From positions 61,360 through 125,359 of the forward strand of contig JBKBRF010000017.1 of NCBI GenBank assembly GCA_046292385.1: a DNA stretch of 64,000 nucleotides. Reading direction: 5' to 3'. The DNA comes from Armatimonadota bacterium (GTDB taxonomy: Bacteria > Armatimonadota > SYMT01). The notes beneath the pieces are model-generated. The model did not search any database and was not told the origin of the DNA. It saw only the letters and a program-made list of their open reading frames with translations. Shown one piece after another: positions 1 through 64,000 of this stretch; the first letter of the stretch is position 1, and every line of letters begins with the position of its first letter. The position numbers were made by a program, and so were the translations under genes.

Positions 1-1
1 C

Positions 2-433
2 TACTTCCTGGCGCGGACTCTGTTCCAGCGCGAGCAGCTGCCGGAGGCGGAGCGAGAGTTCAAGCTCACGCTTTCGCTGCTTGCCGCCGGAGCCCGGCAG
101 AGTCCCGGAATCATGGATGGCTTTCTGAACAACTCGGCGCGCTGGCTGAGCTTCGTCAAGAGCGCCCACCACTACCTGGGGCAGATCGCCTACCGCAGCC
201 GGCGGGACGCCGAGGCGGCACGCTACCGCGCAGTGCACGAAGACATCAAGCGGTACCTCGAAGTGACGAGGGAGCCGTTTCGCATGCTGACGGTGGACGC
301 GAACGATCCGGCCGCCAGGGCGGCGCTGAGTAAGATCTACGTGCGCTTTGGCTTCCCCAGGAGCGGTCCGGACGGCGCCGCCGCGGCCCGCCGGTGGATT
401 CCCTCGGTGGCGGAGCCGAAGGGCGATGAGTAG
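2..433 (+). CDS. C-terminal part of a probable TPR-containing protein (5' truncated by window)
   Basis: Frame +2 is open from the window start (YFLARTLFQREQLPEAEREFK..., AHHYLGQIAY are TPR-like). Its stop overlaps the start of the next gene. Confidence 0.6.
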   Translation, partial: YFLARTLFQREQLPEAEREFKLTLSLLAAGARQSPGIMDGFLNNSARWLSFVKSAHHYLGQIAYRSRRDAEAARYRAVHEDIKRYLEVTREPFRMLTVDANDPAARAALSKIYVRFGFPRSGPDGAAAARRWIPSVAEPKGDE

Positions 434-2117
434 GCTCCGCACCGGCTGGCTGCTGGCGTGGGCTCTGGCCGCCCTGGCGCTGGCGGGCTGCGAGTGGACG
501 CGCGCCGCCGCCCCGAGCGCGGATCCGGGGTCCGCCCCGGAGCTCTCCGTGCCCTTTGAAGAGGTCTCGGCGGCGGCGGGAGTGGAGCTCGTGCAGGGCC
601 ATCCGGACCGCCTGCTCGACATCCGGGAGGTGACGGGCAGCGGCGCCGGCTTCCTCGACTTCGATGCGGACGGAGACCTCGACCTGGTCCTGCTGGCAAC
701 GGATCGCTGCGCGCTCTACCGGAACGAGGGGAGCGGTCGCTTTCAGGACGTTAGCGCGACCGCGGGACTCCCGCAGAAGGGGCAGTGGACCGCCTGCGCT
801 GCCGGGGACTACGACGCCGACGGGTTTCCGGACCTGTTCCTGAACGGCTTCGATTGCGTGGCGCTTCTGCACAATGAAGGGGGGAAGCGGTTCCGAGACG
901 TCACCGCCGCGGCCGGGTTGACGATCCCCAGCCTTCCGGAGCCCCACTTCGGCGTTAGCGCCGGCTGGGCCGATTACGATCGTGACGGGCAGCTGGACCT
1001 GTACGTGGGACGTTACGTCCGCTTCGGACCCAAGTCGCCGCGGTTCTGCCCCTCGCGGACGGGGGGGCTCGTAACCTGTGGCCCCGCGTACTACCAGCCG
1101 CAAATCGGCGCGCTCTACCGCAACGTGGGGGGCGGCCGGTTCGAGGAAGTCACCGAGTCCACCGGAGCGCATCGCGTAGACGGAAAGACGTGGGGCGTGC
1201 GGTGGCTCGACTTCGACGACGACGGGTGGGACGATCTGTACCTGGCGAACGACGAAGTGGCGGGCAACCTGCTCCGGAACGTGGCTGGCAAGCGCTTCGA
1301 GGACGTGGCGGTTGCAGCCGGGGCCGCTTACGATCGGGACGGCCGCGTACATGGTGGGATGGGGGTCGACTCCGGCGACTTCGACGGGGACGGACGGCTC
1401 GACCTGATCGTCACCACGTTCGTGCGGGAGTCGTATAGCCTCTATCGCAACCTGGACGGGCGTACTTTCACCGACGTTGCCCCCGTTACCGACCTCGCCC
1501 AGCCGACGCATGCGCCGTCGGGCTGGGGGACCAAGCTGTTCGACTACGACAACGACGGTCGGCTCGACGTGATGTTCGTCAACGGCCACGCCACCGATAC
1601 CGACACCAATCCGCAGGTCCGCGCCGACCTCGAGCAGTCGATGCAGCTCTTCCGCAACGAAGGGAAGCGGTTCCAGAGTGTTCCCCTGGGAGCCCTGGCG
1701 AAGCCGATCGTGGGGCGCGGCGCGGCATTCGGGGACTACGATAACGACGGCTTCTGCGACGTGGCCGTCATCGACATGGAAGGCCGCGCGCTCCTCCTCC
1801 GGAACCGCGGCGCCTCCGCCCCGGGCGGGGCCCACTGGATCGGCTTCCGGCTGGAGGGCGGAAACGGGAACCGGGACGCCCTGGGCGCGCGGGTCACGCT
1901 GCAGGCGGGCGGACGGAGCCAGGTGGCGGAGGTCCGCACCTGCGGGAGCGTCTTCTCCACGCACGACCCGCGGGTCCGGTTCGGCCTCGGCCCCTCCGCG
2001 GAGGTGCAGGAAGTGTCGGTGCGGTGGCCGGACGGAAAGCTGGAGCGCTTCACCGGGCTCGCGGCGGATCGGTATCACACGCTGACGCAGGGAAGGGGCG
2101 CGGCGGCGAAGCCGTGA
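426..2117 (+). CDS. CRTAC1-family / FG-GAP repeat protein with C-terminal ASPIC-UnbV domain, probable lipoprotein
   Basis: Repeated DFDADGDLDL/DYDNDGRLD motifs, C-terminal NRDALGARV...VRFGLG...VRWPDG, and lipobox LAGC. Start taken as ATG 426. Confidence 0.9.
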   Translation: MSRLRTGWLLAWALAALALAGCEWTRAAAPSADPGSAPELSVPFEEVSAAAGVELVQGHPDRLLDIREVTGSGAGFLDFDADGDLDLVLLATDRCALYRNEGSGRFQDVSATAGLPQKGQWTACAAGDYDADGFPDLFLNGFDCVALLHNEGGKRFRDVTAAAGLTIPSLPEPHFGVSAGWADYDRDGQLDLYVGRYVRFGPKSPRFCPSRTGGLVTCGPAYYQPQIGALYRNVGGGRFEEVTESTGAHRVDGKTWGVRWLDFDDDGWDDLYLANDEVAGNLLRNVAGKRFEDVAVAAGAAYDRDGRVHGGMGVDSGDFDGDGRLDLIVTTFVRESYSLYRNLDGRTFTDVAPVTDLAQPTHAPSGWGTKLFDYDNDGRLDVMFVNGHATDTDTNPQVRADLEQSMQLFRNEGKRFQSVPLGALAKPIVGRGAAFGDYDNDGFCDVAVIDMEGRALLLRNRGASAPGGAHWIGFRLEGGNGNRDALGARVTLQAGGRSQVAEVRTCGSVFSTHDPRVRFGLGPSAEVQEVSVRWPDGKLERFTGLAADRYHTLTQGRGAAAKP

Positions 2118-2205
2118 ACTTGCTCTGCGGAGCGGTGCGTGAAGCCGGACCGCTCCGCGGCCCGCGCGACCGGCGCGGCCGCGGCCCCGGAAGCGGTCGC
2201 CCCTG

Positions 2206-5013
2206 ATGAACCTCTGGACCCTCGTCCTGCTCTGCTGCGTCCTTCTCTCGGCTGCCGGCGTCGCCGGCCCGGCCGACGCGCGCGACGGCGACGGTGCGAT
2301 CCGCCCCGTCGCGCTGACCTGCGAGTACGCGGTGAACCCGCTCGGAGTCGACTCTCCCGCGCCCGCGCTCGGCTGGCAGCTCCGCGCGGCCGACCCGAAG
2401 GCGCGCGGCCTGTCGCAGTCCGCCTACCAGGTCCAGGTCGCCACCTCCCCCGCGCAGCTCCGCGCCGGCAAAGCCGACGTGTGGGACAGCGGCCGGGTGG
2501 AGTCCGCGGAGAGCGTGCAGGTGCCGTACGGCGGCCGGCCGCTCCGCTCCGGCGAGCGGGTCTACTGGCGGGTGCGGGCCTGGGACACGGCGGGAGCGCC
2601 TTCGCCCTGGAGCGAAGCGGCCTGGTGGGAGATGGGGCTGCTGCGGCCGGAAGACTGGTCCGCCCGCTGGATCGTCCGCGCGAACGACACCCCGCCGGCC
2701 GATCCGTATGGTGACGATCCGGCGCCGCTGCTGCGGCGGGAGTTTACGCTCAAGGCGAAACCGGCCCGCGCCCGCGTCTACGTGAGCGGCCTCGGCTACT
2801 ATGAGCTGCGGCTGAACGGGGAGCGGGTGGGCGACCGCGTCCTCGACCCGGCGTGGACCACCTACTCGGAGCGGGTCTTCTACTCCGTCTACGACGTGAC
2901 CGACCGGCTGCAGCGCGGCCGGAACGCGCTGGGCGCCATGCTCGGGGGCGGCTGGTACGACCCGCTCCCGCTGCCGCTCTTCAACCGCTTCAACCCGCGC
3001 GACGTGCTGCCGGTCGGCCCCATGCGCCTGGTCCTGCAGCTCGAGGTGGAGTACCCGGACGGCAGCCGCGAGCGGGTGGTGACCGACGACTCCTGGAAGG
3101 CGGCGGAAGGCCCCGTGGTCCGGAACAGCGTCTACCTGGGCGAGCACTACGACGCCCGCCGGGAGCAGCGGGGCTGGGACCGTCCCGGCTTCGACGACTC
3201 GGCGTGGGGCCCGGTCGCCCTCGCTTCCGGAGAGCTCGGCCCGCTGCAGGCGCAGCCTCTCGAGCCAATCCGGTTGGCGCGGACGGTCGAGACCGTCGCC
3301 CTCTCCGAGCCGCAGCCGGGCGTCTACATCTTCGACCTGGGCCAGAACCTGGCGGGCTGGGCGACCCTGCGCGTGAAGGGCCCCGCCGGGACGCAGGTGC
3401 GGATGCGCTACGGGGAGCTGCTGCATAAGGACGGCACGCTGAACCCGATGACCTCCGTCACCGGCCAGCTCAAGCAGGGCCGCCCCTTCCCCAACTCGGA
3501 GCGCCCGCCGATCGCCTGGCAGGAAGACCGCTACGTGCTGCGGGGCGGCGGGATGGAGGAGTACACGCCGCGCTTCACCTTCCACGGCTTCCGCTACGTG
3601 GAGGTGACCGGCTATCCCGGCAAGCCGGAGCGGAGCGCCGTGCGCGGCCACCTGCTCCACTCCGCCGTGGCGAGCGCCGGCGACTTCTCCTGCTCCAGCG
3701 AGCTGTTCAACCGGATCCAGGAGATGGTCCGCTGGACGCAGCTCAGCAACATGTTCAGCGTCCAGTCCGACTGCCCCCACCGGGAGAAGCTCGGCTACGG
3801 CGGGGATATCGTCGCCGCCAGCGAGATGGGGATGCTGAACTTCGACATGGCGCGCTTCTACGCCAAGACGGTGCTCGACTTCGCCGACGCACAGCGCCCG
3901 AACGGCGGCTTTACGGAGACGGCGCCCTACCTCGGCATCGCGGACGAGGGGCTCGGCGGCGGCGCGGGACCGGTCGGCTGGGGCACGGCGCACCCGCTGC
4001 TCCTGGCGCAGCTTCACCAGTACTACGGTAACCGCCGCCTGCTGGCGGAGCAGTACGACCGGGCCGCGGCCTGGATGAAGCTGCTCCAGGAGCGGGCGGT
4101 CAACGGCATTCTGGACAACGGCATCAGCGACCACGAGAGCCTGGTCCCCAAGCCGCGCGCCCTCACCGGCACCGCCTTCTACTACTACAACGCGCGGCTG
4201 CTGGAGCGGATGGCGCGCGTGCTGGGCAAAGAGGCGGACGCGCAGCGCTACGCCTCCCTGGCGGGGGAGATCGCGGAGGCGTTCAACCGGCGCTTCCGCC
4301 GCCCGGTGCGCGGCCTTTACGACTCCGGCACCCAGGCGTGCCAGGCCTTCGCCCTCTACATGGACCTGGTCCCGCCGGAAGACCGGGAGCTGGCACTTCA
4401 GCACCTGGTGAGCGACGTGATGACGGTGCGGGGCGGGCACCTCTCCACCGGGATCTTCGGGACGAAATACCTGCTCCTCTCCCTGAGCGACCTGGGCCGC
4501 GCGGACGTGGCCTACACGATCGCCGGGCAGCGGACCTTCCCCGGCTGGGGCCACATGCTGGAGAACGGCGCCACCACGCTCTGGGAGCACTGGGAGCTCA
4601 GCGACAACACCTTCTCCCACAACCACCCGATGTTCGGAACGGTGAGCGAGTGGTTCTTCAAAGCGGTCGCCGGCATCCAGCCGCATCCGGACGCCGTCGG
4701 CTTCGACCGCGTGGTGATCCGGCCTCAGCCGGGCGGCGGCCTCACCTGGGCGAGGGGAGAGTACCGGTCGGTCCGCGGCCTCGTCTCCTCGCGTTGGAAA
4801 CGGGAGGGGGACCGCGTGAGCCTGGAGGTGGAGGTGCCGGTCAACGCCTCGGCCCTGGTCTACGTGCCGGCCCGCCGCGGGGAAGAAGTGCTGGAGGGCG
4901 GCCGCCCCGCGGCGGAGGCGCCCGGCGTGCGGCTCCTCCGGTGGGAGGGGAGCGCGGCGGTGTACGAAGTCGGCTCCGGGCGCTACCGGTTCTCCTCGCG
5001 TGGTATTCTTTAA
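2206..5013 (+). CDS. Alpha-L-rhamnosidase (GH78), secreted
   Basis: Signal peptide plus WDSG, FDLGQN, FTFHGFRYVE, SDCPHREKLGYGGD, GATTLWEHW and SHNHPMFG motifs. Confidence 0.93.
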   Translation: MNLWTLVLLCCVLLSAAGVAGPADARDGDGAIRPVALTCEYAVNPLGVDSPAPALGWQLRAADPKARGLSQSAYQVQVATSPAQLRAGKADVWDSGRVESAESVQVPYGGRPLRSGERVYWRVRAWDTAGAPSPWSEAAWWEMGLLRPEDWSARWIVRANDTPPADPYGDDPAPLLRREFTLKAKPARARVYVSGLGYYELRLNGERVGDRVLDPAWTTYSERVFYSVYDVTDRLQRGRNALGAMLGGGWYDPLPLPLFNRFNPRDVLPVGPMRLVLQLEVEYPDGSRERVVTDDSWKAAEGPVVRNSVYLGEHYDARREQRGWDRPGFDDSAWGPVALASGELGPLQAQPLEPIRLARTVETVALSEPQPGVYIFDLGQNLAGWATLRVKGPAGTQVRMRYGELLHKDGTLNPMTSVTGQLKQGRPFPNSERPPIAWQEDRYVLRGGGMEEYTPRFTFHGFRYVEVTGYPGKPERSAVRGHLLHSAVASAGDFSCSSELFNRIQEMVRWTQLSNMFSVQSDCPHREKLGYGGDIVAASEMGMLNFDMARFYAKTVLDFADAQRPNGGFTETAPYLGIADEGLGGGAGPVGWGTAHPLLLAQLHQYYGNRRLLAEQYDRAAAWMKLLQERAVNGILDNGISDHESLVPKPRALTGTAFYYYNARLLERMARVLGKEADAQRYASLAGEIAEAFNRRFRRPVRGLYDSGTQACQAFALYMDLVPPEDRELALQHLVSDVMTVRGGHLSTGIFGTKYLLLSLSDLGRADVAYTIAGQRTFPGWGHMLENGATTLWEHWELSDNTFSHNHPMFGTVSEWFFKAVAGIQPHPDAVGFDRVVIRPQPGGGLTWARGEYRSVRGLVSSRWKREGDRVSLEVEVPVNASALVYVPARRGEEVLEGGRPAAEAPGVRLLRWEGSAAVYEVGSGRYRFSSRGIL

Positions 5014-5072
5014 GAGCCTCTCAGAGGCGCGCTCGCCGCGCCCGCAGCCGAATACGCAACCGAGTAGTGACG

Positions 5073-6236
5073 ATGTCAGAAGAAAACGAGAACCCAGCCG
5101 AACAGCCGGGGCAGGAGCTCCGCGAGCATCTCTTCGAGGCGGACCTGGTCCAGCTTCCGCCGCCGGACAGCGACCTGGATGGGTTCCTGCCGAACTGGTT
5201 CGAGGGGAGTCTCCCCGCCCTGGTCTATCCCCCGCTCGCCGAGCGGAACCTGGCGGACGGGGACACGGTGGACCTGCAGATCACGCCGTACCACCTCTAC
5301 TACGGGGCGCTGCGAGAGCTGGCGGAGACCGCGGAGGCGGAGCGCGGCGACACGCTGCGCCGCCTGATCGGCGAGTGGAACCCGCAGGCCGCCTACGAGG
5401 TGTGCGAGATCGCGCGGCTCTACGTAGAGCACGATCCGGAGACCGCGCTGCTCCACTACGAGCTGGCGCTGGAGCTGGAGCCGGAGCTGTACGAGGCGAC
5501 GCAGGACGCCGGCATGTGCCAGTACGCGCTCTCGACGGTCGAAGAAGAGGACCCGGAAGAGCGGCGGGACGCCGCGGAAGAGCTGTTCCGGCGGGCGATC
5601 GAGCTGCGGCCGCAGTCCGGCCTCTCCTGGTGGAGCCTGGCCCGGCTGCTGAACGACCGGGGCGATGCTGCCGGCGCCCGGGGCGTGCTGGAGCAGTTCC
5701 TGCGGGAGCAGCCGGAGGGCGAGCACCGGGAAATGATCGAGCAGGCGCTGGGGGCCGGCTTCGAAGGGGAGCAGCCTTCCGACGAGCAACTGCTCTTCCA
5801 GCAGGCGCAGGCGCTGGCGTTCGGAGAGAACCCCGCGGAGGCGGTGGAGATGCTCACCCCGCTGGCGGAAGCCTATCCGGACAGCCCGCAAATCTGGTTC
5901 GTGCTGGGCGGCGCGCACCGCCGCGCGGGCGACTACGCGGAGGCGGAGCGCTGCCTGCGCCGCGCCTCCCGCCTGGCGCCGGCGGAGCCGTTCATCTGGT
6001 GGGAGCTGGCCAGCGCCTACGCGGAGACGGAGCAGTGGCGCGCGGCGGAAGACGCCAGCCGCCGGGGCCTGGAGTTCGACCCGGAAAACCCCGGCTTCCT
6101 GGTGGTGCTGGGCCGGGCGCTCCTGGGCCAGGGCGACCGCGAGGCAGCGGAGGACGCCATCTACCGCGCGCAGGAGCTGATCCCGGACGATCCGGAGGTC
6201 CAGGCCGCCGTCCAGGCCCTGGAGAGCTCCCGGTAG
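5073..6236 (+). CDS. Acidic tetratricopeptide repeat protein
   Basis: Multiple TPR-like helical repeats (A..LFRRAIELRP, AERCLRRASRLAP, RRGLEFDPENP). Start ATG 5073. Confidence 0.85.
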   Translation: MSEENENPAEQPGQELREHLFEADLVQLPPPDSDLDGFLPNWFEGSLPALVYPPLAERNLADGDTVDLQITPYHLYYGALRELAETAEAERGDTLRRLIGEWNPQAAYEVCEIARLYVEHDPETALLHYELALELEPELYEATQDAGMCQYALSTVEEEDPEERRDAAEELFRRAIELRPQSGLSWWSLARLLNDRGDAAGARGVLEQFLREQPEGEHREMIEQALGAGFEGEQPSDEQLLFQQAQALAFGENPAEAVEMLTPLAEAYPDSPQIWFVLGGAHRRAGDYAEAERCLRRASRLAPAEPFIWWELASAYAETEQWRAAEDASRRGLEFDPENPGFLVVLGRALLGQGDREAAEDAIYRAQELIPDDPEVQAAVQALESSR

Positions 6237-6265
6237 GGGTCGGCCCCCCGGCCAAGCGACTCTTG

Positions 6266-6311
6266 CGAACAGGCCCTCGACCCCGCCCCTCGGAGGTCGA
6301 GGGCCTGTTCG
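6266..6311. terminator. Perfect 17-bp stem-loop (terminator or REP-like)
   Basis: cgaacaggccctcgacc (6266-6282) pairs with ggtcgagggcctgttcg (6295-6311). No U-tract follows. Confidence 0.55.
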
Positions 6312-6379
6312 GCTAAGGTTTGGCCTCCCGGCCCCGCCCGGTACGTCAGACCAGGACCTGGGCGGGATCCGGGCCGCCG

Positions 6380-6946
6380 ATGATGTCGCAACTCCCTCTC
6401 TTCAGCACGGAGCCGGCGCTGCCGGACGGCTTCCGATACCGGCCCGACCTTGTCTCCGCCGAGGAGGAGCGGCTGCTGGTAGAGCACCTGCGGGAGCTCC
6501 CGTTCCAGGAGTTCCAGTTCCAGGGCTACGTGGGGAAGCGGCGGGTGGTCTCCTACGGCTGGCGCTACGACTTCAACCAGCGGGAGCTGCAGCCGGCGGA
6601 GCCGCTGCCGCCGTTCCTGCTTTCGGTGCGCGCTGCCGCCGCGGGCTGGGCGGAGATCGACCCTGCCCGGCTGGAGCACGTGCTGATCACGGAGTACGCG
6701 CCCGGAGCCGGCATCGGCTGGCACCGGGACAAGCGGGAATTCGGAGAGGTGATCGGCGTCTTGCTCCTCTCCCCCGCCCTCTTCCGCCTGCGGCGCCAGA
6801 CCGGCCACACCTGGGAGCGCGCTTCGCTCCGGCTGGAGCCCCGCTCCGCCTACCTGCTGCGCGGGCCGGCGCGCACCGAGTGGGAGCACAGCATCCCCGA
6901 AGCGGAGACGCTGCGATACTCGCTCACGTTCCGCACACTGCGGTAA
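6380..6946 (+). CDS. AlkB-like 2OG-Fe(II) dioxygenase
   Basis: Y.PGAGIGWHRD (HxD), WEHSIP (distal His) and RYSLTFR. Confidence 0.9.
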   Translation: MMSQLPLFSTEPALPDGFRYRPDLVSAEEERLLVEHLRELPFQEFQFQGYVGKRRVVSYGWRYDFNQRELQPAEPLPPFLLSVRAAAAGWAEIDPARLEHVLITEYAPGAGIGWHRDKREFGEVIGVLLLSPALFRLRRQTGHTWERASLRLEPRSAYLLRGPARTEWEHSIPEAETLRYSLTFRTLR

Positions 6947-7038
6947 CGATCGCGGGAGTCTCGCCACTCGCTGAATCCCGAGGGTGCGGTTATCATGGGG
7001 TGGATCGATCTCGCTGCTCCTGTTTCGCTCGCGACCCT

Positions 7039-8676
7039 ATGACAGAGCTCCTCGCCACCACCCATTCTCACCCGATCCTCGACGCGCTGCTCCTCGCGCA
7101 GGGGGAGGCGCTCGACCGCGCGCTGGAGGCCGCGTCGCCGGCGGTGGCGGCCCAGGCGGTCCGGGCCGCGCCGTCGCTGGAGCGCAAGACGCAGTTGCTC
7201 TGGGCGATGGATGACCGCCAGCGGCGCGAGGTGCTGGAGCTGGTGCCGGCGGCGCTGGTGGGGGCGCTCGTTCAGAACCTGGAGGAGGACAACCGGTACC
7301 TGCTGGGCGACCTCTCCCGGGAGCAGTTTCAGGCCCTCCTCTCGCTCTGCAGTCCGGAGCGGCAGTACTACTGGCTCGTCACCGCGCTCTCCTTCACGGA
7401 CGCCCGCGCCAACGCGCTGCCGCTGCTGCTGCCGTCCCGGCTGGTGGCGGAGATCCTGCTCACGCGTCCGGAGTTCGAAGACCACGTCCGCGCGCTGGGC
7501 GACTACCCGCTCGAAGAGCAGCGGATCCCCCCGGAGATGCTGACCGACCCGGCGCAGGCGCTGGTCGACTTCTTCGGGGCGGACAACCTGCTGCGCCAGT
7601 TCCCGATCCGCGACGAGCGGCTGGCAGGGGTGATCGGCAACATCCTCCACTGGGACGCCGACCGGTACGTTGACATCCTCCGCGAGGCGCTGCGGCAGAG
7701 CGACTACGCGGAGAACCACCCCCTGGAGTGGGAGACGCTGACCGAGGCCCCGGTGCTGCTGGATCGGATCGAGCCGGTCGGCCCCGAAGCGGAGGGGGAG
7801 ACGGCGTTCTCCGCCCTGGAGGAGATTCCGCTGGAGGACAGCGCCGTCGCCGTGGAAGGCCCGGCGCTCGATCTGGTGCCGATCGCCGCCGCCCCGCTCG
7901 CCCGGCTCACCGGGTCGCTCCCCGCGGTGCAGCAGCGGCGCGTGCGGGACGAGCTGCAGTACCTCTATATCCGGCAGGCCGTGGCGGAGGGCGGCTCGTT
8001 CTTGCGGGAGGACTTGCAGCGGGTCGCGCGGAGTGTGGAGGCGTACCTGCTGCTGGGACTCGAGGGAGAATCCGGCGGGGAAGAGGCGCGGCAGCCGGAG
8101 CTTTTGGCGAAGCGCCCGCTCCACAAGCTGGCAATGAGCGGCGCGCGGCTGGTGGAGCGCCTGCGGCAGGTGGCGCTGCGCGTGGCGCCGCTGGAGCGGG
8201 TGCTCGACGCGGAGCAGCGCGCGGTGATCCGCAGCCTCTCGCACCCGCGACTGACGGTCGACTCGACCGGCGAGCCCCGCCTGCAGCTGCTGCCGGTCGG
8301 GAGCCTGCCGGAGCTGGCCGACCTGGAGACCGCGACGCGACTGCTGCACGAGGTCGGCGCCTGGACCGCTTTCGCGCGGGGGCTGGGACTCGACGCCACC
8401 GAGCGGGCGCTGAAAGAAGCGGGGTCGCTGACGCGTCTACTGGAGCAGGTCGCGCTGGCGGGGGTGCTCTACTCCCGGCTGGAGGCGGGGCTGCCGGAGC
8501 CGGAGGACCGCGCCCGCTTCGAGCGGACCTACGTGGCCGGCGGGGGCCGCCGCCTCCCCGCGGCGCGGCTGGGCCTGCGGCGGACCGCCACCGCCTGGGC
8601 GCGGAACCGCGGCATCGATCCGGAGCTGGTGACGCCGCTCCTCGACGCCGCGCTCGACCGCCTCTCGGAATCGTAG
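7039..8676 (+). CDS. Conserved hypothetical protein, possibly DUF6178 family
   Basis: Long ORF with GC-biased codons. The segment YLLLGLEGESGG...LLAKRPLHKL resembles DUF6178 from memory. Confidence 0.55.
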   Translation: MTELLATTHSHPILDALLLAQGEALDRALEAASPAVAAQAVRAAPSLERKTQLLWAMDDRQRREVLELVPAALVGALVQNLEEDNRYLLGDLSREQFQALLSLCSPERQYYWLVTALSFTDARANALPLLLPSRLVAEILLTRPEFEDHVRALGDYPLEEQRIPPEMLTDPAQALVDFFGADNLLRQFPIRDERLAGVIGNILHWDADRYVDILREALRQSDYAENHPLEWETLTEAPVLLDRIEPVGPEAEGETAFSALEEIPLEDSAVAVEGPALDLVPIAAAPLARLTGSLPAVQQRRVRDELQYLYIRQAVAEGGSFLREDLQRVARSVEAYLLLGLEGESGGEEARQPELLAKRPLHKLAMSGARLVERLRQVALRVAPLERVLDAEQRAVIRSLSHPRLTVDSTGEPRLQLLPVGSLPELADLETATRLLHEVGAWTAFARGLGLDATERALKEAGSLTRLLEQVALAGVLYSRLEAGLPEPEDRARFERTYVAGGGRRLPAARLGLRRTATAWARNRGIDPELVTPLLDAALDRLSES

Positions 8677-8693
8677 CCTCGGGGAAAACCAGC

Positions 8694-9737
8694 GTGTCTC
8701 GCCCCACCACCACGTCTCGACTGCTCTCCCGGCGACAGCTCGGCGCCGCCGCGCTGGCGGCGGCCGGCCTGGCGGGCTGCAGACCCCGCGGAGGTGGGGC
8801 GGAGGTGGTGGTCTACACGTCGCTCGACGAGCCGTACGCCCGTCCGGTGCTGGAGGCGTTCACCCGCGAGACCGGGGTCCGCGCGGTGCCGGTGTTCGAC
8901 ACCGAGGCGACGAAGTCGCGCGGGCTGGCGCAGAAGCTGCTGGAGGAGCGGGACAACCCGCGCGGGGACGTCTTCTGGAGCTCCGAAGTGCTGCAGATGC
9001 TCCGGCTGAAGGAAGCGGGCGTGCTTGCGCCGTACCGCTCCCCCTCGGCGGAAGAGATTCCGGAGCAGTTCCGGGATCCGGACGGGCACTGGACCGGCTT
9101 CGCGGGCCGGTTCCGGGTGCTGGTCTACTACCGGCCGCGCGTCTCCGAGCCGCCGCAGTCGCTGCTCGACCTGACCGACCCCCGCTGGCGCGGCGAGGTG
9201 GCGATGGCGAATCCGGCCTTCGGCACCACCACCACGGAAGCGGTGGCGCTCTTTCAGATACTGGGCCCGGAGCGTGCGAAGGACTACTTCCGCGCCCGCG
9301 CCGCGAACGAGACGCGGATCGTGGACGGCAACAGCGTGGCGGCGGAGCGCACGGCCCGCGGCGACGTGCTGATCGGCCAGACCGATACGGATGACGCCTA
9401 CATCCGCATGGACGAGAGTGAGACGCTGGGGCTCGTCTTCCCGGACCAGAACGGCTTCGGGGCACTGATGATCCCGAACACCGCCGGTCTCATCGCGGGT
9501 GCGCCGCACGCGGAGCAGGGGCGGGCGTTCCTCGACTACCTGCTGCGGCCGGAGACCGAGCTGCTGCTGGCGGGGCTCCCCTCCAGGCAGCTTCCGCTGC
9601 ACCCGGGCCTGGAGGCGCGCCTTCCCGAGGCGGTGCGCCCGCTGGCCGACGTGAAGACGATGGACCTGAGCTATCCCCGGCTGCTGGAAGACTTCCAGGC
9701 GGCCGACCGGTTCCTCCGCGAGACGTTCGGATCGTGA
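8694..9737 (+). CDS. ABC transporter substrate-binding lipoprotein (Fe3+/AfuA-like family)
   Basis: Tat-like SRRQL signal with LAGC lipobox; VVVYTS, DVFWS, PYRSP and DLTDPRWRG motifs. GTG start. Confidence 0.85.
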   Translation: MSRPTTTSRLLSRRQLGAAALAAAGLAGCRPRGGGAEVVVYTSLDEPYARPVLEAFTRETGVRAVPVFDTEATKSRGLAQKLLEERDNPRGDVFWSSEVLQMLRLKEAGVLAPYRSPSAEEIPEQFRDPDGHWTGFAGRFRVLVYYRPRVSEPPQSLLDLTDPRWRGEVAMANPAFGTTTTEAVALFQILGPERAKDYFRARAANETRIVDGNSVAAERTARGDVLIGQTDTDDAYIRMDESETLGLVFPDQNGFGALMIPNTAGLIAGAPHAEQGRAFLDYLLRPETELLLAGLPSRQLPLHPGLEARLPEAVRPLADVKTMDLSYPRLLEDFQAADRFLRETFGS

Positions 9738-11326
9738 AACAGTCCGCCCGGTCGCGCCTGCGCCGCGCGCCGCGGCGGAGCTCCCCCCTCGCGCTGCTGG
9801 CGGTGGCTGCCGCCCTGGTGGTGGTCGGTCCGCCGCTGCTCTGGCTCGCGGCGGCCGCGCTGCGCGCTCCCGCGGAGGCGGGGCCTCCGCTGCTCGACCC
9901 GCTGGCGCGCGGACTCCTCACCCGCAGTCTTACCGTGGCGGGGCTCGCCGCCCTGCTCGCGCTGCTCCTGGGCGCCCCGCTCGGCTGGGCGCTGGCTCGC
10001 CTGCGCCTGCCGGGGCGGCGCCTGCTGACCGTCGGGTGCCTGGCGCCGCTGCTCCTGCCGCCCTACGCCGCCGCGCACGCCTGGAGCCAGCTCCTGGCGC
10101 GGGAGGGGCCGGTGAACCGGGCGCTGCTGGGCGGGGGCTGGATCGAGACGCCGATCGCGCCCGACCGGCACGCGTGGGTCGCCGCCGCCGTCCTCGCCTT
10201 CACGTACTGGCCGATCGCGGCGTGGCTGGTGCGGTTCGCCGCCCGCGCCGTGCCGCGGAACCTGGAGGATGCCGCCCGCATGGAGCTGCCGACGGAGCGG
10301 GCGCTCCTCCTCGCGGGGTGGCCCGCCGTGAGCCGCGCCGTCGGCACCGCCGCGCTGCTGCTCTTCCTGCTCTCCCTGGCCGACTTCGGCGTCACCAACT
10401 CCCTGGGACTGCCGACCTACCCCGTGGAGATCGTCCGCACGTTCCAGTCCCAGCCGGTCGGGGTGGTGATGCGCCTGGCCCTCCCGCTGCTCGTCCTGGT
10501 CGTCCCGCTCGTGGCGCTGCAGAGCCGCCTGCTCGAGGGAACGCCGCTGGCACCCGCGGGCGAATCCGGAGAGCCGCTGCGGGCGAGCCTCCTCGTGCGC
10601 GCAGGGCTGGCTGGCTGGGGGGCGGCGGCGATCGGGCTCTCCGTGCTGGTGCCGCTGGGGGTGCTGGCGGCCGAGTCGCTGCCGCTTCACACCTACGTCG
10701 AAGTGTGGGGCGAGAGCGCGGACCACTTCGTCAACACGCTCCTCTCCGCCGGAGGCGGGGCGCTGCTGGCCGGAGCCCTGGCCGTCGGCTACGTCTGGGC
10801 GGTGCGCGGCCGGCGGGTGCGGGGGCTCGATCTGCTCCTGACGCTGCCCTACGCGCTGCCCGGATCGCTGGTCGGCATCGCGCTGATCCAGCTCCTCAAC
10901 CGCCCCGGCCCGGCCGAGCTGCTCTATTCCTCCCTCGGCGGCCTGGTGTGGCTCTACGCCATCCTCTTCCTGCCGTTCCCGTACAAGACGGTTCAGCTCG
11001 CCTGGGGGCACGTGGACCGGGAGCTGCTGGAGGACGCTCTTCTCCAGGGGGCGAGCCCGTGGCAGCAGTTCCGGGCCGCGGCTTGGCCGGCGCTGCGCCC
11101 GTTCGCGACCGCGGGCGGGGTGATCGCCGCCCTGCTCTCCGCCCGCGAGATCGACGGCACGGCGCTCCTGCGGATCCCCGGCGGCGACACCATCGCCTTC
11201 CGGATCTACGACTACCTCCACTTCGCACCCGGTCCTAAGCTCGGGGCGCTCTGCGTGCTCCTGGTGCTCCTGAGCGGCGCGGTAGCCGGCCTGGCGCTGC
11301 GCTGGGGTGGCCGCGCGAGCGAGTAG
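9734..11326 (+). CDS. ABC transporter permease (FbpB-like, two membrane domains)
   Basis: Hydrophobic protein with two EAA-like motifs (LEDAARME, LLEDALLQGAS). Overlaps the SBP stop (GTGA). Confidence 0.88.
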   Translation: MKQSARSRLRRAPRRSSPLALLAVAAALVVVGPPLLWLAAAALRAPAEAGPPLLDPLARGLLTRSLTVAGLAALLALLLGAPLGWALARLRLPGRRLLTVGCLAPLLLPPYAAAHAWSQLLAREGPVNRALLGGGWIETPIAPDRHAWVAAAVLAFTYWPIAAWLVRFAARAVPRNLEDAARMELPTERALLLAGWPAVSRAVGTAALLLFLLSLADFGVTNSLGLPTYPVEIVRTFQSQPVGVVMRLALPLLVLVVPLVALQSRLLEGTPLAPAGESGEPLRASLLVRAGLAGWGAAAIGLSVLVPLGVLAAESLPLHTYVEVWGESADHFVNTLLSAGGGALLAGALAVGYVWAVRGRRVRGLDLLLTLPYALPGSLVGIALIQLLNRPGPAELLYSSLGGLVWLYAILFLPFPYKTVQLAWGHVDRELLEDALLQGASPWQQFRAAAWPALRPFATAGGVIAALLSAREIDGTALLRIPGGDTIAFRIYDYLHFAPGPKLGALCVLLVLLSGAVAGLALRWGGRASE

Positions 11327-11416
11327 CCGCTGCGGGGACGACCCCTGGACTGCGCGACGTACCGCGAAAAAGAAGTGACCAAACCCGCTGGTTTCTGCGT
11401 CTACCTGGTTAAGGGG

Positions 11417-11445
11417 TTGTGAAAACGTTGCGCGTCGTCTATACT
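11417..11445 (+). promoter_or_regulatory. Sigma-70-type promoter
   Basis: TTGTGA (11417-22), 17-nt spacer, TATACT (11440-45) in an AT-rich patch. Confidence 0.7.
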
Positions 11446-11463
11446 CTGGTAGGAGTTGATGAC

Positions 11464-11547
11464 ATGGAAGCCGGCTCGATGCTAATTGCCCTCGTGGGGG
11501 CAGGGTTCATGACCTTCGTGGGGTATTACATCGCCCGCGGCGATTAA
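11464..11547 (+). CDS. Small single-pass membrane protein, 27 aa (MEAGSMLIALVGAGFMTFVGYYIARGD)
   Basis: AGGAG RBS at 11451-55, promoter immediately upstream and one hydrophobic helix. Below the ORF-track cutoff. Confidence 0.65.
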   Translation: MEAGSMLIALVGAGFMTFVGYYIARGD

Positions 11548-11637
11548 GGCGCCGGCTGCCCTGGCGGCCTGCCGATAGATTTTGCGCGCCACGCCCTTTG
11601 GGGTGTGGCGTTGCTGCGTACCGGCCCCCTTTCCCGC

Positions 11638-12141
11638 TCACCGGCCGCGGCTGGGCCACGGGAGCGGACCTCCGGTTTCCACCCAGGTCTTCAGCGACGA
11701 CAGGATCACGTCCCACGAGGCTTCCAGGGCGTTGTAGGCGCTGCTGGCCGGGTGGAAGCGGGAGTGGGTCAGCTCCAGGCAGCACATCCGGTCGCCGCAG
11801 CGGACCAGCTCCAGCTCCACCCGGCTGGGCGGGTCCGGCTCCAGGAGCGCGTTCTCCGCCGCGGCGTACGCGAAGCTGTGCACCAGCCGCCGCCCCGGCA
11901 CCAGCTCCTGAACCGTCCCCTCGACGACCGGCGTACCGCCCAGCTTGCTGACGTACTGCACCGGGTCTCCTACCGCCTGGAGCGGCAGGAGCAGCGGCGC
12001 CAGATGATAGCGCTCCGTCAACTCCGGCTCCACCAGCCAGGGCCAGAGCTCCTCCGCCGGCACCCCCACGTAGAGCCGGCGGCGAACCGATCCGGTGAGG
12101 GTGACCGACTGGGGCTTCTGCTGCTCGTCGTGCTGCGTCAT
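11638..12141 (-). CDS. SRPBCC/AHSA1-like domain protein
   Basis: RRLYV.VPAEELWPWL..PELTERY, PGRRLVHSF, PSRV..EL and W..ILSSLKT..ETG motifs. Confidence 0.85.
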   Translation of the reverse strand: MTQHDEQQKPQSVTLTGSVRRRLYVGVPAEELWPWLVEPELTERYHLAPLLLPLQAVGDPVQYVSKLGGTPVVEGTVQELVPGRRLVHSFAYAAAENALLEPDPPSRVELELVRCGDRMCCLELTHSRFHPASSAYNALEASWDVILSSLKTWVETGGPLPWPSRGR

Positions 12142-12180
12142 GCTTCTGGCTCCCATTCTCCCGCGGGAGAGGCGAATTCG

Positions 12181-12269
12181 GTATTCCGTATCGCGCAGCG
12201 GAGCGCCTCCCCGCCCGGCACGACGTGACGAAAGCCGGCAGCCGCACTGCGCTACGCAATACGAGATAC
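12181..12269. repeat. Truncated copy of the CGTATT-armed palindromic repeat family
   Basis: Shares gtattccgtatcgcg, cgcccggcacgacg and cgctacgcaatacg.gatac with the copies at 40232 and 50631. Confidence 0.8.
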
Positions 12270-12470
12270 TCGCTGCGTCGATCTCCTCAAACAATCCGTC
12301 ACATGCCGTTTAGAGTTTGCCCTCCCGCGGTAAATCGGCGGCGGAGTAAGCCGCAAGATCGTCGCAGACGGTTGTTCTCCACGGCTCGAGCTGAGAGGGG
12401 CTCCTCCCTGGAGCAGCGAGCCGGCGGACGGCGCTCCCCCAACCGTGTGATCCATCCGGAGGTAGATCAG

Positions 12471-13439
12471 ATGAAGTTCCACGCTTTCACGCTGGCATTC
12501 GCCGGCGTTCTGGTGGCCGGCGCCGCGTCTGCGGGCGAGCGGGTCCAGTCCGAAGTCCAGGCCGATCGCGTGACGGTCGAGCGCAGCATGGACCGGGACG
12601 GCACCAGCCGGTACAGCTACTACGAGCGGACCTTCTTCGTCGAGCCGCTCTACACCGATCTCCCCAGCGTTGAGGAAGTGGCGCGCAAGGTCTCGGACAT
12701 CGTGGCGAAGCAGCGCACCGAGATCGCGATGCTGAGCTCCGTGCAGCCCGCCGCGCGCACCGCCGGCTTCAATAACGTGGCGACGGTCTACGACTACATG
12801 ATCCAGGACCACGACCGCCTGGCCGACTTCGGCAGCGAGTGGCTCAGCGAGCGCGGCTTCTCCGTGCCGGCGACCACCGCAGAGCCGGCCGCGTTCGAAG
12901 GCTCGCCGGAGGCGAGCGTGGAGGAGCAGATCCAGATGCACCAGCGCGCCTTTAACGAGGCGCTGGAGATGCGCCGCAACGAGCGGAGCTCCACCGTGCG
13001 CGGCATGCTCCTCTGGGCGGCGGCGGGCGCGATGCAGCACATCAGCCTGCTGCAGACGCTGGACCGTGACATCGAGATGGGCCGCCGGTCGATCTCGGCT
13101 CGCCTGAACTCGATGATGGACGGCAACTTCGTGGCGAGCAACACCAACTGGCTCGACCAGATCATCGCCGAGGACCGCGCCTACTTCGAATCGATCCAGC
13201 GGACCACGGTCACCACGACGACCACCCCGCCGACCACGGCTGCCGAAACCACGGTGCCGCAGATCGTGCAGGTGATCGAGGTGGAGCGGCCGGTGGAGCG
13301 GATCGTAGAGAAGCCGGTCATCGTAGAGCGCGTCGTGGAGCGCGTCGTGGAGCGTCCGGTCTACGTGGAGCGGCCGGTCGTCCGCAGCCGCGTGGCCGGC
13401 CAGCGCCAGACCACCCCGCGCCGCCGCCCCGCCAAGTAA
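12471..13439 (+). CDS. Secreted hypothetical protein: ferritin-like (DUF305/DUF4142-like) core plus Val/Glu/Pro-rich repeats
   Basis: GGAGG RBS, signal peptide, helices with E/H residues (MIQDH, QMH, MQH), a Thr-rich linker and a VERPVERIVEKPVIVE tail. Confidence 0.7.
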   Translation: MKFHAFTLAFAGVLVAGAASAGERVQSEVQADRVTVERSMDRDGTSRYSYYERTFFVEPLYTDLPSVEEVARKVSDIVAKQRTEIAMLSSVQPAARTAGFNNVATVYDYMIQDHDRLADFGSEWLSERGFSVPATTAEPAAFEGSPEASVEEQIQMHQRAFNEALEMRRNERSSTVRGMLLWAAAGAMQHISLLQTLDRDIEMGRRSISARLNSMMDGNFVASNTNWLDQIIAEDRAYFESIQRTTVTTTTTPPTTAAETTVPQIVQVIEVERPVERIVEKPVIVERVVERVVERPVYVERPVVRSRVAGQRQTTPRRRPAK

Positions 13440-13477
13440 GCGAGTCGGGCGGTACCCGCACGGGGATCCGTGCCGCG

Positions 13478-13508
13478 ACGGGGAGTGGAGCAGCCCTCCA
13501 CTCCCCGT
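13478..13508. terminator. Hairpin between convergent genes
   Basis: acggggagtggag pairs with ctccactccccgt. Confidence 0.65.
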
Positions 13509-13540
13509 TCGCGCGTCTATACCGGGCAGGTGCGAGCGCC

Positions 13541-14398
13541 CTACGCGCGGCCGCCGGGGCGGCCCGGACCACCGCCGGGGCGACCACCGGGGCGATTACC
13601 GGGACCCCCGAAGCCGCCGAAGCTCGGCTGCGGCAGGGTGATCTTCTTGCCCTGCATCTGCTGGAACTGCTTCTTCTGCGCCGCGGTGAGCACGCCGTTC
13701 AGCTTGGCGTCGGTGCTCTGGCGAAGCTGCTGCATCTTCTGGAACGCCTGCGGGTTGGGGCCGCCGCCCGGGCCGCCGGGACCGCCGCCGCTGCCGCCGC
13801 TGAACGCCGCGCGCATCCCGTCGCGCTCCGCCTGCAGCGCCGCGTCGACCTGCTTCTTCTGGGCCGCGGTCAGCTTCAGCGCGCTCGCCACCTCGGCGCG
13901 GTTGAGGGCGCGCGCGCCGGCCTGCTGCAGCTCGATCTGCTTCAGGCGCTTCATCTGCTGCGCGTTGAGGATGGCGGAGAGCTCCTTCTCCTGCTCCTTG
14001 CGCATCTGCGCCATCCGCTGCTCCCGCTGGGCCGGCGTCATGTTGCGGAAGCCGCCACCCCCGCCGGGACCGCCTCCCGGGCCACCCGGGCGCCCACCGC
14101 CGGGACCGCCGGGACCACCGGGTCCACCGGGCCGGCCGCCGGGGCCGCGCAGCGCCTGGATCTTGGAGATCTGCGCCTGGCTGAGCTTCAGCTCTTTCTG
14201 CACCTCCGGGGTCTGGGCCAGCTGGCGCAGCCCGCCGAAGCCGAAGCCCCGGAAGCCCCCTCCGCCTGGACGTCCGCCGGGACCGCCGGGACCGCCGGGA
14301 CCGCGGCCGGGGCCGCCGGGACGCTGCGCGAGCGCAGCGGTAGAAGTAGTGGCCAGCAGCGCGGCCACACTAACGACGAGCAGCTTTCGACACTTCAT
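13541..14398 (-). CDS. Secreted Gly/Pro-rich protein with LTxxQ-like (Spy/CpxP-like) helical repeats
   Basis: Signal peptide, GPGG tracts, and LKLSQAQ, ILNAQQ, LKLTAAQ and VLTAAQ motifs. Confidence 0.7.
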   Translation of the reverse strand: MKCRKLLVVSVAALLATTSTAALAQRPGGPGRGPGGPGGPGGRPGGGGFRGFGFGGLRQLAQTPEVQKELKLSQAQISKIQALRGPGGRPGGPGGPGGPGGGRPGGPGGGPGGGGGFRNMTPAQREQRMAQMRKEQEKELSAILNAQQMKRLKQIELQQAGARALNRAEVASALKLTAAQKKQVDAALQAERDGMRAAFSGGSGGGPGGPGGGPNPQAFQKMQQLRQSTDAKLNGVLTAAQKKQFQQMQGKKITLPQPSFGGFGGPGNRPGGRPGGGPGRPGGRA

Positions 14399-14618
14399 GG
14401 GATCTCTCCGGAACGGTCGCGTTCGACCGGGCACCATTGCCCGGTCCTGGAACGAGGACGATGGCTCCGCTGGCGGGGTGCCTGCGGAGCGTGGAGCCGG
14501 GCCAGCGAAAGAAAAGCGCTGCGTGCCGGCACGTGCTCGTGGAGCAGGCCGGCACTAGTTAGAACGGTCTCTCCCCAGACAGAGTTCGGAAGTCGGGGGG
14601 CGCAACACCTCCGCAGTA

Positions 14619-15950
14619 TTACCGTCCGCGGCCGGCGCCTGTGCCGCCGGCTCCGGTGCGGCCGGTGCCGATGCGCGCAGCGTTCCCGCCGGACCTGCCG
14701 GTGTTCCCCTGCGCTTCGCCGAAGGCCGGCGCGCCGGAGTTGCCCGAGTTACCCGTCCGCCGCATCGTCTGCGGGTTGCTGATCGGCTGCGGTGCGGTGC
14801 TCGCGTCGGAGGCGCCGGGGGCCCGGGCGCCGGTGCGCCGCGCCGTCTGCGGGTTGGAGCTGGCCACGGGCGAGCCGCTGGACGAGAAGGCGCTGGTGCT
14901 GCCGCCGGAGCTCGCGCTGCGGCCGCCGCCGAATCCTCCGCCGCCCTGGCTGCGCCCGCCCATCGCGGCGCCGCCCCGGTTGGCCGAGGCCGCGAAGCCG
15001 CCGCCCCCGTTTCCGAACGCTCCGCCTCCGCCCGCGCTGCCGGCGGAGCTGCGGTTCCGGCCACCGCTGCTGCGAGAGGCGCGGTTCCCCGCGCTACTGC
15101 GGGGGGTGCTTGCCGAGCGCCGCGAGGCGCCGCCGTTTCCACCGGAGCCCGAGAAGCCGGCGCGACCCCCGAAGCCGCCCGCGCCGCCGCGCGTGCCGCG
15201 GCCGCCGAAGCCGCCGCCGGGCCGCTGCGCCATCCGTGCATCGTCCGCTCCGCCCGGGCCGCCGAATGGCGCGAAGGCTCCGGCGCCATCCCCCGAGCCG
15301 CCGCTTGCCGAGACCCCGCCGCCTGCACCCCCCGCGCTGGCCGAAGCGAGGAGGAGCGGCTGTTCGCCGACGCGCAGCACGAACTCCTCGCCGCCGCGGG
15401 AGAGGGTCGCCGTCTCGTCATCTACCTCGACCAGCGTCACCCCGAAGGCGCGCTCGCCCACGTGGATCGATTCCCGCCGCCGGCTGGGAACGTCCACCAG
15501 CATCACCTGGTCGCCGCTGTTGGAGCGCATCACGCCGGCCAGCGCGACGTTCTGGCGGGTATCCGGCGGGGTCGGGGCAGGCCGGGAGGCGGGCGAGGGC
15601 AGTGCCGGGACCGCGGCGAGCGCCGGTCTCTCCGCCTGCGCCGGAGCTGCGGGCCGGGGAGCCGCCGGCTGCGCCGGAGGCGGCGCGGGCGCGGCCGGGC
15701 GCGTTTTTGCCGGGACCGGCGGCGCGGCATCGAACGGCACGTAGCCGCTCGCCCTCGGCGTCTCCCACGAGAAGGCGTCGCCGGACGGGGCGGGCCGGCT
15801 CTGCAGCCGCTCTGCGAGCGCTCGCAGCGACTGGACGTCGCCGCCCGCCGTCTCCGGGGCCGAGCCGGCAATCATCATGGCCCAGCCGCCTCCGGCGACC
15901 AGAACCACCGCGGCGGCGGCCAGAACCAGCGTGGACGAGCGGTGCCGCAT
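14619..15950 (-). CDS. Membrane-anchored protein with GspC/PilP-like beta domain and long Gly/Ser/Arg-rich tail
   Basis: N-terminal TM, Pro/Ala linker and LAGVM...VMLVD...VGE.AFG.TLVEV....ATL..GGE..VL pattern. GGAGG RBS. Confidence 0.6.
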   Translation of the reverse strand: MRHRSSTLVLAAAAVVLVAGGGWAMMIAGSAPETAGGDVQSLRALAERLQSRPAPSGDAFSWETPRASGYVPFDAAPPVPAKTRPAAPAPPPAQPAAPRPAAPAQAERPALAAVPALPSPASRPAPTPPDTRQNVALAGVMRSNSGDQVMLVDVPSRRRESIHVGERAFGVTLVEVDDETATLSRGGEEFVLRVGEQPLLLASASAGGAGGGVSASGGSGDGAGAFAPFGGPGGADDARMAQRPGGGFGGRGTRGGAGGFGGRAGFSGSGGNGGASRRSASTPRSSAGNRASRSSGGRNRSSAGSAGGGGAFGNGGGGFAASANRGGAAMGGRSQGGGGFGGGRSASSGGSTSAFSSSGSPVASSNPQTARRTGARAPGASDASTAPQPISNPQTMRRTGNSGNSGAPAFGEAQGNTGRSGGNAARIGTGRTGAGGTGAGRGR

Positions 15951-16076
15951 CTCTACCTCCGTACTTCAGAACTGCGATACAGCCCCTCAGACGAGCAGGA
16001 GGTGAAGATTTTGTAAACGTTCCAACCGGGATTGCGGCGAGATTGTTGACCCGCTCGGATCCCTTCTGCCTGGAGC

Positions 16077-17489
16077 TCAGCGTCCGCGGCGGCTGCCGGG
16101 GGCGGGGTAGCGCTTCGACGCATCGTCCAGCACCAGGACCCAGTCGATCTGCTCCCCCGCGTCCGGCGGGGTGAACCGGTGGGTGCCGGTGTTGGGGAGC
16201 TCGCCGATCGCGGTGGCGCGGCCGGTGCGGGGATTGAACCACCACGCCTTGACCTTGTTGCCGTGGATCTTGTCCATCTGCACGGAGAACGGCCGCCCGA
16301 TCGGCGCATAGACCATCGCGTAGGTGCCCGCCTCGTCCCGCGTGGCGACATACCGCCGCGTGCCCGCGCCGGGGACGGAGGTCGGGACGGCGTCGGTCAC
16401 GACGATCGAGTCGTCTGGCACGCGCGTCAGGAACGGCCGGCTCTCGATCAGCCAGCGCCCGTACTGCATCTGCGCGGCGCCGGGCTGGTCGATCGCCTCG
16501 TGCCACGGCAGCAGCGGATTGTTGATCGGGGCGCGGCCGGGCTGCCACATCTGCCACACCGAGTGGTGCCCGTAGGTATGCCCGAACGCGCCCGTGAAGA
16601 GGTCCCAGTAGAGCGGCCGGCGCACGTCGGCGGAGATCGAGTGGCCCAGGATCTTCGCATTGAAGGAGACCGGGTGGTCCTCGTAGACCGGCTCGCCATC
16701 CAGCACCGGCTTTACCGGGGTGCGGTCGTAGTCGGCCTTCGTGGCGTCGTAGCGGCCGGTGAACTCCACCGCGTGCCCGTTCTGGCGCATGTTGAAGTCG
16801 AGCCACTCCTCCCCGTGAAACCACTGGGCGGAGCCGGCGCCGCCGGGCGGGTGGAACGTGATCAGGTGGCGACCGCCGTCTCCCCGGCGGATCCCGCGGG
16901 CCATCGCGCGGATGATCTCCCGGTGGCCGTCACTCTCGATCGGCCGGTCGCCGCCCACGATCCAGATCACGCTCCGGTCGCGGTACCGCCGCGCCAGCCA
17001 CTCGCCGTAGGCTTCCGCGTTCGACGGTGTAAAGATCTCCGGCCCCACGCCCCACTTCTTGTTCCACTTGTCGCCCCAGGTCGGGAGCATGCCGATGGTG
17101 AGCCCCAGCTCGTTGGCGCGCTCGACGATCCAGTCGACGTGCTTCCAGTACTCCTCGTTCGGCTGGGTGGGGTCGTTGTTCTTCAGCGGCCGATGTCCGT
17201 ATGGGTTGGGGTCGTTCAGGCCGTCCAACTCCGCCAGCGCCACCGCCTGGATGACGGTGAAGCCGTTCTTCGCGCGGTTCCGCAGGTAGCGGTCCGCCTC
17301 TTCCCGGTTCAGCCGGTGGAACAGCTCCCACGCCGTGTCGCCCAGGTAAAAGAACGGCTGCCCGTTCTCCTGCACCAGAAACCGCCGGTTTTCGCTTACC
17401 CGCAGCCGAGCGGGAGCCGGGGCGGCACTGCCCGCCGTCACCGCCAGCACGGAGACCAGCAGCAGCGCGGTCATCACGAATCGCTCCAT
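16077..17489 (-). CDS. DUF4038 / GH140 (apiosidase-like) glycoside hydrolase with C-terminal collagen-binding-like domain
   Basis: [47 protein letters not shown] and DWVLVL motifs. Confidence 0.88.
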
Positions 17490-17525
17490 GGGGTTTTCTC
17501 CGTCTCGAGCCCTCCGTACCCAGGC

Positions 17526-17560
17526 ACTCCTACTCCTGCTCGTACTCGTTCTCCTTCTCG
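17526..17560. repeat. Degenerate hexamer tandem repeat (CTCCTA/CTCGTA-like)
   Basis: actcctactcctgctcgtactcgttctccttctcg. A related tract in the opposite orientation lies at 59091-59122. Confidence 0.6.
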
Positions 17561-17649
17561 AAGGCATTCCGGTCTCTCCGCACACCCGAAAGATACGCAG
17601 GAGGATCTTACTACACGTAAAATGTACCTGCATCGGGAGGGAGGCGGCG

Positions 17650-18780
17650 GTGAAGAGTGAAGGCGAGCTGCGGAACCAGCTCCGCGCCGTGCGGACCCGC
17701 CTGGGCCTGAGTCAGCAGGAGCTGGCGGCGGCGGCGGGCATTACGCGGCAGACGGTCGGCGGCATCGAGGGGGAGCTCTACGCTCCTTCCGCCAGTGTGG
17801 CACTCAAGCTCGCGCGCGCGCTCGGCTGCCGGGTGGAGGAGCTGTTCTGGCTGGACGGCGACCCCGCCTCGGTCCCTGCGGTGCCCGCGGAGGGGCTGCC
17901 GGAGGGGGACGGCCTCCGCATAGCGCTGGCGCGGGTCGGCGCGCGCTGGGTCGCCCATCCGCTGCTCGGGGACGATGCCGTGCGGGAGGAAATGGTCCCC
18001 TGCGACGGCCTGGCCGCGCATTCCGGCGGCGGCGCGGTGGTGCGGCTGCTGGATGACGCCGGCGCGCTGGAGCGGACAGTCGCCCTCGCCGGCTGCACCC
18101 CCGCCCTCTCGCTCTGGGCACGCGCCGCGGAGCGGTGGCACCCGGGGCTGCGGGTCCACTGGAGCTTCGCCAACAGCAGCCGGGCGCTGGCGAGCCTGGC
18201 GCGGGGGGAGGTCCACCTGGCGGGGCTGCACCTCTGCGATCCCCGCACCGGAGAGTTCAACACGCCGTTCGTGCGGGCGGCGCTCCGCGGCCGGGCGGTG
18301 ACGCTGGTGAACCTGGGGACCTGGGAAGAGGGCTTCCTGGTGCGCGCAAGCAACCCGCTCGGCCTCCGCGGCGGCGCCGACCTGGCCCGGCCGGACGTGC
18401 GCCTCGTCAACCGGGAGGCGGGTGCCGGCTCGCGCCTGCTGCTCGACGAGACCCTCGCCGCCGCCGGGGTCTCGCCGGACGGGGTGCGCGGCTACACGGA
18501 GACGGTGCGGGGACATTGGGAGGTCGCGCGGGCGGTCGCCTCGGGCGCCGCCGACGTGGGCGTGAGCACCGCCACCGTCGCGCTCGCCTACGGGCTCGGC
18601 TTCCTCCCGCTGCGCGAGGTCCGGTACGACCTGGCCGTGCTGAACGAGTACCGGGAGCACGAGCCGGTGCGGCAGCTCCTCGCCACGCTGGGGCACCGCT
18701 GGATCCGCTCGCAGCTCGGGGTGCTGGGAGGCTACGACACCACGCGGACCGGCGAGGTGGTGGCGGAGGTCGCGGCGTGA
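17650..18780 (+). CDS. XRE-family HTH fused to PBP-superfamily (molybdate-binding) domain regulator
   Basis: N-terminal HTH (LGLSQQELA...ITRQT), plus [18 protein letters not shown] and YDL motifs. Directly upstream of modABC; GTG start after GGGAGG. Confidence 0.88.
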
Positions 18781-19559
18781 ATCGTCCTCTCCTCTGGCTC
18801 GCCCTTGCCGTGCTGTCCGCGACCGCACTCTCGTGTGCGCCAGGGGGTAAGTCGGAAGGGGACCGCACGCTCACGGTCTACGCGGCGGCGTCACTCACCG
18901 ACGCCTTCAACGAGCTGGGACCGGCGTTCGAGCGCGCCCATCCCGGCTGGCGCGTGCGCGTCAGCTACGGCGCCTCCTCCACGCTGCGGACGCAGATCGA
19001 GCAGGGCGCACCCGCGGACCTCTTCGCCTCCGCCGACTGGCAGCAGATGGAGCCACTGGCCGGCGCGAGCCGCGTGGAGACGCCGGTGGCGTTCGCGCGC
19101 AACCGGCTGGCAATCGCCGTGCCGGAGGGGAACCCCGGCGGCATCCGCTCCCCTCGCGATCTCGCCCGTCCGGGCCTCCGCCTCGTGACCGCCGCCGGCA
19201 CGGTGCCGGTCGGCCGCTACACGCAGGAGGCGCTGGAAAAGCTCGGCCGCATGGAGGGTTATCCGAACGACTTCGCGGGCGCGGTGAACCGGAGCGTCGT
19301 CTCCCAGGAGAGCAACGTGCGCGCCGTGCTGGCCAAAGTGGAGCTGGGAGAGGCGGACGCGGGCATCGTCTACGAGACCGACTTCCGCAGCTCCGCGCAC
19401 GTGAAGGCGGTGGAGATTCCCGCCGGCGCAAACGTGGAGGCGTCGTACCCGATCGCCGTGGTCGCCGGAACCCGGAACGCGGAGGGCGCTCGGGAGCTCG
19501 CGCGGTTCGTCACCGGGGAAGCGGGGCAGGCGATCCTGCGCCGTCACGGGTTCCGGTAG
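18777..19559 (+). CDS. modA: Molybdate ABC transporter substrate-binding protein
   Basis: VYAAASLTDAF, GASSTL..QIEQGAPADLFASA, VPVGRY and GEADAGIVY.TD motifs. Confidence 0.93.
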   Translation: MNRPLLWLALAVLSATALSCAPGGKSEGDRTLTVYAAASLTDAFNELGPAFERAHPGWRVRVSYGASSTLRTQIEQGAPADLFASADWQQMEPLAGASRVETPVAFARNRLAIAVPEGNPGGIRSPRDLARPGLRLVTAAGTVPVGRYTQEALEKLGRMEGYPNDFAGAVNRSVVSQESNVRAVLAKVELGEADAGIVYETDFRSSAHVKAVEIPAGANVEASYPIAVVAGTRNAEGARELARFVTGEAGQAILRRHGFR

Positions 19560-19569
19560 CGGAGACGAG

Positions 19570-20403
19570 ATGACGGAACGGGCACAGCCGGGGCAGCGAA
19601 GCACGACGGGGGCGGTGGCCGAGCGCCGGGAGGGGAGGGCTCTCCTCGCCGTGGCGTCGCTGCTGCTGCTCCTGCTGCTCGGGATACCGCTTTTCGCGCT
19701 GGTGCGGGCGGCGGCGCCTGCGGAGGTGGCGGCGCGCCTGGGCGATCCGCTGGTGCTCTCCGCGCTCCGGCTGAGCCTGGTCACCAGCGGGATCGCGACC
19801 CTGGTCTGCGTGCTGCTCGGCCTGCCGCTCGCCTACCTGCTGGCGCGGCACCGATTCCCCGGGGCGGCGGCGGTCGACACGCTGATCGACCTCCCGATGA
19901 CGATGCCGCCGGTGGTCGCCGGCGTGGCGCTCCTGCTCACCTTTGGCCGCGTCGGGCTCCTCGGCCGCCACCTGGAAGCGGCGGGGGTGCAGGTGGCGTT
20001 CTCCACCCTGGCGGTGGTGCTGGCGCAGACCTTCATGGCCGCGCCGTTCTTCGTCCGCGCCGCCCGCGCCGGCTTCGAAGCGGTGCCACTCTCGCTGGAG
20101 CAGGCGGCGATGACCCTGGGGCGCAACCGGTGGGGCGTCTTCTGGACCATCTCCGTCCCGCTCGCCGCACCGGCGCTCGGCGCCGGGGCGGTGCTCTGCT
20201 GGGCGCGCGCTCTGAGCGAGTTCGGCGCGACGATGATGTTCGCCGGCAACCGCCCCGAGGTCACCCAGACGCTGCCGCTCGCGGTGATGAGCGCCATGGA
20301 GACCAATCTGCAGCTCGCCATCACGATCTCGCTGCTCTCCCTGCTGCTGGCGTTCGGAGCGCTGGCGGGCGTGCGGCTGCTGGTGCGGCGGTGGGGCCGA
20401 TGA
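19570..20403 (+). CDS. modB: Molybdate ABC transporter permease
   Basis: DLPMTMPPVVAGVALL and WARALSEFGAT.MFAGN...TQTLPL motifs. Confidence 0.92.
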   Translation: MTERAQPGQRSTTGAVAERREGRALLAVASLLLLLLLGIPLFALVRAAAPAEVAARLGDPLVLSALRLSLVTSGIATLVCVLLGLPLAYLLARHRFPGAAAVDTLIDLPMTMPPVVAGVALLLTFGRVGLLGRHLEAAGVQVAFSTLAVVLAQTFMAAPFFVRAARAGFEAVPLSLEQAAMTLGRNRWGVFWTISVPLAAPALGAGAVLCWARALSEFGATMMFAGNRPEVTQTLPLAVMSAMETNLQLAITISLLSLLLAFGALAGVRLLVRRWGR

Positions 20404-21482
20404 ACGGGGGACTGGCGCTGGAGATCGGGCTCGCGCGTCCCGGCTTCGAGCTGGAGGTGGAGCTCACCGTCGAGCCGGGGGAGACGGTGGTGCTGGTCGG
20501 CCCCAGCGGCAGCGGCAAGACGACCACCCTCCGCGCCATCGCCGGGCTGGTGCGTCCGGACCGCGGCCGGATCACGATTGCGGGGCGGGCGGTGCTCGAC
20601 ACGGAGCGGCGGATCGACCTGCCCCCGTGGGAGCGGCGGGTCGGCTACGTCTTCCAGGACTACGCGCTCTTTCCGCACCTGACGGTGGAGCAGAACCTCC
20701 GGTACGGCCTCCGCTCCCGGGACGCGAATTCGGGCGACCGCGTCCGGGAGTGGCTGCAGGCCCTCGGGATCGCGGAGCTGGCGCACCGACGGCCGGACCG
20801 GCTTTCCGGCGGGCAGCAGCAGCGGGTCGCGCTCGCCCGCGCCGCCGTGAGCGACTCCGACCTGCTCCTCCTGGACGAGCCATTCGGCTCCCTCGACGCC
20901 GCCACCCGGCGCAGCGTGCGGAACGAGCTGCGGGACTACCTGCGCCGCGCCGCGCGGACCGCGCTGCTGGTGAGCCACGACTACCTCGACGCGCTCACGC
21001 TGGGCGACCGCATCGCGGTGCTGGAGGAGGGGCGGCTGGTGCAGGTCGGCTCCCGCGAGGAAGTGCTGCGCCGTCCCCGCACCCCGTTCCTGGCGGCGCT
21101 CACCGGGCACAACGTGCTGGAGGGCACCCTGCAGCCGCCGGCGCCCGGCGCCGAAGAGCGGGAGGCCGCCGCCGGGCCGCTCCGCTTCCACGTCGCTGGC
21201 GGCACCGAGCTGCCGGCGGGCCCCGTCTTCCTCGCCTTCGGGCCGCAGGAGGTCACCCTGCTGCGGGAGGCCCCCGGCGCCGCCTCGCTCTCCGCCCGCA
21301 ACCGCTTCCCCGCGACGGTGCGGGAGATCGTTCCGCTGCCGGACCGCCTGCGCGTCTACCTCGACGCCGGCCTGCCGCTCATGGCCGACGTGGTCCCCTC
21401 CGCCGCCGCGGAGCTCGGACTCCGCGAGGGCGCTCCGGTAACCGCCGCGATCAAGTCGACCGCCATCGAGGTCTACCGGTAA
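20400..21482 (+). CDS. modC: Molybdate ABC transporter ATP-binding protein with TOBE domain
   Basis: Walker A GPSGSGKT, LSGGQQQRVALARA, LLLDEP and C-terminal SARN/TOBE. Confidence 0.9.
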   Translation: MNGGLALEIGLARPGFELEVELTVEPGETVVLVGPSGSGKTTTLRAIAGLVRPDRGRITIAGRAVLDTERRIDLPPWERRVGYVFQDYALFPHLTVEQNLRYGLRSRDANSGDRVREWLQALGIAELAHRRPDRLSGGQQQRVALARAAVSDSDLLLLDEPFGSLDAATRRSVRNELRDYLRRAARTALLVSHDYLDALTLGDRIAVLEEGRLVQVGSREEVLRRPRTPFLAALTGHNVLEGTLQPPAPGAEEREAAAGPLRFHVAGGTELPAGPVFLAFGPQEVTLLREAPGAASLSARNRFPATVREIVPLPDRLRVYLDAGLPLMADVVPSAAAELGLREGAPVTAAIKSTAIEVYR

Positions 21483-21488
21483 CGATAA

Positions 21489-21589
21489 GCTCGACCCGTG
21501 GCGTTCGGAGGCGGAGCCGGAGAACGCCCCTTGTGACCGCCCCTGGGCGCAGGGACGGTAGCTCGACCGACCAGGGCTCGGGGTCGGGC
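21489..21589 (+). repeat. Short variant of the dispersed structured element (5' module only)
   Basis: Stem-flanked GGAGGCGGAGCCGGA, then CTTGTGA, a hairpin with ggcgc loop and gctcga.cg, matching the 5' part of 36930-37190. Confidence 0.6.
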
Positions 21590-21626
21590 CCACGGAGCCA
21601 ACGCTGCCGGGCGGACTGAAAACGCG

Positions 21627-21660
21627 AAGGGGGAGCGGCCTCGAAAGACCGCTCCCCCTT
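21627..21660. terminator. Bidirectional terminator-like hairpin
   Basis: aagggggagcgg pairs with ccgctccccctt between convergent genes. Confidence 0.7.
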
Positions 21661-21686
21661 CCGATCCAACCTCACTCAACGGCCGA

Positions 21687-23198
21687 TTACTTGAATCCGA
21701 TCAGCACCGGAAGCTGGTTGGAGACGAGGGTGTTGTTGTGCTCCTCGCTCTCCGCGATCTGGTTGCTGTGGTCCACAATCGCAAAGACGTACTTGCCCTG
21801 CACCACCTGGTAGAGCTCCGCCGAGAGCTTCCCGATCTTCAGCTTCACGGTGTCCGACTTCTTCCCGTTTAGCGCCGGAACGGTCGCCTGCACCACCCGC
21901 TTGCCGATCGCGAGCGGCAGGTCGTCTTCGCTCAGGGTGGCGTCGCTGGAGAGCACGAAGGCCACCTTCGCCGCCTTGGTCTTGCCCTTGCCGAGGTTGC
22001 TCACCTTCAGCACGCCGCTCAGAGCGTACTTCGTCCTGCGCGCCTTGCCCTCTTTCTTCACCTTCAGCTTGAACTGCGTGGGGTGCAGGTCCGCCAGGCT
22101 GCCGCCGCCGTCCCCGCCGCCGGGAGTGAGAATGTAGGAGCTGTAGTCGATTCCGTCCCACGCCTGCGTCGCGATCTGGCCTGCGTTGTTGATGTCGGTG
22201 GCGGAGATGATGAAGTCGTGGCCGCGGCGGCCCAGCACGTTCTTCAGGGAGACCATCTGCCCGTTCTCCCAGAGGAACGGTACATAGTTGGAGTTCCCGA
22301 CTACCTGTCCGCGGTTATTGATCGCGAACGCGGCCGTGCCGCGAAGATACTGGTTCTCCGCCGGCAGGTTGCCGAGGTCCGTGATCGTGCCGTTCCGGTA
22401 GAGGAACGCGCGGTTCTCCCCGTGCGCCGTGCCCACGTCCGGGAGGGACGCCATGCCGACCACGTCGCCGGAGTCGTTGATGTCCGTCGCGTAGTGGCCG
22501 TTCGTACCGCCGAAGCCCGGCAGGGCGATCGGCACGCTGCTTCCTGCCTCCCAGAGCGCCGCGAATTCGTTGTACTCCTCGCCGTAGGTGGTGCCGACGA
22601 TCTGTCCGTGGCTGTTGATGGCTCGCGCGATGCCCGGGCCGAGGTCGCGCAGGCCGGTCGCCTCATTCCAGGCGACGGCGTGCGAATCGGACTGGCCCAC
22701 CACGGTCCGGTCGTCCGAGATGCCGAAGGCCGCACTGAAGTACTCGGAGCTGAAGCTCTCCCCCAGGTCGACGAGCTGCTGCTCCGCAGCCTTCCAGAGG
22801 AACGCGTGGTAGGTCTCGTCCTCGCCGACCGCGCGCTGGGCCTCGCCCACCACGTCGCCCTGGCTGTTGATCCCGTAAGCCCGACCGTGGGTGCCTTCCG
22901 GGCCGAGGGTCGGCAGGATCGTCATCTTGATCTCGGCGCGGGGATCGTAGACGAACGGCCGGGTCACGCCCTCGTCCTGCAGCTCTCCGACGGCGACGCC
23001 GTTCTCGTTGATCGCGCTGACGAAGAGATATCCCGGCCAGGCGATCTTCTCGCCGGTAAAACTGAGCGCCGCCGCCTGAACGGAGGCGGAGGCGGAGCGG
23101 ACCGCCAGCAGGCCGGCGGAGCCGGTGCAGAGGAGCGCGAGGGAAGCGGAAAGCACGCCCGCAAACCGGCGCGAGCGGAGACCAATCAGAGGGCTCAA
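21687..23198 (-). CDS. Secreted HAF-repeat (DUF3466-like) protein with C-terminal CARDB-like domain
   Basis: Repeated A.GIN..G.VVG and HAFLW/RAFLY units, plus C-terminal VDHSNQIAESEEHNN. TTG start. Confidence 0.85.
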   Translation of the reverse strand: MSPLIGLRSRRFAGVLSASLALLCTGSAGLLAVRSASASVQAAALSFTGEKIAWPGYLFVSAINENGVAVGELQDEGVTRPFVYDPRAEIKMTILPTLGPEGTHGRAYGINSQGDVVGEAQRAVGEDETYHAFLWKAAEQQLVDLGESFSSEYFSAAFGISDDRTVVGQSDSHAVAWNEATGLRDLGPGIARAINSHGQIVGTTYGEEYNEFAALWEAGSSVPIALPGFGGTNGHYATDINDSGDVVGMASLPDVGTAHGENRAFLYRNGTITDLGNLPAENQYLRGTAAFAINNRGQVVGNSNYVPFLWENGQMVSLKNVLGRRGHDFIISATDINNAGQIATQAWDGIDYSSYILTPGGGDGGGSLADLHPTQFKLKVKKEGKARRTKYALSGVLKVSNLGKGKTKAAKVAFVLSSDATLSEDDLPLAIGKRVVQATVPALNGKKSDTVKLKIGKLSAELYQVVQGKYVFAIVDHSNQIAESEEHNNTLVSNQLPVLIGFK

Positions 23199-23558
23199 GG
23201 GGAACTCCTGGTGAAAGAGCGCCTCCGTGGGGCTGCGGAGAAGAGGCGCTTGCGGGGGGAACTGGCTGTCGCCAGCATGATAGCTCTCAGAGCCACCCTA
23301 TAGGATATTGGCTTCTATCCGCACTCAATGCAGCAATTCCAGCGGAGTTCTTTCGCTCGGCGGACGAGCTGGCGCCGCTGCGGAATGACGCGTAGACACC
23401 AGCGCGAAGTTCGGTATCCTTCCCAAAAGGCGCGGCCGCCGGCACCTGTCTCCGCGGCCGGGCCCGCCCCGCGAAGAGAACCGAGCGCAGGAGACTGGCT
23501 GAGCGGAAGCGGCAGCGCGCTGAGATCCGGTGGGACCGCGATGCGAAGGGAGGTTCCC

Positions 23559-24245
23559 ATGGAGACCACGCGGCGGCAGGTGTTGACGGCGGCAGCCGGA
23601 CTGGGGCTGGCGCTCTCCGGGATGAGCGGAGCAGCGGAGGAGAAGGGGATGGAGGAAATCCCGGCCACCGAGGACCTGATGCGGGAGCACGGGGTCCTGG
23701 ACCGGGTGCTCCTGATCTACGAGGAGGGAATCCGGCGCATCCGGAGCCGGGAGGAAGTGGCGCCGGAACTGTTCACGCACACGGCGCAGCTCGTGCGGAA
23801 GTTCGTCGAGGATTACCACGAGAAGCTGGAAGAGCAGTTCATCTTCCCGGCCTTCCGGAACGCGAACCGGCACACGGACCTCGTGACCACCCTCAAACGG
23901 CAGCACGAGGCGGGGCGGGCGGTCACCGACGCGATACTGCGGCTGGCAGCCCCCGACCGGTTCCGCAGCCGGGAGGAGCGCGGCAGGCTCGCGGACGCGG
24001 CGGCGTCGTTCATCCGGATGTACCGTCCCCACTCCGCACGGGAGGACACAGTGCTCTTTCCGGCTCTGCGGGAGATCCTCACCGCGAAGCAGATCGACGA
24101 GCTGGGCGAGCAGTTCGAAGAGCAGGAGCACAAGCTTTTCGGCGAGGAGGGCTTCGAGAAGACCGTGTCGGCGGTGGCCGGGATCGAGCGGCAGCTCGGC
24201 ATCTACGATCTCGACCAGTTCACGCCGCGTCCACCGTGCTCCTGA
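23559..24245 (+). CDS. Hemerythrin/HHE domain protein with Tat-type signal
   Basis: TRRQVL signal; LMREH, DYHEKLEE, QHEAGR and PHSAREDTVLFP motifs. Confidence 0.88.
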   Translation: METTRRQVLTAAAGLGLALSGMSGAAEEKGMEEIPATEDLMREHGVLDRVLLIYEEGIRRIRSREEVAPELFTHTAQLVRKFVEDYHEKLEEQFIFPAFRNANRHTDLVTTLKRQHEAGRAVTDAILRLAAPDRFRSREERGRLADAAASFIRMYRPHSAREDTVLFPALREILTAKQIDELGEQFEEQEHKLFGEEGFEKTVSAVAGIERQLGIYDLDQFTPRPPCS

Positions 24246-24412
24246 GCTCGCTGCACGGGCGAGAGCCGGTCGGTCCCGACCAGACCGGAGGCCGCCGCCG
24301 CGGGATGCGGCCTCCGGTCTTACTCTTCCTCTTCCACCACTACAGGAGGATTCCGCCGGGCGGCGAACCGGGGCATGGTAGTGCCGGTATCCGCGCGCAG
24401 AAGGAGGAGGCC

Positions 24413-25279
24413 ATGGACCAGCGAATCATCGATCTCTACGACGAGTACACCCACGTGCCTCTCGACCGGAGGGTGTTCCTGGAGCGGCTGACCCGGCTCA
24501 CCGGCAGCGCGGCCGCGGCGCTGGCCCTGGTGCCGCTCCTGGAGGCGAGACAGGCGAGCGCCGCGATCGTTCCGGCGGATGACGCGAGGTTGGAGACGTC
24601 GCGGATCACCTACCCGGGAGAGACGGGCGAGATCAAGGGCTACCTGGCGCGGCCGAAGGGCGCGGGGAAGCTGCCGGCGGTAATCGTAATCCACGAAAAC
24701 CGGGGGCTGAACGCGCACATCGAGGACGTGGCCCGGCGCATGGCCCTGGAGGGCTTCCTGGCGCTGGCGCCCGACATGCTCTCCCCGCTCGGCGGCACGC
24801 CCGCGGACGAGGATGCGGCCCGCCAGATGTTCGGAAGGCTGGACGCGGGACAGACGGTGCAGAACCTGATCCGGGCCGTCGCGTTCCTGGAGAAGCACCC
24901 GCAGGCTAACGGCAGGGTGGGCGCCGTCGGGTTCTGCTGGGGCGGCGGGATGGTCGGCGAGCTGGCAGTCGCCTCACCCGCTCTCGACGCCGGCGTGGTC
25001 TACTACGGACGGCAGCCGCGCGCCGAGGACGTGCCGAAGATCCAGGCGCCGCTGCTGCTCCACTACGCAGGGCTGGACACCCGGATCAACGCCGGCATCC
25101 CCGCCTTCGAAGAGGCGCTGAAGGCCGCGAATAAGAAGTACACGCTCCACGTCTACGAAGGCGCGAACCACGCGTTCAACAACGATACCTCGGAGGCCCG
25201 CTACAACAAGCAGGTCGCGGACCAGGCGTGGGCGCGGACGGTCGCCTTCTTCAAGGAGCACCTGAAGGCCGCGGACTGA
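24413..25279 (+). CDS. Dienelactone hydrolase family protein (YghX-like)
   Basis: LYDEYTH..LDRR.FL, IHENRGLN.HIEDVARR, GFCWGG and HAFNNDT motifs. Strong RBS. Confidence 0.92.
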   Translation: MDQRIIDLYDEYTHVPLDRRVFLERLTRLTGSAAAALALVPLLEARQASAAIVPADDARLETSRITYPGETGEIKGYLARPKGAGKLPAVIVIHENRGLNAHIEDVARRMALEGFLALAPDMLSPLGGTPADEDAARQMFGRLDAGQTVQNLIRAVAFLEKHPQANGRVGAVGFCWGGGMVGELAVASPALDAGVVYYGRQPRAEDVPKIQAPLLLHYAGLDTRINAGIPAFEEALKAANKKYTLHVYEGANHAFNNDTSEARYNKQVADQAWARTVAFFKEHLKAAD

Positions 25280-25340
25280 GTGGGTGAGTGGGGGAATGGG
25301 AGAGTGGGGGAAAGCGCTCTCTCACTCCTCCTCTCTCACC

Positions 25341-27245
25341 TCAGCGTGGCTTCCTGGGTGGGAGCGCGAACGCGACGTAAGCGTCTCCCGAGGGGGTCTG
25401 CAGCTTGCCGCCGCCGCCCGCGGCTATAACGACGTACTGCCGGTCGTCCACCTCGTAAGTGCACGGCGTGGCGTACCCGGCGAACGGCAGCGGGTGCTCC
25501 CAGAGCAGCTCGCCGCTCTCCTTGTCGAACGCGCGGATCTTCTCGTCCCGCGTACCGGCCACGAAGACGAGCCCGCCTGCCGTTACGATGCTGCCCCCGA
25601 GGTTTTCGGTCCCGGTGGGCGGCAGGCCCCGCGCGCGCAGCTCCGGGTACTCTCCCAGCGCCTGCTGCCAGGCGTGCTCGCCGCGTCCGAGGTCGATCGC
25701 GGTGAGCCGGCCCCACGGCGGCTTCACGGCGGGGTAGCCCTCGTGATCGACGAAGCGGGCGTAGCCGGTGTTCCGGTAGGGGTCCTTAGAACCGGGCGCC
25801 GACGCCTCCAGCGCGTGCTCCCGAGGGATGTCGTTGGAATTTACGTAGAGCCGGCCGGAGGTCGGATCGAATGAGGCCCCCGCCCAGCTCGCGCCGCCGT
25901 GGAAGCCAGGCATGCGGACCGTCGGCATGGTGCCGGTCGGCGTGAAGATTGGGCCGAAGCGCATCTCCTTCAGCCGCTCCAGCACGCGGCGCCGCGCTTC
26001 CGGGGTGCGGTCGGTCACGTCCGCCTCCGTAAACCCCTGGCGGGCGAACGGCGGAGGCTTGAGCGGGAACGGCTGCGCCGGCGCGGAGTGCTCGCCCGGA
26101 AGATCGGACTTCGGCACCGCGCGCTCCTCCATGCCGAAGAGCGGCTTGCCGGTGCGGCGGTCCAGCACCCAGCAGTGGCCGGTCTTCGTCACCTGTGCCA
26201 CCGCCTCCACGTCGCGGCCGTTGATCCGGACGGTGCAGACGACCGGCGGGCACGGGTTGTCGTAGTCCCACAGGTCGTGCCGCACCACCTGGAAGTGCCA
26301 GACCCGCTTTCCGGTCTCCCCGTCCAGCGCGAGGACGCAGTTCCCGAAGAGGTTGTCGCCCTTGCGGTCTCCGCCGTAGAAGTCGAACGCGGGGGAGCCG
26401 GTGGCGACAAAGACGAGTCCGTTCTTCGTGTCGACGCTCGCCCCGCTCCAGGCGTTGCAGCCGCCGCGCTCCTTCCAGTCGTCCCCCTGCCACGTCTCGT
26501 GACCCGGCTCCCCCGGCCGGGGAACGGTGTGGAACCGCCACCGCTCCCGGCCGGTGCGGACATCGAATGCCCGCACGTCGCCCGGGGCGCCCGGCCGCGG
26601 CCCCTCGCCGTTGCTGAAGCCGAGGATCGCGAGATCGCCGTAGATCGCCGGAGCGGAGGTGCAGCCGTACGGCAGCTTGCTGATGTCTCGCTCCAGCCCG
26701 TCGCGGAGATCGACCACGCCCCCGCGGCCGAAGCGCGGATCGAGCCGGCCGGTGCGGGCGTCGACCGAGAGCAGGCGTCCGTCCGCCGTGGCGTAGAGCA
26801 CGCGGCGGCTCCGGCCGTCGGTCCAGTACGCCACGCCCCGGTTCACCCCTCCGGAGGCGAGGAGCGGGCTGCGGGGCTCGAGCTGGAACGGATCGAGCTT
26901 CCACCGCTCCTCGCCGGTCGCCGCGTCGAGCGCCACCAGCTTCGGCTTCGGGCTGCAGGTGGTGGCGTAGAGCGTGCCGTCGACCACCACCGGAGTGCAC
27001 TCGATGTTGGTCCACTTCGGCGGATCGGCGTCCCCCGTGCGGTAGACCCACGCCACCTGGAGACGGTCGACGCTGCGGCGGTCGATCTGGTCGAGACGGG
27101 AGTAGCGCGTCCCCTCCTGGTCGCCGTTCACCGCGAGCCAGTCCGCCCGCGTCCCCACGTGGGACGGCAGCCGCGCCGAGGCGGTGGAGAGCAGCCCGGC
27201 AGAGAGCGTCAGCAGCGGAAGCGAGAGCAGGAGACGGCGGCGCAT
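25341..27245 (-). CDS. PQQ-dependent glucose/quinate-type dehydrogenase
   Basis: RYSRLDQI, WRFHTVP, GDNLF, WHFQVVRHDLWDYD, KPPWG and GGSIVTAGGLVF motifs. Confidence 0.92.
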   Translation of the reverse strand: MRRRLLLSLPLLTLSAGLLSTASARLPSHVGTRADWLAVNGDQEGTRYSRLDQIDRRSVDRLQVAWVYRTGDADPPKWTNIECTPVVVDGTLYATTCSPKPKLVALDAATGEERWKLDPFQLEPRSPLLASGGVNRGVAYWTDGRSRRVLYATADGRLLSVDARTGRLDPRFGRGGVVDLRDGLERDISKLPYGCTSAPAIYGDLAILGFSNGEGPRPGAPGDVRAFDVRTGRERWRFHTVPRPGEPGHETWQGDDWKERGGCNAWSGASVDTKNGLVFVATGSPAFDFYGGDRKGDNLFGNCVLALDGETGKRVWHFQVVRHDLWDYDNPCPPVVCTVRINGRDVEAVAQVTKTGHCWVLDRRTGKPLFGMEERAVPKSDLPGEHSAPAQPFPLKPPPFARQGFTEADVTDRTPEARRRVLERLKEMRFGPIFTPTGTMPTVRMPGFHGGASWAGASFDPTSGRLYVNSNDIPREHALEASAPGSKDPYRNTGYARFVDHEGYPAVKPPWGRLTAIDLGRGEHAWQQALGEYPELRARGLPPTGTENLGGSIVTAGGLVFVAGTRDEKIRAFDKESGELLWEHPLPFAGYATPCTYEVDDRQYVVIAAGGGGKLQTPSGDAYVAFALPPRKPR

Positions 27246-27559
27246 GGCTGGGCTCCCTGAAGGCAAGAGCGGCGGAGAGGGGGCACCGGGATGCGGGGCA
27301 CGGACCCTCCGCCGCCAGGCCTGCTTCCGGAAACGCACGGACCGCGGCGGTAGGGGAGAGCCAGGAGTTGCTTCGACGGGATGCGGACCGGCTCCTCGTG
27401 CGCTTCCCCGCTTGGATCGGCGGAGCTGGGAAGCGCCGGATGAGCGGGTCACAGGACGCTGCGCCGCGCCACCGCTTGAGGAGCGCCGCTCCCGGGAACA
27501 ACCTCGCAGCAGAGATCGGGGCTAAATCTCCGTCAGACCGGGATCGACGGGTGGAGATG

Positions 27560-27666
27560 GCAAGGGAGAGTGGGCGAGAGGGCGAGCTTGAGAAGCTGCT
27601 CCCGGGAGCGAGTCTCCCACTCTCCCGCTCTCCCTTGCTCCCACTCAATCCCGAAAGAAGTAGCCG
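27560..27666 (+). repeat. GGGAGAGT/ACTCTCCC-armed palindromic repeat ending CCGAAAGAAGTAG (copy 1)
   Basis: Similar to 37435-37538. A reverse partial copy lies at 36787-36823. Confidence 0.7.
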
Positions 27667-27694
27667 GACACACCAGTAGGAATGAGGAGCAGAG

Positions 27695-28567
27695 ATGAAC
27701 CTGGGGAGCGCGCGATCGTCGGGTGGACAGTGGCCGGGAGGCCGGATGGGGGAGGCCGCGGCGGAGGCGGCGCCGTGGGTCGAGACGCTTGCGCGGGCCG
27801 GCTTCGCGGCGAAGGGCCTGGTCTACGCGCTGGTCGGCTATCTCGCGCTGCAGGCGGCGATCGGCAGCGGCGGGAAGACCACCGACTCCTCCGGCGCGCT
27901 CCGAACGCTCCTGACGCAGCCGTTCGGGCAGATCTTGCTCGGCGTGGTGGCGGTGGGACTCTTCGGCTACGCGCTCTGGCGCCTGGTGCAGGCGTTCTGC
28001 GACCCATCCGGCAAAGAGGCGGACGCCAAGCGGATCGCCAAGCGGATCGGCTACGCCGCCAGCGGCATCGCCTACGGCGCGCTGGGAGTGGCCGCGGTGC
28101 AGATGGCGGTCGGGCTCGGCGGCGGCAGCTCCCGCGGCGGGGGCGACGGCGCCGCGCAGGACTGGACCGCCCGCTTCCTGGCGCAGCCGTTCGGACCGTG
28201 GCTGGTGGGGCTGGCGGGCCTCTTCATCATCGGGCTCGGAATCAACTTCCTCTACATCGCCTGGAGCTGCGCGTTCGAGAAGAAGCTGGCGCTGGGAGAG
28301 ATGAGCGACAGCGCGCGGAAGTGGACCCTGCTGGCCGGGCGCGCCGGGCACGCCGCCCGGGGAGTGGTCTTCCTGCTGATCGGCGCGTTCCTGATCCAGG
28401 CGGCGCGGCAGTCCGACCCGAAAGAGGCGCACGGCCTCTCCGGCGCGCTCCACACGCTGGGGCAGCAGAGCTACGGGCCGTGGCTGCTCGGGATCGTCGC
28501 CGCGGGGCTGATCGGCTACGGGCTCTTCATGCTCTTCTCCGCCCGCTACCGCAAAGTCTGGGCGTAG
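27695..28567 (+). CDS. DUF1206 domain membrane protein
   Basis: LARAGFAAKGLVY, three ..QPFG..LL repeats, and GRAGHAARGVVF. Confidence 0.9.
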   Translation: MNLGSARSSGGQWPGGRMGEAAAEAAPWVETLARAGFAAKGLVYALVGYLALQAAIGSGGKTTDSSGALRTLLTQPFGQILLGVVAVGLFGYALWRLVQAFCDPSGKEADAKRIAKRIGYAASGIAYGALGVAAVQMAVGLGGGSSRGGGDGAAQDWTARFLAQPFGPWLVGLAGLFIIGLGINFLYIAWSCAFEKKLALGEMSDSARKWTLLAGRAGHAARGVVFLLIGAFLIQAARQSDPKEAHGLSGALHTLGQQSYGPWLLGIVAAGLIGYGLFMLFSARYRKVWA

Positions 28568-28597
28568 CCGGAAGCTGCCTGGGCGCCGGGGCCATGC

Positions 28598-28792
28598 TCA
28601 GCGGCACCGGCGCCTAACGACGTCCAGGATGCCGCTGGAGACGCAGTAGAGAAGGAACCACCACAGGCGCTCCTCGGGTGGCCGGAAGAACACCATCGCG
28701 AGCATGCCCCATGCTGCTGCGATGCCCGCGGCCAGAATCAGAACGCACTGAAGCCACGAGCAGAGCTTGAAGAACCGCATCGACCGATTCAC
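28598..28792 (-). CDS. Small hypothetical membrane protein
   Basis: Two hydrophobic segments. Start uncertain (GTG 28792 or ATG 28780). Confidence 0.4.
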   Translation of the reverse strand: MNRSMRFFKLCSWLQCVLILAAGIAAAWGMLAMVFFRPPEERLWWFLLYCVSSGILDVVRRRCR

Positions 28793-28874
28793 GGGTCCAC
28801 CCCCGGCGTGCGCGCGGTGCAACTCTGACCTGCGAGGCGGTTCGCCGGGTTGGGCGGCGAATCCTCGGAGGCGG

Positions 28875-28922
28875 GCGACTGAAGTCGCGGCAACAAAGGC
28901 ACGAAGTCCCCCTCCGGGGACT
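28875..28922. repeat. REP-like double hairpin
   Basis: gcgac-tgaa-gtcgc, a spacer, then cga-agtcccc-ctcc-ggggact. Same layout as 39183-39231. Confidence 0.65.
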
Positions 28923-29116
28923 CACTCGGTCTCTTCTGCCCTCGCCTCCAATTCCCGGTGCAGCTCCTGGAGCATCTGGTTCAGGTATTCTTCGCCATCG
29001 CAGAGCTCTCCGCGATTGGCGCAATCTATTCCCACCTGGATCTCGCGGCGCAGGGCCTCAAGCGTAGACTCATCGGCGTGGTTCTGCTGCATCAGCGGTT
29101 CCTCTCGCGCACTCAT
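28922..29116 (-). CDS. Small acidic protein resembling the C-terminal half of ParD-type antitoxins
   Basis: LEALRREIQVGIDCANRGELCDGEE motif. No N-terminal RHH domain and no adjacent toxin. Confidence 0.5.
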   Translation of the reverse strand: MSAREEPLMQQNHADESTLEALRREIQVGIDCANRGELCDGEEYLNQMLQELHRELEARAEETE

Positions 29117-29120
29117 TGCT

Positions 29121-29906
29121 TCACGCGGATGCGCCGGTGTAGTAGCGCAGGCCGAAGCGCCAGAACGCGGAGGAGGCGAGCAGCGCGGCGGCGGCGGCCC
29201 CGAGGGCGACCGGCACGAAGTCGGGAGCGAGGCGGCCGGTGAGAGCCTCGGCGGGGACGGTGATGATGAAGACGACCGGCACCACGTAGGTGAGCGCCAT
29301 CCGCAGCCAGTGGGGGTAGATCTCCACCGGGTACCGGCCGGTCTCGAACGCCTGCCAGATGATCTGCTCGATGTTCTCCAGCCGCACCACCCAGAAGGTG
29401 AGGGTCACCAGCACCAGCCAGAAGCTGTAGATCACCGCCAGGCCGGCGGCGAGGGTGACGGCGAAGGTCCCGGCCTGCGCCCAGCCGACGGAGAGCGCCA
29501 GCCGCTGCACGCAGTAGACCGCCAGCGCGCCGCCGATGAGCAGGTTGGAGGCGCGCCAGATGTTGAGCGTGCGGAACGTCGCCATGAACTGGGAGCTGAC
29601 CGGCTTCATCAGGACGAAGTCGAGCGTTCCCTCCCGCACCTGGTTCATGATCTCGCGCATGTTCGGCGCGATGAACGTCTCGATCAGCCCGTCCATCAGG
29701 TAGTAGATGGAGAGGAGTACCAGCGCCTCCGCGAAGCTCCAGCCCTTGATCTCCGGCGCGTACTGGTACGCCACCCAGAGGCTGCCCGCCGTGGTGAGCA
29801 GCCCCAGGAGACTCGCGAAGATCCGGGTGAAGAAGTCCGCCCGGTACTCCATATCGGTCTGGATACTGGTGCGGTAGAAGACCCGCAGGAGCTTCAGGAA
29901 AAACAT
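29121..29906 (-). CDS. ABC-2 family permease (DUF990 type)
   Basis: MEYRADF, VREGTLDFVLMKPVSSQF and GRYPVEIYP motifs. Confidence 0.9.
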   Translation of the reverse strand: MFFLKLLRVFYRTSIQTDMEYRADFFTRIFASLLGLLTTAGSLWVAYQYAPEIKGWSFAEALVLLSIYYLMDGLIETFIAPNMREIMNQVREGTLDFVLMKPVSSQFMATFRTLNIWRASNLLIGGALAVYCVQRLALSVGWAQAGTFAVTLAAGLAVIYSFWLVLVTLTFWVVRLENIEQIIWQAFETGRYPVEIYPHWLRMALTYVVPVVFIITVPAEALTGRLAPDFVPVALGAAAAALLASSAFWRFGLRYYTGASA

Positions 29907-29914
29907 CGTGGGCT

Positions 29915-30016
29915 AGAAGAAAGAAGAGAGAAGAAAGAAGAAGGATGCTCTCCGGGGACCTTCACTCTCGCGTCGCAGCGGTTCCGAATTCATCCCTCAT
30001 CGTTCATCCCTCATCC
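29915..30016. repeat. Heptamer-armed intergenic repeat (AGAAGAA... / TTCATCC...) inside the ABC-2 operon
   Basis: Purine 7-mers at 29915-29947 and four (T/C)TCATCC units at 29989-30016. Confidence 0.65.
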
Positions 30017-30024
30017 CTCCGAGG

Positions 30025-30879
30025 TTATGCGCCGACCGCCGAGTACTGCCGGACCCCCGCGCTCCAGACCACCTTCAGCAGCAGGAGGGAGACGCCGAGC
30101 CAGGCGAGCTGGAGCAGGAAGCCGGGCAGGATCTCCGCGGCGGGGACGCGGCCCAGCGCCAGCTCGACCGGAAACGCCCCCATCGCGCGGAACGGCGAGT
30201 AGTAGGCGAACGCCGCCAGGGCTCCCGGCAGCAGCGAGAGCGGCGCCACGCGGCCGGAGAGGAAGGCGTCGAGCGTGAAGTAGAGCTGGTTGATTGCCTC
30301 CACGCGAGTGGTCCAGAATGCCAGCGCGGCGAGGGCGTACTGCAGCACGTAGCGCATCACCCCCGCCAGCAGGAGCGCGGGGACGGCGAGGACGAGGCCG
30401 GTCCACCCCTCCGGCGCCGCGGGGCGCAGCAGCACGATCAGCAGCAGCCAGATCGGCAGCAGCATGGAGCTGGTCACCACCTTGAAGCTGAGGTTGTGGG
30501 CGGCGTCGCGGTGGATCGGGTGGATCGGCTTCAGGAGCTGCGCGGAGAGCTGGCCGGAGCGCACGCGGAAGGCGAACTCGAACGCATCCCACGACATCGT
30601 GAGATGACTGAAGATCATAAAGGTGAGGAAGTAGGCGGCGAAGTCGGCCCGCGCGAACTCCTCCGCGGAGCCGGGCGCGCTCACCGGCCCTCCCCGCGCC
30701 GCCGCGGCCGCCGTCCAGACAGCCAGGGAGACGAGCGGCCCCACGAAGCCCCACACGCCCCAGATCAGCACCGCGAACCGGTACTGCAGCATCAGCGCCA
30801 TTCCGACCTTGAGCTGTGCCCGGTAGGTGTCGAAGTAGTAGCGGAGGTCCCAGCTCCCCGCGGCGAAGCGCCGGCTCAC
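30025..30879 (-). CDS. ABC-2 family permease (DUF990 type)
   Basis: LQYR, VRSGQLSAQLLKPIHP and FLSG..APLSLLP motifs. Confidence 0.9.
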   Translation of the reverse strand: MSRRFAAGSWDLRYYFDTYRAQLKVGMALMLQYRFAVLIWGVWGFVGPLVSLAVWTAAAAARGGPVSAPGSAEEFARADFAAYFLTFMIFSHLTMSWDAFEFAFRVRSGQLSAQLLKPIHPIHRDAAHNLSFKVVTSSMLLPIWLLLIVLLRPAAPEGWTGLVLAVPALLLAGVMRYVLQYALAALAFWTTRVEAINQLYFTLDAFLSGRVAPLSLLPGALAAFAYYSPFRAMGAFPVELALGRVPAAEILPGFLLQLAWLGVSLLLLKVVWSAGVRQYSAVGA

Positions 30880-31907
30880 GGCGCTACCTCCGCCGGCTGC
30901 CGCGCGGCCTCGGAGTCGGCGGGAGGCTCCTCTCCGGTGCTCTTGAAGATCTGCTCGATCACCTCTTCCACCGGCGGGTCCTCCACCGTCAGGTCGATCA
31001 CCGGGATCTCGGAGAGGAGCCGCGCCACGGTGGCGGAGGTCTCCGCCTTCGGGACGCGGAGCTTCACCTTCAGCTCCTCGCGCTCCACCACTTCGCCCAG
31101 CTCCTCCGCGCGTTTTGCGGCTTCCGGCGTCTCCACGTCGAGCCGGACCAGCTTGAACGGCGCGATCCGCTCTCCCAGGCCGGAGAGGGAGCCGTCGTAG
31201 ACCAGCCGCCCGTGGTGGATCACGATCACCCGCTTACAGAGCGCCGTCACGTCCGCCATGTAGTGGCTGGTCAGCAGCACGGTCGCCCCGTGGGCGCGGT
31301 TGTACTCCGCGATGAACTGGCGGATCCGCCCCTGCATGGTGACGTCGACGCCGAGGGTCGGCTCGTCGAGGAACAGGATCTCCGGCCGGTGCAGCAGCGC
31401 CGCGGCGAGCTCGCACTTCATCCGCTCGCCGAGTGAGAGGCTGCGGACCTGCTTCTTCAGCAGCGCTCCCAGGTCGAGCAGCTCTACCAGCTCGTTCAGG
31501 GTCGCCTTGAACTCCGGCTCCGGGATCTGGTAGACCGCCTGGTTCACCAGGAACGAGTCGAGCGCGGGGATGTCCCAGGCCAGCTGGTTCCGGTTCCCCA
31601 TCACCAGGCTGATCCGGCGCAGGTAGTCCCGCTCCCGCTGCCACGGCACGTAGCCCATCACCCGCGCCTCTCCGGCGGTCGGGTGGAGCAGGCCGGAGAG
31701 CATCTTCAGGGTGGTCGTCTTCCCCGCGCCGTTGGGGCCCAGGAATCCCACCACTTCCCCCGGCTGCAGCGAGAAGGTGACGCCCTTGACCGCCTCGACG
31801 CTCTTGTAGGTGCGCCGGAACAGGCTGCGAATGGAGGCCTTCACGCCCGCCTCCCGCTCGTGGACGCGGTAGGTCTTGGTGAGTTGGGTCAGCTCGATCT
31901 GCGGCAT
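30876..31907 (-). CDS. ABC transporter ATP-binding protein
   Basis: GPNGAGKTT, LSLGERMKCE, FLDEPT and LLTSHYM motifs. Confidence 0.93.
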   Translation of the reverse strand: MPQIELTQLTKTYRVHEREAGVKASIRSLFRRTYKSVEAVKGVTFSLQPGEVVGFLGPNGAGKTTTLKMLSGLLHPTAGEARVMGYVPWQRERDYLRRISLVMGNRNQLAWDIPALDSFLVNQAVYQIPEPEFKATLNELVELLDLGALLKKQVRSLSLGERMKCELAAALLHRPEILFLDEPTLGVDVTMQGRIRQFIAEYNRAHGATVLLTSHYMADVTALCKRVIVIHHGRLVYDGSLSGLGERIAPFKLVRLDVETPEAAKRAEELGEVVEREELKVKLRVPKAETSATVARLLSEIPVIDLTVEDPPVEEVIEQIFKSTGEEPPADSEAARQPAEVAP

Positions 31908-31935
31908 GGCGGCCTTGCTTCCGGGAAGGAGAGAA

Positions 31936-31967
31936 GGAGAGACGGAGAGACGGAGAGACGGAGAGAC
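31936..31967. repeat. Tandem octamer repeat (GGAGAGAC)x4
   Basis: Directly visible upstream of the ABC ATPase start. Confidence 0.8.
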
Positions 31968-32168
31968 GGACCGCGTCTCGAAAGGTGGAACTAAAGTTAC
32001 CAGATGGGGTTCATCACCCGGGTGCTTGCCCCCTCCTCGCCGTGCGATCGATCTCAGCCGCGGAGGCGTACGGGACTTCGCTCCCGGCCGCGCCGGGCTC
32101 CTCGCGCGTCGAGGTCCGCACTGGCGTGCCGGACCCCTCTATCTTTGCACCGGCGAGATGAAGCGGAA

Positions 32169-32197
32169 AGGGCCGCACCCGGCTGGGGTGCGGCCCT
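32169..32197 (-). terminator. Terminator-like hairpin downstream of the yciF-like gene
   Basis: agggccgcaccc pairs with gggtgcggccct. Confidence 0.7.
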
Positions 32198-32224
32198 GAC
32201 TGACTCTACGGATGCCGGCGCGCG

Positions 32225-32728
32225 CTACGCGGCCTTCTGCATCTGGGCGTCCTTGTTGATGTGCTTCTCGGCGAGCATCGTCAGCTTCTTGTCGGTCTCG
32301 CCCTCTTCATCGAGAGTCTGCTGCAGAAGCCGGGCGGCCTGCTTCTCGCCCAGCAGGTTGGCCCAGGTGCGGCAGGTGCCGTAGCCGGCCATTTCGTAGT
32401 GCTCCACGCGCTGGGCGGCGGAGATGAGCGCGGCGTCCAGGACCTCCGGATCGCTGATCTCCTTCATCATCTCCTCGCCCTCGCTCAGGAGCCCCTTCAG
32501 ACCCTTGCAGGTCTTGCGAGTCGCCTTCTCGTCCATCTGCTCGAAGACCTGCTCCAGCCGCTTGATCTGTCCTTCGGTCTGGGTCCGGTGCTGGTCGAAC
32601 GCCATCTTCAGGTCGTTGGACGAGGCCTTCTTGGACATCTTCTCCAGCGCCTGGACGATCTGGTGCTCGGCGTCGTAGAGGTCCTTCATCTCGTCAATCA
32701 GAAGCTCGCGCAGATTGGTCGGTTCCAT
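32225..32728 (-). CDS. yciF: Ferritin-like DUF892 (YciE/YciF) stress protein
   Basis: KDLYDAEHQI, QIKRLEQVF, DAALISAAQRVEHYEMAGYGT and TLDEE..TDKKL motifs. Confidence 0.9.
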   Translation of the reverse strand: MEPTNLRELLIDEMKDLYDAEHQIVQALEKMSKKASSNDLKMAFDQHRTQTEGQIKRLEQVFEQMDEKATRKTCKGLKGLLSEGEEMMKEISDPEVLDAALISAAQRVEHYEMAGYGTCRTWANLLGEKQAARLLQQTLDEEGETDKKLTMLAEKHINKDAQMQKAA

Positions 32729-32774
32729 GGTGCTCTCCTTTCGCGAGCCGGGCAGTCACCCGGCCAAAAGGTGG

Positions 32775-32799
32775 TACCCGCCGCCTTCGGCATGGAAAC
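32775..32799 (-). promoter_or_regulatory. SigB/SigF-type general stress promoter
   Basis: On the minus strand, GTTT-N16-GGGTA lies upstream of yciF. Confidence 0.55.
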
Positions 32800-32852
32800 G
32801 ATCCGAGGGGCCAATCTGGACCGGTCTCCGGGCGGACCGGCGTCGCGCGGCT

Positions 32853-34013
32853 TTAGCCCTCCTCCGCCGCGCGCGGCGCCAGCTCGTGACGGTCGAACTC
32901 ACGGCCCCGATCGTCCAGGTGCCGCAGGACTGCGTGGTCCCCTTCGATTCGAAGGAAGGTGATCCCGTACCTGCCGTCCTGCCGGGCGGCGGTCCGGGCG
33001 TCCGACGGGCCCTCGAACGGATAGAGGCGGGCGCCGCCGTTTCCGGAGACGACGTAGGTAACGCCGTTGATCGGGTGGAGCCGCTGGTAGTTGTGGTCGT
33101 GACCGGCGAAGACCAGGTCGACCCCCTGGCGCTCGAAGACGGGAGCAAGCCCGCTCCGCAGCTTCTCACTGTCGCCGTGGTCGCCGCCGCTGTAGATCGG
33201 GTTGTGCATGAAGACCAGCTTCCAGCGGGCGGCGGTCGCCTGCAGGTCGTCCCGCAGCCAGGGGCGGACCACGTTCCGCAGCGTCGGCAGGTCGAGGCTG
33301 GCATCTAGCACCACGCAGTGGGCGGAGCCGTAATCGAACGAATAGTTGCGGTGCGGCGGCAGCCCGGGAGGGCCGTTTTCCGGCGTGGCGGAGGCGCGCT
33401 GGAGCGGCAGCCCGTCGTCCGCGGCGAGGTCGTGGTTGCCGAAGACGTGCCACACCACGTGCGAATCGGCGTAGCGGGCCAGCGGCCGGAAGAAGCAGGA
33501 AGTCAGCGTTCTCTCGCTGGCGGTGGGGTACCCGAGGTCGCCGAGAGCGACCGCAAAGTCCGGGTTCTCCTTCTGCAGCACGCGGATCACCGCTTCCTGG
33601 GGAGGGCCGCACTGTCCCACGTCGCCCCACGCCGCCAGGGTAAACGGCGAGCCGTCCGCGGGGCGGGTGCGGAAGCGCGTCCACCTGGAGCGGCCGCGGT
33701 CCGTACGGACCCGGTACTCGTAGCGGCGGCCCGGCTCCAGGCCGGGCAGGGTCACCTGGTGGCGGAGCCGGCGGCCGGGGAGCCGCACCGTCCGCGCGCC
33801 TCCCTCACCCACCGGCCGCACCCACGCCTGGGTTTGCTGCCGCCGCTGGGTGGTCCAGCAGACGGTCATGGAGGTGCCGCGGTCGTCCTGCAGATAGGGC
33901 GCGCGGGGGCCCGGCGGAGCGGTGTCCGCCGGGGGCGGCACCAGGCTGAATGAGGCGGCCAGGGCCGCGCCTGCCGCGAGCGCGGTGATACGAAGAGAGG
34001 TGCGGAGCTTCAT
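32853..34013 (-). CDS. Secreted metallophosphoesterase with FN3-like N-domain (purple acid phosphatase-like)
   Basis: GD, GDLGY, GNHD, FMH.P and GHDHNY motifs. Confidence 0.9.
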   Translation of the reverse strand: MKLRTSLRITALAAGAALAASFSLVPPPADTAPPGPRAPYLQDDRGTSMTVCWTTQRRQQTQAWVRPVGEGGARTVRLPGRRLRHQVTLPGLEPGRRYEYRVRTDRGRSRWTRFRTRPADGSPFTLAAWGDVGQCGPPQEAVIRVLQKENPDFAVALGDLGYPTASERTLTSCFFRPLARYADSHVVWHVFGNHDLAADDGLPLQRASATPENGPPGLPPHRNYSFDYGSAHCVVLDASLDLPTLRNVVRPWLRDDLQATAARWKLVFMHNPIYSGGDHGDSEKLRSGLAPVFERQGVDLVFAGHDHNYQRLHPINGVTYVVSGNGGARLYPFEGPSDARTAARQDGRYGITFLRIEGDHAVLRHLDDRGREFDRHELAPRAAEEG

Positions 34014-34052
34014 CGGGAGTGGGATGGGGCGGGGGCGATCCCCCGCCCGTTA

Positions 34053-34216
34053 GAGCCTATCCGAACCGGCCTGCCTGGCTGCAGCCGGCTGTGAGCCGAC
34101 CATGCGTCGTCCGGAGCGGGGGTCCGGCCATGCTTCGAGGCCGCATCCCCGCTCCCTCCTAGCCTGCTCGCCTCTCGCTCGGCTTCGCTAGCAACCGAGT
34201 CTGTTCGGATAGGCTC
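34053..34216. mobile_element. MITE, 164 bp, with IS5-family-like ends
   Basis: Perfect 14-bp TIRs GAGCCTATCCGAAC / GTTCGGATAGGCTC, flanked by a TTA direct repeat at 34050-52 and 34217-19. No ORF inside. Confidence 0.85.
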
Positions 34217-34277
34217 TTAACTTGCCCCTCGCTCCTCTCGGCGCCTCCCTGCCGAGGCCAATCGCTGCCGGGGCCGG

Positions 34278-35345
34278 TTAGAGCACCCGGGTCGGTACCG
34301 GAGGACGCATCGGCGCCGCGGCCGGCGGCTCGCCTCCCGGCACGCCCTGCCGGAGCATGCGGATCGCGCCGACGAACTGGCGTTTCCCCATGTTGTCCTG
34401 GTGCTCTAGCTCCACGAACGCGTAGATCTCCAGCCCGCTCCGCATCACGCGCGCATTGCCGATGACCGCATTCTCCTCCGGATGCTCATCCTCCGGATCC
34501 TCTTCCCGGTCCGGCTGCGGCTTCGCGTTGGGCGCGGGCTTCGGTGAGGGCTTCGGCGCCGGCTTCTGGCCCGGCTGCTTCCCGGGCTTCCCCGCTCCGG
34601 GCTGACCCGCCTCCGGCTTCTCCGGGGTGATCGGGTAGGCCACCAGGTCCGCGTAGTCGAGCGTCGCCGCGCCCCAGGTGCGCTCCTGGTACTGGCGGGT
34701 CTGGAACACGCCGGACGGGGAGGGGTTGGAGTGACTCTGGTGGTCCAGCACGAACTGGGCCGGACCCGAGTAGACGCCGTCGTCGCCCCACTGGGCCCCG
34801 ATTCCGGGCAGGTTCTTCAACTGCAGGGTGCCGCGGGCCGTCTCCGTGTAGTACCGGAGCAGGCCTCGCTTCGACGGGCTCTCCCGCTCGAACGCTTCGA
34901 TCCGGGACGGCTCGAGGTCCTTGATCACGATCTCCGCCTGCTCCAGCTTCCGCCGGAGCTGCGGGGGCAGGTTCGTGATGGCAATCTGCGAGCGGACAGA
35001 CCGGCCTTCGCGATCTTCCCGCGTCTCCCAGAACCCGCCCGGGCTCGCCACCTGGTCGAAGCGATAGGTCCCGGCGAGGCGCTTGAGGCTGACGGGCCAG
35101 ACCGTGCTCGGGTCCATCGGTCGCTTGTCGCCCGGCTGCCCTTCCTCCGGGACGGGCGGCTGCTCCTGCGCCTGGTCGAGCCCGCCCGCGGGCGCTTCCG
35201 GCGTCGAGTCGGCCTGCGCGCGGACCGAATAGAGGCCGGCGCCGGAGGTCAGAAGGATCGCCAGGGCGATCAGCGTCAGATGCCAGATTCTCACCGCAAC
35301 TCTCCGAGCGGGCCGAGTGCCACGCGTGGCGCCAACCGGTTTCAT
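34278..35345 (-). CDS. Hypothetical exported protein
   Basis: GGAGG RBS, N-terminal hydrophobic segment and a Pro/Lys-rich insert. No family recognised. Confidence 0.7.
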   Translation of the reverse strand: MKPVGATRGTRPARRVAVRIWHLTLIALAILLTSGAGLYSVRAQADSTPEAPAGGLDQAQEQPPVPEEGQPGDKRPMDPSTVWPVSLKRLAGTYRFDQVASPGGFWETREDREGRSVRSQIAITNLPPQLRRKLEQAEIVIKDLEPSRIEAFERESPSKRGLLRYYTETARGTLQLKNLPGIGAQWGDDGVYSGPAQFVLDHQSHSNPSPSGVFQTRQYQERTWGAATLDYADLVAYPITPEKPEAGQPGAGKPGKQPGQKPAPKPSPKPAPNAKPQPDREEDPEDEHPEENAVIGNARVMRSGLEIYAFVELEHQDNMGKRQFVGAIRMLRQGVPGGEPPAAAPMRPPVPTRVL

Positions 35346-35509
35346 AGCAACCCTCCCCCAGGAAGTACCCCGTTAAACAAATGCAGCCGCTCGGTGCGGT
35401 GGCGGTCCCGGATGCAAAGCAGTTCACCGCGATAGCGCCGCTCCCTGCCCCGCGGGAGGAAGCTCCTTCCGCCACAACGTATAGCTCGTGGGAGTAAACT
35501 GAGCCAGCC

Positions 35510-36136
35510 ATGTCCCTCCGGATCAAGATCTGCGGCATCACGAACCTGGCCGATGCGCTGGCGGCGGTCGACGCCGGGGCGGATGCCCTCGGCTTCGTCT
35601 TCGCTCCCAGCCCCCGACACATCACTCCCGCGCAGGCCGCCGAGGTGGTGCGGGAGCTGCCGCCGTTCGTCACCACGGTGGGACTGGTGGTCGATCAGGA
35701 CCCGCGGCCGATCCTGGCGGAGTGCCCGCTCGACGTAATCCAGTACCACGGCACCGAGCTCCCGGGATTGATTCGGATGGTCGGCCACCGCGCGGTCAAG
35801 GCGTTCCGCGTGCGGGACGAGGCCGACCTGGCCCAGCTCGACGGCTACGGAAGCGCAGCGGCGTTCCTGCTCGACGCCTACGTCCCCGGCATCCCGGGCG
35901 GCACCGGCCAGCGTTTTCCGTGGGAGCTCGCCGCTCGCGCGCGGCGGTTCGGCAAGCCGGTGATCGTGGCCGGCGGGCTCACGCCGGAGAACGTGGCGCT
36001 CTGCGTGGAGACCACGCGCCCGTACGGGGTCGACGTCTCCAGCGGCGTCGAGGCGGCACCCGGCCGTAAAGACGCCGCGAAGGTCCGCGCCTTCATCGCC
36101 GCCGCCCGCCGCGCCGCCTCCGCGCTCGATTCCTGA
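35510..36136 (+). CDS. trpF: Phosphoribosylanthranilate isomerase
   Basis: IKICGIT, GADALGFVF, GGTG..FPW, AGGLTPENV and GVDVSSGVE motifs. Confidence 0.95.
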   Translation: MSLRIKICGITNLADALAAVDAGADALGFVFAPSPRHITPAQAAEVVRELPPFVTTVGLVVDQDPRPILAECPLDVIQYHGTELPGLIRMVGHRAVKAFRVRDEADLAQLDGYGSAAAFLLDAYVPGIPGGTGQRFPWELAARARRFGKPVIVAGGLTPENVALCVETTRPYGVDVSSGVEAAPGRKDAAKVRAFIAAARRAASALDS

Positions 36137-36212
36137 GCGTCACCCCGCCCCAGCCCGGGTAGACCTCCTCGGGTGGGCCCACTCCCGACCGCCCGCCCGG
36201 AGGAGTAGTAGG

Positions 36213-36779
36213 ATGTCGATTCCCTCGAACGGACTGCGCGTGGCCGCGCTGGTGGCGGACGGCTTCGAGCAGGTGGAGCTGACAGAGCCGATGCAGGCGC
36301 TGGAGCGTGCCGGCGCCCAGGTGGAGATCGTCTCGCTCAAGCCCGGTGAGGTGCAGGGCTTCAACCACTTCGATCGGGCCGACCGCTTCCCCGTAGACGA
36401 AACGGTCGACCGTGCCGACCCCGCCAGCTACGACGCATTACTGGTTCCCGGCGGCGCGCACAGCCCGGACCAGCTTCGCGCCAGCGAGGAAGCGCTGGAG
36501 TTCGTACGCCACTTCGACCGCGAGCAGAAGCCGATCGCGGTGATCTGCCACGGCCCCTGGGTGCTCGTCTCCGCCGGCGTGGCGCGCGGCCGGAACCTGA
36601 CGAGCTACCACACGATCAAGGACGACCTGGTGAACGCCGGCGCCAACTGGGAAGACCGCGCGCCGATCTGCGACGACAACCTGGTGACCGCCCGCAGCCC
36701 GGACGACATTCCCGCCTTCAACGACGCGATGCTGAGCCTCTTCGGCCTCGCCCAATCCGCGGGGAGGCGAGCCGCCTGA
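36213..36779 (+). CDS. pfpI: PfpI/DJ-1 family (type 1 glutamine amidotransferase-like) protein
   Basis: DGFEQVEL, YDALLVPGG, AVICHGPW and LVTAR.PDD motifs. Confidence 0.9.
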   Translation: MSIPSNGLRVAALVADGFEQVELTEPMQALERAGAQVEIVSLKPGEVQGFNHFDRADRFPVDETVDRADPASYDALLVPGGAHSPDQLRASEEALEFVRHFDREQKPIAVICHGPWVLVSAGVARGRNLTSYHTIKDDLVNAGANWEDRAPICDDNLVTARSPDDIPAFNDAMLSLFGLAQSAGRRAA

Positions 36780-36929
36780 GGAGACTGAGAGGGGGAGTGG
36801 GAGCAAGGGGGAGTGGGAGACTCGTCCGAACGGAGAGTCGGACCCACCTCCCCCTCTGCTGCCAAACGTCTGGACCAGGCGGGCGCGAAGATTCCGACAG
36901 TGGTCGTGTGCATGCTCCAACCCGCGGAG

Positions 36930-37190
36930 CCCGGAGGCGGAGCCGGAGGGATCCACTTGTGAGGCCCCCAGGCGCGGGGGCCTCGCTTGAGCCGGACGGA
37001 GCGGCCCGTGAACCGCCGCTATGATCAAGCCGAAGCACTCGGACGCGGAGCAAAGGCTGCCGGGGAGTACGCCCGAGCAGTCCGCTAGCGCAGCCCGAAG
37101 GGCGGAGCGTGAAAGGACTGGCGGAGGGCCAAGCTCGCGGGAGGGCCGTTCCGTCCGGGGAGGGCGGGGGGTGGACTTCCGGAGAGATGC
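36930..37190 (+). repeat. Dispersed structured non-coding element, copy A (candidate ncRNA or ssDNA element)
   Basis: Collinear with 44377-44648. 16-bp stem at 36992-37007/37143-37158, with nested cagtcc/ggactg. Confidence 0.85.
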
Positions 37191-37220
37191 TGATTTGGGC
37201 GAGAGAAACCTACCCTGCCG

Positions 37221-37421
37221 CTAACGGGGTCGTTCCCCCACAGGAACCTCCTCCCCATCCTCCTTGATCGCCTCGTCCAGGAGCAGGATCGGGATATCGT
37301 CCCGCACGGGGTAGCTGCGGCGGCAGGCCGCGCAGTAAAGGCGGTCGTCGCCGCGGAGCACCAGCTCTCCCTTACAGGCAGGGCAGGCAAGAATCCGCAA
37401 GAAGTCGGCATCTATCGGCAT
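37221..37421 (-). CDS. Trm112/YcaR family protein
   Basis: ILACPACKGEL...L.C..C...YPVRDDIPILLLDEA motif. Confidence 0.9.
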   Translation of the reverse strand: MPIDADFLRILACPACKGELVLRGDDRLYCAACRRSYPVRDDIPILLLDEAIKEDGEEVPVGERPR

Positions 37422-37434
37422 AGCAGAAACCGGG

Positions 37435-37538
37435 ATGGGAGAACGGGTGGGTGAGCGTTCAACGGGACTGGCCTCGGGCGTGGGTCTCCCACTCGCCCAC
37501 TCCCCCTTGCGCCCACTCCAACCCGAAAGAAGTAGTCG
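37435..37538 (+). repeat. GGGAGA-armed palindromic repeat ending CCGAAAGAAGTAG (copy 2)
   Basis: gtctcccactc...cccttgc.cccactc...ccgaaagaagtag is shared with 27560-27666. Confidence 0.7.
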
Positions 37539-37544
37539 CCCTCG

Positions 37545-38291
37545 TCAAGGCACAGGATGGTGCAGCTCCACCGGCTTGCCTTTGCGGAGCTTCAGGTTCA
37601 GCATCTCCACGATGGTGGAGAACGCCATCGCGAAGTAGGTGTATCCCTTCGGGATGTGCTGGTGCAGTCCTTCCGCTACCAGGTTCGCGCCGATCAGGAT
37701 CAGGAACGCCAGCGCCAGCATCTTCACCGTCGGGTGCCGCTCCACGAAGTTGCCGACCGGCTCCGCGAAGAGGAGCATGAAGCCGACGGAGAGGAGCACT
37801 GCCGCGATCATCACCGCCACCTGGCTCACCATCCCGATGGCGGTGATCACCGAGTCGATCGAGAAGACAACGTTGATCAGCAGCATCTGGGACATCACGC
37901 CGGCAAAGGTGACGGCGGCGCCGGTCATCTGCCCCACGTGCTCGTTGTGGCCCTCCAGTTTATGGTGGATCTCCTTGGTCGCCTTCGCCAGCAGGAAGAG
38001 GCCGCCGAGCAGCAGCACCAGGTCCTTCGCCGAGATGCCCTTCTCCATGAACGGAATATGGAAGAGCTCCGTCTTCTCCAACCCGATGATGATCCCGATG
38101 CCGAGGAGCATCACGACGCGCGGGATCAGCGAGAGCACGAGCCCCATCTGGCGGCCCCGCCGCTGCTCTCCCGGCGGGAGCTTGCCGGCGATGATGGCGA
38201 TGAAGATGACGTTATCGACGCCGAGCACGATCTCCAGCAGGGTCAGCGAGAGGAGACCGATCCAGGCTTGCGGGTCCGAGAGCCACTCCAT
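37545..38291 (-). CDS. TerC family membrane protein
   Basis: LEIVLGVDNVIFI, VFSIDSVITA, RHPTVKMLAL.FL and IPKGY.YFAMAFS motifs. Confidence 0.92.
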   Translation of the reverse strand: MEWLSDPQAWIGLLSLTLLEIVLGVDNVIFIAIIAGKLPPGEQRRGRQMGLVLSLIPRVVMLLGIGIIIGLEKTELFHIPFMEKGISAKDLVLLLGGLFLLAKATKEIHHKLEGHNEHVGQMTGAAVTFAGVMSQMLLINVVFSIDSVITAIGMVSQVAVMIAAVLLSVGFMLLFAEPVGNFVERHPTVKMLALAFLILIGANLVAEGLHQHIPKGYTYFAMAFSTIVEMLNLKLRKGKPVELHHPVP

Positions 38292-38330
38292 AGTCGTTGA
38301 TGGTCCTCCAGGGGAGAGAGCGGGTCGGGG

Positions 38331-39002
38331 TCAGGACTGGTGGCGCAGCGCGAGCTCGTGGGTCACGGAGACGATTTCTTCGACCTCTGCGAGGCCGCCC
38401 ATCCCCTCATCGCCGCAGGCGAGCCGCTTGCTCTGCGGCGGTACCACGCGCAGGCGGGCGCAGAGGTGGTTGATGGCGTCGCAGAACGCCTCCGCTCCGG
38501 CGCCCAGCACCGGTGGGGTGCCGCCGTGGTGGTCGACCATAAGCTGGCTCAGGTGCCGCTGCGTGGCGGGATGCTCCCACATCAGCGTGTTCATCGCGGG
38601 GGCCAGCACCACCGGCTGGTCGAAGTCCCACGCACGGTAGACGCAGGTGAGCAGGTTGTCGCTGAGCCCCAGCGCCAGCTTCGCCAGAGTCTGGGCATCG
38701 AGCGGCGCAATCAGCAGCAGGTCGGCCCATTTGCGCAGCTCGATGTGGAGCACCGGCTCGCCGACCTCGAACAACCGCCCCTGCGGCCACTCGTCCTCGT
38801 CCAGGTAGACGGTGTGCTGGTCCCGCACCGGCAGCGCAGCCGAACCACCGGTCGCCGGCAGCGCCGCGGGGTCGAAGAAGCTGAGCGCGGCCCGCGTGGG
38901 GGCGACCTTCACCTCATGTCCGCCCGCGGCCAGCGCTTCGCAGAGCGCCGGCGTCTTCACGGCCGCCACCGAGCCGGTTACACCAAGCAGAATTCGAGCC
39001 AA
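38331..39002 (-). CDS. coaC: Monofunctional phosphopantothenoylcysteine decarboxylase (HFCD flavoprotein)
   Basis: ILLGVTGSVAA, PVLHIELRKWAD, PAMNTLMW and LACGDEG motifs. No CoaB domain. Confidence 0.8.
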   Translation of the reverse strand: MARILLGVTGSVAAVKTPALCEALAAGGHEVKVAPTRAALSFFDPAALPATGGSAALPVRDQHTVYLDEDEWPQGRLFEVGEPVLHIELRKWADLLLIAPLDAQTLAKLALGLSDNLLTCVYRAWDFDQPVVLAPAMNTLMWEHPATQRHLSQLMVDHHGGTPPVLGAGAEAFCDAINHLCARLRVVPPQSKRLACGDEGMGGLAEVEEIVSVTHELALRHQS

Positions 39003-39094
39003 CGCGCCTGTTCCCCCACCGCTGCCGCCGAGTTCGTGACGTTCTTCTAACGTTTCATTCTGGCACAGGATGCGCCAACGCCGCTAACTCGTCT

Positions 39095-39321
39095 CGAACG
39101 AACGCGAAGGCGCGAAGCGGCGGAAGGACGCGAAGGAGGGAAAACAGGGCTGCCAGGTGATACTCGCCCTCCGCGGGCCCGCGCGCGAGTAAACTCGGCG
39201 CTACACAGAGCGAAGCCCGCCTGCGCGGGCTCCGAATGCGGTGACACAGTGTAGCCAGCCTGTCCCCTTCAGGTTCCTCTTCGCGTCCCTCGCGTAAACT
39301 TCGCGCCTTCGCGTTCGTTCG
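39095..39321. repeat. Intergenic element with 23-bp perfect inverted arms enclosing a REP-like double hairpin
   Basis: cgaacgaacgcgaaggcgcgaag (39095-39117) pairs with cttcgcgccttcgcgttcgttcg (39299-39321). The inner REP-like unit is at 39183-39231. Confidence 0.8.
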
Positions 39322-39335
39322 GAGTCCGGCGGAGG

Positions 39336-40175
39336 CTATGCGTTGCCCCAGTGCTCGGCGATCTTGCGGCGGATGAAGGCGACCGCCCGCACGGTGCCGG
39401 AGTGGCCTTCCGGGTTGTTGTCTTCCAGGCTGATGTAGCCGTCGTACCCGATGGAGGCGAGGCAGGCGAAGATCGGGTCGAAGTCGACGCTACCCTCTCC
39501 GATCACGCTGTGGTCGTACTTGCCGGGGAAGCGATCGCTGGCGTGGCTGTGCCAGACCTTGTGCTTGACCCGCTCCAGCACCACCATCGGGTCGTTGTGG
39601 GTCATGAGCTGGTTGGAGCAGTCGAAGTTGATCCCGACGTAGCTCGACTCGATCCGCTCGAAGATCGCCAGGAACGTCTCCTGCCGGAACGAGAAGTCTT
39701 CCTCGGTCCAGCGACGGTCGCGGTAGTGGTTTTCGTAGCCGAGCTTCACCCCGCGCGGCTCGGCGTAGTCGGCCAGCGCGAGCAGGCCCTCGACCGCCCA
39801 CTCGATCCCCTGCTCCTCGCTCACGCCGGGGTGGCGGCAGCCGGCGGTCACCCGCACGCCCGCGGCGCCGATCTCCCGCGCGACGTCGACCTCGTGCTTC
39901 ATCTCCTCCAGCACGCGGGCTCGCTCCGCCGCGTCCGGATGGGTGAAGTCGGGTGCGCAGGTCCATTGAGAGACCGAGAGGCCGTACCGCTCCTGCAGCC
40001 GCCGTACCTCCCGGATATGCTCCAGCGAGTGCGGCTGGATCACGCCGTAATGCCACTCCACGTGCGTGATGCCGAGATCCCGCGCCTCCGCGCAGACCTC
40101 TTCGAGGGTGGGGCGGCCCTCATCGATCATCGAGTTGACGTAGCGCAGGGGGTTCCAGGAAACGGTAGGCGGCAC
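39336..40175 (-). CDS. Sugar phosphate isomerase/epimerase (AP endonuclease 2 / xylose isomerase-like TIM barrel)
   Basis: LGYENH, GINFD.SN, HSHASD, GEGSVDF and GYDGYISLE motifs. Confidence 0.88.
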   Translation of the reverse strand: MPPTVSWNPLRYVNSMIDEGRPTLEEVCAEARDLGITHVEWHYGVIQPHSLEHIREVRRLQERYGLSVSQWTCAPDFTHPDAAERARVLEEMKHEVDVAREIGAAGVRVTAGCRHPGVSEEQGIEWAVEGLLALADYAEPRGVKLGYENHYRDRRWTEEDFSFRQETFLAIFERIESSYVGINFDCSNQLMTHNDPMVVLERVKHKVWHSHASDRFPGKYDHSVIGEGSVDFDPIFACLASIGYDGYISLEDNNPEGHSGTVRAVAFIRRKIAEHWGNA

Positions 40176-40231
40176 GGAGATCTCTCCCGAGAGGCGGAAA
40201 GCTGGACGTAGGACGTCTCGCGTAGTGCTGA

Positions 40232-40382
40232 GTATTGCGTATCGCGTATTCCGTAGCGGGCGGCGTACTCCGCGCCACCATTACGTCGTGCCGGGCGGAG
40301 CGCTGAAGAAGCGTCTCGCCCGGCACGACGCTGCGGTGCAGCGGTCGAAGCACCACGCTACGCAATACGCGATACGCAATAC
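40232..40382. repeat. CGTATT-armed palindromic repeat, full copy
   Basis: Arms gtattgcgtatcgcgtattccgtagcg / cgctacgcaatacgcgatacgcaatac, and inner 14-bp IR cgtcgtgccgggcg / cgcccggcacgacg. Confidence 0.9.
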
Positions 40383-40413
40383 GTACCCGTTCGAGCGAGG
40401 GGGCGCTCTCTCC

Positions 40414-41637
40414 TTACGCTGCGCCCACCGCCGGGCGAGAAAAGCTGCGCGTGATCACCTGGGGGCTGCGGACGCGGCGGACGATCGTCTCGGCGCGGGC
40501 CAGCGCTTCCGCGGCGCCGTCGAGGTCGCCTTCGCGCAGGCGGCGGTTGGCCAGGGTGAACGCCTCGCGCACCACGGCGTGGACCTCCGCGCTGGGGCCG
40601 GGTCGCTGCTGCAGCGCCCACATCTCGTAGTTGCGGACGGCGCCGTAGATCCGGTGTGCCATCGTGAGCCGCTGCGCCCTGGCCGGAGGGGGAGTCTCCG
40701 CTTCCATGCGCTGCTCCCAGTCGCGGCGCAGCGTCTCCCAGGTTTCGCCATAGTGCTCCCGGAAGACGGCGCGGACCGCCTCCGGATCGGGCACGGCGCT
40801 GGCGTCTCGTTCTGCGCCGCGCCGGGGACCCGGCCGCGCGGCCTGCCGGCGGCGGTCTTCGTTGCTCTCCAGGCGGCCCCGGGCCTTCCCGTACTCCGCC
40901 GCAAACTCCGCGAACTTCTGCCAGCCGCCCTTCTCCACCAGGTACTGCACCAGCAGGCCCGCCTCCGCGTAGAGGGAGGTGCGGATGATCGCGTTCACCT
41001 CCGGGTTCGCCGGGAAGTCGCCGGTGATGAAGAACGCGTCGGGGTCGATCCAGAGCCCCGCCTCGCGCAGCGCCTTCCCGAACCACGGCTGCTGGGGGAT
41101 GCCGTTGAACTGGGCGGCGCCCCAATCGGCGGCGCCCTCGCCCAGGCTGGTGCCGGCTACTTTACCGGAGAAGATGTGGGCGATCTCGTGGGTGATCACG
41201 TACTCCGCGGAGAGGCCGAGGTAATCGAGCTCTCCGAAGCGGACGCCGATGAGGGGGCGCTTCGCGGCGTCGCGGGCGTTCGGGTCGCCGGGACGGGCGA
41301 AGCCGGTCGCCCCGCGGAAGTCCGGCGTCAGGTCAAACTGCAGCTTCCCCTCCGGCTCCCCGCCAAAGCGGCCCTTGCAGTGAGCCCAGCCCCGCTCCGC
41401 GAGGTCCCGGGCCCGCGCCGCGTCTTCCGCGGAGAGCAGGGCGGGATCGTAGAGCACTTCGAAGTGCTCCGACTCGAGCCGCGCCTGTTTGGCGGGGGCG
41501 GTCGGCCGGAGCTGCTGCACCGCAGCGGGCGCGGGGGCTACTCCGGCGGCGAGCGGACCGGCCGAGGCGGCGGTGGCGAGCGCCAGCGCCGTCAGGCCGA
41601 TGATTCCCCATGCTGATCCGGGTCTCCGCTGCGCCAT
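40414..41637 (-). CDS. Secreted putative zinc metallopeptidase (gluzincin / peptidase MA-like)
   Basis: Signal peptide and HEIAH followed by LGEGAAD. Confidence 0.7.
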   Translation of the reverse strand: MAQRRPGSAWGIIGLTALALATAASAGPLAAGVAPAPAAVQQLRPTAPAKQARLESEHFEVLYDPALLSAEDAARARDLAERGWAHCKGRFGGEPEGKLQFDLTPDFRGATGFARPGDPNARDAAKRPLIGVRFGELDYLGLSAEYVITHEIAHIFSGKVAGTSLGEGAADWGAAQFNGIPQQPWFGKALREAGLWIDPDAFFITGDFPANPEVNAIIRTSLYAEAGLLVQYLVEKGGWQKFAEFAAEYGKARGRLESNEDRRRQAARPGPRRGAERDASAVPDPEAVRAVFREHYGETWETLRRDWEQRMEAETPPPARAQRLTMAHRIYGAVRNYEMWALQQRPGPSAEVHAVVREAFTLANRRLREGDLDGAAEALARAETIVRRVRSPQVITRSFSRPAVGAA

Positions 41638-41731
41638 GCTCCGCCCCTCCCAGCCCGCCGCGCGTGCGCGCGGGACTCCAGAGCATCGTACCGGCGGGGC
41701 GTACGAGAGTCAACAACTGCCGGGGCGGGGC

Positions 41732-42337
41732 TCAGCCCACCGTCTCGAGCGCCCGGCGGTACTTGCCGGTCCGCGAGCGCGCCAGGCCGCGCTCCGTCTC
41801 CAGCCAGCGGCCCGCCTCCCGGAGACGCGCCGGGTCTCCCGACTTCAGCTCCAGCTCCACCTCGCGCTCTCTCGCCTCCCCGCGCGGGCCGACGTAGGTG
41901 AGGCGGTCGAGCGCCATCTCCGCCGCGTCGCCCGCGTCCGTCTCCAGGTCGAGCAGCGTCCGGCGGTTGCGGATCTCCAGCACCCGCTCCAGCGAGTCCG
42001 GCTCAAGGCGCAGGGAGACTCTCCCGGAGGCCAGCACCTCGCGCACCCACTCCCGCAGCTCCCGGCCGTCGGCCGGCTCTTCCACCTCGTCCCGCCGCGG
42101 CACGTCGTCCGAGGAGGGGCAGCCCTTCAGGGTGTAGAGGGTCCCCCCGTCTCGGCGCCGCTCCCGTACGGACCCGCCGGCTGCCGCCGCCTCGCGGGAG
42201 GGAGTATCGTAGTAAGTGTCTGACTGTTCCACCTCGCGGCGACCGACCACCGAATAGGGGCCCACGCGCGCCAGCGCGGCGAGCTCCTCCAGGCGGGCGG
42301 GGTCGGGAACCGCGAACTTGATCTCGATCTCCGGCAT
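41732..42337 (-). CDS. CYTH domain protein
   Basis: EIEIKF, DTYYDT, TLKG, EVELELKSG and GKYRR motifs. Confidence 0.9.
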   Translation of the reverse strand: MPEIEIKFAVPDPARLEELAALARVGPYSVVGRREVEQSDTYYDTPSREAAAAGGSVRERRRDGGTLYTLKGCPSSDDVPRRDEVEEPADGRELREWVREVLASGRVSLRLEPDSLERVLEIRNRRTLLDLETDAGDAAEMALDRLTYVGPRGEAREREVELELKSGDPARLREAGRWLETERGLARSRTGKYRRALETVG

Positions 42338-42460
42338 TCAGGCCTCCTCGGCGCGGGAGTCACCAGAACTCTATCCGCACCGGGGCAGGGCAGAACCGGC
42401 CGTGCCCCTAACCATCACGGGACGGCCGGTCCATTTCGATTTCTCAGGGGGTTCTTACCG

Positions 42461-44248
42461 ATGCAGTGGAAGCGAATCGCGGCAGCAGGTTTCGCCGCGC
42501 TCTCCTCGCTTGGCCTCTGCCTGGCGGCACGCGCCGACGCAAAGGCGGAGCTGAAGGCATTCGAAGGCAAGATCGAGGCGGTCGCCAAGCTGCCGGGAGA
42601 GCCGTCGATCTACGAGAGCGCCGGCGTGACGCGCGTGCAGGACCTCCCCTTGCGGACGCTCGGCAGCCGCGAGCCGGTGAGCTCCTCCCGGCGGCGCCTG
42701 GTGCTGATCGGGGGGCTGGACGGCAACGACCGCGGCGCGGACGCGGCGGTAGCGGCGCTGCGCTGGTTCAAGACGCAGGCGCCGCAGTCGCTGCGGGATA
42801 GCTGGAGCATCACCGCGATGCCGCTCGGCAACCCGGAGGGCTGGCTGGAGCTGAAGCCGACCAACGATTCCGGCGGCAAGCCCGCGGTGAACTACCCGCC
42901 GGCGGAGGGCACCTTCTTCGCCGACCGCAAGAACGCGGAAGGCCGCTACATCTGGCGCTGGATCACCTTCCAGGCGCCCGACCTGGTGCTGGAGATCCGC
43001 GGCGGGAACCGGATCGCCTGGTTCGCGCCGCCGAACACCGGCGCGCTGGCGCAGGCGGTCGGGGCGCAGCCGCTGGTCGGCGCCGACTCGCTCGCGATGT
43101 CGCTCACGCGTGACCCGGTCTCCGGCCTCGGGACGGTGCCGGTGCTGCTGGCCGACTCTCCCGCGACGGGCGGACCGGAAGTGCTGCAGAAGGCGCTCGT
43201 CGCCGCGGCGAGCCTGCCGCGCTCTCCCTTGCGCCAGGCGGTAATCCGGCGCTCAGAGCGGGCCCCGCTCACCGCCGCCTCCCTGCTGGCGGAGCGGTAC
43301 CCGCGGGAGAACGGGATCAGCTACATCCCGGCGGCGGCGTGGTCCGGCGCGCTCCGGCTCGCTGAGCTGCGGGGGGAGAGCCCGGAGGCGACCCGCCTCC
43401 GGGAGAAGGTCCGCCTGGCCCTGGCTCCCTATCTGAACGGGGCGGCGCCGGTGGTGAACGGCGAGCCGGACGTGGCGAAGCTCGCCGGCTACCTGGTCTT
43501 CGCCGACCTGGCGGAGGCGGCCGGCACCGGGGACCAGCGGGAAGCGGCGAAGCGGCTGGCTCTGGAGGGCGCCGCGCTCTTTCGGCCGGAGGGGTCCGGC
43601 GGCACGGCCCGGTTCGGGCGGTTCTGGTCGGACGACATGTTCATGACCGCCGCCGTGCTCGGCCGTGCGGGCAAGCTCTCCGGCGACGCCGCCTACTTCG
43701 ACCTGCTGGGCCGCACGCTCCGCCAGTACGTGGAGAAGCTGCAGCAGCCGAGCGGCCTCTTCATCCACGCCCCGGACGCCCCGCACGCCTGGGGACGCGG
43801 CAACGGCTTCGCCGCGCTCGGGCTGATGGAGGCGCTCACCTACCTGCCGGAGGGGCACGCGGACCGCGCGCCCCTCCTCGCCAGCTTCCGCAAGCTGATC
43901 GCCGCGCTCGTCCCGCTCCAGGCGCCGGAGGGCACCTGGCGGCAGGTGGTCGACCGGCCCGAGAGCTACCGCGAGGTGACCGCCACCGCCATGACGCTCG
44001 CCGCCATGGCGCGCGGAATCCGGATGGGCTGGCTGGGTAAAGAGCTCGCTCCGGTCGCCGCCCGCGCCTGGAGCGGCCTCGCCGCCCGCCTGGGCGACGA
44101 CGGCAGCCTGATCGACGTCTGCGCCGGCACCGGCACCGGTCCCACCCTCCGCTACTACTACGACCGCCCCGCCCTCGCCGGCCCGGACGACCGCGGCGGC
44201 GCCATGGCCCTCCTGGCAGCGGTAGAGTACGGCTCCCTCGGCAACTAA
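42461..44248 (+). CDS. GH105/GH88-family unsaturated glycosyl hydrolase with N-terminal degenerate M14-like domain
   Basis: C-terminal WSDDMFM, GLFIH, WGRGNG and W.QVVD...SYRE.TATAM motifs. N-terminal IGGLDGND, PLGNPEG and PDLVLEIR. Confidence 0.8.
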   Translation: MQWKRIAAAGFAALSSLGLCLAARADAKAELKAFEGKIEAVAKLPGEPSIYESAGVTRVQDLPLRTLGSREPVSSSRRRLVLIGGLDGNDRGADAAVAALRWFKTQAPQSLRDSWSITAMPLGNPEGWLELKPTNDSGGKPAVNYPPAEGTFFADRKNAEGRYIWRWITFQAPDLVLEIRGGNRIAWFAPPNTGALAQAVGAQPLVGADSLAMSLTRDPVSGLGTVPVLLADSPATGGPEVLQKALVAAASLPRSPLRQAVIRRSERAPLTAASLLAERYPRENGISYIPAAAWSGALRLAELRGESPEATRLREKVRLALAPYLNGAAPVVNGEPDVAKLAGYLVFADLAEAAGTGDQREAAKRLALEGAALFRPEGSGGTARFGRFWSDDMFMTAAVLGRAGKLSGDAAYFDLLGRTLRQYVEKLQQPSGLFIHAPDAPHAWGRGNGFAALGLMEALTYLPEGHADRAPLLASFRKLIAALVPLQAPEGTWRQVVDRPESYREVTATAMTLAAMARGIRMGWLGKELAPVAARAWSGLAARLGDDGSLIDVCAGTGTGPTLRYYYDRPALAGPDDRGGAMALLAAVEYGSLGN

Positions 44249-44376
44249 CGCCTCCACCCACGCCGAAACCGCACAACGCCGGCCACCCCACCGCGGGGGC
44301 CGGCGCTCTGCTGTACGCAATCGGGAGTGCCTCGCCCGCGCGTTGAAGGCGGGCACTCGGGGCCGGTTCCAAGGAA

Positions 44377-44648
44377 CCCGGAGGCGCAGCCGCAGGCTGC
44401 GACGGAGGGCTCCCCGTGTGGGCACCCCTGGCGAGGGGTGGCCGCTTGAGCCGGACGGAGCGGCCCGTGAATCGCAGTCCTGGATCAACCGAAGTCCGCG
44501 AACGCGGAGGACAGGCTTCCGCCGCGCACGCCCGGAGCAGTCCGCTAGCGGAGGCGAAGCCGGAGCGTGAAAGGACTGGCGGAGGGCCAAGCACGCGGGA
44601 GGGCCGCTCCGTCCGGGGAGGGTGCGGGGTGGAGCCCCGGGTCGATGC
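44377..44648 (+). repeat. Dispersed structured non-coding element, copy B
   Basis: Collinear with copy A. Perfect 16-bp stem at 44451-44466/44601-44616. Confidence 0.85.
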
Positions 44649-44870
44649 CGATCTCGCCAAGAGGACTCCCCCCTGGGGGCGGAACTCCGGCACGCCCGGC
44701 ACGCCGAATCGCGGAACGAGCGCTCACCTGCTTGTTACCCTACGCTCCGCCTGCCCGGATGCCGACTATACAGCCCGGTACTTGACCGCTGGACAGCCGG
44801 TGGGGGAAGATTACACCATCCGGAATGGTCCCCGTTCCCCAGCAGTTTGCCTTCGAAAGGAACTAACTGA

Positions 44871-45527
44871 ATGCGTAAGCTAGTCGCACTGGCGGCCCTG
44901 ACCCTCGGCCTCGCCGCCGCCCCGGCTTCTGCGGAGCCGAACTTCCTTGGCTCCACCGGTCTGATCCTCACGCCCACGGCGGCGACGGTGGGCGATCAGA
45001 ACGTGGGGGCGCACGCCCACTTCACCGACAACTTCAACACCTACGGCGTGCTCGGCGCCTGGAGCGGGGTGGAGCTCGGCGTCACCTACTTCGACCCGGA
45101 CGGCGGCGACGGTGACCCGATCGTCAACCTGAAGTGGAACTTCCTGCCGGAGACCACCCTGTCGCCGGGCGTGGCGGTCGGCGTGATCGACCTCTTCGAC
45201 GAGTTCGATGCCGATCCGAGCTGGTACATCGTCGCCAGCAAGACCTTCCCGCAGTTCATCCCGGCCCTCGGCGGCCTGCGCCTGCACGCCGGCTTCGGCG
45301 GCGGGATCTACGACGAGGAGATCTTCGCGGGCGCCGAGCTGGCGCTGGGCACCCCGCTCGACCTGCTTCCGGTCGACCGTCCGACCTTCACCGCCATTGC
45401 CGAGTTCGCGAACAGCGACTTCAACATCGGCGTCCGCGGCCGCTGGCGCGGTTTCTCCGCCACGGCGGCGCTGATCGACCTGGATGACTTCGGCTTCGGC
45501 TTCACCTACAGCACCGCTCTCCGCTAA
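44871..45527 (+). CDS. YjbH-like outer-membrane beta-barrel protein
   Basis: Signal peptide, G.TGLI.TPTA, LKWNFLPE...PGVAVG..D and alternating beta-strand pattern. Confidence 0.75.
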   Translation: MRKLVALAALTLGLAAAPASAEPNFLGSTGLILTPTAATVGDQNVGAHAHFTDNFNTYGVLGAWSGVELGVTYFDPDGGDGDPIVNLKWNFLPETTLSPGVAVGVIDLFDEFDADPSWYIVASKTFPQFIPALGGLRLHAGFGGGIYDEEIFAGAELALGTPLDLLPVDRPTFTAIAEFANSDFNIGVRGRWRGFSATAALIDLDDFGFGFTYSTALR

Positions 45528-45551
45528 CGCGGCGTTCGGTTACGGTACAGC

Positions 45552-45588
45552 ACAGGGCCCGGCTGGCTTCGGCCAGACCGGGCCCTGT
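45552..45588 (+). terminator. Terminator-like hairpin with cTTCGg loop
   Basis: acagggcccgg-ctggc-ttcg-gccag-a-ccgggccctgt. Confidence 0.7.
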
Positions 45589-45634
45589 CGCGTCGGGGCA
45601 GGGCCAACCCTTCGGTAACAGTGCCGACGCACCC

Positions 45635-45674
45635 GGCGCAACTTGGCGCAAGTTCGTGTAACTTCGCGTAACTC
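45635..45674. promoter_or_regulatory. Four imperfect 10-bp direct repeats (possible protein-binding array)
   Basis: ggcgcaactt ggcgcaagtt cgtgtaactt cgcgtaactc. Confidence 0.5.
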
Positions 45675-45984
45675 CGCTGGGCCTGAGAGTCGCCCCGTCA
45701 CCTCTGGACGCCCCTCTCCTCGGAGGAGCTTGACGCCTGGAAGTCGTACCTGGGGGAGGCCTGCTCCCTAACTCCCGGTCGCCCGGGTAGCGCCGGGAGG
45801 GCGAACGGCCGACAATCCCCCTGACGTGTGCGGCTCCGTAGGGCCGGCTTGTCAGCTTCCGAGACTCTTCCGGGAGCGTGGGTCGGGGACGAGCTCATCC
45901 TCTCACCCACTCGCTCACTCTCCCTTTCTCCCTTTCGCTGCCGTGGGATCCTGCACGGTCCGGCCAGTACGTCGAGGAGTGGTT

Positions 45985-48900
45985 ATGCGCAGGTGGCTTT
46001 CGGGACTGCTGCTGTTGGGCCTGGCGATGGCCCTGCCGGCGCGCGCGGCGATGACCGCGGCGCAGGCGACCCAGCCGCCGCCGCGGTTCACCTCCGGGGT
46101 GCCGCTCGGCGGGATCGGCACCGGCAAGGTGGAGCTGCTGCCGGACGGCACCTTCGGCAACCTGACGCTGAACAACAACTGGGGCCGGCCGCTGGCGGAG
46201 CTGCCCGCGTCCTTCTTCGCGCTGCGCACCCGCTCCGGGGGGCAGACCGACGCCCGCGTCCTCGCTTCCCGTTCGGAGTACGACTTTCCCACCGTCTCCG
46301 GGGTCCACTACTTCGGCGCGTTTCCGAAGGCGCAGGTCGGCTACACCGACCCCAAGCTGCCGGTCGACGTCACCCTGCTCGCCCACTCCGCGCTGGTGCC
46401 GCAGGACCTGAAGAATAGCAGCCTGCCCGCCGCGGTCTTCACTTTCACGCTCACCAACTCCAGCCCGCGGCCGGTCGACGCCTCCCTCGCCTTCTCCTGG
46501 GAGAACGTGCTGGGGCGCGGCGGGGACGCGGGGCAGAAGTGGGACGACCGCACCGGCAACACGCAGGCGATCCACGCCGCGGACGGCCGCGTGGGGCTCC
46601 TCTTCTCCTCCACCCAGAAGCCGTCCGGCGCCCGCCGCAGCTCCCAGGGGCAGTACGCGCTGACCGGCGAGGCGGAGGGCGGGAAGGTCGCGATTCTGCC
46701 GTACTGGAACGCCGCGGAAGCCGGCGAGGAGTTCTGGGACGCCTTCACCGGCGAGACGCTCTTCGACGAGAAGCCGGCGGTGCGCGCGGGACAGGAGGGC
46801 TCCGTCCATCCCGCCGCCGCGCTGGCGGTCTCCGTCCAGATCCCGGCGCAGGAAGCGCGGCAGGTCCACTTCGTGCTCGGCTGGCACCTCCCGAACTGGT
46901 ACACGGCGGGCGACAAGAACGAGGGGCACTTCTACGCGAACGAGTTCAAGGACGCGTGGTCGGTCGCTTCCTACGCCGCGCAGTACCGGGAGACGCTGCT
47001 CTCCGGCACGGAGCAGTGGCACGACCTCCTGATGAAGTCGAGCCTGCCGGAGTGGCTCAAGCTGAAGCTGGTGAACGACGCTTTCCCGCTCGTCAGCAAC
47101 TCGATCTTTACGCGGGACGGCAGCTTCACGCTGGTCGACAGCCCCACCTCGCCGCAGGGCGGGCTCGGCGCGCTCGACCAGTGGCTCGTTTCCCGCACCC
47201 TCCTCGGCAGCCTCTTCCCGGAGCTCGACCGCAAAGAGCTGCTGCCCTACACGATCTGGCTGGCGGATAGCGGCCAGGGAGAGACCGGCCGGCCGGGACG
47301 CCTGATGGGCAGCCTCACGGAGGGCTTCACGCCGCCGCGGGATGCGGACTGGCCGGATGTCGGCTGCAACTACGTCCTCTCGGTCTACCGGCAGTTCCGC
47401 TGGTCCGGCGACCTGGAGACGATGAAGTCGCGGTACCCCGCCGTCACCCGCGTCCTCGGCTGGCTGAAGGAGCGGGACAAGGACGGTGACTACCTGCCGG
47501 AGGGAGGCTCCACCTGGACCTACCGGGAGTACCCGGGCACCTTCGTCTACACCGCCGGCCTCTACCTCGCCACCCTGCGCGCCGCGGAAGTGATGGCGGG
47601 GCTGAACGCGGATAAGAAGCAGCAGGAAGAGTGCGCGGAGCGGTTCAAGCACGCCCGCCTGAACGCGATGGCGCAGCTCTGGAACGGTCGCTTCTTCACC
47701 AAGTACCTCGACCCGGTGAAGGCGGAGCGCTCCACCAACCTCTTCGGCGGCACCCTGGCGGGCGTCTGGGCCACCGAGCTGCTCGGCCTGGCGCCGGTCT
47801 TCGATCCGGCGGTAACCGACACCTCCCTCCGGGGCCTGATCGACCTGATCCCCGGCGCGACCACCTACGCCGCCCCGAACGAAGTGCGTCCGGACGGCAC
47901 GGCGGACCCGGGCCTGACCGACGTCTCCTGGCCGGGACACCTGCAGAGCTACCTGGCGGCCCCCGCGATCGCGCGCGGCCGCGCCGACGCCGGGCTCGAC
48001 CTGCTCCGGCGCCTGGCGGAGGTGCAGAGCCCCCGGGAAGACACCGGCTGGGACGCGGCGCTCGCCTACAGCACTCGCACCGGCGCGCCGGTCGCCGGCC
48101 CCGGCCACTCCTCCACGATGGGCTCGTGGAACACCTACCTGGCGCTGACCGGGCTGGTGCTGGACGAGCCGGGCAGCCGCCTCACCGTCGCCCCGAGCCT
48201 GCCCACTTCCTGGAACGGCTTCCACGCGCCGCTCTTCTCGCCGCGCTACTGGGCCTGGGCGGACTACGCGCGCAACCCGCTGAACGCCGCCACCAACCTG
48301 CGGCTGAAGCTGGTGAAGAAGCTGGACGACCGCCCGGTGCTGCTGAACGCGCTCACCACGACCGCGCCGGCGGGCACCGCGCTCGACGACCTGATGCTCC
48401 TGGTGACCGGTCCGGCCGGCGCGCTGGAGGGCAAGGCGGAGCTGGTAGGGGAGAAGCTGACTTACACCTTCAAGGTGCCGTACGAGTGGCGCCCGGGCGA
48501 GACGCTGGAAGTCTCCATGGTCCCGCCGGAAGCGAACCAGCTGGTGCTGGCGTTCAACCCGGAGCAGGTGCTCTCCTATGGCTCCCAGGTGACCGCCAAG
48601 GACTTGCAGCGGGACAAGCAGATCAAGTTCACGCTGGTGAACCCCACCAAGGAGCGCCAGGTGGTGAACGTGCGGTTCCGGGGCACTTCGGACCGCAACT
48701 TCGAGGTCTACCAGAACGGCACGCAGCTTCCGCGCTTTACGCCGGACACCGAAGACGAGCGGCTGACGCTGGTGGTCCCGGCGAGCCCGGTCTCCGAAGA
48801 GCGGGTCCAGCGGCTGCGGCGGGTCGACGAGCGGCTCCAAGCGGCGCGCGGCGAGGCCTCCCGCGCCGGAAAGCTGGCGGAGGTGCAGCCGCAGATCGAC

Positions 48901-49953
48901 GCCATCCAGAACCGCGTCCGCGCGGCGCTGGCGGCGGACCAGTCGTCCCGCGAGTCGCAGGTGCTGCTCCACCCGGTCAGCGGCCGGATCCCGGGCATCC
49001 GCCTCTTCCGGAAGAAGCTGAAGGACCCGCCGCCGATGGTGCCGCAGACCGACCCGGAGCCGGCGGTGAACGCGGCGGAGACGGCGCTCCAGGAGGCGCC
49101 GGCGGCGCTGGCGAAGGAGATCCAGGACCCGCAGGCCCGCGCCATCGTCCTCTCCGCGCTGATGCCGGCCCGCGCCGAGCTGAGCGCCGAAGGGGAGCCG
49201 GCTCCCGGCGGCAGCCTGCCGGTGCGCCTCTTCGTGGTGAACGAGGGAGTGCGGCCGCTGCAGGCGAAGCTGAAGCTCGATCTTCCCGCGGGCTGGACCG
49301 GGGCGGAGCCGGCGATCGTGCTCCCCGCGGGTGAGGAAGGCTCCATCACCTTCTCCGTCGGGCTCCCGGCGGCGCTGGAGTCCCGCCGGTACCGGATCCC
49401 GGGGACCGTCACCTATACCTCCGGCGGCGCCGCCTGGACCGCGCCGGTGGTGCTGAACGCGGGCCACGCCTACCTGGGGAGCTGGTCGGTGATCGGCGTC
49501 TGGCCCGGCGGCGACCGCGGCCTCGACCAGGCGCTGCCCCCCGACACGGAGCTCGACCCAGCGAAGGAGTACGGCGGGCGCCGCTGGGAGACGGTCGAGA
49601 GCCCCGGCGGACCGGTCGACCTCCTGCAGCAGTTCCCCCGGGCCGCGCCGAACGGGGTCGCCTACGCCGTCACGCAGGTCTTCTCCCCGCGCGAGCAGGA
49701 GCTGGTGCTGGAGCTGGGTGCCGCGGGCGAGGTCGAAGCGAAGGTGAACGGCGAACGGGTCTACCGCAGCCTGGCGCCGGAAGCCGGCGAGCCGGGGAAG
49801 GTCCGCGTTCCGATCCGCCTCCGCCAGGGCTGGAACACGGTCCTGCTCAAGCTCGGCCGCGCTGGGGACAGCTGGCGGTTCTGGGCGGAGCTCGCCGACG
49901 CCCAGGGCAGCACCCCCACCGGCACCCGGGTCCGCGGGGCGCTGGGAGAGTGA
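45985..49953 (+). CDS. Large secreted GH116 (GBA2-like) protein with C-terminal accessory domains
   Basis: SGVPLGGIGTG, NSSLPAAVF, LPEWLK..LVN, DKDGD.LPEG and LWNGRFF motifs. C-terminal NEW3-like (LPAGW) and IRLRQGWNTVLLK domains. Confidence 0.82.
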   Translation: MRRWLSGLLLLGLAMALPARAAMTAAQATQPPPRFTSGVPLGGIGTGKVELLPDGTFGNLTLNNNWGRPLAELPASFFALRTRSGGQTDARVLASRSEYDFPTVSGVHYFGAFPKAQVGYTDPKLPVDVTLLAHSALVPQDLKNSSLPAAVFTFTLTNSSPRPVDASLAFSWENVLGRGGDAGQKWDDRTGNTQAIHAADGRVGLLFSSTQKPSGARRSSQGQYALTGEAEGGKVAILPYWNAAEAGEEFWDAFTGETLFDEKPAVRAGQEGSVHPAAALAVSVQIPAQEARQVHFVLGWHLPNWYTAGDKNEGHFYANEFKDAWSVASYAAQYRETLLSGTEQWHDLLMKSSLPEWLKLKLVNDAFPLVSNSIFTRDGSFTLVDSPTSPQGGLGALDQWLVSRTLLGSLFPELDRKELLPYTIWLADSGQGETGRPGRLMGSLTEGFTPPRDADWPDVGCNYVLSVYRQFRWSGDLETMKSRYPAVTRVLGWLKERDKDGDYLPEGGSTWTYREYPGTFVYTAGLYLATLRAAEVMAGLNADKKQQEECAERFKHARLNAMAQLWNGRFFTKYLDPVKAERSTNLFGGTLAGVWATELLGLAPVFDPAVTDTSLRGLIDLIPGATTYAAPNEVRPDGTADPGLTDVSWPGHLQSYLAAPAIARGRADAGLDLLRRLAEVQSPREDTGWDAALAYSTRTGAPVAGPGHSSTMGSWNTYLALTGLVLDEPGSRLTVAPSLPTSWNGFHAPLFSPRYWAWADYARNPLNAATNLRLKLVKKLDDRPVLLNALTTTAPAGTALDDLMLLVTGPAGALEGKAELVGEKLTYTFKVPYEWRPGETLEVSMVPPEANQLVLAFNPEQVLSYGSQVTAKDLQRDKQIKFTLVNPTKERQVVNVRFRGTSDRNFEVYQNGTQLPRFTPDTEDERLTLVVPASPVSEERVQRLRRVDERLQAARGEASRAGKLAEVQPQIDAIQNRVRAALAADQSSRESQVLLHPVSGRIPGIRLFRKKLKDPPPMVPQTDPEPAVNAAETALQEAPAALAKEIQDPQARAIVLSALMPARAELSAEGEPAPGGSLPVRLFVVNEGVRPLQAKLKLDLPAGWTGAEPAIVLPAGEEGSITFSVGLPAALESRRYRIPGTVTYTSGGAAWTAPVVLNAGHAYLGSWSVIGVWPGGDRGLDQALPPDTELDPAKEYGGRRWETVESPGGPVDLLQQFPRAAPNGVAYAVTQVFSPREQELVLELGAAGEVEAKVNGERVYRSLAPEAGEPGKVRVPIRLRQGWNTVLLKLGRAGDSWRFWAELADAQGSTPTGTRVRGALGE

Positions 49954-49986
49954 TCCCGGCGGTTAGCGTATAGGGTGTAGCGTGTA

Positions 49987-50021
49987 GAGCCCCGGCGAGC
50001 CAGTCTGGCTCGCCGGGGCTC
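49987..50021 (+). terminator. Near-perfect palindrome downstream of the GH116 gene
   Basis: gagccccggcgagccag-t-ctggctcgccggggctc. Confidence 0.65.
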
Positions 50022-50109
50022 CTCGCTCAGGACGGCGGGATGAGCGCGGACGACCCGGTCCCTCGCTTCCCTCCTTACGGGTGAGATTTGAAATCCGACG
50101 AAGGTTGGA

Positions 50110-50136
50110 TCGAGCGGCGGGAGCGGCTGCCGATAA
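50110..50136 (+). promoter_or_regulatory. Sigma-28 (FliA/SigD)-type promoter
   Basis: TCGA-N15-GCCGATAA: perfect -10, partial -35 and canonical spacing. Confidence 0.55.
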
Positions 50137-50141
50137 CTAGA

Positions 50142-50294
50142 TCAGCCGGTCGGGATGTTTGTAGAGGAGCCGGTTCGGGCACCATCCTTCTGATAGGTTG
50201 AGGGGCCATCTCGGAGGGAACTGCCCTTCCGACTCCTCTCGGCGGTCCCCCCTAGCGGGGACGGTGACGATACGAACAACCGAATACCGGCTGA
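50142..50294 (+). ncRNA. Candidate rod-shaped ncRNA of unknown family
   Basis: Nested stems tcagccggt/accggctga, gtttgta/tacgaac, agaggag/ctcctct, gggca/tgccc and tccttctga/tcggaggga, plus a side hairpin gtcccc/ggggac. Lies between a promoter and a hairpin. Confidence 0.5.
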
Positions 50295-50298
50295 ACTT

Positions 50299-50330
50299 AC
50301 CGCCGGGGCCCTTCAACGGGCCCTGGCGGT
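50299..50330. terminator. Terminator-like hairpin
   Basis: accgccggggccc-ttcaac-gggccctggcggt. Confidence 0.65.
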
Positions 50331-50360
50331 GTGCTCTTGAGAATCAGTAACCACCCGCGA

Positions 50361-50593
50361 GAACGAGCGCGGTCGTGGACCGGTTGCCGCCCTGGCCGGC
50401 GGCTCCGCGCGGGCGGGGGCTCGAGATGGCTGCGGCCTCTCGACTTCCGGACCGGCCCACTGGCCGCATGTTTCTCCGGTTCTTCCACCCGGCTCTCCGG
50501 AGGCGGGTGTCGATCCACACGCCCGCCGGGTTCGCCGCCCGCGGGCGTTGATCTTGTACCAGGCCGGATCGTCTCCCGTGGACGCGCTCGTTC
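50361..50593. ncRNA. Second candidate structured element/ncRNA
   Basis: 11-bp closing stem gaacgagcgcg/cgcgctcgttc, inner cctgg/ccagg and cgcgggcgg/ccgcccgcg, and several internal hairpins. Confidence 0.35.
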
Positions 50594-50630
50594 ACGGTAA
50601 GGGACTGCGTCCTACGGGCGCGGCGCGTGC

Positions 50631-50804
50631 CGTATCGCGTATTCCGTATCGCGTATTCCGTATCGCGCATTCCGTAGCGGAGTGCCTCCACCGCTTCACC
50701 CTGGCGTCGTGCCGAGCGGAGCGCTGAAGCAGCGTCTCACCCGGCACGACGTAGTGGTGGCGCGGAGCACGCCGACCGCTACGCAATACGCGATACGGAA
50801 TACG
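50631..50804. repeat. CGTATT-armed palindromic repeat, full copy (opposite orientation to the 40232 copy)
   Basis: Tandem cgtatcg/cgtattc heptamer arms and the same inner IR and loop as the 40232 copy. Confidence 0.9.
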
Positions 50805-50921
50805 CTTCCACCCGTTTCGCCCGCAACAATCCCTGAACCGCGGCGTCAGTATGCACGTCCAGGGTGTTGTCCGGCCGCTGGGTTCCCGCACAAGGGGTCG
50901 GTCGGGCGGAAGGGGCTGCTG

Positions 50922-53630
50922 ATGTCTCGTCGACTCGCGATCCTGCCGGTGGTGCTGCTCCCGGTGCTGGCGCTGACCGCCGCACCCGGCGCCGCGGCGC
51001 CGCGGAAAGCCGCGATCCGGAAGCCGGCGGCGAAGAAATCGACTGCGAAGCCGGCTGCCCGACCCGAATCCGATCCTCTTGCGGCGGCACTGCGAGACGT
51101 GGTGCGGCTGGAGCTGGCGCCGGCCGCGGTTCAACTCGACGGAGCGGGCGCGCGGCAGCAGGTGGCGGTGACGGCGGTAACGCGGGACGGCGCCACGGTC
51201 GACGTGACGTCCCGGGCCGCCTTCAGCTTCAGCGATCCGCGGGTGGCGAAGCTCGGCGGAAGCGCGCTGCAGCCGCTTTCAGACGGCGAGACGAAGCTGA
51301 CCGCCCGCCTGGGTAAGCTCGCCGCCGCCCCGGTCGCGGTGACGGTGGCGAACGCCGCCGCGCCAAAGCCGATCGAGTTCATCAACGACGTGATGCCGGT
51401 GCTCTCCCGCGCCGGCTGCAACGCCACCGCCTGTCACGGCTCGCCCGCCGGCAAGGGCACGCTCAAGCTCTCCCTCTTTGGATACGAGCCGGACCTCGAC
51501 TACCAGGCGCTGGTGAAGGAGGCGGAGGGGAAGCACGTCGACCTCCTTGCGCCGGAGAAGAGCCTGATCCTCCGGAAGGCGCTCGGGGCGGTCCCGCACG
51601 GCGGCGGGCAGCGGCTGAAGGCAGGCAGCCCGGAGCACCGGACGCTGGTGGGCTGGCTGCAGGCCGGCGCCGCCGGGATCGATGACTTCGAAGCCCGCGT
51701 CAGGTCGCTCCGCGTCTATCCGAGCGAGCCCTGGATGCCCGCCCCCGGCGCGCGGCAGCGGCTGGTGGTGGTGGCGGAGATGTCGGACGGCACCACGCGC
51801 GACGTGACCGGCAAGGCGCTCTTCAGCAGCAACGACGACGCCATCGCCGACGTGAGCGCCGCCGGCGGGGTGGTGGCGAAGCGCCCCGGGGAGACGGCGG
51901 TGATGATCCGCCACCTGGGACAGGTCGGCGTCGCCCGCGTGGCGGTGCTCCCCACCTGGAAGCTGCCGAGCTTTCCGAAGCTGGAGGCGCGCGGCTACAT
52001 CGACCAGGCGGTCCAGGCGAAGCTCCGCAAGCTACGGGTGGTGCCGAGCGACCTCTGCACTGACGAGGAGTTCATCCGCCGCGCCACGCTCGATGTCTGC
52101 GGGATCATCCCCCAGCCGGAAGAGGTGCGCGCCTTCGTCGGGGACCCCGATCCCGGGAAGCGCGAGAAGCTGATCGAGAGCCTGCTCTCGCGGGAGGAGC
52201 ACGTCGACCTCTGGACGATGCGCTGGAACGACATCCTGCGCAACAACCCGCGGGTGCACCGGGTGGGGACCGGCGCCTACGCGCGCTGGATCCGGGATCA
52301 GATCGCGCGGAACCGGCCGTACGACCAGTTCGCCCGAGAACTGCTCACCGCCACCGGCAAGAACGCCGACCTGGAGCTCGACCCGAACAACCTGCCTCCG
52401 CAGCTCCAGCGGCGCGCCGGGCCCCGCCTGCTGCAGACGATCAACCGGGCGGAGTTCAACCCGGCGGCGAACTACTACGTCACCTCCCGCGACCCGCTCG
52501 ATACCACCAGCGCCACCAGCCAGGTCTTCCTCGGCGTCCGGATCGAGTGCGCCCGCTGCCACAACCACCCGTTCGAGAAGTGGACTCAGGGCGACTACTA
52601 CGCCCTGGCCGCCTACTTCACCGGCACGCAGACGGTGGGGCCGAACCAGGCGCCGCGGGTCGTCTTCACCCTGCCGCGTCCCCGCCCGCTGCGGCACCCG
52701 AAGACGAACGAGGTGGTGGAGCCGCGCCCGCTGGACGGACTCTCCGGCGGGGCGGCGGCCGGTGACCGCCGGCAGGCGATCGCGGACTGGATCACCTCGC
52801 CGGAGAACCCCTGGTTCGCGAAGGCGCTGGTGAACCGCGTCTGGGCGCACTACTTCGGCCGCGGGATCGTCGATCCGGTCGATGACTTCCGCGCCACCAA
52901 CCCGCCGAGCAACCCGGAGCTGCTCGACGCGCTGGCGCGGGACTTCGTCGCCCACGGCTTCGACGTCCAGCACCTGCACCGCACCATCCTGAACAGCCGG
53001 ACCTACCAGCAGTCGTCCCGCCCGAACCAGTACAACCGGGACGACACCCGCAACTTCGCCCGCTACTACCCCAAGCGGATGATGGCGGAGCAGCTCTACG
53101 ACAGCATCAGCCGGGCGACCGGCGTCTACCTCACCCTCCCCGGCCGCAACCGCCGCCGCCCGCGCCCCGCCGCGGCGAACAACGCGATCGCCCGGGCCCT
53201 GCGGGACGCCGCACCGGACGGGCCGGTGGAGCGGGTGATGCAGCTCCCGGTGCTGCCGGCGCTCGGCCGCGGTGGTGCGGGAGCGGGCCAGTTCCTGGAG
53301 GCGTTCGGAAAGCCGCGCCGGGAGGTGGTCTGCGAGTGCGAGCGTTCCAGCGAGGGGAACATGGGCCAGGCGCTGGCGCTGATCAACGGCGAGGAGATCA
53401 ACGGCAAGATCGCGTCGCGCTTCGGACGGGTGCAGCAGCTCGTCCGCTCGGAGCAGTCGGACGAGTCGGTGATCGAAGAGCTCTACGTCGCCAGCCTGAG
53501 CCGGCTGCCGCGCGCGATGGAGGTGGAGGAGGCGAAGGCGCTCTTCCGCTCCGCCCCGAGCCGCGATGAGGGAATCGAAGACCTGATGTGGAGCCTGCTC
53601 AACTCCCGCGAATTCCTGTTCGTGCACTGA
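50922..53630 (+). CDS. DUF1549/DUF1553 domain protein with Ig-like (Big_2) domains
   Basis: Signal peptide; FINDVMPVL...CNATACHG, FIRRATLD, CARCHNHPF, NPPSNPELLD and LLNSREFLF.H motifs. Confidence 0.9.
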   Translation: MSRRLAILPVVLLPVLALTAAPGAAAPRKAAIRKPAAKKSTAKPAARPESDPLAAALRDVVRLELAPAAVQLDGAGARQQVAVTAVTRDGATVDVTSRAAFSFSDPRVAKLGGSALQPLSDGETKLTARLGKLAAAPVAVTVANAAAPKPIEFINDVMPVLSRAGCNATACHGSPAGKGTLKLSLFGYEPDLDYQALVKEAEGKHVDLLAPEKSLILRKALGAVPHGGGQRLKAGSPEHRTLVGWLQAGAAGIDDFEARVRSLRVYPSEPWMPAPGARQRLVVVAEMSDGTTRDVTGKALFSSNDDAIADVSAAGGVVAKRPGETAVMIRHLGQVGVARVAVLPTWKLPSFPKLEARGYIDQAVQAKLRKLRVVPSDLCTDEEFIRRATLDVCGIIPQPEEVRAFVGDPDPGKREKLIESLLSREEHVDLWTMRWNDILRNNPRVHRVGTGAYARWIRDQIARNRPYDQFARELLTATGKNADLELDPNNLPPQLQRRAGPRLLQTINRAEFNPAANYYVTSRDPLDTTSATSQVFLGVRIECARCHNHPFEKWTQGDYYALAAYFTGTQTVGPNQAPRVVFTLPRPRPLRHPKTNEVVEPRPLDGLSGGAAAGDRRQAIADWITSPENPWFAKALVNRVWAHYFGRGIVDPVDDFRATNPPSNPELLDALARDFVAHGFDVQHLHRTILNSRTYQQSSRPNQYNRDDTRNFARYYPKRMMAEQLYDSISRATGVYLTLPGRNRRRPRPAAANNAIARALRDAAPDGPVERVMQLPVLPALGRGGAGAGQFLEAFGKPRREVVCECERSSEGNMGQALALINGEEINGKIASRFGRVQQLVRSEQSDESVIEELYVASLSRLPRAMEVEEAKALFRSAPSRDEGIEDLMWSLLNSREFLFVH

Positions 53631-53656
53631 TCCCGACAGATCCCTGAGTGACTGCC

Positions 53657-54973
53657 ATGAAGACGCTCATTCTGAACCCGACGGCGACGCGGAACTGCGA
53701 GGGCGTGAGCCGCCGGGACTTCCTGAAAGCCGGTGCGCTCACCGCCTTCGGCCTCTCCCTGGCCGACTACTTCCACCTCCGCAGCGCCGCCGCGGCGGCC
53801 GCGCCGAAGGCCGACGCGGTGATCCTGCTCTGGATGGCGGGCGGCCCGAGCCACCTCGACAGCTTCGATCCCAAGCCGGAGGCGCCGGCGGAGATCCGCG
53901 GGGAGTTCAGCGCGATCCCCACGAAGGTGGACGGCATCCAGGTGAGCGAGCATCTCTCCCGCACCGCGCAGGTGATGGACCGGGTGGCGCTGGTGCGCTC
54001 CCTCACCTCCAACATCGCCGCGCACGAGCAGGCGTCGCAGTACCTGATGACCGGCTACCGCCCCCTGCCGACGCTGGAGTACCCCAGCTACGGCTCCGTG
54101 GTGGCGAAGGAGCTGGGGGTCCGCAACGACCTCCCGCCGTACGTCGCCATCCCCGGCATCGGCCGCGGCGGCCAGAGCGGCTTCATCGGCGCGGGGTACA
54201 ACGCCTTCACCGTGCCGGACCCCTCCGCGCGCAACTTCCAGGTGCAGGATATCCGCCCGCCGGCGGTGGTCGACGACGCCCGCCTGCAGCGCCGCCGCGC
54301 GTTCACCGACCGGATGAACGGCCGCTTCGCCGGCGGGTTCCCGGACGACAACGTCCGCAGCGTCGACACCTTCTATGAGCAGGCGTACGACCTGGTGACC
54401 TCGCCCTCGGCGAAGAAGGCGTTCGACATCGACGCCGAGCCCCAGAGCGTGCGAGAGGCGTACGGCAGCACCACCTGCGGCCAGGGCGCTCTGCTCGCCC
54501 GCCGGCTGGTGGAAGGCGGCGCCCGCTTCGTGACGGTCCAGAAAGGCGGGTGGGACACCCACCAGAACAACTTCAACAGCCTCTCCCAGCGGCTGCTGCC
54601 GGAGCTGGACCAGGCCTACTCCGCGCTGCTGAACGACCTCTCCGACCGCGGCATGCTCGACCGCACGCTGGTGGTGCTGATGGGAGAGTTCGGGCGCACG
54701 CCGCGCATCAACGGCCGCGGCGGACGGGACCACTGGTCGCGCTGCCGCTTCGTAGCCTTCGCCGGCGCCGGCATCCGCGGCGGGCAGGCGATCGGCAGGA
54801 GCGACGCGGAAGGCGGGGTGCCCGCCGAGCGCCCCGTCTCGGTGGAAGACGTGGCAACGACCCTCTACAGCGCCCTCGGGGTCGACTACCGGAAGCAGTA
54901 CGTCACTCCCACCGGCCGCCCGATCCACCTCGCCCAGAACGGCAGCGTCATCCGGGAGCTGTGGGGGGTCTGA
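53657..54973 (+). CDS. DUF1501 domain protein (Tat-exported)
   Basis: SRRDFLK, GGPSHLDSFDPKP, ARRLVEGG, GWDTH and GEFGRTP motifs. Confidence 0.92.
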   Translation: MKTLILNPTATRNCEGVSRRDFLKAGALTAFGLSLADYFHLRSAAAAAAPKADAVILLWMAGGPSHLDSFDPKPEAPAEIRGEFSAIPTKVDGIQVSEHLSRTAQVMDRVALVRSLTSNIAAHEQASQYLMTGYRPLPTLEYPSYGSVVAKELGVRNDLPPYVAIPGIGRGGQSGFIGAGYNAFTVPDPSARNFQVQDIRPPAVVDDARLQRRRAFTDRMNGRFAGGFPDDNVRSVDTFYEQAYDLVTSPSAKKAFDIDAEPQSVREAYGSTTCGQGALLARRLVEGGARFVTVQKGGWDTHQNNFNSLSQRLLPELDQAYSALLNDLSDRGMLDRTLVVLMGEFGRTPRINGRGGRDHWSRCRFVAFAGAGIRGGQAIGRSDAEGGVPAERPVSVEDVATTLYSALGVDYRKQYVTPTGRPIHLAQNGSVIRELWGV

Positions 54974-55058
54974 AGTGCAGAGGATGGAGGAAAGCGCGTC
55001 AGCCCCTCCGTAGAACGGTTTGAATTCCGCACTCCGCCCTCTGCACTCCGTCCTAAGC

Positions 55059-55556
55059 ATGTCCCCCCGCCGTCCGTCCCGACGTAAGCCGCCCTCATCC
55101 CCCGCCGGGCGGAGCTGTGGAGAGTGCCGCGCCTGCTGCGTGGCGCTCGGGTTCCAGGCGCGGGAGGGGGAAGCGGCGTTCGAGAAGCCGCACCGCACGC
55201 CGTGCCCGCACCTGGTGAAGATCGGCTGCGGGATCTACCCGGAGCGTCCCCCTGTCTGCCGCCGCTTCCAGTGCGGCTGGCTCCAGGCGCCGAACCTGCC
55301 CGAGGGACTGCGGCCGGACCGCTGCGGCGTCCTCTTCTCCCTGAACGACAGCCCGCACGGGGAAGGCCAGGTGGTCTACGCGCACGAGCTGCGGCCCGGC
55401 GCCGCCGACCGGGGTCTGGCGGCCTGGCTGATCCAGGAGCTGTCGTCCGAGACGACGGTCCTCCTCGTGCGGGACGGCCGCTGCGAAGTGCTCACCCCCG
55501 ATCCGGAGCTGCAGGAACGCCTGGAAGCGGAGGGGGGTATCTCTCGCCTCGACTGA
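55059..55556 (+). CDS. CxxCxxCC (YkgJ-like) cysteine cluster protein
   Basis: CGECRACC and C.IY..RP.VC..F.C.WL motifs. Confidence 0.82.
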   Translation: MSPRRPSRRKPPSSPAGRSCGECRACCVALGFQAREGEAAFEKPHRTPCPHLVKIGCGIYPERPPVCRRFQCGWLQAPNLPEGLRPDRCGVLFSLNDSPHGEGQVVYAHELRPGAADRGLAAWLIQELSSETTVLLVRDGRCEVLTPDPELQERLEAEGGISRLD

Positions 55557-55754
55557 GCCCCTCGCCCGTTCCCGGCAGGCAAGGGGCAGCAGCATACCCG
55601 CCACTCAGAGAGTGAAACATTAAATAATCGCTCAAGGTTAGTAGTTTAGCATTTTACCCCTTCCAGGTAAGAACGGACGGCCGATACCCGCCAGAGCAGT
55701 GAGCTGCACAGCGGATACTCGGCCGCCAAACAACCAACTACCCGGGAGGGGTGA

Positions 55755-58700
55755 ATGCACCAGTCAAGTGCCAACGGTTCCGTCGCGCGCCTGCGCAGCG
55801 TGCTCGCGACGCTTTTCATGGTCTGTCTTCTGGCTCTCGGCGGGGCCGCGGCGGCCGCGGACTACCTGGGGACGCTGCCGCTGCCGCAGGTGAGCCAGAA
55901 TGGTCGCTACCTGGTGAAGCCGGACGGCTCCCCGTTCATCTGGCAGGGAGACACCGGGTGGAAGGCGTTCTACCGGCTGACGCGGGAGGATGCGGATCTT
56001 TACCTGCGGGATCGCGCGGCCAAGGGGTTCACCGTGATCCAGGCGGTGGTCACCCCGATCCACCAGACGCTCGACGTGACCAACGTCTACGGCGAGCCGT
56101 GCATGCTCAACCGCAACCCCTACTCGCCCAACGAAGCGTTCTTCCGGCACGTCGACTACATCGTGCAGCGCGCGGAGGAGCTGGGCCTCTACGTGGCGAT
56201 GCTGCCGACGTGGGGCAACTACATCCGGTACGGGCCGTTCAATTCCGAAGACGCGGCCTATTTCTGGGGTCGGTTTCTCGGCGCCCGCTACCGGAACCGG
56301 CCGGTGATCTGGGTGACGGGCGGCGACGACTACCCGGAGGGTCTGCAGCAGTACAGCCGCGCGATGGCGAAGGGGCTGATCGACGGCGGCGGCTCGGAGC
56401 ACCTGATCACCTACCACCCCGGCCCGAACACCTCCGGAGGGCAGTGGTTTCAGGCGGAGCCGTGGTTCGGCTTCAACATGATGCAGACCGGCCACTACTT
56501 CGACTCGCAGTGGTCGTATGTCGTCACGGAGCGCGCTTACGCCCTGCAGCCGGTGAAGCCGGTGGTCGACGGCGAGCCGGGCTACGAGAATATCCCGGCG
56601 TTCGACGGGAGGGGCCGGCTCGACGCCTACGAGGTGCGGAAGTTCAACTACTGGGCGCTCTTTGCCGGGGCGTGCGGCGTCACCTACGGGCAGAACGACG
56701 TCTGGCAGTTCTACGATCCGGCGCTCTACCCGGCAGAGTTCGGCGCGAACACCCACTGGAAAGTGGGGCTCGACTTCCCCGGCTCGCACGAGATGCGCCA
56801 CTCCCGCGCGCTGCTGGAGTCCCGGCCGTTCCTGACTCGCATTCCCGACCAAGGCCTGCTGGCCAGCGATCCGGGTACGGGCACCGACCACACCCGCGCC
56901 ACCCGGGCGTCGGACGGCGCCTACGCCTTCGTCTACTCGGCGTCCGGGAAACCGTTCTCCGTCCGTACCGACCGCCTCTCCGGGAGCACCCTGCAGGCCT
57001 ACTGGTTCGACCCGCGGACCGGCCACGCCATTGACCTGGGCCGTACGCCGAACACCCGCGCGGTGGTGACCTTCACCCCGCCGAGCAGCGGGCGCGGGCA
57101 CGACTGGATCCTGGTGTTGGACGATGCCGCGCGCGGGTTCAAGTCGCCCGGCGACCCCCTGGAGAACCAGCCGCCGCAGGTCTCCGCCGGGCCGGATCAG
57201 CAGATCTTGCTGGGCGAAACGGCCACCCTGCAGGGGAGTGCTTCGGACGACGGCAAGCCGAACCCGCCCGGCGCGCTCACCATCACCTGGAGCGCCGTCA
57301 GCGGTCCCGGCACCGTGAGGTTCGCCAATGCGAGCTCGCCCTCGACGACCGCCACCTTCTCCGCGGCAGGCACTTACACGCTGCGGCTCACGGCGAAAGA
57401 CGGCGAGTACACGCTTTCCGACCAGGTCTCGGTCTCCGTCGTCACCGACAAGCAGCCGGAGGCGCCCGCCGGCTTCGTGAAGGGGATCAACTTCAACGGA
57501 CCCGCCGTGACGATCGAGGGGAACCGCTGGCTCTCCCACACCGAGGCGCTCTCGCAGGGGCTCACGGTCGGAAACGCCTGGAAGTGGGCCGGCAGCTACA
57601 GCTTCCCGCACTCACCCACCGCGGACGCCGACACCCGAACGATGCTGCAGAGCTGCCTCTACCAGAGCTCGGCCGTCGCGGTGCGCCAGACGCTGGCGAG
57701 CGGGGAGTACGACCTCTACCTGTGGACGATCGAGAACTACCAGAGCAACTACCGCAGCCTGGTGGTAAGGGCGGAAGGAGTCACCCTCGCCAGCGGGGTC
57801 GGAGAGCTGCCGCTGGGACACTGGCGGAAGCTCGGCCCGTACCGGGTGAGCGTGCGGGACGGGGCGCTCGACCTGGAAGTCTCCCGCTTGAAGGGCGATC
57901 CGGTCCTCTTCGGACTCGCGCTCTTCGGCACCTCCGGAGGTGAAGAGCCCCCGCCGCCGGCCACCTATTCGGTGAGCGGACGGGTAACGCTCGGCACCGG
58001 CGGACTGGCCGGCGTGACGATGAAAGCCGGCACTCAGACCGCCACCACGACCTCCGACGGGCGGTACCTGCTGACGGGCCTCGCTCCGGGCAGCTACACG
58101 GTGACCGCCGAGAAGAGCGGCTACACCTTCTCACCCGCGAGTCACAGCGTCACCGTAGGACCGGACCGGACCGGGATCGACTTCACCGCCGCGGAGGTCA
58201 CGGCGGAGACCTACTCGATCTCCGGTAGGGTGACGCTCGGCACCTCGGGGCTGCCGGAAGTGCTGGTGAAGGCCGGCGCGCGGAGCGTCTCCACCGGACC
58301 GGACGGCAGCTATTCGCTCGCGGGCCTGGCAGCCGGGACCTACACCGTCAGCGCCAGCAAGAGCGGCTATACGTTCTCTCCCGCGAGCCAGTCGGTCACC
58401 GTCGGGCCGAACCGGGGCAGCGTGAACTTCTCGGCGACAGCGGATCCGCCGGCGTCCACCGGCTTCGTGAAAGGGATCAACTTCCACGGACCCGCCGTGA
58501 CGATCGAGGGCCGCCGCTGGCTCTCCCACTCCGAGGCGCTTTCGGAGGGGCTCTCGGTCACCGGGTGGGGCTGGAGCGGCAAGTACTCGTTCACCCTGAG
58601 CCCTGCTGCCGATACGGACACCCGCACGATGCTCGAGTCGGTGGCCTGGCACACGCACGAGTTCACCGTCCAGCAGGCGCTGCCGGACGGGCAGTACGAG

Positions 58701-58925
58701 ATCTACCTCTGGATGCTCGAGAACTACGAGAGCAGCTACCGCAGCACCAACGTCAGCAGCGGCGGTGTCCGGCTGGCGACCGGCCTGGCCGATCTCCCGC
58801 TGGGACACTGGCGGAAGTACGGCCCGTACCCGGTGACCGTCGCCGGCGGCGTGCTGCGGCTGGTGGTTTCGAAGGGCACCAAGGGAGACCCGACCCTCGC
58901 CGGCCTGGAGATCTACCGGAAGTAA
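55755..58925 (+). CDS. Multidomain DUF4038/GH140-like glycoside hydrolase with PKD-like, two Ig-like and two copies of an unrecognised beta domain
   Basis: PFIWQGDT.W, KPVVDGEPGYE, WFDPRTG and NQPPQVSAGPD; two GYTFSP repeats and two GFVKGINF repeats. Confidence 0.85.
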   Translation: MHQSSANGSVARLRSVLATLFMVCLLALGGAAAAADYLGTLPLPQVSQNGRYLVKPDGSPFIWQGDTGWKAFYRLTREDADLYLRDRAAKGFTVIQAVVTPIHQTLDVTNVYGEPCMLNRNPYSPNEAFFRHVDYIVQRAEELGLYVAMLPTWGNYIRYGPFNSEDAAYFWGRFLGARYRNRPVIWVTGGDDYPEGLQQYSRAMAKGLIDGGGSEHLITYHPGPNTSGGQWFQAEPWFGFNMMQTGHYFDSQWSYVVTERAYALQPVKPVVDGEPGYENIPAFDGRGRLDAYEVRKFNYWALFAGACGVTYGQNDVWQFYDPALYPAEFGANTHWKVGLDFPGSHEMRHSRALLESRPFLTRIPDQGLLASDPGTGTDHTRATRASDGAYAFVYSASGKPFSVRTDRLSGSTLQAYWFDPRTGHAIDLGRTPNTRAVVTFTPPSSGRGHDWILVLDDAARGFKSPGDPLENQPPQVSAGPDQQILLGETATLQGSASDDGKPNPPGALTITWSAVSGPGTVRFANASSPSTTATFSAAGTYTLRLTAKDGEYTLSDQVSVSVVTDKQPEAPAGFVKGINFNGPAVTIEGNRWLSHTEALSQGLTVGNAWKWAGSYSFPHSPTADADTRTMLQSCLYQSSAVAVRQTLASGEYDLYLWTIENYQSNYRSLVVRAEGVTLASGVGELPLGHWRKLGPYRVSVRDGALDLEVSRLKGDPVLFGLALFGTSGGEEPPPPATYSVSGRVTLGTGGLAGVTMKAGTQTATTTSDGRYLLTGLAPGSYTVTAEKSGYTFSPASHSVTVGPDRTGIDFTAAEVTAETYSISGRVTLGTSGLPEVLVKAGARSVSTGPDGSYSLAGLAAGTYTVSASKSGYTFSPASQSVTVGPNRGSVNFSATADPPASTGFVKGINFHGPAVTIEGRRWLSHSEALSEGLSVTGWGWSGKYSFTLSPAADTDTRTMLESVAWHTHEFTVQQALPDGQYEIYLWMLENYESSYRSTNVSSGGVRLATGLADLPLGHWRKYGPYPVTVAGGVLRLVVSKGTKGDPTLAGLEIYRK

Positions 58926-59146
58926 CGGTCTTCTCTCCGATGGGCGCGGAGAGAGGAGCACGCGGGGCCCGGCACTACCCCGGAGGGTGTCCGGGCCCCG
59001 CGCTCACGCCGGGAGGAACCCGCTGTATCGAAGGGGCTAGAGCGGGGTACGTGTCGCCGAGGACGTGTCCGAGCACCGGAGGTCGCCAGCGAGCAGGAGC
59101 AAGAGTAAGAGCAGGAGCAGGACCTCCCGTTTACGGAGGGTTCGGA

Positions 59147-59209
59147 TTCATCCCTCATCCTTCATCCCTCATCCTTCATCCCTCATCCTTCATCCCTCAT
59201 CCCTCATCC
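59147..59209. repeat. Tandem heptamer repeat (T/C)TCATCC x9
   Basis: Directly visible, and it overlaps the stop of the DUF1501 gene. Confidence 0.9.
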
Positions 59210-60693
59210 CTCGTTAGAATCTTCCGGATCACGTTTCCGTACACGTCGGTCAGGCGCTCGTCGCGGCCCTGGTGGAAGTAGGTGAGCCGGGTGTGGTCCA
59301 TGCCCAGGAGGTGCAGGATCGTCGCGTGGAGGTCGTGCAGGTGGACCTTATCGACCGCCGCCGCGAAGCCGAACTCGTCGGTCTCGCCGTAGGAGACTCC
59401 GCCCTTCACTCCCGCGCCGGCCATCCACATGGTGAAGCCGTACGGGTTGTGGTTCCGGCCCGGCGCCCCCACCCCTTCCGCGAACGGCATCCGCCCGAAC
59501 TCCCCGCCCCAGACCACCAGGGTGCTGGCGAGCAGACCGCGGCGCTCCAGGTCGGTCAGCAGCGCCGCGATCGGCTGGTCCACTTCCGCCGCATGGCGGC
59601 CGTGGTTCTTCTCCACGCTCTCGTGCGCGTCCCACGTCTCCTCGAGGTGGCCGCCGCCGGAGTAGAGCTGCACGAAGCGGACACCGCGCTCCACCAGCCG
59701 GCGCGCGATCAGGCAGTTGCGTCCGAACTCGTGCGTCGGCTCCGCGCCGACCCCGTACATTTCCAGCGTGGCGGCATCCTCGCGCGTGAGGTCGACCGCT
59801 TCCGGCACCTCCGCCTGCATCCGGAACGCCAGCTCGTATGTCTCCACGCGAGACGCAAGCGCCTGGTCGCCGGGGCGCCGCTGCCGGTGCCGCTCGTTCA
59901 GCAGCGCCAGGAGGTCGAGCTGCTCCCGCTGCGCCTCTTTCGCGGCCGGCCCGCGGAGGTCGAGGACCGGGTCGCCGGCCGGGCGGAAGAGGGTGCCCTG
60001 GTAGACCGAAGGCAGGTAGCCGGAGGCCCAGTTCGGCTGGCCGCTGATCGGCCCGCCCCGCTTGTCGAGCATGCAGACGTAGCCGGGCAGGTTCTGGTTG
60101 GCGGTGCCGAGCCCGTAGACGCACCAGCTCCCCAGCGACGGCTTCCCGATAAAGGTGCTGCCGGTGTTCATCGCCACCAGGGCGGAGCCGTGGGCGTGGC
60201 TGTCGGTGTGGCAGGAGCGGATCAGCGCCAGCTTGTCCGCGTGCTCCCGCACCTTCGGGAAGTAGTCGCTGATCATCAACCCGCTCTTCCCGCCGGGCCG
60301 GAACGGCCGCCACGCCGGGGTGAGGAAGCCTTTCTTCCGGCCGCCGGAGTTGGTGTACTTGAAGCTCGGCGGCAGCTCCTGCCCCGCGTACTTCTCCAGC
60401 GACGGCTTGTAGTCGAAGGTGTCGATGTGACTCGGCGCGCCGTTCATCATCAGGAAGATGACGCTCTTCGCCGGTGTCGGGAAGTGCGGCTGCTTCTCCG
60501 CCAGCGGCCGGGCCGGCTTTGCAGAGCCGGCGGGAGCGGCGCCCGCCTCCCGCGGGAAGAAGCCGTCCTCCGCCAGCAGGCTCAGCAGCGCCAGGCCCAC
60601 GAACCCGCCGCCCATCTCCCACACCAGCTCCCGGCGGGTCTTGCCGCACGGGAACACGCGGCCTCCGGGTGATCTTTGCCTGCGGCTCATCAT
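59197..60693 (-). CDS. DUF1501 domain protein (Tat-like signal)
   Basis: TRRELV, GAPSHIDTFDYKP, ARRLVERGVRFVQLY, WDAH, GEFGRMP and RLTDVYG motifs. Confidence 0.92.
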   Translation of the reverse strand: MMSRRQRSPGGRVFPCGKTRRELVWEMGGGFVGLALLSLLAEDGFFPREAGAAPAGSAKPARPLAEKQPHFPTPAKSVIFLMMNGAPSHIDTFDYKPSLEKYAGQELPPSFKYTNSGGRKKGFLTPAWRPFRPGGKSGLMISDYFPKVREHADKLALIRSCHTDSHAHGSALVAMNTGSTFIGKPSLGSWCVYGLGTANQNLPGYVCMLDKRGGPISGQPNWASGYLPSVYQGTLFRPAGDPVLDLRGPAAKEAQREQLDLLALLNERHRQRRPGDQALASRVETYELAFRMQAEVPEAVDLTREDAATLEMYGVGAEPTHEFGRNCLIARRLVERGVRFVQLYSGGGHLEETWDAHESVEKNHGRHAAEVDQPIAALLTDLERRGLLASTLVVWGGEFGRMPFAEGVGAPGRNHNPYGFTMWMAGAGVKGGVSYGETDEFGFAAAVDKVHLHDLHATILHLLGMDHTRLTYFHQGRDERLTDVYGNVIRKILTRDEG

Positions 60694-60700
60694 GGCTTCC

Positions 60701-63664
60701 TCAGTCGATGAACAGGAACTCGTTCGCGTTCAGCAGCACGTGCGCCAGCGAGGCGAGAGCGCGGACCTCCGGCGCGGGCGGCGCCGGGCGCGCCGCGAGG
60801 CCGTACCGCTGCGCGAAGTAGTCGCAGAGGGCGTCCCGCTCCTGCGGGGAGAGGGGGCGGTCGTAGACCACCAGCTCCGCGATCTCGCCGTGCCAGAACT
60901 CCCCGCCGATGTTCCCCTGCTGGCCGATCACGTAGGGGGGCGCCAGGTTCCGGTCGGGCAGCGGCGAGCCGCGCTCCGCCAGCAGGGTGCGGTTCTGCGC
61001 CACGGAGCTGCCGTAGGTCCCGTTCCCGGCGAAGAGCGCGAACGGCCGCTCCGGCTGCACCACCGTGCCGGCGGGCGCGAAGACGTCCGAGAAGCGGACG
61101 CTCCCCGCGCCGGTAGTGCCGAGGAAGACGGAGGTGCCGACGTTGCTCTCCCGCCGCCAGTTGGAGAAGAGCTCCCGGTGGCCGCCGGCGCCGCGATCGG
61201 TCGCCACCGCCACGATAGTGAAGCCGGGAGAGGTGATCGGCTTCCCCTCCACGTGAAGGAAGCGACCGTTCCCGTCGAATCGCAGCGCTCGCTGGCCGCC
61301 GAGCGCTGCGTCGAGCAGCTCCGGACGCGCCGCGGAGTCCGGCTGCGCGGCGTGGTGGCCGTTTCCGGAGAGATCTTCCCAGCGCGAGACGTGGCTCTTG
61401 CCGTCGAGCGTAACGCCGCGGTCGGCGCGGAGCCAGAGCCGCAGCGCCGGCAGGGCGTCGGGCGGCCGCGGGGTCTCCGCGGGGGGCGGCGCGACCGCCG
61501 CCTCCCGCGCCTTACGGAGGTGCGCCAGCGCGGCCTGCCGCTCCACCGGGTCCGGCGAGCGCCCCAGGGCGAGGCGCCAGAGGCGCTCCACCTGCCGGGT
61601 CGGCGCCGCTCCCGCCTCCGCGCGGGCCCGACCGGCCAGGGCCAGGCTCTGCGCGTGACTGAAGTCGCCGTTCATCAGTGCCAGCGCTTGCGGCGCCACG
61701 ATCGAGCTCTCCCGCCCCTCCAGCGGCTGCGTGGTGTCGCCGAAGTCGAAGACGGTCATGAACGGCGGGATCAGCGCCCGCTTCAGGAACATGTAGATGC
61801 TGCGGCGGCGCTGCTCGTCCGGCGGGGAGACCTCCCACTCCGCGCCTTTCTTGCTCAGCCCCTCCAGCGCCTCCCGGTTCACCTCCGGCGTAAAGCCGCG
61901 TCCCCCGGTCTGCCGATTGAGCTGCCCGCTCACCGCGAGCATGGCGTCCCGCAGCGCGTCGGCGTCGAGCCGGCGGCGGTCGAACCGCCAGCGGAGCTCG
62001 TTGCCGGCGTCCTTGCGGGAGTAGGCGGCTTCCTGCGGGTGGGTCGACGCCATCCGGTAGGTGGAGGAGAGCATGAGCTGCCGGTGCATCCGCTTGAGAC
62101 GCCAGCCGCCGCGGACCAGGTCCGCCGAGAGCCAGTCGAGCAGCTCCGGCTGCGTGGGCGGGCTCCCCTTGCGCCCGAAGTTGTTCGGCGTGCTCACCAG
62201 ACCGCGGCCGAAGTGGTGCTGCCAGAGCCGGTTGACCAGCACGCGCGGAGTGAGCGGGTTCGCCGGGTCGACGATCCAGGCCGCGAGCTGCCGGCGGCGG
62301 TGCGAGCTGGCGGCTCCGGCCGGCGGGGGCGACACCTCGCGCCGGAGCTGCGAGACGACCGAGAGGAACCCCGGCGGCACCACCGGGCCTTCCCGGCGGG
62401 CGTCGCCCTTCTCCGGCAGGTGCAGGGGCGCGGGCTGCGGACCGGCCTCCGTAAAGGCGAGGACCCCCTCCGGCAGCCGCGCCTTCGGCGGACCGCCCTG
62501 CAGCTCCCGGTCACCCGGCTGCAGGTAGCCGCCCCAGAAGGCGGCGCCGAGGGCGTAGTAGTCGACCTGCGGGATCGGGTCGAACTTGTGGTCGTGGCAC
62601 CGCGCACAGCGGACCGTCAGCCCCAGAAAGGCGGTGCTGGTGACGTGCACCAGGTCGTCCAGCCGCTCGTACTGGTACTCCACCGGGTCGTTCGGCTCGT
62701 CGTCCCAGGTGCCGAGGCGCAGGAAGCCGGTCGCGACCAGCGTCTCCTCGGAGCGGTCCGGCAGCTCGTCGCCCGCAAGCTGCTCCATCACGAACCGGTC
62801 GTACGGCTTGTCGGCGTTGAGCGAGGCGATCACGTAGTCCCGGTACTTCCAGGAGTGCGGCTTCTCCGCGTCCCGCTCGTAGCCGTTGGTGTCCGCGTAG
62901 CGGACCAGGTCGAGCCAGTGCCGCGCCCACCGCTCGCCGTAGCCCGGCGAGGCGAGGAGACGGTCGATCAGCCGCTCGTAGGCATCCGGCCGGGCGTCCG
63001 CGAGGAACGCGTCGATCTCCTCCGGCGTCGGGGGAAGTCCGGTGAGGTCGAAGGTTGCGCGCCGGATCAGCTCCCGCCGGCCGGCCGGGGGCGCGGGCTT
63101 CATGCCGGCCGCTTCCAGCTTCGCCAGGATGAAGGCGTCAATCGGGTTCCGGACCCACTTCGCATGGTTCACGCGGGGAGCCGCGCGGCGGCGCACCGGC
63201 TGGACCGACCAGAGCGGCCGCTCGTCCTTCGCGCCGGCATCCGGCCACACCGCGCCCGCGCGGATCCAGGCGCGGACCGCCTCGATCTCCGCTTGCGGAA
63301 GGCGGCTGCTCGGCGGCATCTTCAGCGCGGGATCGGCGTGCGTCAGGGCGCGCAGGAGAGGGCTCTCGTCCGGCTTCCCCGGCACCACCGCCGGCCCCCG
63401 CGCCCCGCCCTTCAGCAGCGACGCGCGGTCCGCCAGGCTCAGCCCGCCGGAGGGCTTCTCCGCGGAGTGACAGCTCGCGCAGTGCCGCGCGAAGAGCGGC
63501 CGCACCCGCGTCTCGAACAGCTCCTCCCGCGCCTGCGCCGCCGCGCTCGGGGGCTTCGCCGCCGCCTGCGGCTTCGGCCGCGGAGCCGGCGCCGCGGCAA
63601 GCGTGACGGCGAGCACCGCGGTCAGCGCGGCACACGCGAGCGGCGTCAGCACCCGAGACGTCAT
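60701..63664 (-). CDS. Planctomycete cytochrome c + DUF1549 + DUF1553 protein with inserted LamG-like domain
   Basis: CASCH, CARCHDHKFDPI, YGERWARHWLD and PQALALMN motifs; insert LRLWLRAD...WEDLSGNG...GEIAELVVYDR; terminal LLNANEFLFID. Confidence 0.92.
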   Translation of the reverse strand: MTSRVLTPLACAALTAVLAVTLAAAPAPRPKPQAAAKPPSAAAQAREELFETRVRPLFARHCASCHSAEKPSGGLSLADRASLLKGGARGPAVVPGKPDESPLLRALTHADPALKMPPSSRLPQAEIEAVRAWIRAGAVWPDAGAKDERPLWSVQPVRRRAAPRVNHAKWVRNPIDAFILAKLEAAGMKPAPPAGRRELIRRATFDLTGLPPTPEEIDAFLADARPDAYERLIDRLLASPGYGERWARHWLDLVRYADTNGYERDAEKPHSWKYRDYVIASLNADKPYDRFVMEQLAGDELPDRSEETLVATGFLRLGTWDDEPNDPVEYQYERLDDLVHVTSTAFLGLTVRCARCHDHKFDPIPQVDYYALGAAFWGGYLQPGDRELQGGPPKARLPEGVLAFTEAGPQPAPLHLPEKGDARREGPVVPPGFLSVVSQLRREVSPPPAGAASSHRRRQLAAWIVDPANPLTPRVLVNRLWQHHFGRGLVSTPNNFGRKGSPPTQPELLDWLSADLVRGGWRLKRMHRQLMLSSTYRMASTHPQEAAYSRKDAGNELRWRFDRRRLDADALRDAMLAVSGQLNRQTGGRGFTPEVNREALEGLSKKGAEWEVSPPDEQRRRSIYMFLKRALIPPFMTVFDFGDTTQPLEGRESSIVAPQALALMNGDFSHAQSLALAGRARAEAGAAPTRQVERLWRLALGRSPDPVERQAALAHLRKAREAAVAPPPAETPRPPDALPALRLWLRADRGVTLDGKSHVSRWEDLSGNGHHAAQPDSAARPELLDAALGGQRALRFDGNGRFLHVEGKPITSPGFTIVAVATDRGAGGHRELFSNWRRESNVGTSVFLGTTGAGSVRFSDVFAPAGTVVQPERPFALFAGNGTYGSSVAQNRTLLAERGSPLPDRNLAPPYVIGQQGNIGGEFWHGEIAELVVYDRPLSPQERDALCDYFAQRYGLAARPAPPAPEVRALASLAHVLLNANEFLFID

Positions 63665-63792
63665 CAGCGACTCCTGCGGCGGGATCGGCGTGGGGACAGA
63701 GACGAGTCAGGTTTCGTGACGGACCGGCGGGTCCCTGCACGGGGTTTCCCCTGGCACTTCCAGCGGGGTGGTGCCCCGTCGCTTCGTGAGAG

Positions 63793-63876
63793 GCATCTCA
63801 CTGGGGTTCCACCCCCCGCCCTCCCCACCCGGAGCGGCCTTCCCGCGAGAATGGCCCTCTCGCAGTCCTTTCACGC
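63793..63876 (-). repeat. Dispersed structured non-coding element, copy C (3' module; continues past window end)
   Basis: Reverse complement reads gcgtgaaaggactgcgagagggcca...cgcgggaaggccgctccg...ggggagggcggggggtgga...gatgc, matching the 3' halves of A and B. Confidence 0.8.
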
Positions 63877-64000
63877 CCACCCGTACGCTCACATTTCGCA
63901 GATGGAGTTACGGTATCGCTTGTTGCGCTGTGCGCAACAAACTCCCTTGATGAAGAAGCAGGGAGCGGGGGCATGATTTGGCCCGCCACGCGGTGAATCT

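Follow-up and report, generated by a model that had tools for sequence, protein, structure and literature searches.

A strand-specific family of large structured non-coding elements, dispersed in about 140 copies in an Armatimonadota genome

Copies of the module in the analysed window

The window considered in the current analysis is a stretch of 64,000 nucleotides from contig JBKBRF010000017.1 (assembly GCA_046292385.1) of an Armatimonadota bacterium. It contains two full copies and one partial copy of a non-coding module. Copy A (36919..37206, plus strand), located by nhmmer and by projection over profile positions 1-298, is a full module of type 1 belonging to the major clade 2; its covariance-model match lies at contig positions 98310-98543 with 200.8 bits. 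Copy B (44366..44664, plus strand), placed by MAFFT, projection and a covariance-model match of 213 bits at contig positions 105769-106001, is also a full type 1 module. The partial third copy (63786..63878, minus strand), identified by nhmmer (contig positions 125145-125237, profile positions 219-311, 51.6 bits), corresponds to the 3' part of the module and is situated at the end of the contig and of the window.

Both full copies follow a gene that lies outside the element. Upstream of A is a gene of the DJ-1/PfpI family (36213..36779, plus strand; Pfam PF01965, E 1.1e-51) and upstream of B a gene of glycosyl hydrolase family 88, GH88 (42461..44248, plus strand; Pfam PF07470, E 6e-40).

The initial annotation had described A and B as collinear, and the MAFFT alignment of the two copies agrees with this, giving a mean column identity of 85% over 346 columns; all the five invariant blocks it quoted are present in both. 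It had placed the elements correctly, with a length of ~265 bp that is slightly short of the units defined by family-profile projection. The compensated differences it reported are also seen. A hairpin is formed by GAGGCCCCC/GGGGGCCTC in A (36961-36984) and by GGCACCCC/GGGGTGGCC in B (44420-44443), a triloop hairpin reads GCCC-GAA-GGGC in A and GGC-GAA-GCC in B, and a 16-bp stem, CCGGACGGAGCGGCCC / GGGCCG(T/C)TCCGTCCGG, has one G-T pair in A and none in B. Neither terminal inverted repeats nor a target-site duplication (TSD) are seen at A or B, as had been stated. The indels between copies of the A/B family in the alignment are of 1, 8 and 10 nt, which argues against a coding role.

Predicted fold of the module

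The module, of ~290 nt, is predicted to consist of a 5' hairpin, the helices P1 and P2, a long helix P3 of 15-17 bp enclosing a junction, and a G-rich 3' hairpin. The junction inside P3 would hold two variable regions, the helix P6 and a hairpin with a GNA triloop, P7. The positions given below are those of copy A, on the plus strand.

The 5' hairpin region P0 (36926..36955), identified from the alignment and from RNAalifold on 134 copies, is shorter in A by a 12-nt deletion than in most type 1 copies. Hairpin P1 (36961..36984), preceded by the conserved CACTTGTG, is made up of the two strands named above around an AGGCGC loop, and both sides are changed in 8 of its 9 pairs. The covariation analysis defines the closing helix P2, whose 5' strand GCTT (36985..36988) pairs with GGGC at 37162-37165. 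This helix has near-invariant U-G pairs, one of them being UG in 79 of 80 cells, and an extra pair flanking it covaries (C-G 80, A-T 24, T-A 24). The same analysis gives the 5' strand of P3 at 36992..37007, with its partner at 37143-37158 and one G-T pair; both sides are changed in 13 of the 15 pairs of this helix, with up to 5 pair types. In copy B, hairpin P1 lies at 44420-44443 and the perfect helix P3 is formed by 44451-44466 with 44601-44616, both on the plus strand.

The interval 37010..37075, delimited by length classes, comprises a GTGAA motif, the variable region V1, an invariant CGCGG and the variable region V2. V1 is ~31-32 nt long with a small covarying hairpin and V2 ~18-19 nt; with boundaries set by imperfect regular expressions, 77 of 134 copies have a V1 of 31-32 nt and 107 of 134 a V2 of 18-19 nt. 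From covariation and the triloop tally, the segment 37078..37120 includes helix P6 (CAGTCC / GGACTG), with double changes in 4 of 6 pairs, which encloses GCTAGC, hairpin P7 (with its GAA loop in A) and the conserved GCGTGAAA. Sequence and covariation place the 3' strands of P3 and P2, GGGCCGTTCCGTCCGG GGA GGGC, at 37143..37165. The final segment (37166..37206) is the G-rich 3' hairpin (GGGG...CCGG; helix 10) with a semi-conserved 3' tail (GAGATGC...GAGAGA), and the boundary analysis has similarity to other copies stopping at about +15. The triloop tally shows that two hairpins of the module end in C-G-closed GNA triloops.

Covariation and conservation

The family was aligned with MAFFT L-INS-i, and double changes were found in 19 of the 49 predicted pairs. 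Among 83 distinct copies from three genomes, 30 of 50 pairs show double changes, with a covariation score of 0.364 vs 0.128, and 95.2% of cells are paired, compared with 81.6% in shuffles (none of 500 reach the observed value) and 43-51% when the alignment is slid. The pairs of highest mutual information are Watson-Crick covariations. G-U and U-G pairs number 325 against 39 A-C and C-A, and alifold scores the sense strand at -170.6 and its reverse at -153.1. The conserved multi-helix fold belongs to one strand only, and its pairs are kept by compensatory change. The selected structure proposed in the initial annotation is thus upheld by the covariation and by the strand-specific excess of G-U pairs.

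Although two copies are on average 70% identical, about 85 columns are conserved at 97% or more, and the fold has no fewer than 8 helices; the hairpins known to be recognised by transposases are far less elaborate. Substitutions private to a copy are 8-fold rarer at the conserved columns (0.74% vs 5.97%, measured in 44 of 134 copies). Such a depletion would not be expected of dead transposon copies, and is consistent with usefulness of the individual copies or with gene conversion.

Copy number, placement and distribution

BLAST of the genome returned at least 47 matches, with 40 of 173 candidates scored. Iterated nhmmer gave 158 matches in the 7.0-Mb genome, 134 of them of at least 220 nt, and a covariance model built on the trimmed module gave 142. 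Copies A and B are members of a dispersed non-coding family of about 140 copies, far beyond chance. The initial annotation had given neither this scale, nor the pairing of unlike copies head to head, nor the random orientation to genes.

Crude gene calls leave 117 of the 134 copies outside genes. Solo copies are oriented at random, in the same direction as the upstream gene in 36 cases and opposite in 32, and the corresponding counts for the downstream gene are 38 and 36. The siting after a gene 3' end, which had been noted for A and B and is true of both, does not extend to the family and is coincidental, since the orientation of the family to its neighbours is random. The sense strand of the solos lies on the locally C-rich strand, that is, against the local GC skew, in 52 of 74 cases (p 6e-4). 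No recurrent neighbour protein was found on clustering 312 crude neighbours within 1.5 kb (largest cluster 8), and in the relatives the elements adjoin 31 unrelated housekeeping genes.

Within the taxonomic family, 3 of 7 genomes hold the module, with 142 matches in the source genome (G000), 15 in a genome of another genus (G005) and 8 in the third. It is absent from the other 4, including a congener of one holder. In a sample of 144 further genomes of the phylum it is absent; among the 150 sampled in all, the 2 holders are both inside this family. A looser exact-pattern scan of 185,579 species genomes found matches in two assemblies only, and a stricter pattern, which was too specific, found none in public genomes. 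BLAST with the module plus its tail found no match in 72,556 plasmids and 50,697 phage records.

The nearest copies are 90-95% identical, and their similarity ends abruptly. The spacer between pfkB and NIF3 measures 1137 nt in G005, where it contains a pair of modules, and 155 nt without the element in G000, so that at this orthologous site the genus of G005 has the element and the source genome does not. The family has multiplied within the genome, and its presence differs between relatives. One DNA contig (run X2) connects position 36820 with 37485, its shorter side being just 26 letters long; the junction possibly represents an empty site in a related strain, and is too weak to count.

Head-to-head pairs and element ends

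Adjacent modules occur in the divergent (-+) orientation in 33 cases and once in each of the other three orientations. All the 26 full-length head-to-head pairs combine a type 1 with a type 2 module, in 11 combinations of fine clades. The members of a pair are 57-72% identical (arms ~65% alike), and the gap between their 5' ends can be less than 20 nt. Head-to-head pairs are also present in G005, and one whole pair of 798 nt has been duplicated as a single unit. Covariation is confined within each arm, each folding on its own. No partner-specific base pairing between the members of a pair was detected (Wilcoxon p 0.35), the duplexfold energies being dominated by domain-swapped copies of internal helices.

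Sharp ends are limited to one young subfamily, of which 9 aligned composites and 6 solos were inspected visually. Its left and right ends appear unlike, with putative subterminal hairpins, GAGAATCT/AGATTCT on the left and GCGGC-ATCA-GCCGC on the right, the latter terminating in GCTGTG; neither terminal inverted repeats nor a TSD are visible. The motif YCTGT occurs just 5' of ACTACTCACC in 8 of the 9 composites and in only some solos, and may equally be part of the element itself. Neither end motif is found in 97 of 134 copies, and outside the young subfamily no target motif or TSD was established. Flanks with inverted repeats, as expected if the element had inserted into the loops of hairpins or into arrays of inverted heptamers, exceed the 99th percentile of the control in 1 of 100 units.

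Search for known families and for a mobilising enzyme

The initial annotation did not recognise the element as a known family, and Rfam 15 gives the same answer. At the gathering threshold none of 4227 models, a set that covers HEARO, the IS605-orfB motifs, group II introns and self-cleaving ribozymes, matched anywhere in the 64-kb window. With E values up to 10, only miRNA, lncRNA and frameshift models appear, at 9.5-17.7 bits against cut-offs of 40-99. The family was not found in print in a limited search, which cannot show that it is unpublished.

Copies adjoining an HUH transposase, a reverse transcriptase or a TnpB/IscB gene had been suggested as a lead, which failed. For TnpB, PF07282 has no match in G000 and PF01385 none in the 7 genomes of the family; the IscB domain (RRXRR, PF14239) likewise has no match in the 7, in a search whose positive control was also silent. 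The reverse transcriptase domain RVT_1 gives no match and no candidate in G000, which is 98.45% complete, and a retroelement such as a group II intron or retron was rejected on this ground. In the other family genomes RVT_1 occurs in 4 of 6, unrelated to the presence of the element.

Y1 transposase genes are encoded in 6 of the 7 genomes and do not track the element. G000 has 5 Y1_Tnp matches, and at none of them does the nhmmer family profile detect a module, even with E raised to 10. Two of the matches are strong genes, whose flanks carry another repeat, of ~100 nt, and GCGAGGGGTT hairpins. No Y1 transposase linked to the modules was found. IS110 was rejected: one of its 2 genes lies on a contig of 1.4 kb and the other on a contig (C6) devoid of modules. 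Metagenome-assembled genomes often lack multi-copy IS elements, and the missing enzyme is therefore weak evidence either way.

Nature of the element

We lean towards the view that A and B represent a structured, self-propagating element which encodes no protein and is moved in trans. In favour are the copy number, the structure conserved on one strand, the mobility-like pattern of placement and distribution, the heterotypic pairs, the ends of the young subfamily and the orientation of the solos to GC skew. The unit would be mobilised by an enzyme encoded elsewhere, which may recognise the folded single strand. The complete element would be the two-module pair, its outward-reading arms acting as unlike left and right ends, and the single modules may be half-elements or a simpler form. 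Against this reading, no mobilising enzyme was found, the sharp ends occur in one subfamily only, columns are conserved in individual copies, and the fold is over-elaborate.

As to the acting form, single-stranded DNA, in the peel-and-paste manner of IS200/IS605, PATEs and REPINs, is given slightly under an even chance; RNA, serving either spread or control, comes a little below that, and some other form is improbable. The DNA form is suggested by the C-G-closed GNA triloops, by the lack of promoter, terminator and, in G000, reverse transcriptase, by the orientation against the local GC skew and by the IS200/IS605-like ends of the young subfamily. The RNA form is suggested by the abundant and partly invariant G-U pairs, by stronger folding as RNA and by an RNA-library contig over copy A. 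The energy z-scores average -3.96 with RNA energies (16 of 18 copies below -2) and -2.92 with DNA energies; copy A, whose RNA fold has -154.8 kcal/mol, has z -3.55 as RNA and -0.62 as DNA. Folding is significant in both forms and somewhat stronger as RNA, which is not decisive between them. The self-propagating element envisaged in the initial annotation, either a non-coding RNA or ribozyme class or a single-stranded DNA substrate of an HUH/Y1-type enzyme, stands in part, as a selected, strand-specific and dispersed family, with points in favour of both the forms.

A second reading takes the modules as multi-copy genes of trans-acting structured RNAs (an RNP scaffold, a guide-like RNA or a ribozyme, in the manner of HEARO or omega RNA), types 1 and 2 being produced from a divergent two-gene unit and V1 and V2 giving specificity to each copy. 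We hold it only tentatively and consider it rather unlikely. The ribozyme-like complexity of the conserved columns, the 8-fold depletion of private changes, the G-U pairs and the RNA z-scores agree with it, and the strictly heterotypic pairs (26/26) fit a two-RNA unit. A precedent is provided by protein-less PATEs, many of which carry omega RNAs employed in trans (PMC10055086). The RNA-library contig, of 266 nt, covers 36894-37159 with 3 differences; its depth is low, like that of the upstream DJ-1/PfpI gene, DNA may be present in the library, and copy B is left uncovered by the RNA run. A pair locus showed neither sigma-70-like promoters nor intrinsic terminators, and the surroundings of copy A yielded no promoter and 2 terminator-like sites (37537-37573), which both lie beyond the element. 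The closeness that the two 5' ends of a pair can have, the missing partner protein, the lack of the family in 4 of the 7 genomes, one of them congeneric with a holder, and the absence of partner-specific complementarity also speak against RNA genes, and V1 is largely a hairpin rather than a free guide.

Equally doubtful is the view that such large structured nucleic acids are a new class, conserved in the manner of a ribozyme or RNP scaffold, that works as an obligate pair of paralogous outward-reading halves and is selected copy by copy. In one form of this proposal, the two-RNA system of a mobile unit would guide or catalyse its own spread without a known family of RNA-guided proteins. In the other, the modules would be ends whose 3'-terminal single strands fold, which would mean that transposition or replication passes through an intermediate whose 3' ends are free and fold on themselves. 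The geometry of this second form and the GNA triloops recall the folded 3' overhangs at the telomeres of actinomycete linear replicons.

A further proposal, which we regard as improbable, is that the modules are the long ends of a DDE transposon of Tn5/IS4-like type, the pairs being MITE-like deletion derivatives without transposase and the singles solo ends. At a metagenome locus (L110), a 474-aa ORF with Tn5 dimerisation, DNA-binding and DDE_Tnp_1 domains lies directly between two divergent modules (covariance-model scores 103.8 and 87.4 bits), whose arms are 76-83% complementary over stretches of 33-65 nt. The pairs, whose 3' tails face outward, have the geometry of long inverted ends, and their heterotypic composition in all 26 cases would follow if an element required a left end and a right end. 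However, L110 is one contig only, and both its arms are cut at the same point of the P1 loop beside inverted repeats of ~20 bp, so that an ordinary IS could lie between them. Homologues of its transposase are found in the family genomes G002, G004 and G006 (a fragment) and not in G000 or G005, and G002 and G004 have the homologue without modules. Nor is a TSD visible at the young composites. A two-ended DDE mechanism leaves unexplained the multiplication of singles with sharp ends of their own, and double-strand cut-and-paste gives no reason for a strand-specific covariation that tolerates G-T pairs.

A host-serving cis element of REP/BIME type (a stabiliser of mRNA 3' ends, a transcription barrier or a site for a nucleoid protein) spread by recombination is very improbable: it would suit the intergenic siting with A and B after gene 3' ends, the RNA-library contigs over A at about the depth of the upstream gene and the conservation of individual copies, but solo orientation to genes is random, a terminator-like feature was not found in the element, most related genomes are devoid of it, and the fold far exceeds the needs of a stabilising hairpin.

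Comparison with known systems

The interspersed repeats of bacteria are usually simple hairpins (REP, REPIN, MITE), and large folded non-coding elements are rare among them. The HEARO and IS605-orfB motifs proved to be guide RNAs of transposon nucleases. HEARO RNA, the omega RNA of IscB, is a large structured non-coding element of ~300 nt, which is multi-copy and often has no adjacent protein gene. The present family resembles it in size, in its many copies and in the lack of an adjacent protein gene, and differs in having no Rfam match, no IscB-type gene (in the search with the silent control) and no recognisable layout of guide plus scaffold.

With MITEs derived from DDE transposons it shares a short, protein-less, inverted unit of two arms, and in one metagenome contig (L110) a Tn5-like gene lies between two such arms. 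It differs in the absence of a TSD, in arms of ~300 nt that are ~65% alike, in strand-specific covariation, in the multiplication of single arms, and in that G000 and G005, the genomes with the most copies, have no homologue of the transposase. A MITE with terminal inverted repeats and TSD was rejected, since in the young composites the two outer ends do not match as inverted repeats and a duplication cannot be seen.

The likeness to the REP/REPIN-RAYT systems is in the high-copy intergenic non-coding repeats with a patchy distribution between genomes, in inverted units that travel together without terminal inverted repeats or TSD, and in a folded single strand that is presumably the target of an enzyme whose gene lies at another place (PMC3116915, PMC3337134, PMC8266576). 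In contrast to the palindrome of 20-40 nt in those systems, an arm of the module measures ~290 nt and combines 8 or more helices with numerous unpaired bases that do not vary. The two arms are 57-72% identical, always of two types and form no joint hairpin, and the Y1/RAYT-like genes lie beside other repeats. Membership in the REPIN/RAYT group was rejected, as there are no short palindromes forming one hairpin and no Y1 gene flanked by modules.

PATEs are protein-less derivatives of IS200/IS605 that often carry omega RNAs used in trans (Meers et al. 2023, PMC10055086). The family is similar in having no protein gene, in the apparently unlike ends of the young subfamily with putative subterminal hairpins and no visible terminal inverted repeats or TSD, in a short motif, conserved in its composites, that may lie just outside the left end, and in the 3' end of the structured module facing the right end, as does the omega RNA of TnpB. 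It differs from them in that no TnpB/IscB domain was found in the 7 family genomes and no cognate TnpA with matching ends, 97 of 134 module copies have no such ends, the left end has a second module facing outward, and the IS605-orfB and HEARO models of Rfam give no match.

The family has so far been found in three uncultured Armatimonadota species, and this narrow range of hosts limits its importance. It may represent a more elaborate recognition of a non-autonomous element, or point to an unknown partner enzyme or RNA activity, and its many diverged copies are a covariation data set ready for a structural model, probing and cleavage assays. The family is set apart from the described kinds by its ~140 copies, at least 8 helices, ~85 near-invariant positions and pairs of two subtypes, in the absence of TnpB, IscB, reverse transcriptase or a linked Y1 transposase.

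Copies of the module and their number in the genome

The window corresponds to positions 61360-125359 of contig C17 in the source genome (G000), an assembly of 7.04 Mb in 91 contigs with a G+C content of 68.9%. Projection onto the family profile places copy A at 36919-37206 and copy B at 44366-44664 of the window. The collinearity of the two copies reported in the initial annotation is real, with a mean column identity of 85% over 346 columns, and both contain every invariant block and every compensated segment named there. A partial third copy has been identified with nhmmer at the contig end (63786-63878).

Genome-wide collection of copies by BLAST, nhmmer and a covariance model has revealed a dispersed family, as had been proposed. 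BLAST gives at least 47 matches in G000, the best 40 of 173 candidates having been scored, and nhmmer gives 141, rising to 158 after two iterations, of which 134 are of at least 220 nt and are considered as full-length modules. The covariance model R1, built from 40 copies and comprising 233 positions and 50 pairs, finds at least 142 matches (E ≤0.001), up to 150 candidates having been scored. By our own arithmetic the family makes up about 0.6% of the genome.

Conserved fold and its strand

RNAalifold predicts 49 pairs from 40 copies, with changes on both sides in 19 of them, and for the 134 copies it gives -170.6 for the sense strand vs -153.1 for the reverse complement. The top ranks of APC-corrected mutual information in the 134 copies are Watson-Crick covariations, as exemplified by a pair in the closing-helix extension that is C-G in 80 copies, A-T in 24 and T-A in 24. 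Among 83 distinct copies from three genomes, aligned to the covariance model, 95.2% of the cells are paired as against 81.6% after shuffling (none of 500 shuffles reaches 95.2%) and 43-51% with slid partners; this alignment is model-fitted and hence biased towards structure, a bias that the slid controls carry as well. Double changes are seen in 30 of the 50 pairs and the covariation score is 0.364 vs 0.128. The selected paired structure suggested in the initial annotation is borne out by these figures. Since there are 325 G-U/U-G cells and 39 A-C/C-A cells, the fold is a property of the strand as given. Evidence against coding comes from indels between copies, which measure 1, 8 and 10 nt.

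The 5' hairpin P0 and the hairpin P7 nearly always carry C-G-closed G-N-A triloops, and d(GCGNAGC) minihairpins are known to be stable. Copy A folded as RNA has an energy of -154.8 kcal/mol (z -3.55, none of 200 shuffles as low); its complement has a z of -1.93, and with DNA energies copy A has a z of -0.62. Averaged over 18 copies taken at random, z comes to -3.96 if RNA energies are used and to -2.92 if DNA energies are used. As anticipated, no known family is recognised: the whole 64-kb window has no match in Rfam 15 at gathering thresholds, and around A and B only chance-level miRNA and lncRNA matches occur (best E 2.5 and 0.89).

In the RNA-library run X14, of which only contigs were considered, a 266-nt contig covers 36894-37159 with 3 differences at a depth of 3.3. 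Contigs on the upstream DJ-1/PfpI gene have depths of 4.1-4.7, and copy B has no X14 cover. The contig on copy A is a hint of expression; such libraries may contain DNA, and their contigs reveal neither strand nor ends.

One contig of the soil DNA run X2 runs from 36820 straight on to 37485 apart from 4 other letters at the junction, leaving out copy A and all the rest of the DJ-1/TerC spacer. As its shorter side is only 26 letters, it may derive from another organism. In copy B, many contigs of three DNA runs have CG for GC at 44579-44580, and the depth at 44577-44580 is 2-5 times that of neighbouring bins in these runs, as expected from contigs of other family copies piling onto a conserved block.

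Heterotypic pairs, private substitutions and ends

Adjacent copies in G000 form 33 divergent (-+) pairs with the 5' ends facing, and the +-, -- and ++ arrangements occur once each. Clustering separates two major clades, type 1 (n=58, including A and B) and type 2 (n=72). All 26 full-length pairs combine type 1 with type 2, in 11 combinations of fine clades and with a within-pair identity of 57-72%. Divergent pairs are present in the relative G005 too, and inspection of the aligned rows of two of these reveals two unlike types in each. The copies of G006, another genome of the taxonomic family, are tandem arrays on the same strand.

Private substitutions were counted relative to the two nearest relatives in the 44 of 134 copies that have two relatives of at least 85% identity. 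Such substitutions reach 0.74% in the 85 columns with a conservation of 97% or more, as against 5.97% in the 125 variable columns, a difference not predicted by neutral decay of dead copies. Such depletion would be expected under selection on each copy. Gene conversion homogenising the conserved blocks would equally produce it, and the mosaic variable regions of aligned composites (two adjacent modules) hint at such conversion.

Between the closest copies, of 90-95% identity, similarity stops sharply. Nine composites can be aligned across a 798-nt unit that starts near the boundary between YCTGT and ACTACTCACCGCGAGAATCTTG and ends with GCGGCATCAGCCGCGCTGTG. Solo (single-module) type-1 copies of the same young subfamily share this left end, of about 56 nt, and this right end. 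The two ends are not mutual inverted repeats; a small hairpin lies in each, and no duplication of the target can be seen, features that resemble elements of the IS200/IS605 type. These motifs characterise one young subfamily only, neither being found in 97 of the 134 copies. The left end, reverse-complemented, occurs with 14 paired type-2 copies and the right end with 13 paired type-1 copies; six solos have both ends and five more have one end or an inverted combination. Away from modules there are only 3 right-end matches, two of them at contig ends. In most solos similarity stops within about 20 nt of the module of about 300 nt itself.

Genomic context and distribution

Crude gene calling by third-position G+C yields 4211 genes, which together take up 73% of the genome, and leaves 117 of the 134 copies outside genes. 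Copies A and B do lie just after a gene 3' end as initially described; this is no family trait, because adjoining genes on either side are in the same and in the opposite orientation about equally often. No recurrent neighbour protein has been found on clustering 312 neighbours (largest cluster 8), and neither a sigma-70-like promoter nor an intrinsic terminator in one pair locus or beside copy A. Of 74 solos, 52 have their sense strand on the locally C-rich strand (elements masked, 10-kb half-window, p 6e-4), as do 22 of the 25 with |skew| >0.02 at 25 kb. A run of eight modules in 26 kb of G000 (C40:13648-39998), all on the minus strand with intervening genes pointing both ways, is in line with this bias.

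Of 40 relatives searched with BLAST, one has the family. The covariance model detects it in three of the seven genomes of the taxonomic family (142 matches in G000, 15 in G005 and 8 in G006). It finds no match in G001, which belongs to the same genus as G006, and none in G002-G004 (69-95% complete). In a sample of the phylum 2 of 150 genomes are positive, both from the same taxonomic family as G000. An exact conserved-block pattern has 12 loci among 185,579 species genomes, in two assemblies that are apparently the same two relatives, and 10 loci in metagenome contigs, all confirmed by the covariance model (12 matches). Plasmid and phage collections contain no match.

The proposed comparison of filled and empty orthologous sites could be made at one locus. 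In G005 a pfkB kinase gene and a NIF3 gene are separated by 1137 nt, and a pair lies in this spacer; in G000 their orthologues (protein identities of 65% and 71%) are separated by 155 nt and belong to contig C55, which carries no module. G000 homologues of other genes that flank modules in relatives have no adjoining module.

Inverted heptamer arrays (CAGGTTG... / ...CAACCTG) occur at G000:C55:5957-6112, filling this "empty" site, and on both sides of the module at G000:C16:77361-77763; such flanks are not family-wide (1 of 100 units). In G005, four same-strand modules lie within a type I-E CRISPR-Cas locus (C3:826000-841000; 4642-5661 and 10320-10896 of the locus), two between cas1 and cas6e/cas5 and two past cas2, the latter adjoining an uncalled 2.8-kb stretch that is possibly a CRISPR array.

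Search for a mobilising partner

The initial annotation looked to an HUH enzyme, a reverse transcriptase or TnpB/IscB as partner. The TnpB zinc-ribbon domain is absent from G000 and OrfB_IS605 from all seven genomes; RRXRR likewise has no match in the seven, the control genomes being equally silent. RVT_1 is absent from G000 and present in four other genomes. Y1 genes do exist, and the two strong ones in G000 are flanked by other repeats. Y1_Tnp does not track the element, since it is found in six of the seven genomes. Behind the gene for one IS200/RAYT-like Y1 transposase of 149 aa (G000:C22:55627-55965; flanks at 1854-1976 and 2287-2395 of the locus examined) come two copies, in inverted orientation, of another repeat of about 100 nt, which has 75 BLAST matches on many contigs; this looks like a separate REPIN/RAYT-like system. 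The gene for a second, of 145 aa (G000:C51:25920-26261), is bracketed by 39-nt inverted arms (locus positions 1424-1462 and 1957-1995), each containing the hairpin GCGAGGGGTT-GAA-AACCCCTCGC. Just upstream are 29 nt of GGATGA-type heptamers, and this stretch is found again on six or more other contigs. Neither of the two IS110 genes of G000 is close to a module.

A metagenome contig (L110, 528-2460) encodes a 474-aa Tn5-like DDE transposase exactly between two divergent modules. It may be the family's autonomous parent or, alternatively, an ordinary IS nested in a pair. Both arms break off at one and the same position in the P1 loop, adjoining inverted repeats of about 20 bp, and the transposase has no homologues in G000 or G005.

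Overall reading and known systems

The self-propagating structured element of the initial annotation is best accommodated as a protein-less element that would be mobilised in trans through its folded single strand, the heterotypic pair of type 1 and type 2 being the putative complete unit. Of the alternatives drawn there, a non-coding RNA and a single-stranded DNA substrate, either may be the acting form. Two features, the complex fold and the conservation of individual copies, speak against a purely selfish repeat and sustain the rival explanation that the modules are functional RNA genes.

General background includes the mechanism of IS608 and the folded 3' overhangs of actinomycete telomeres; HEARO is the omega RNA of IscB. 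The nearest known kinds are REPINs with their RAYTs and the PATEs of IS200/IS605, which bear an omega RNA (PMC10055086). In tests for defining features of REPIN/RAYT and of PATE the family differs from both, from PATE in that no cognate enzyme was found.
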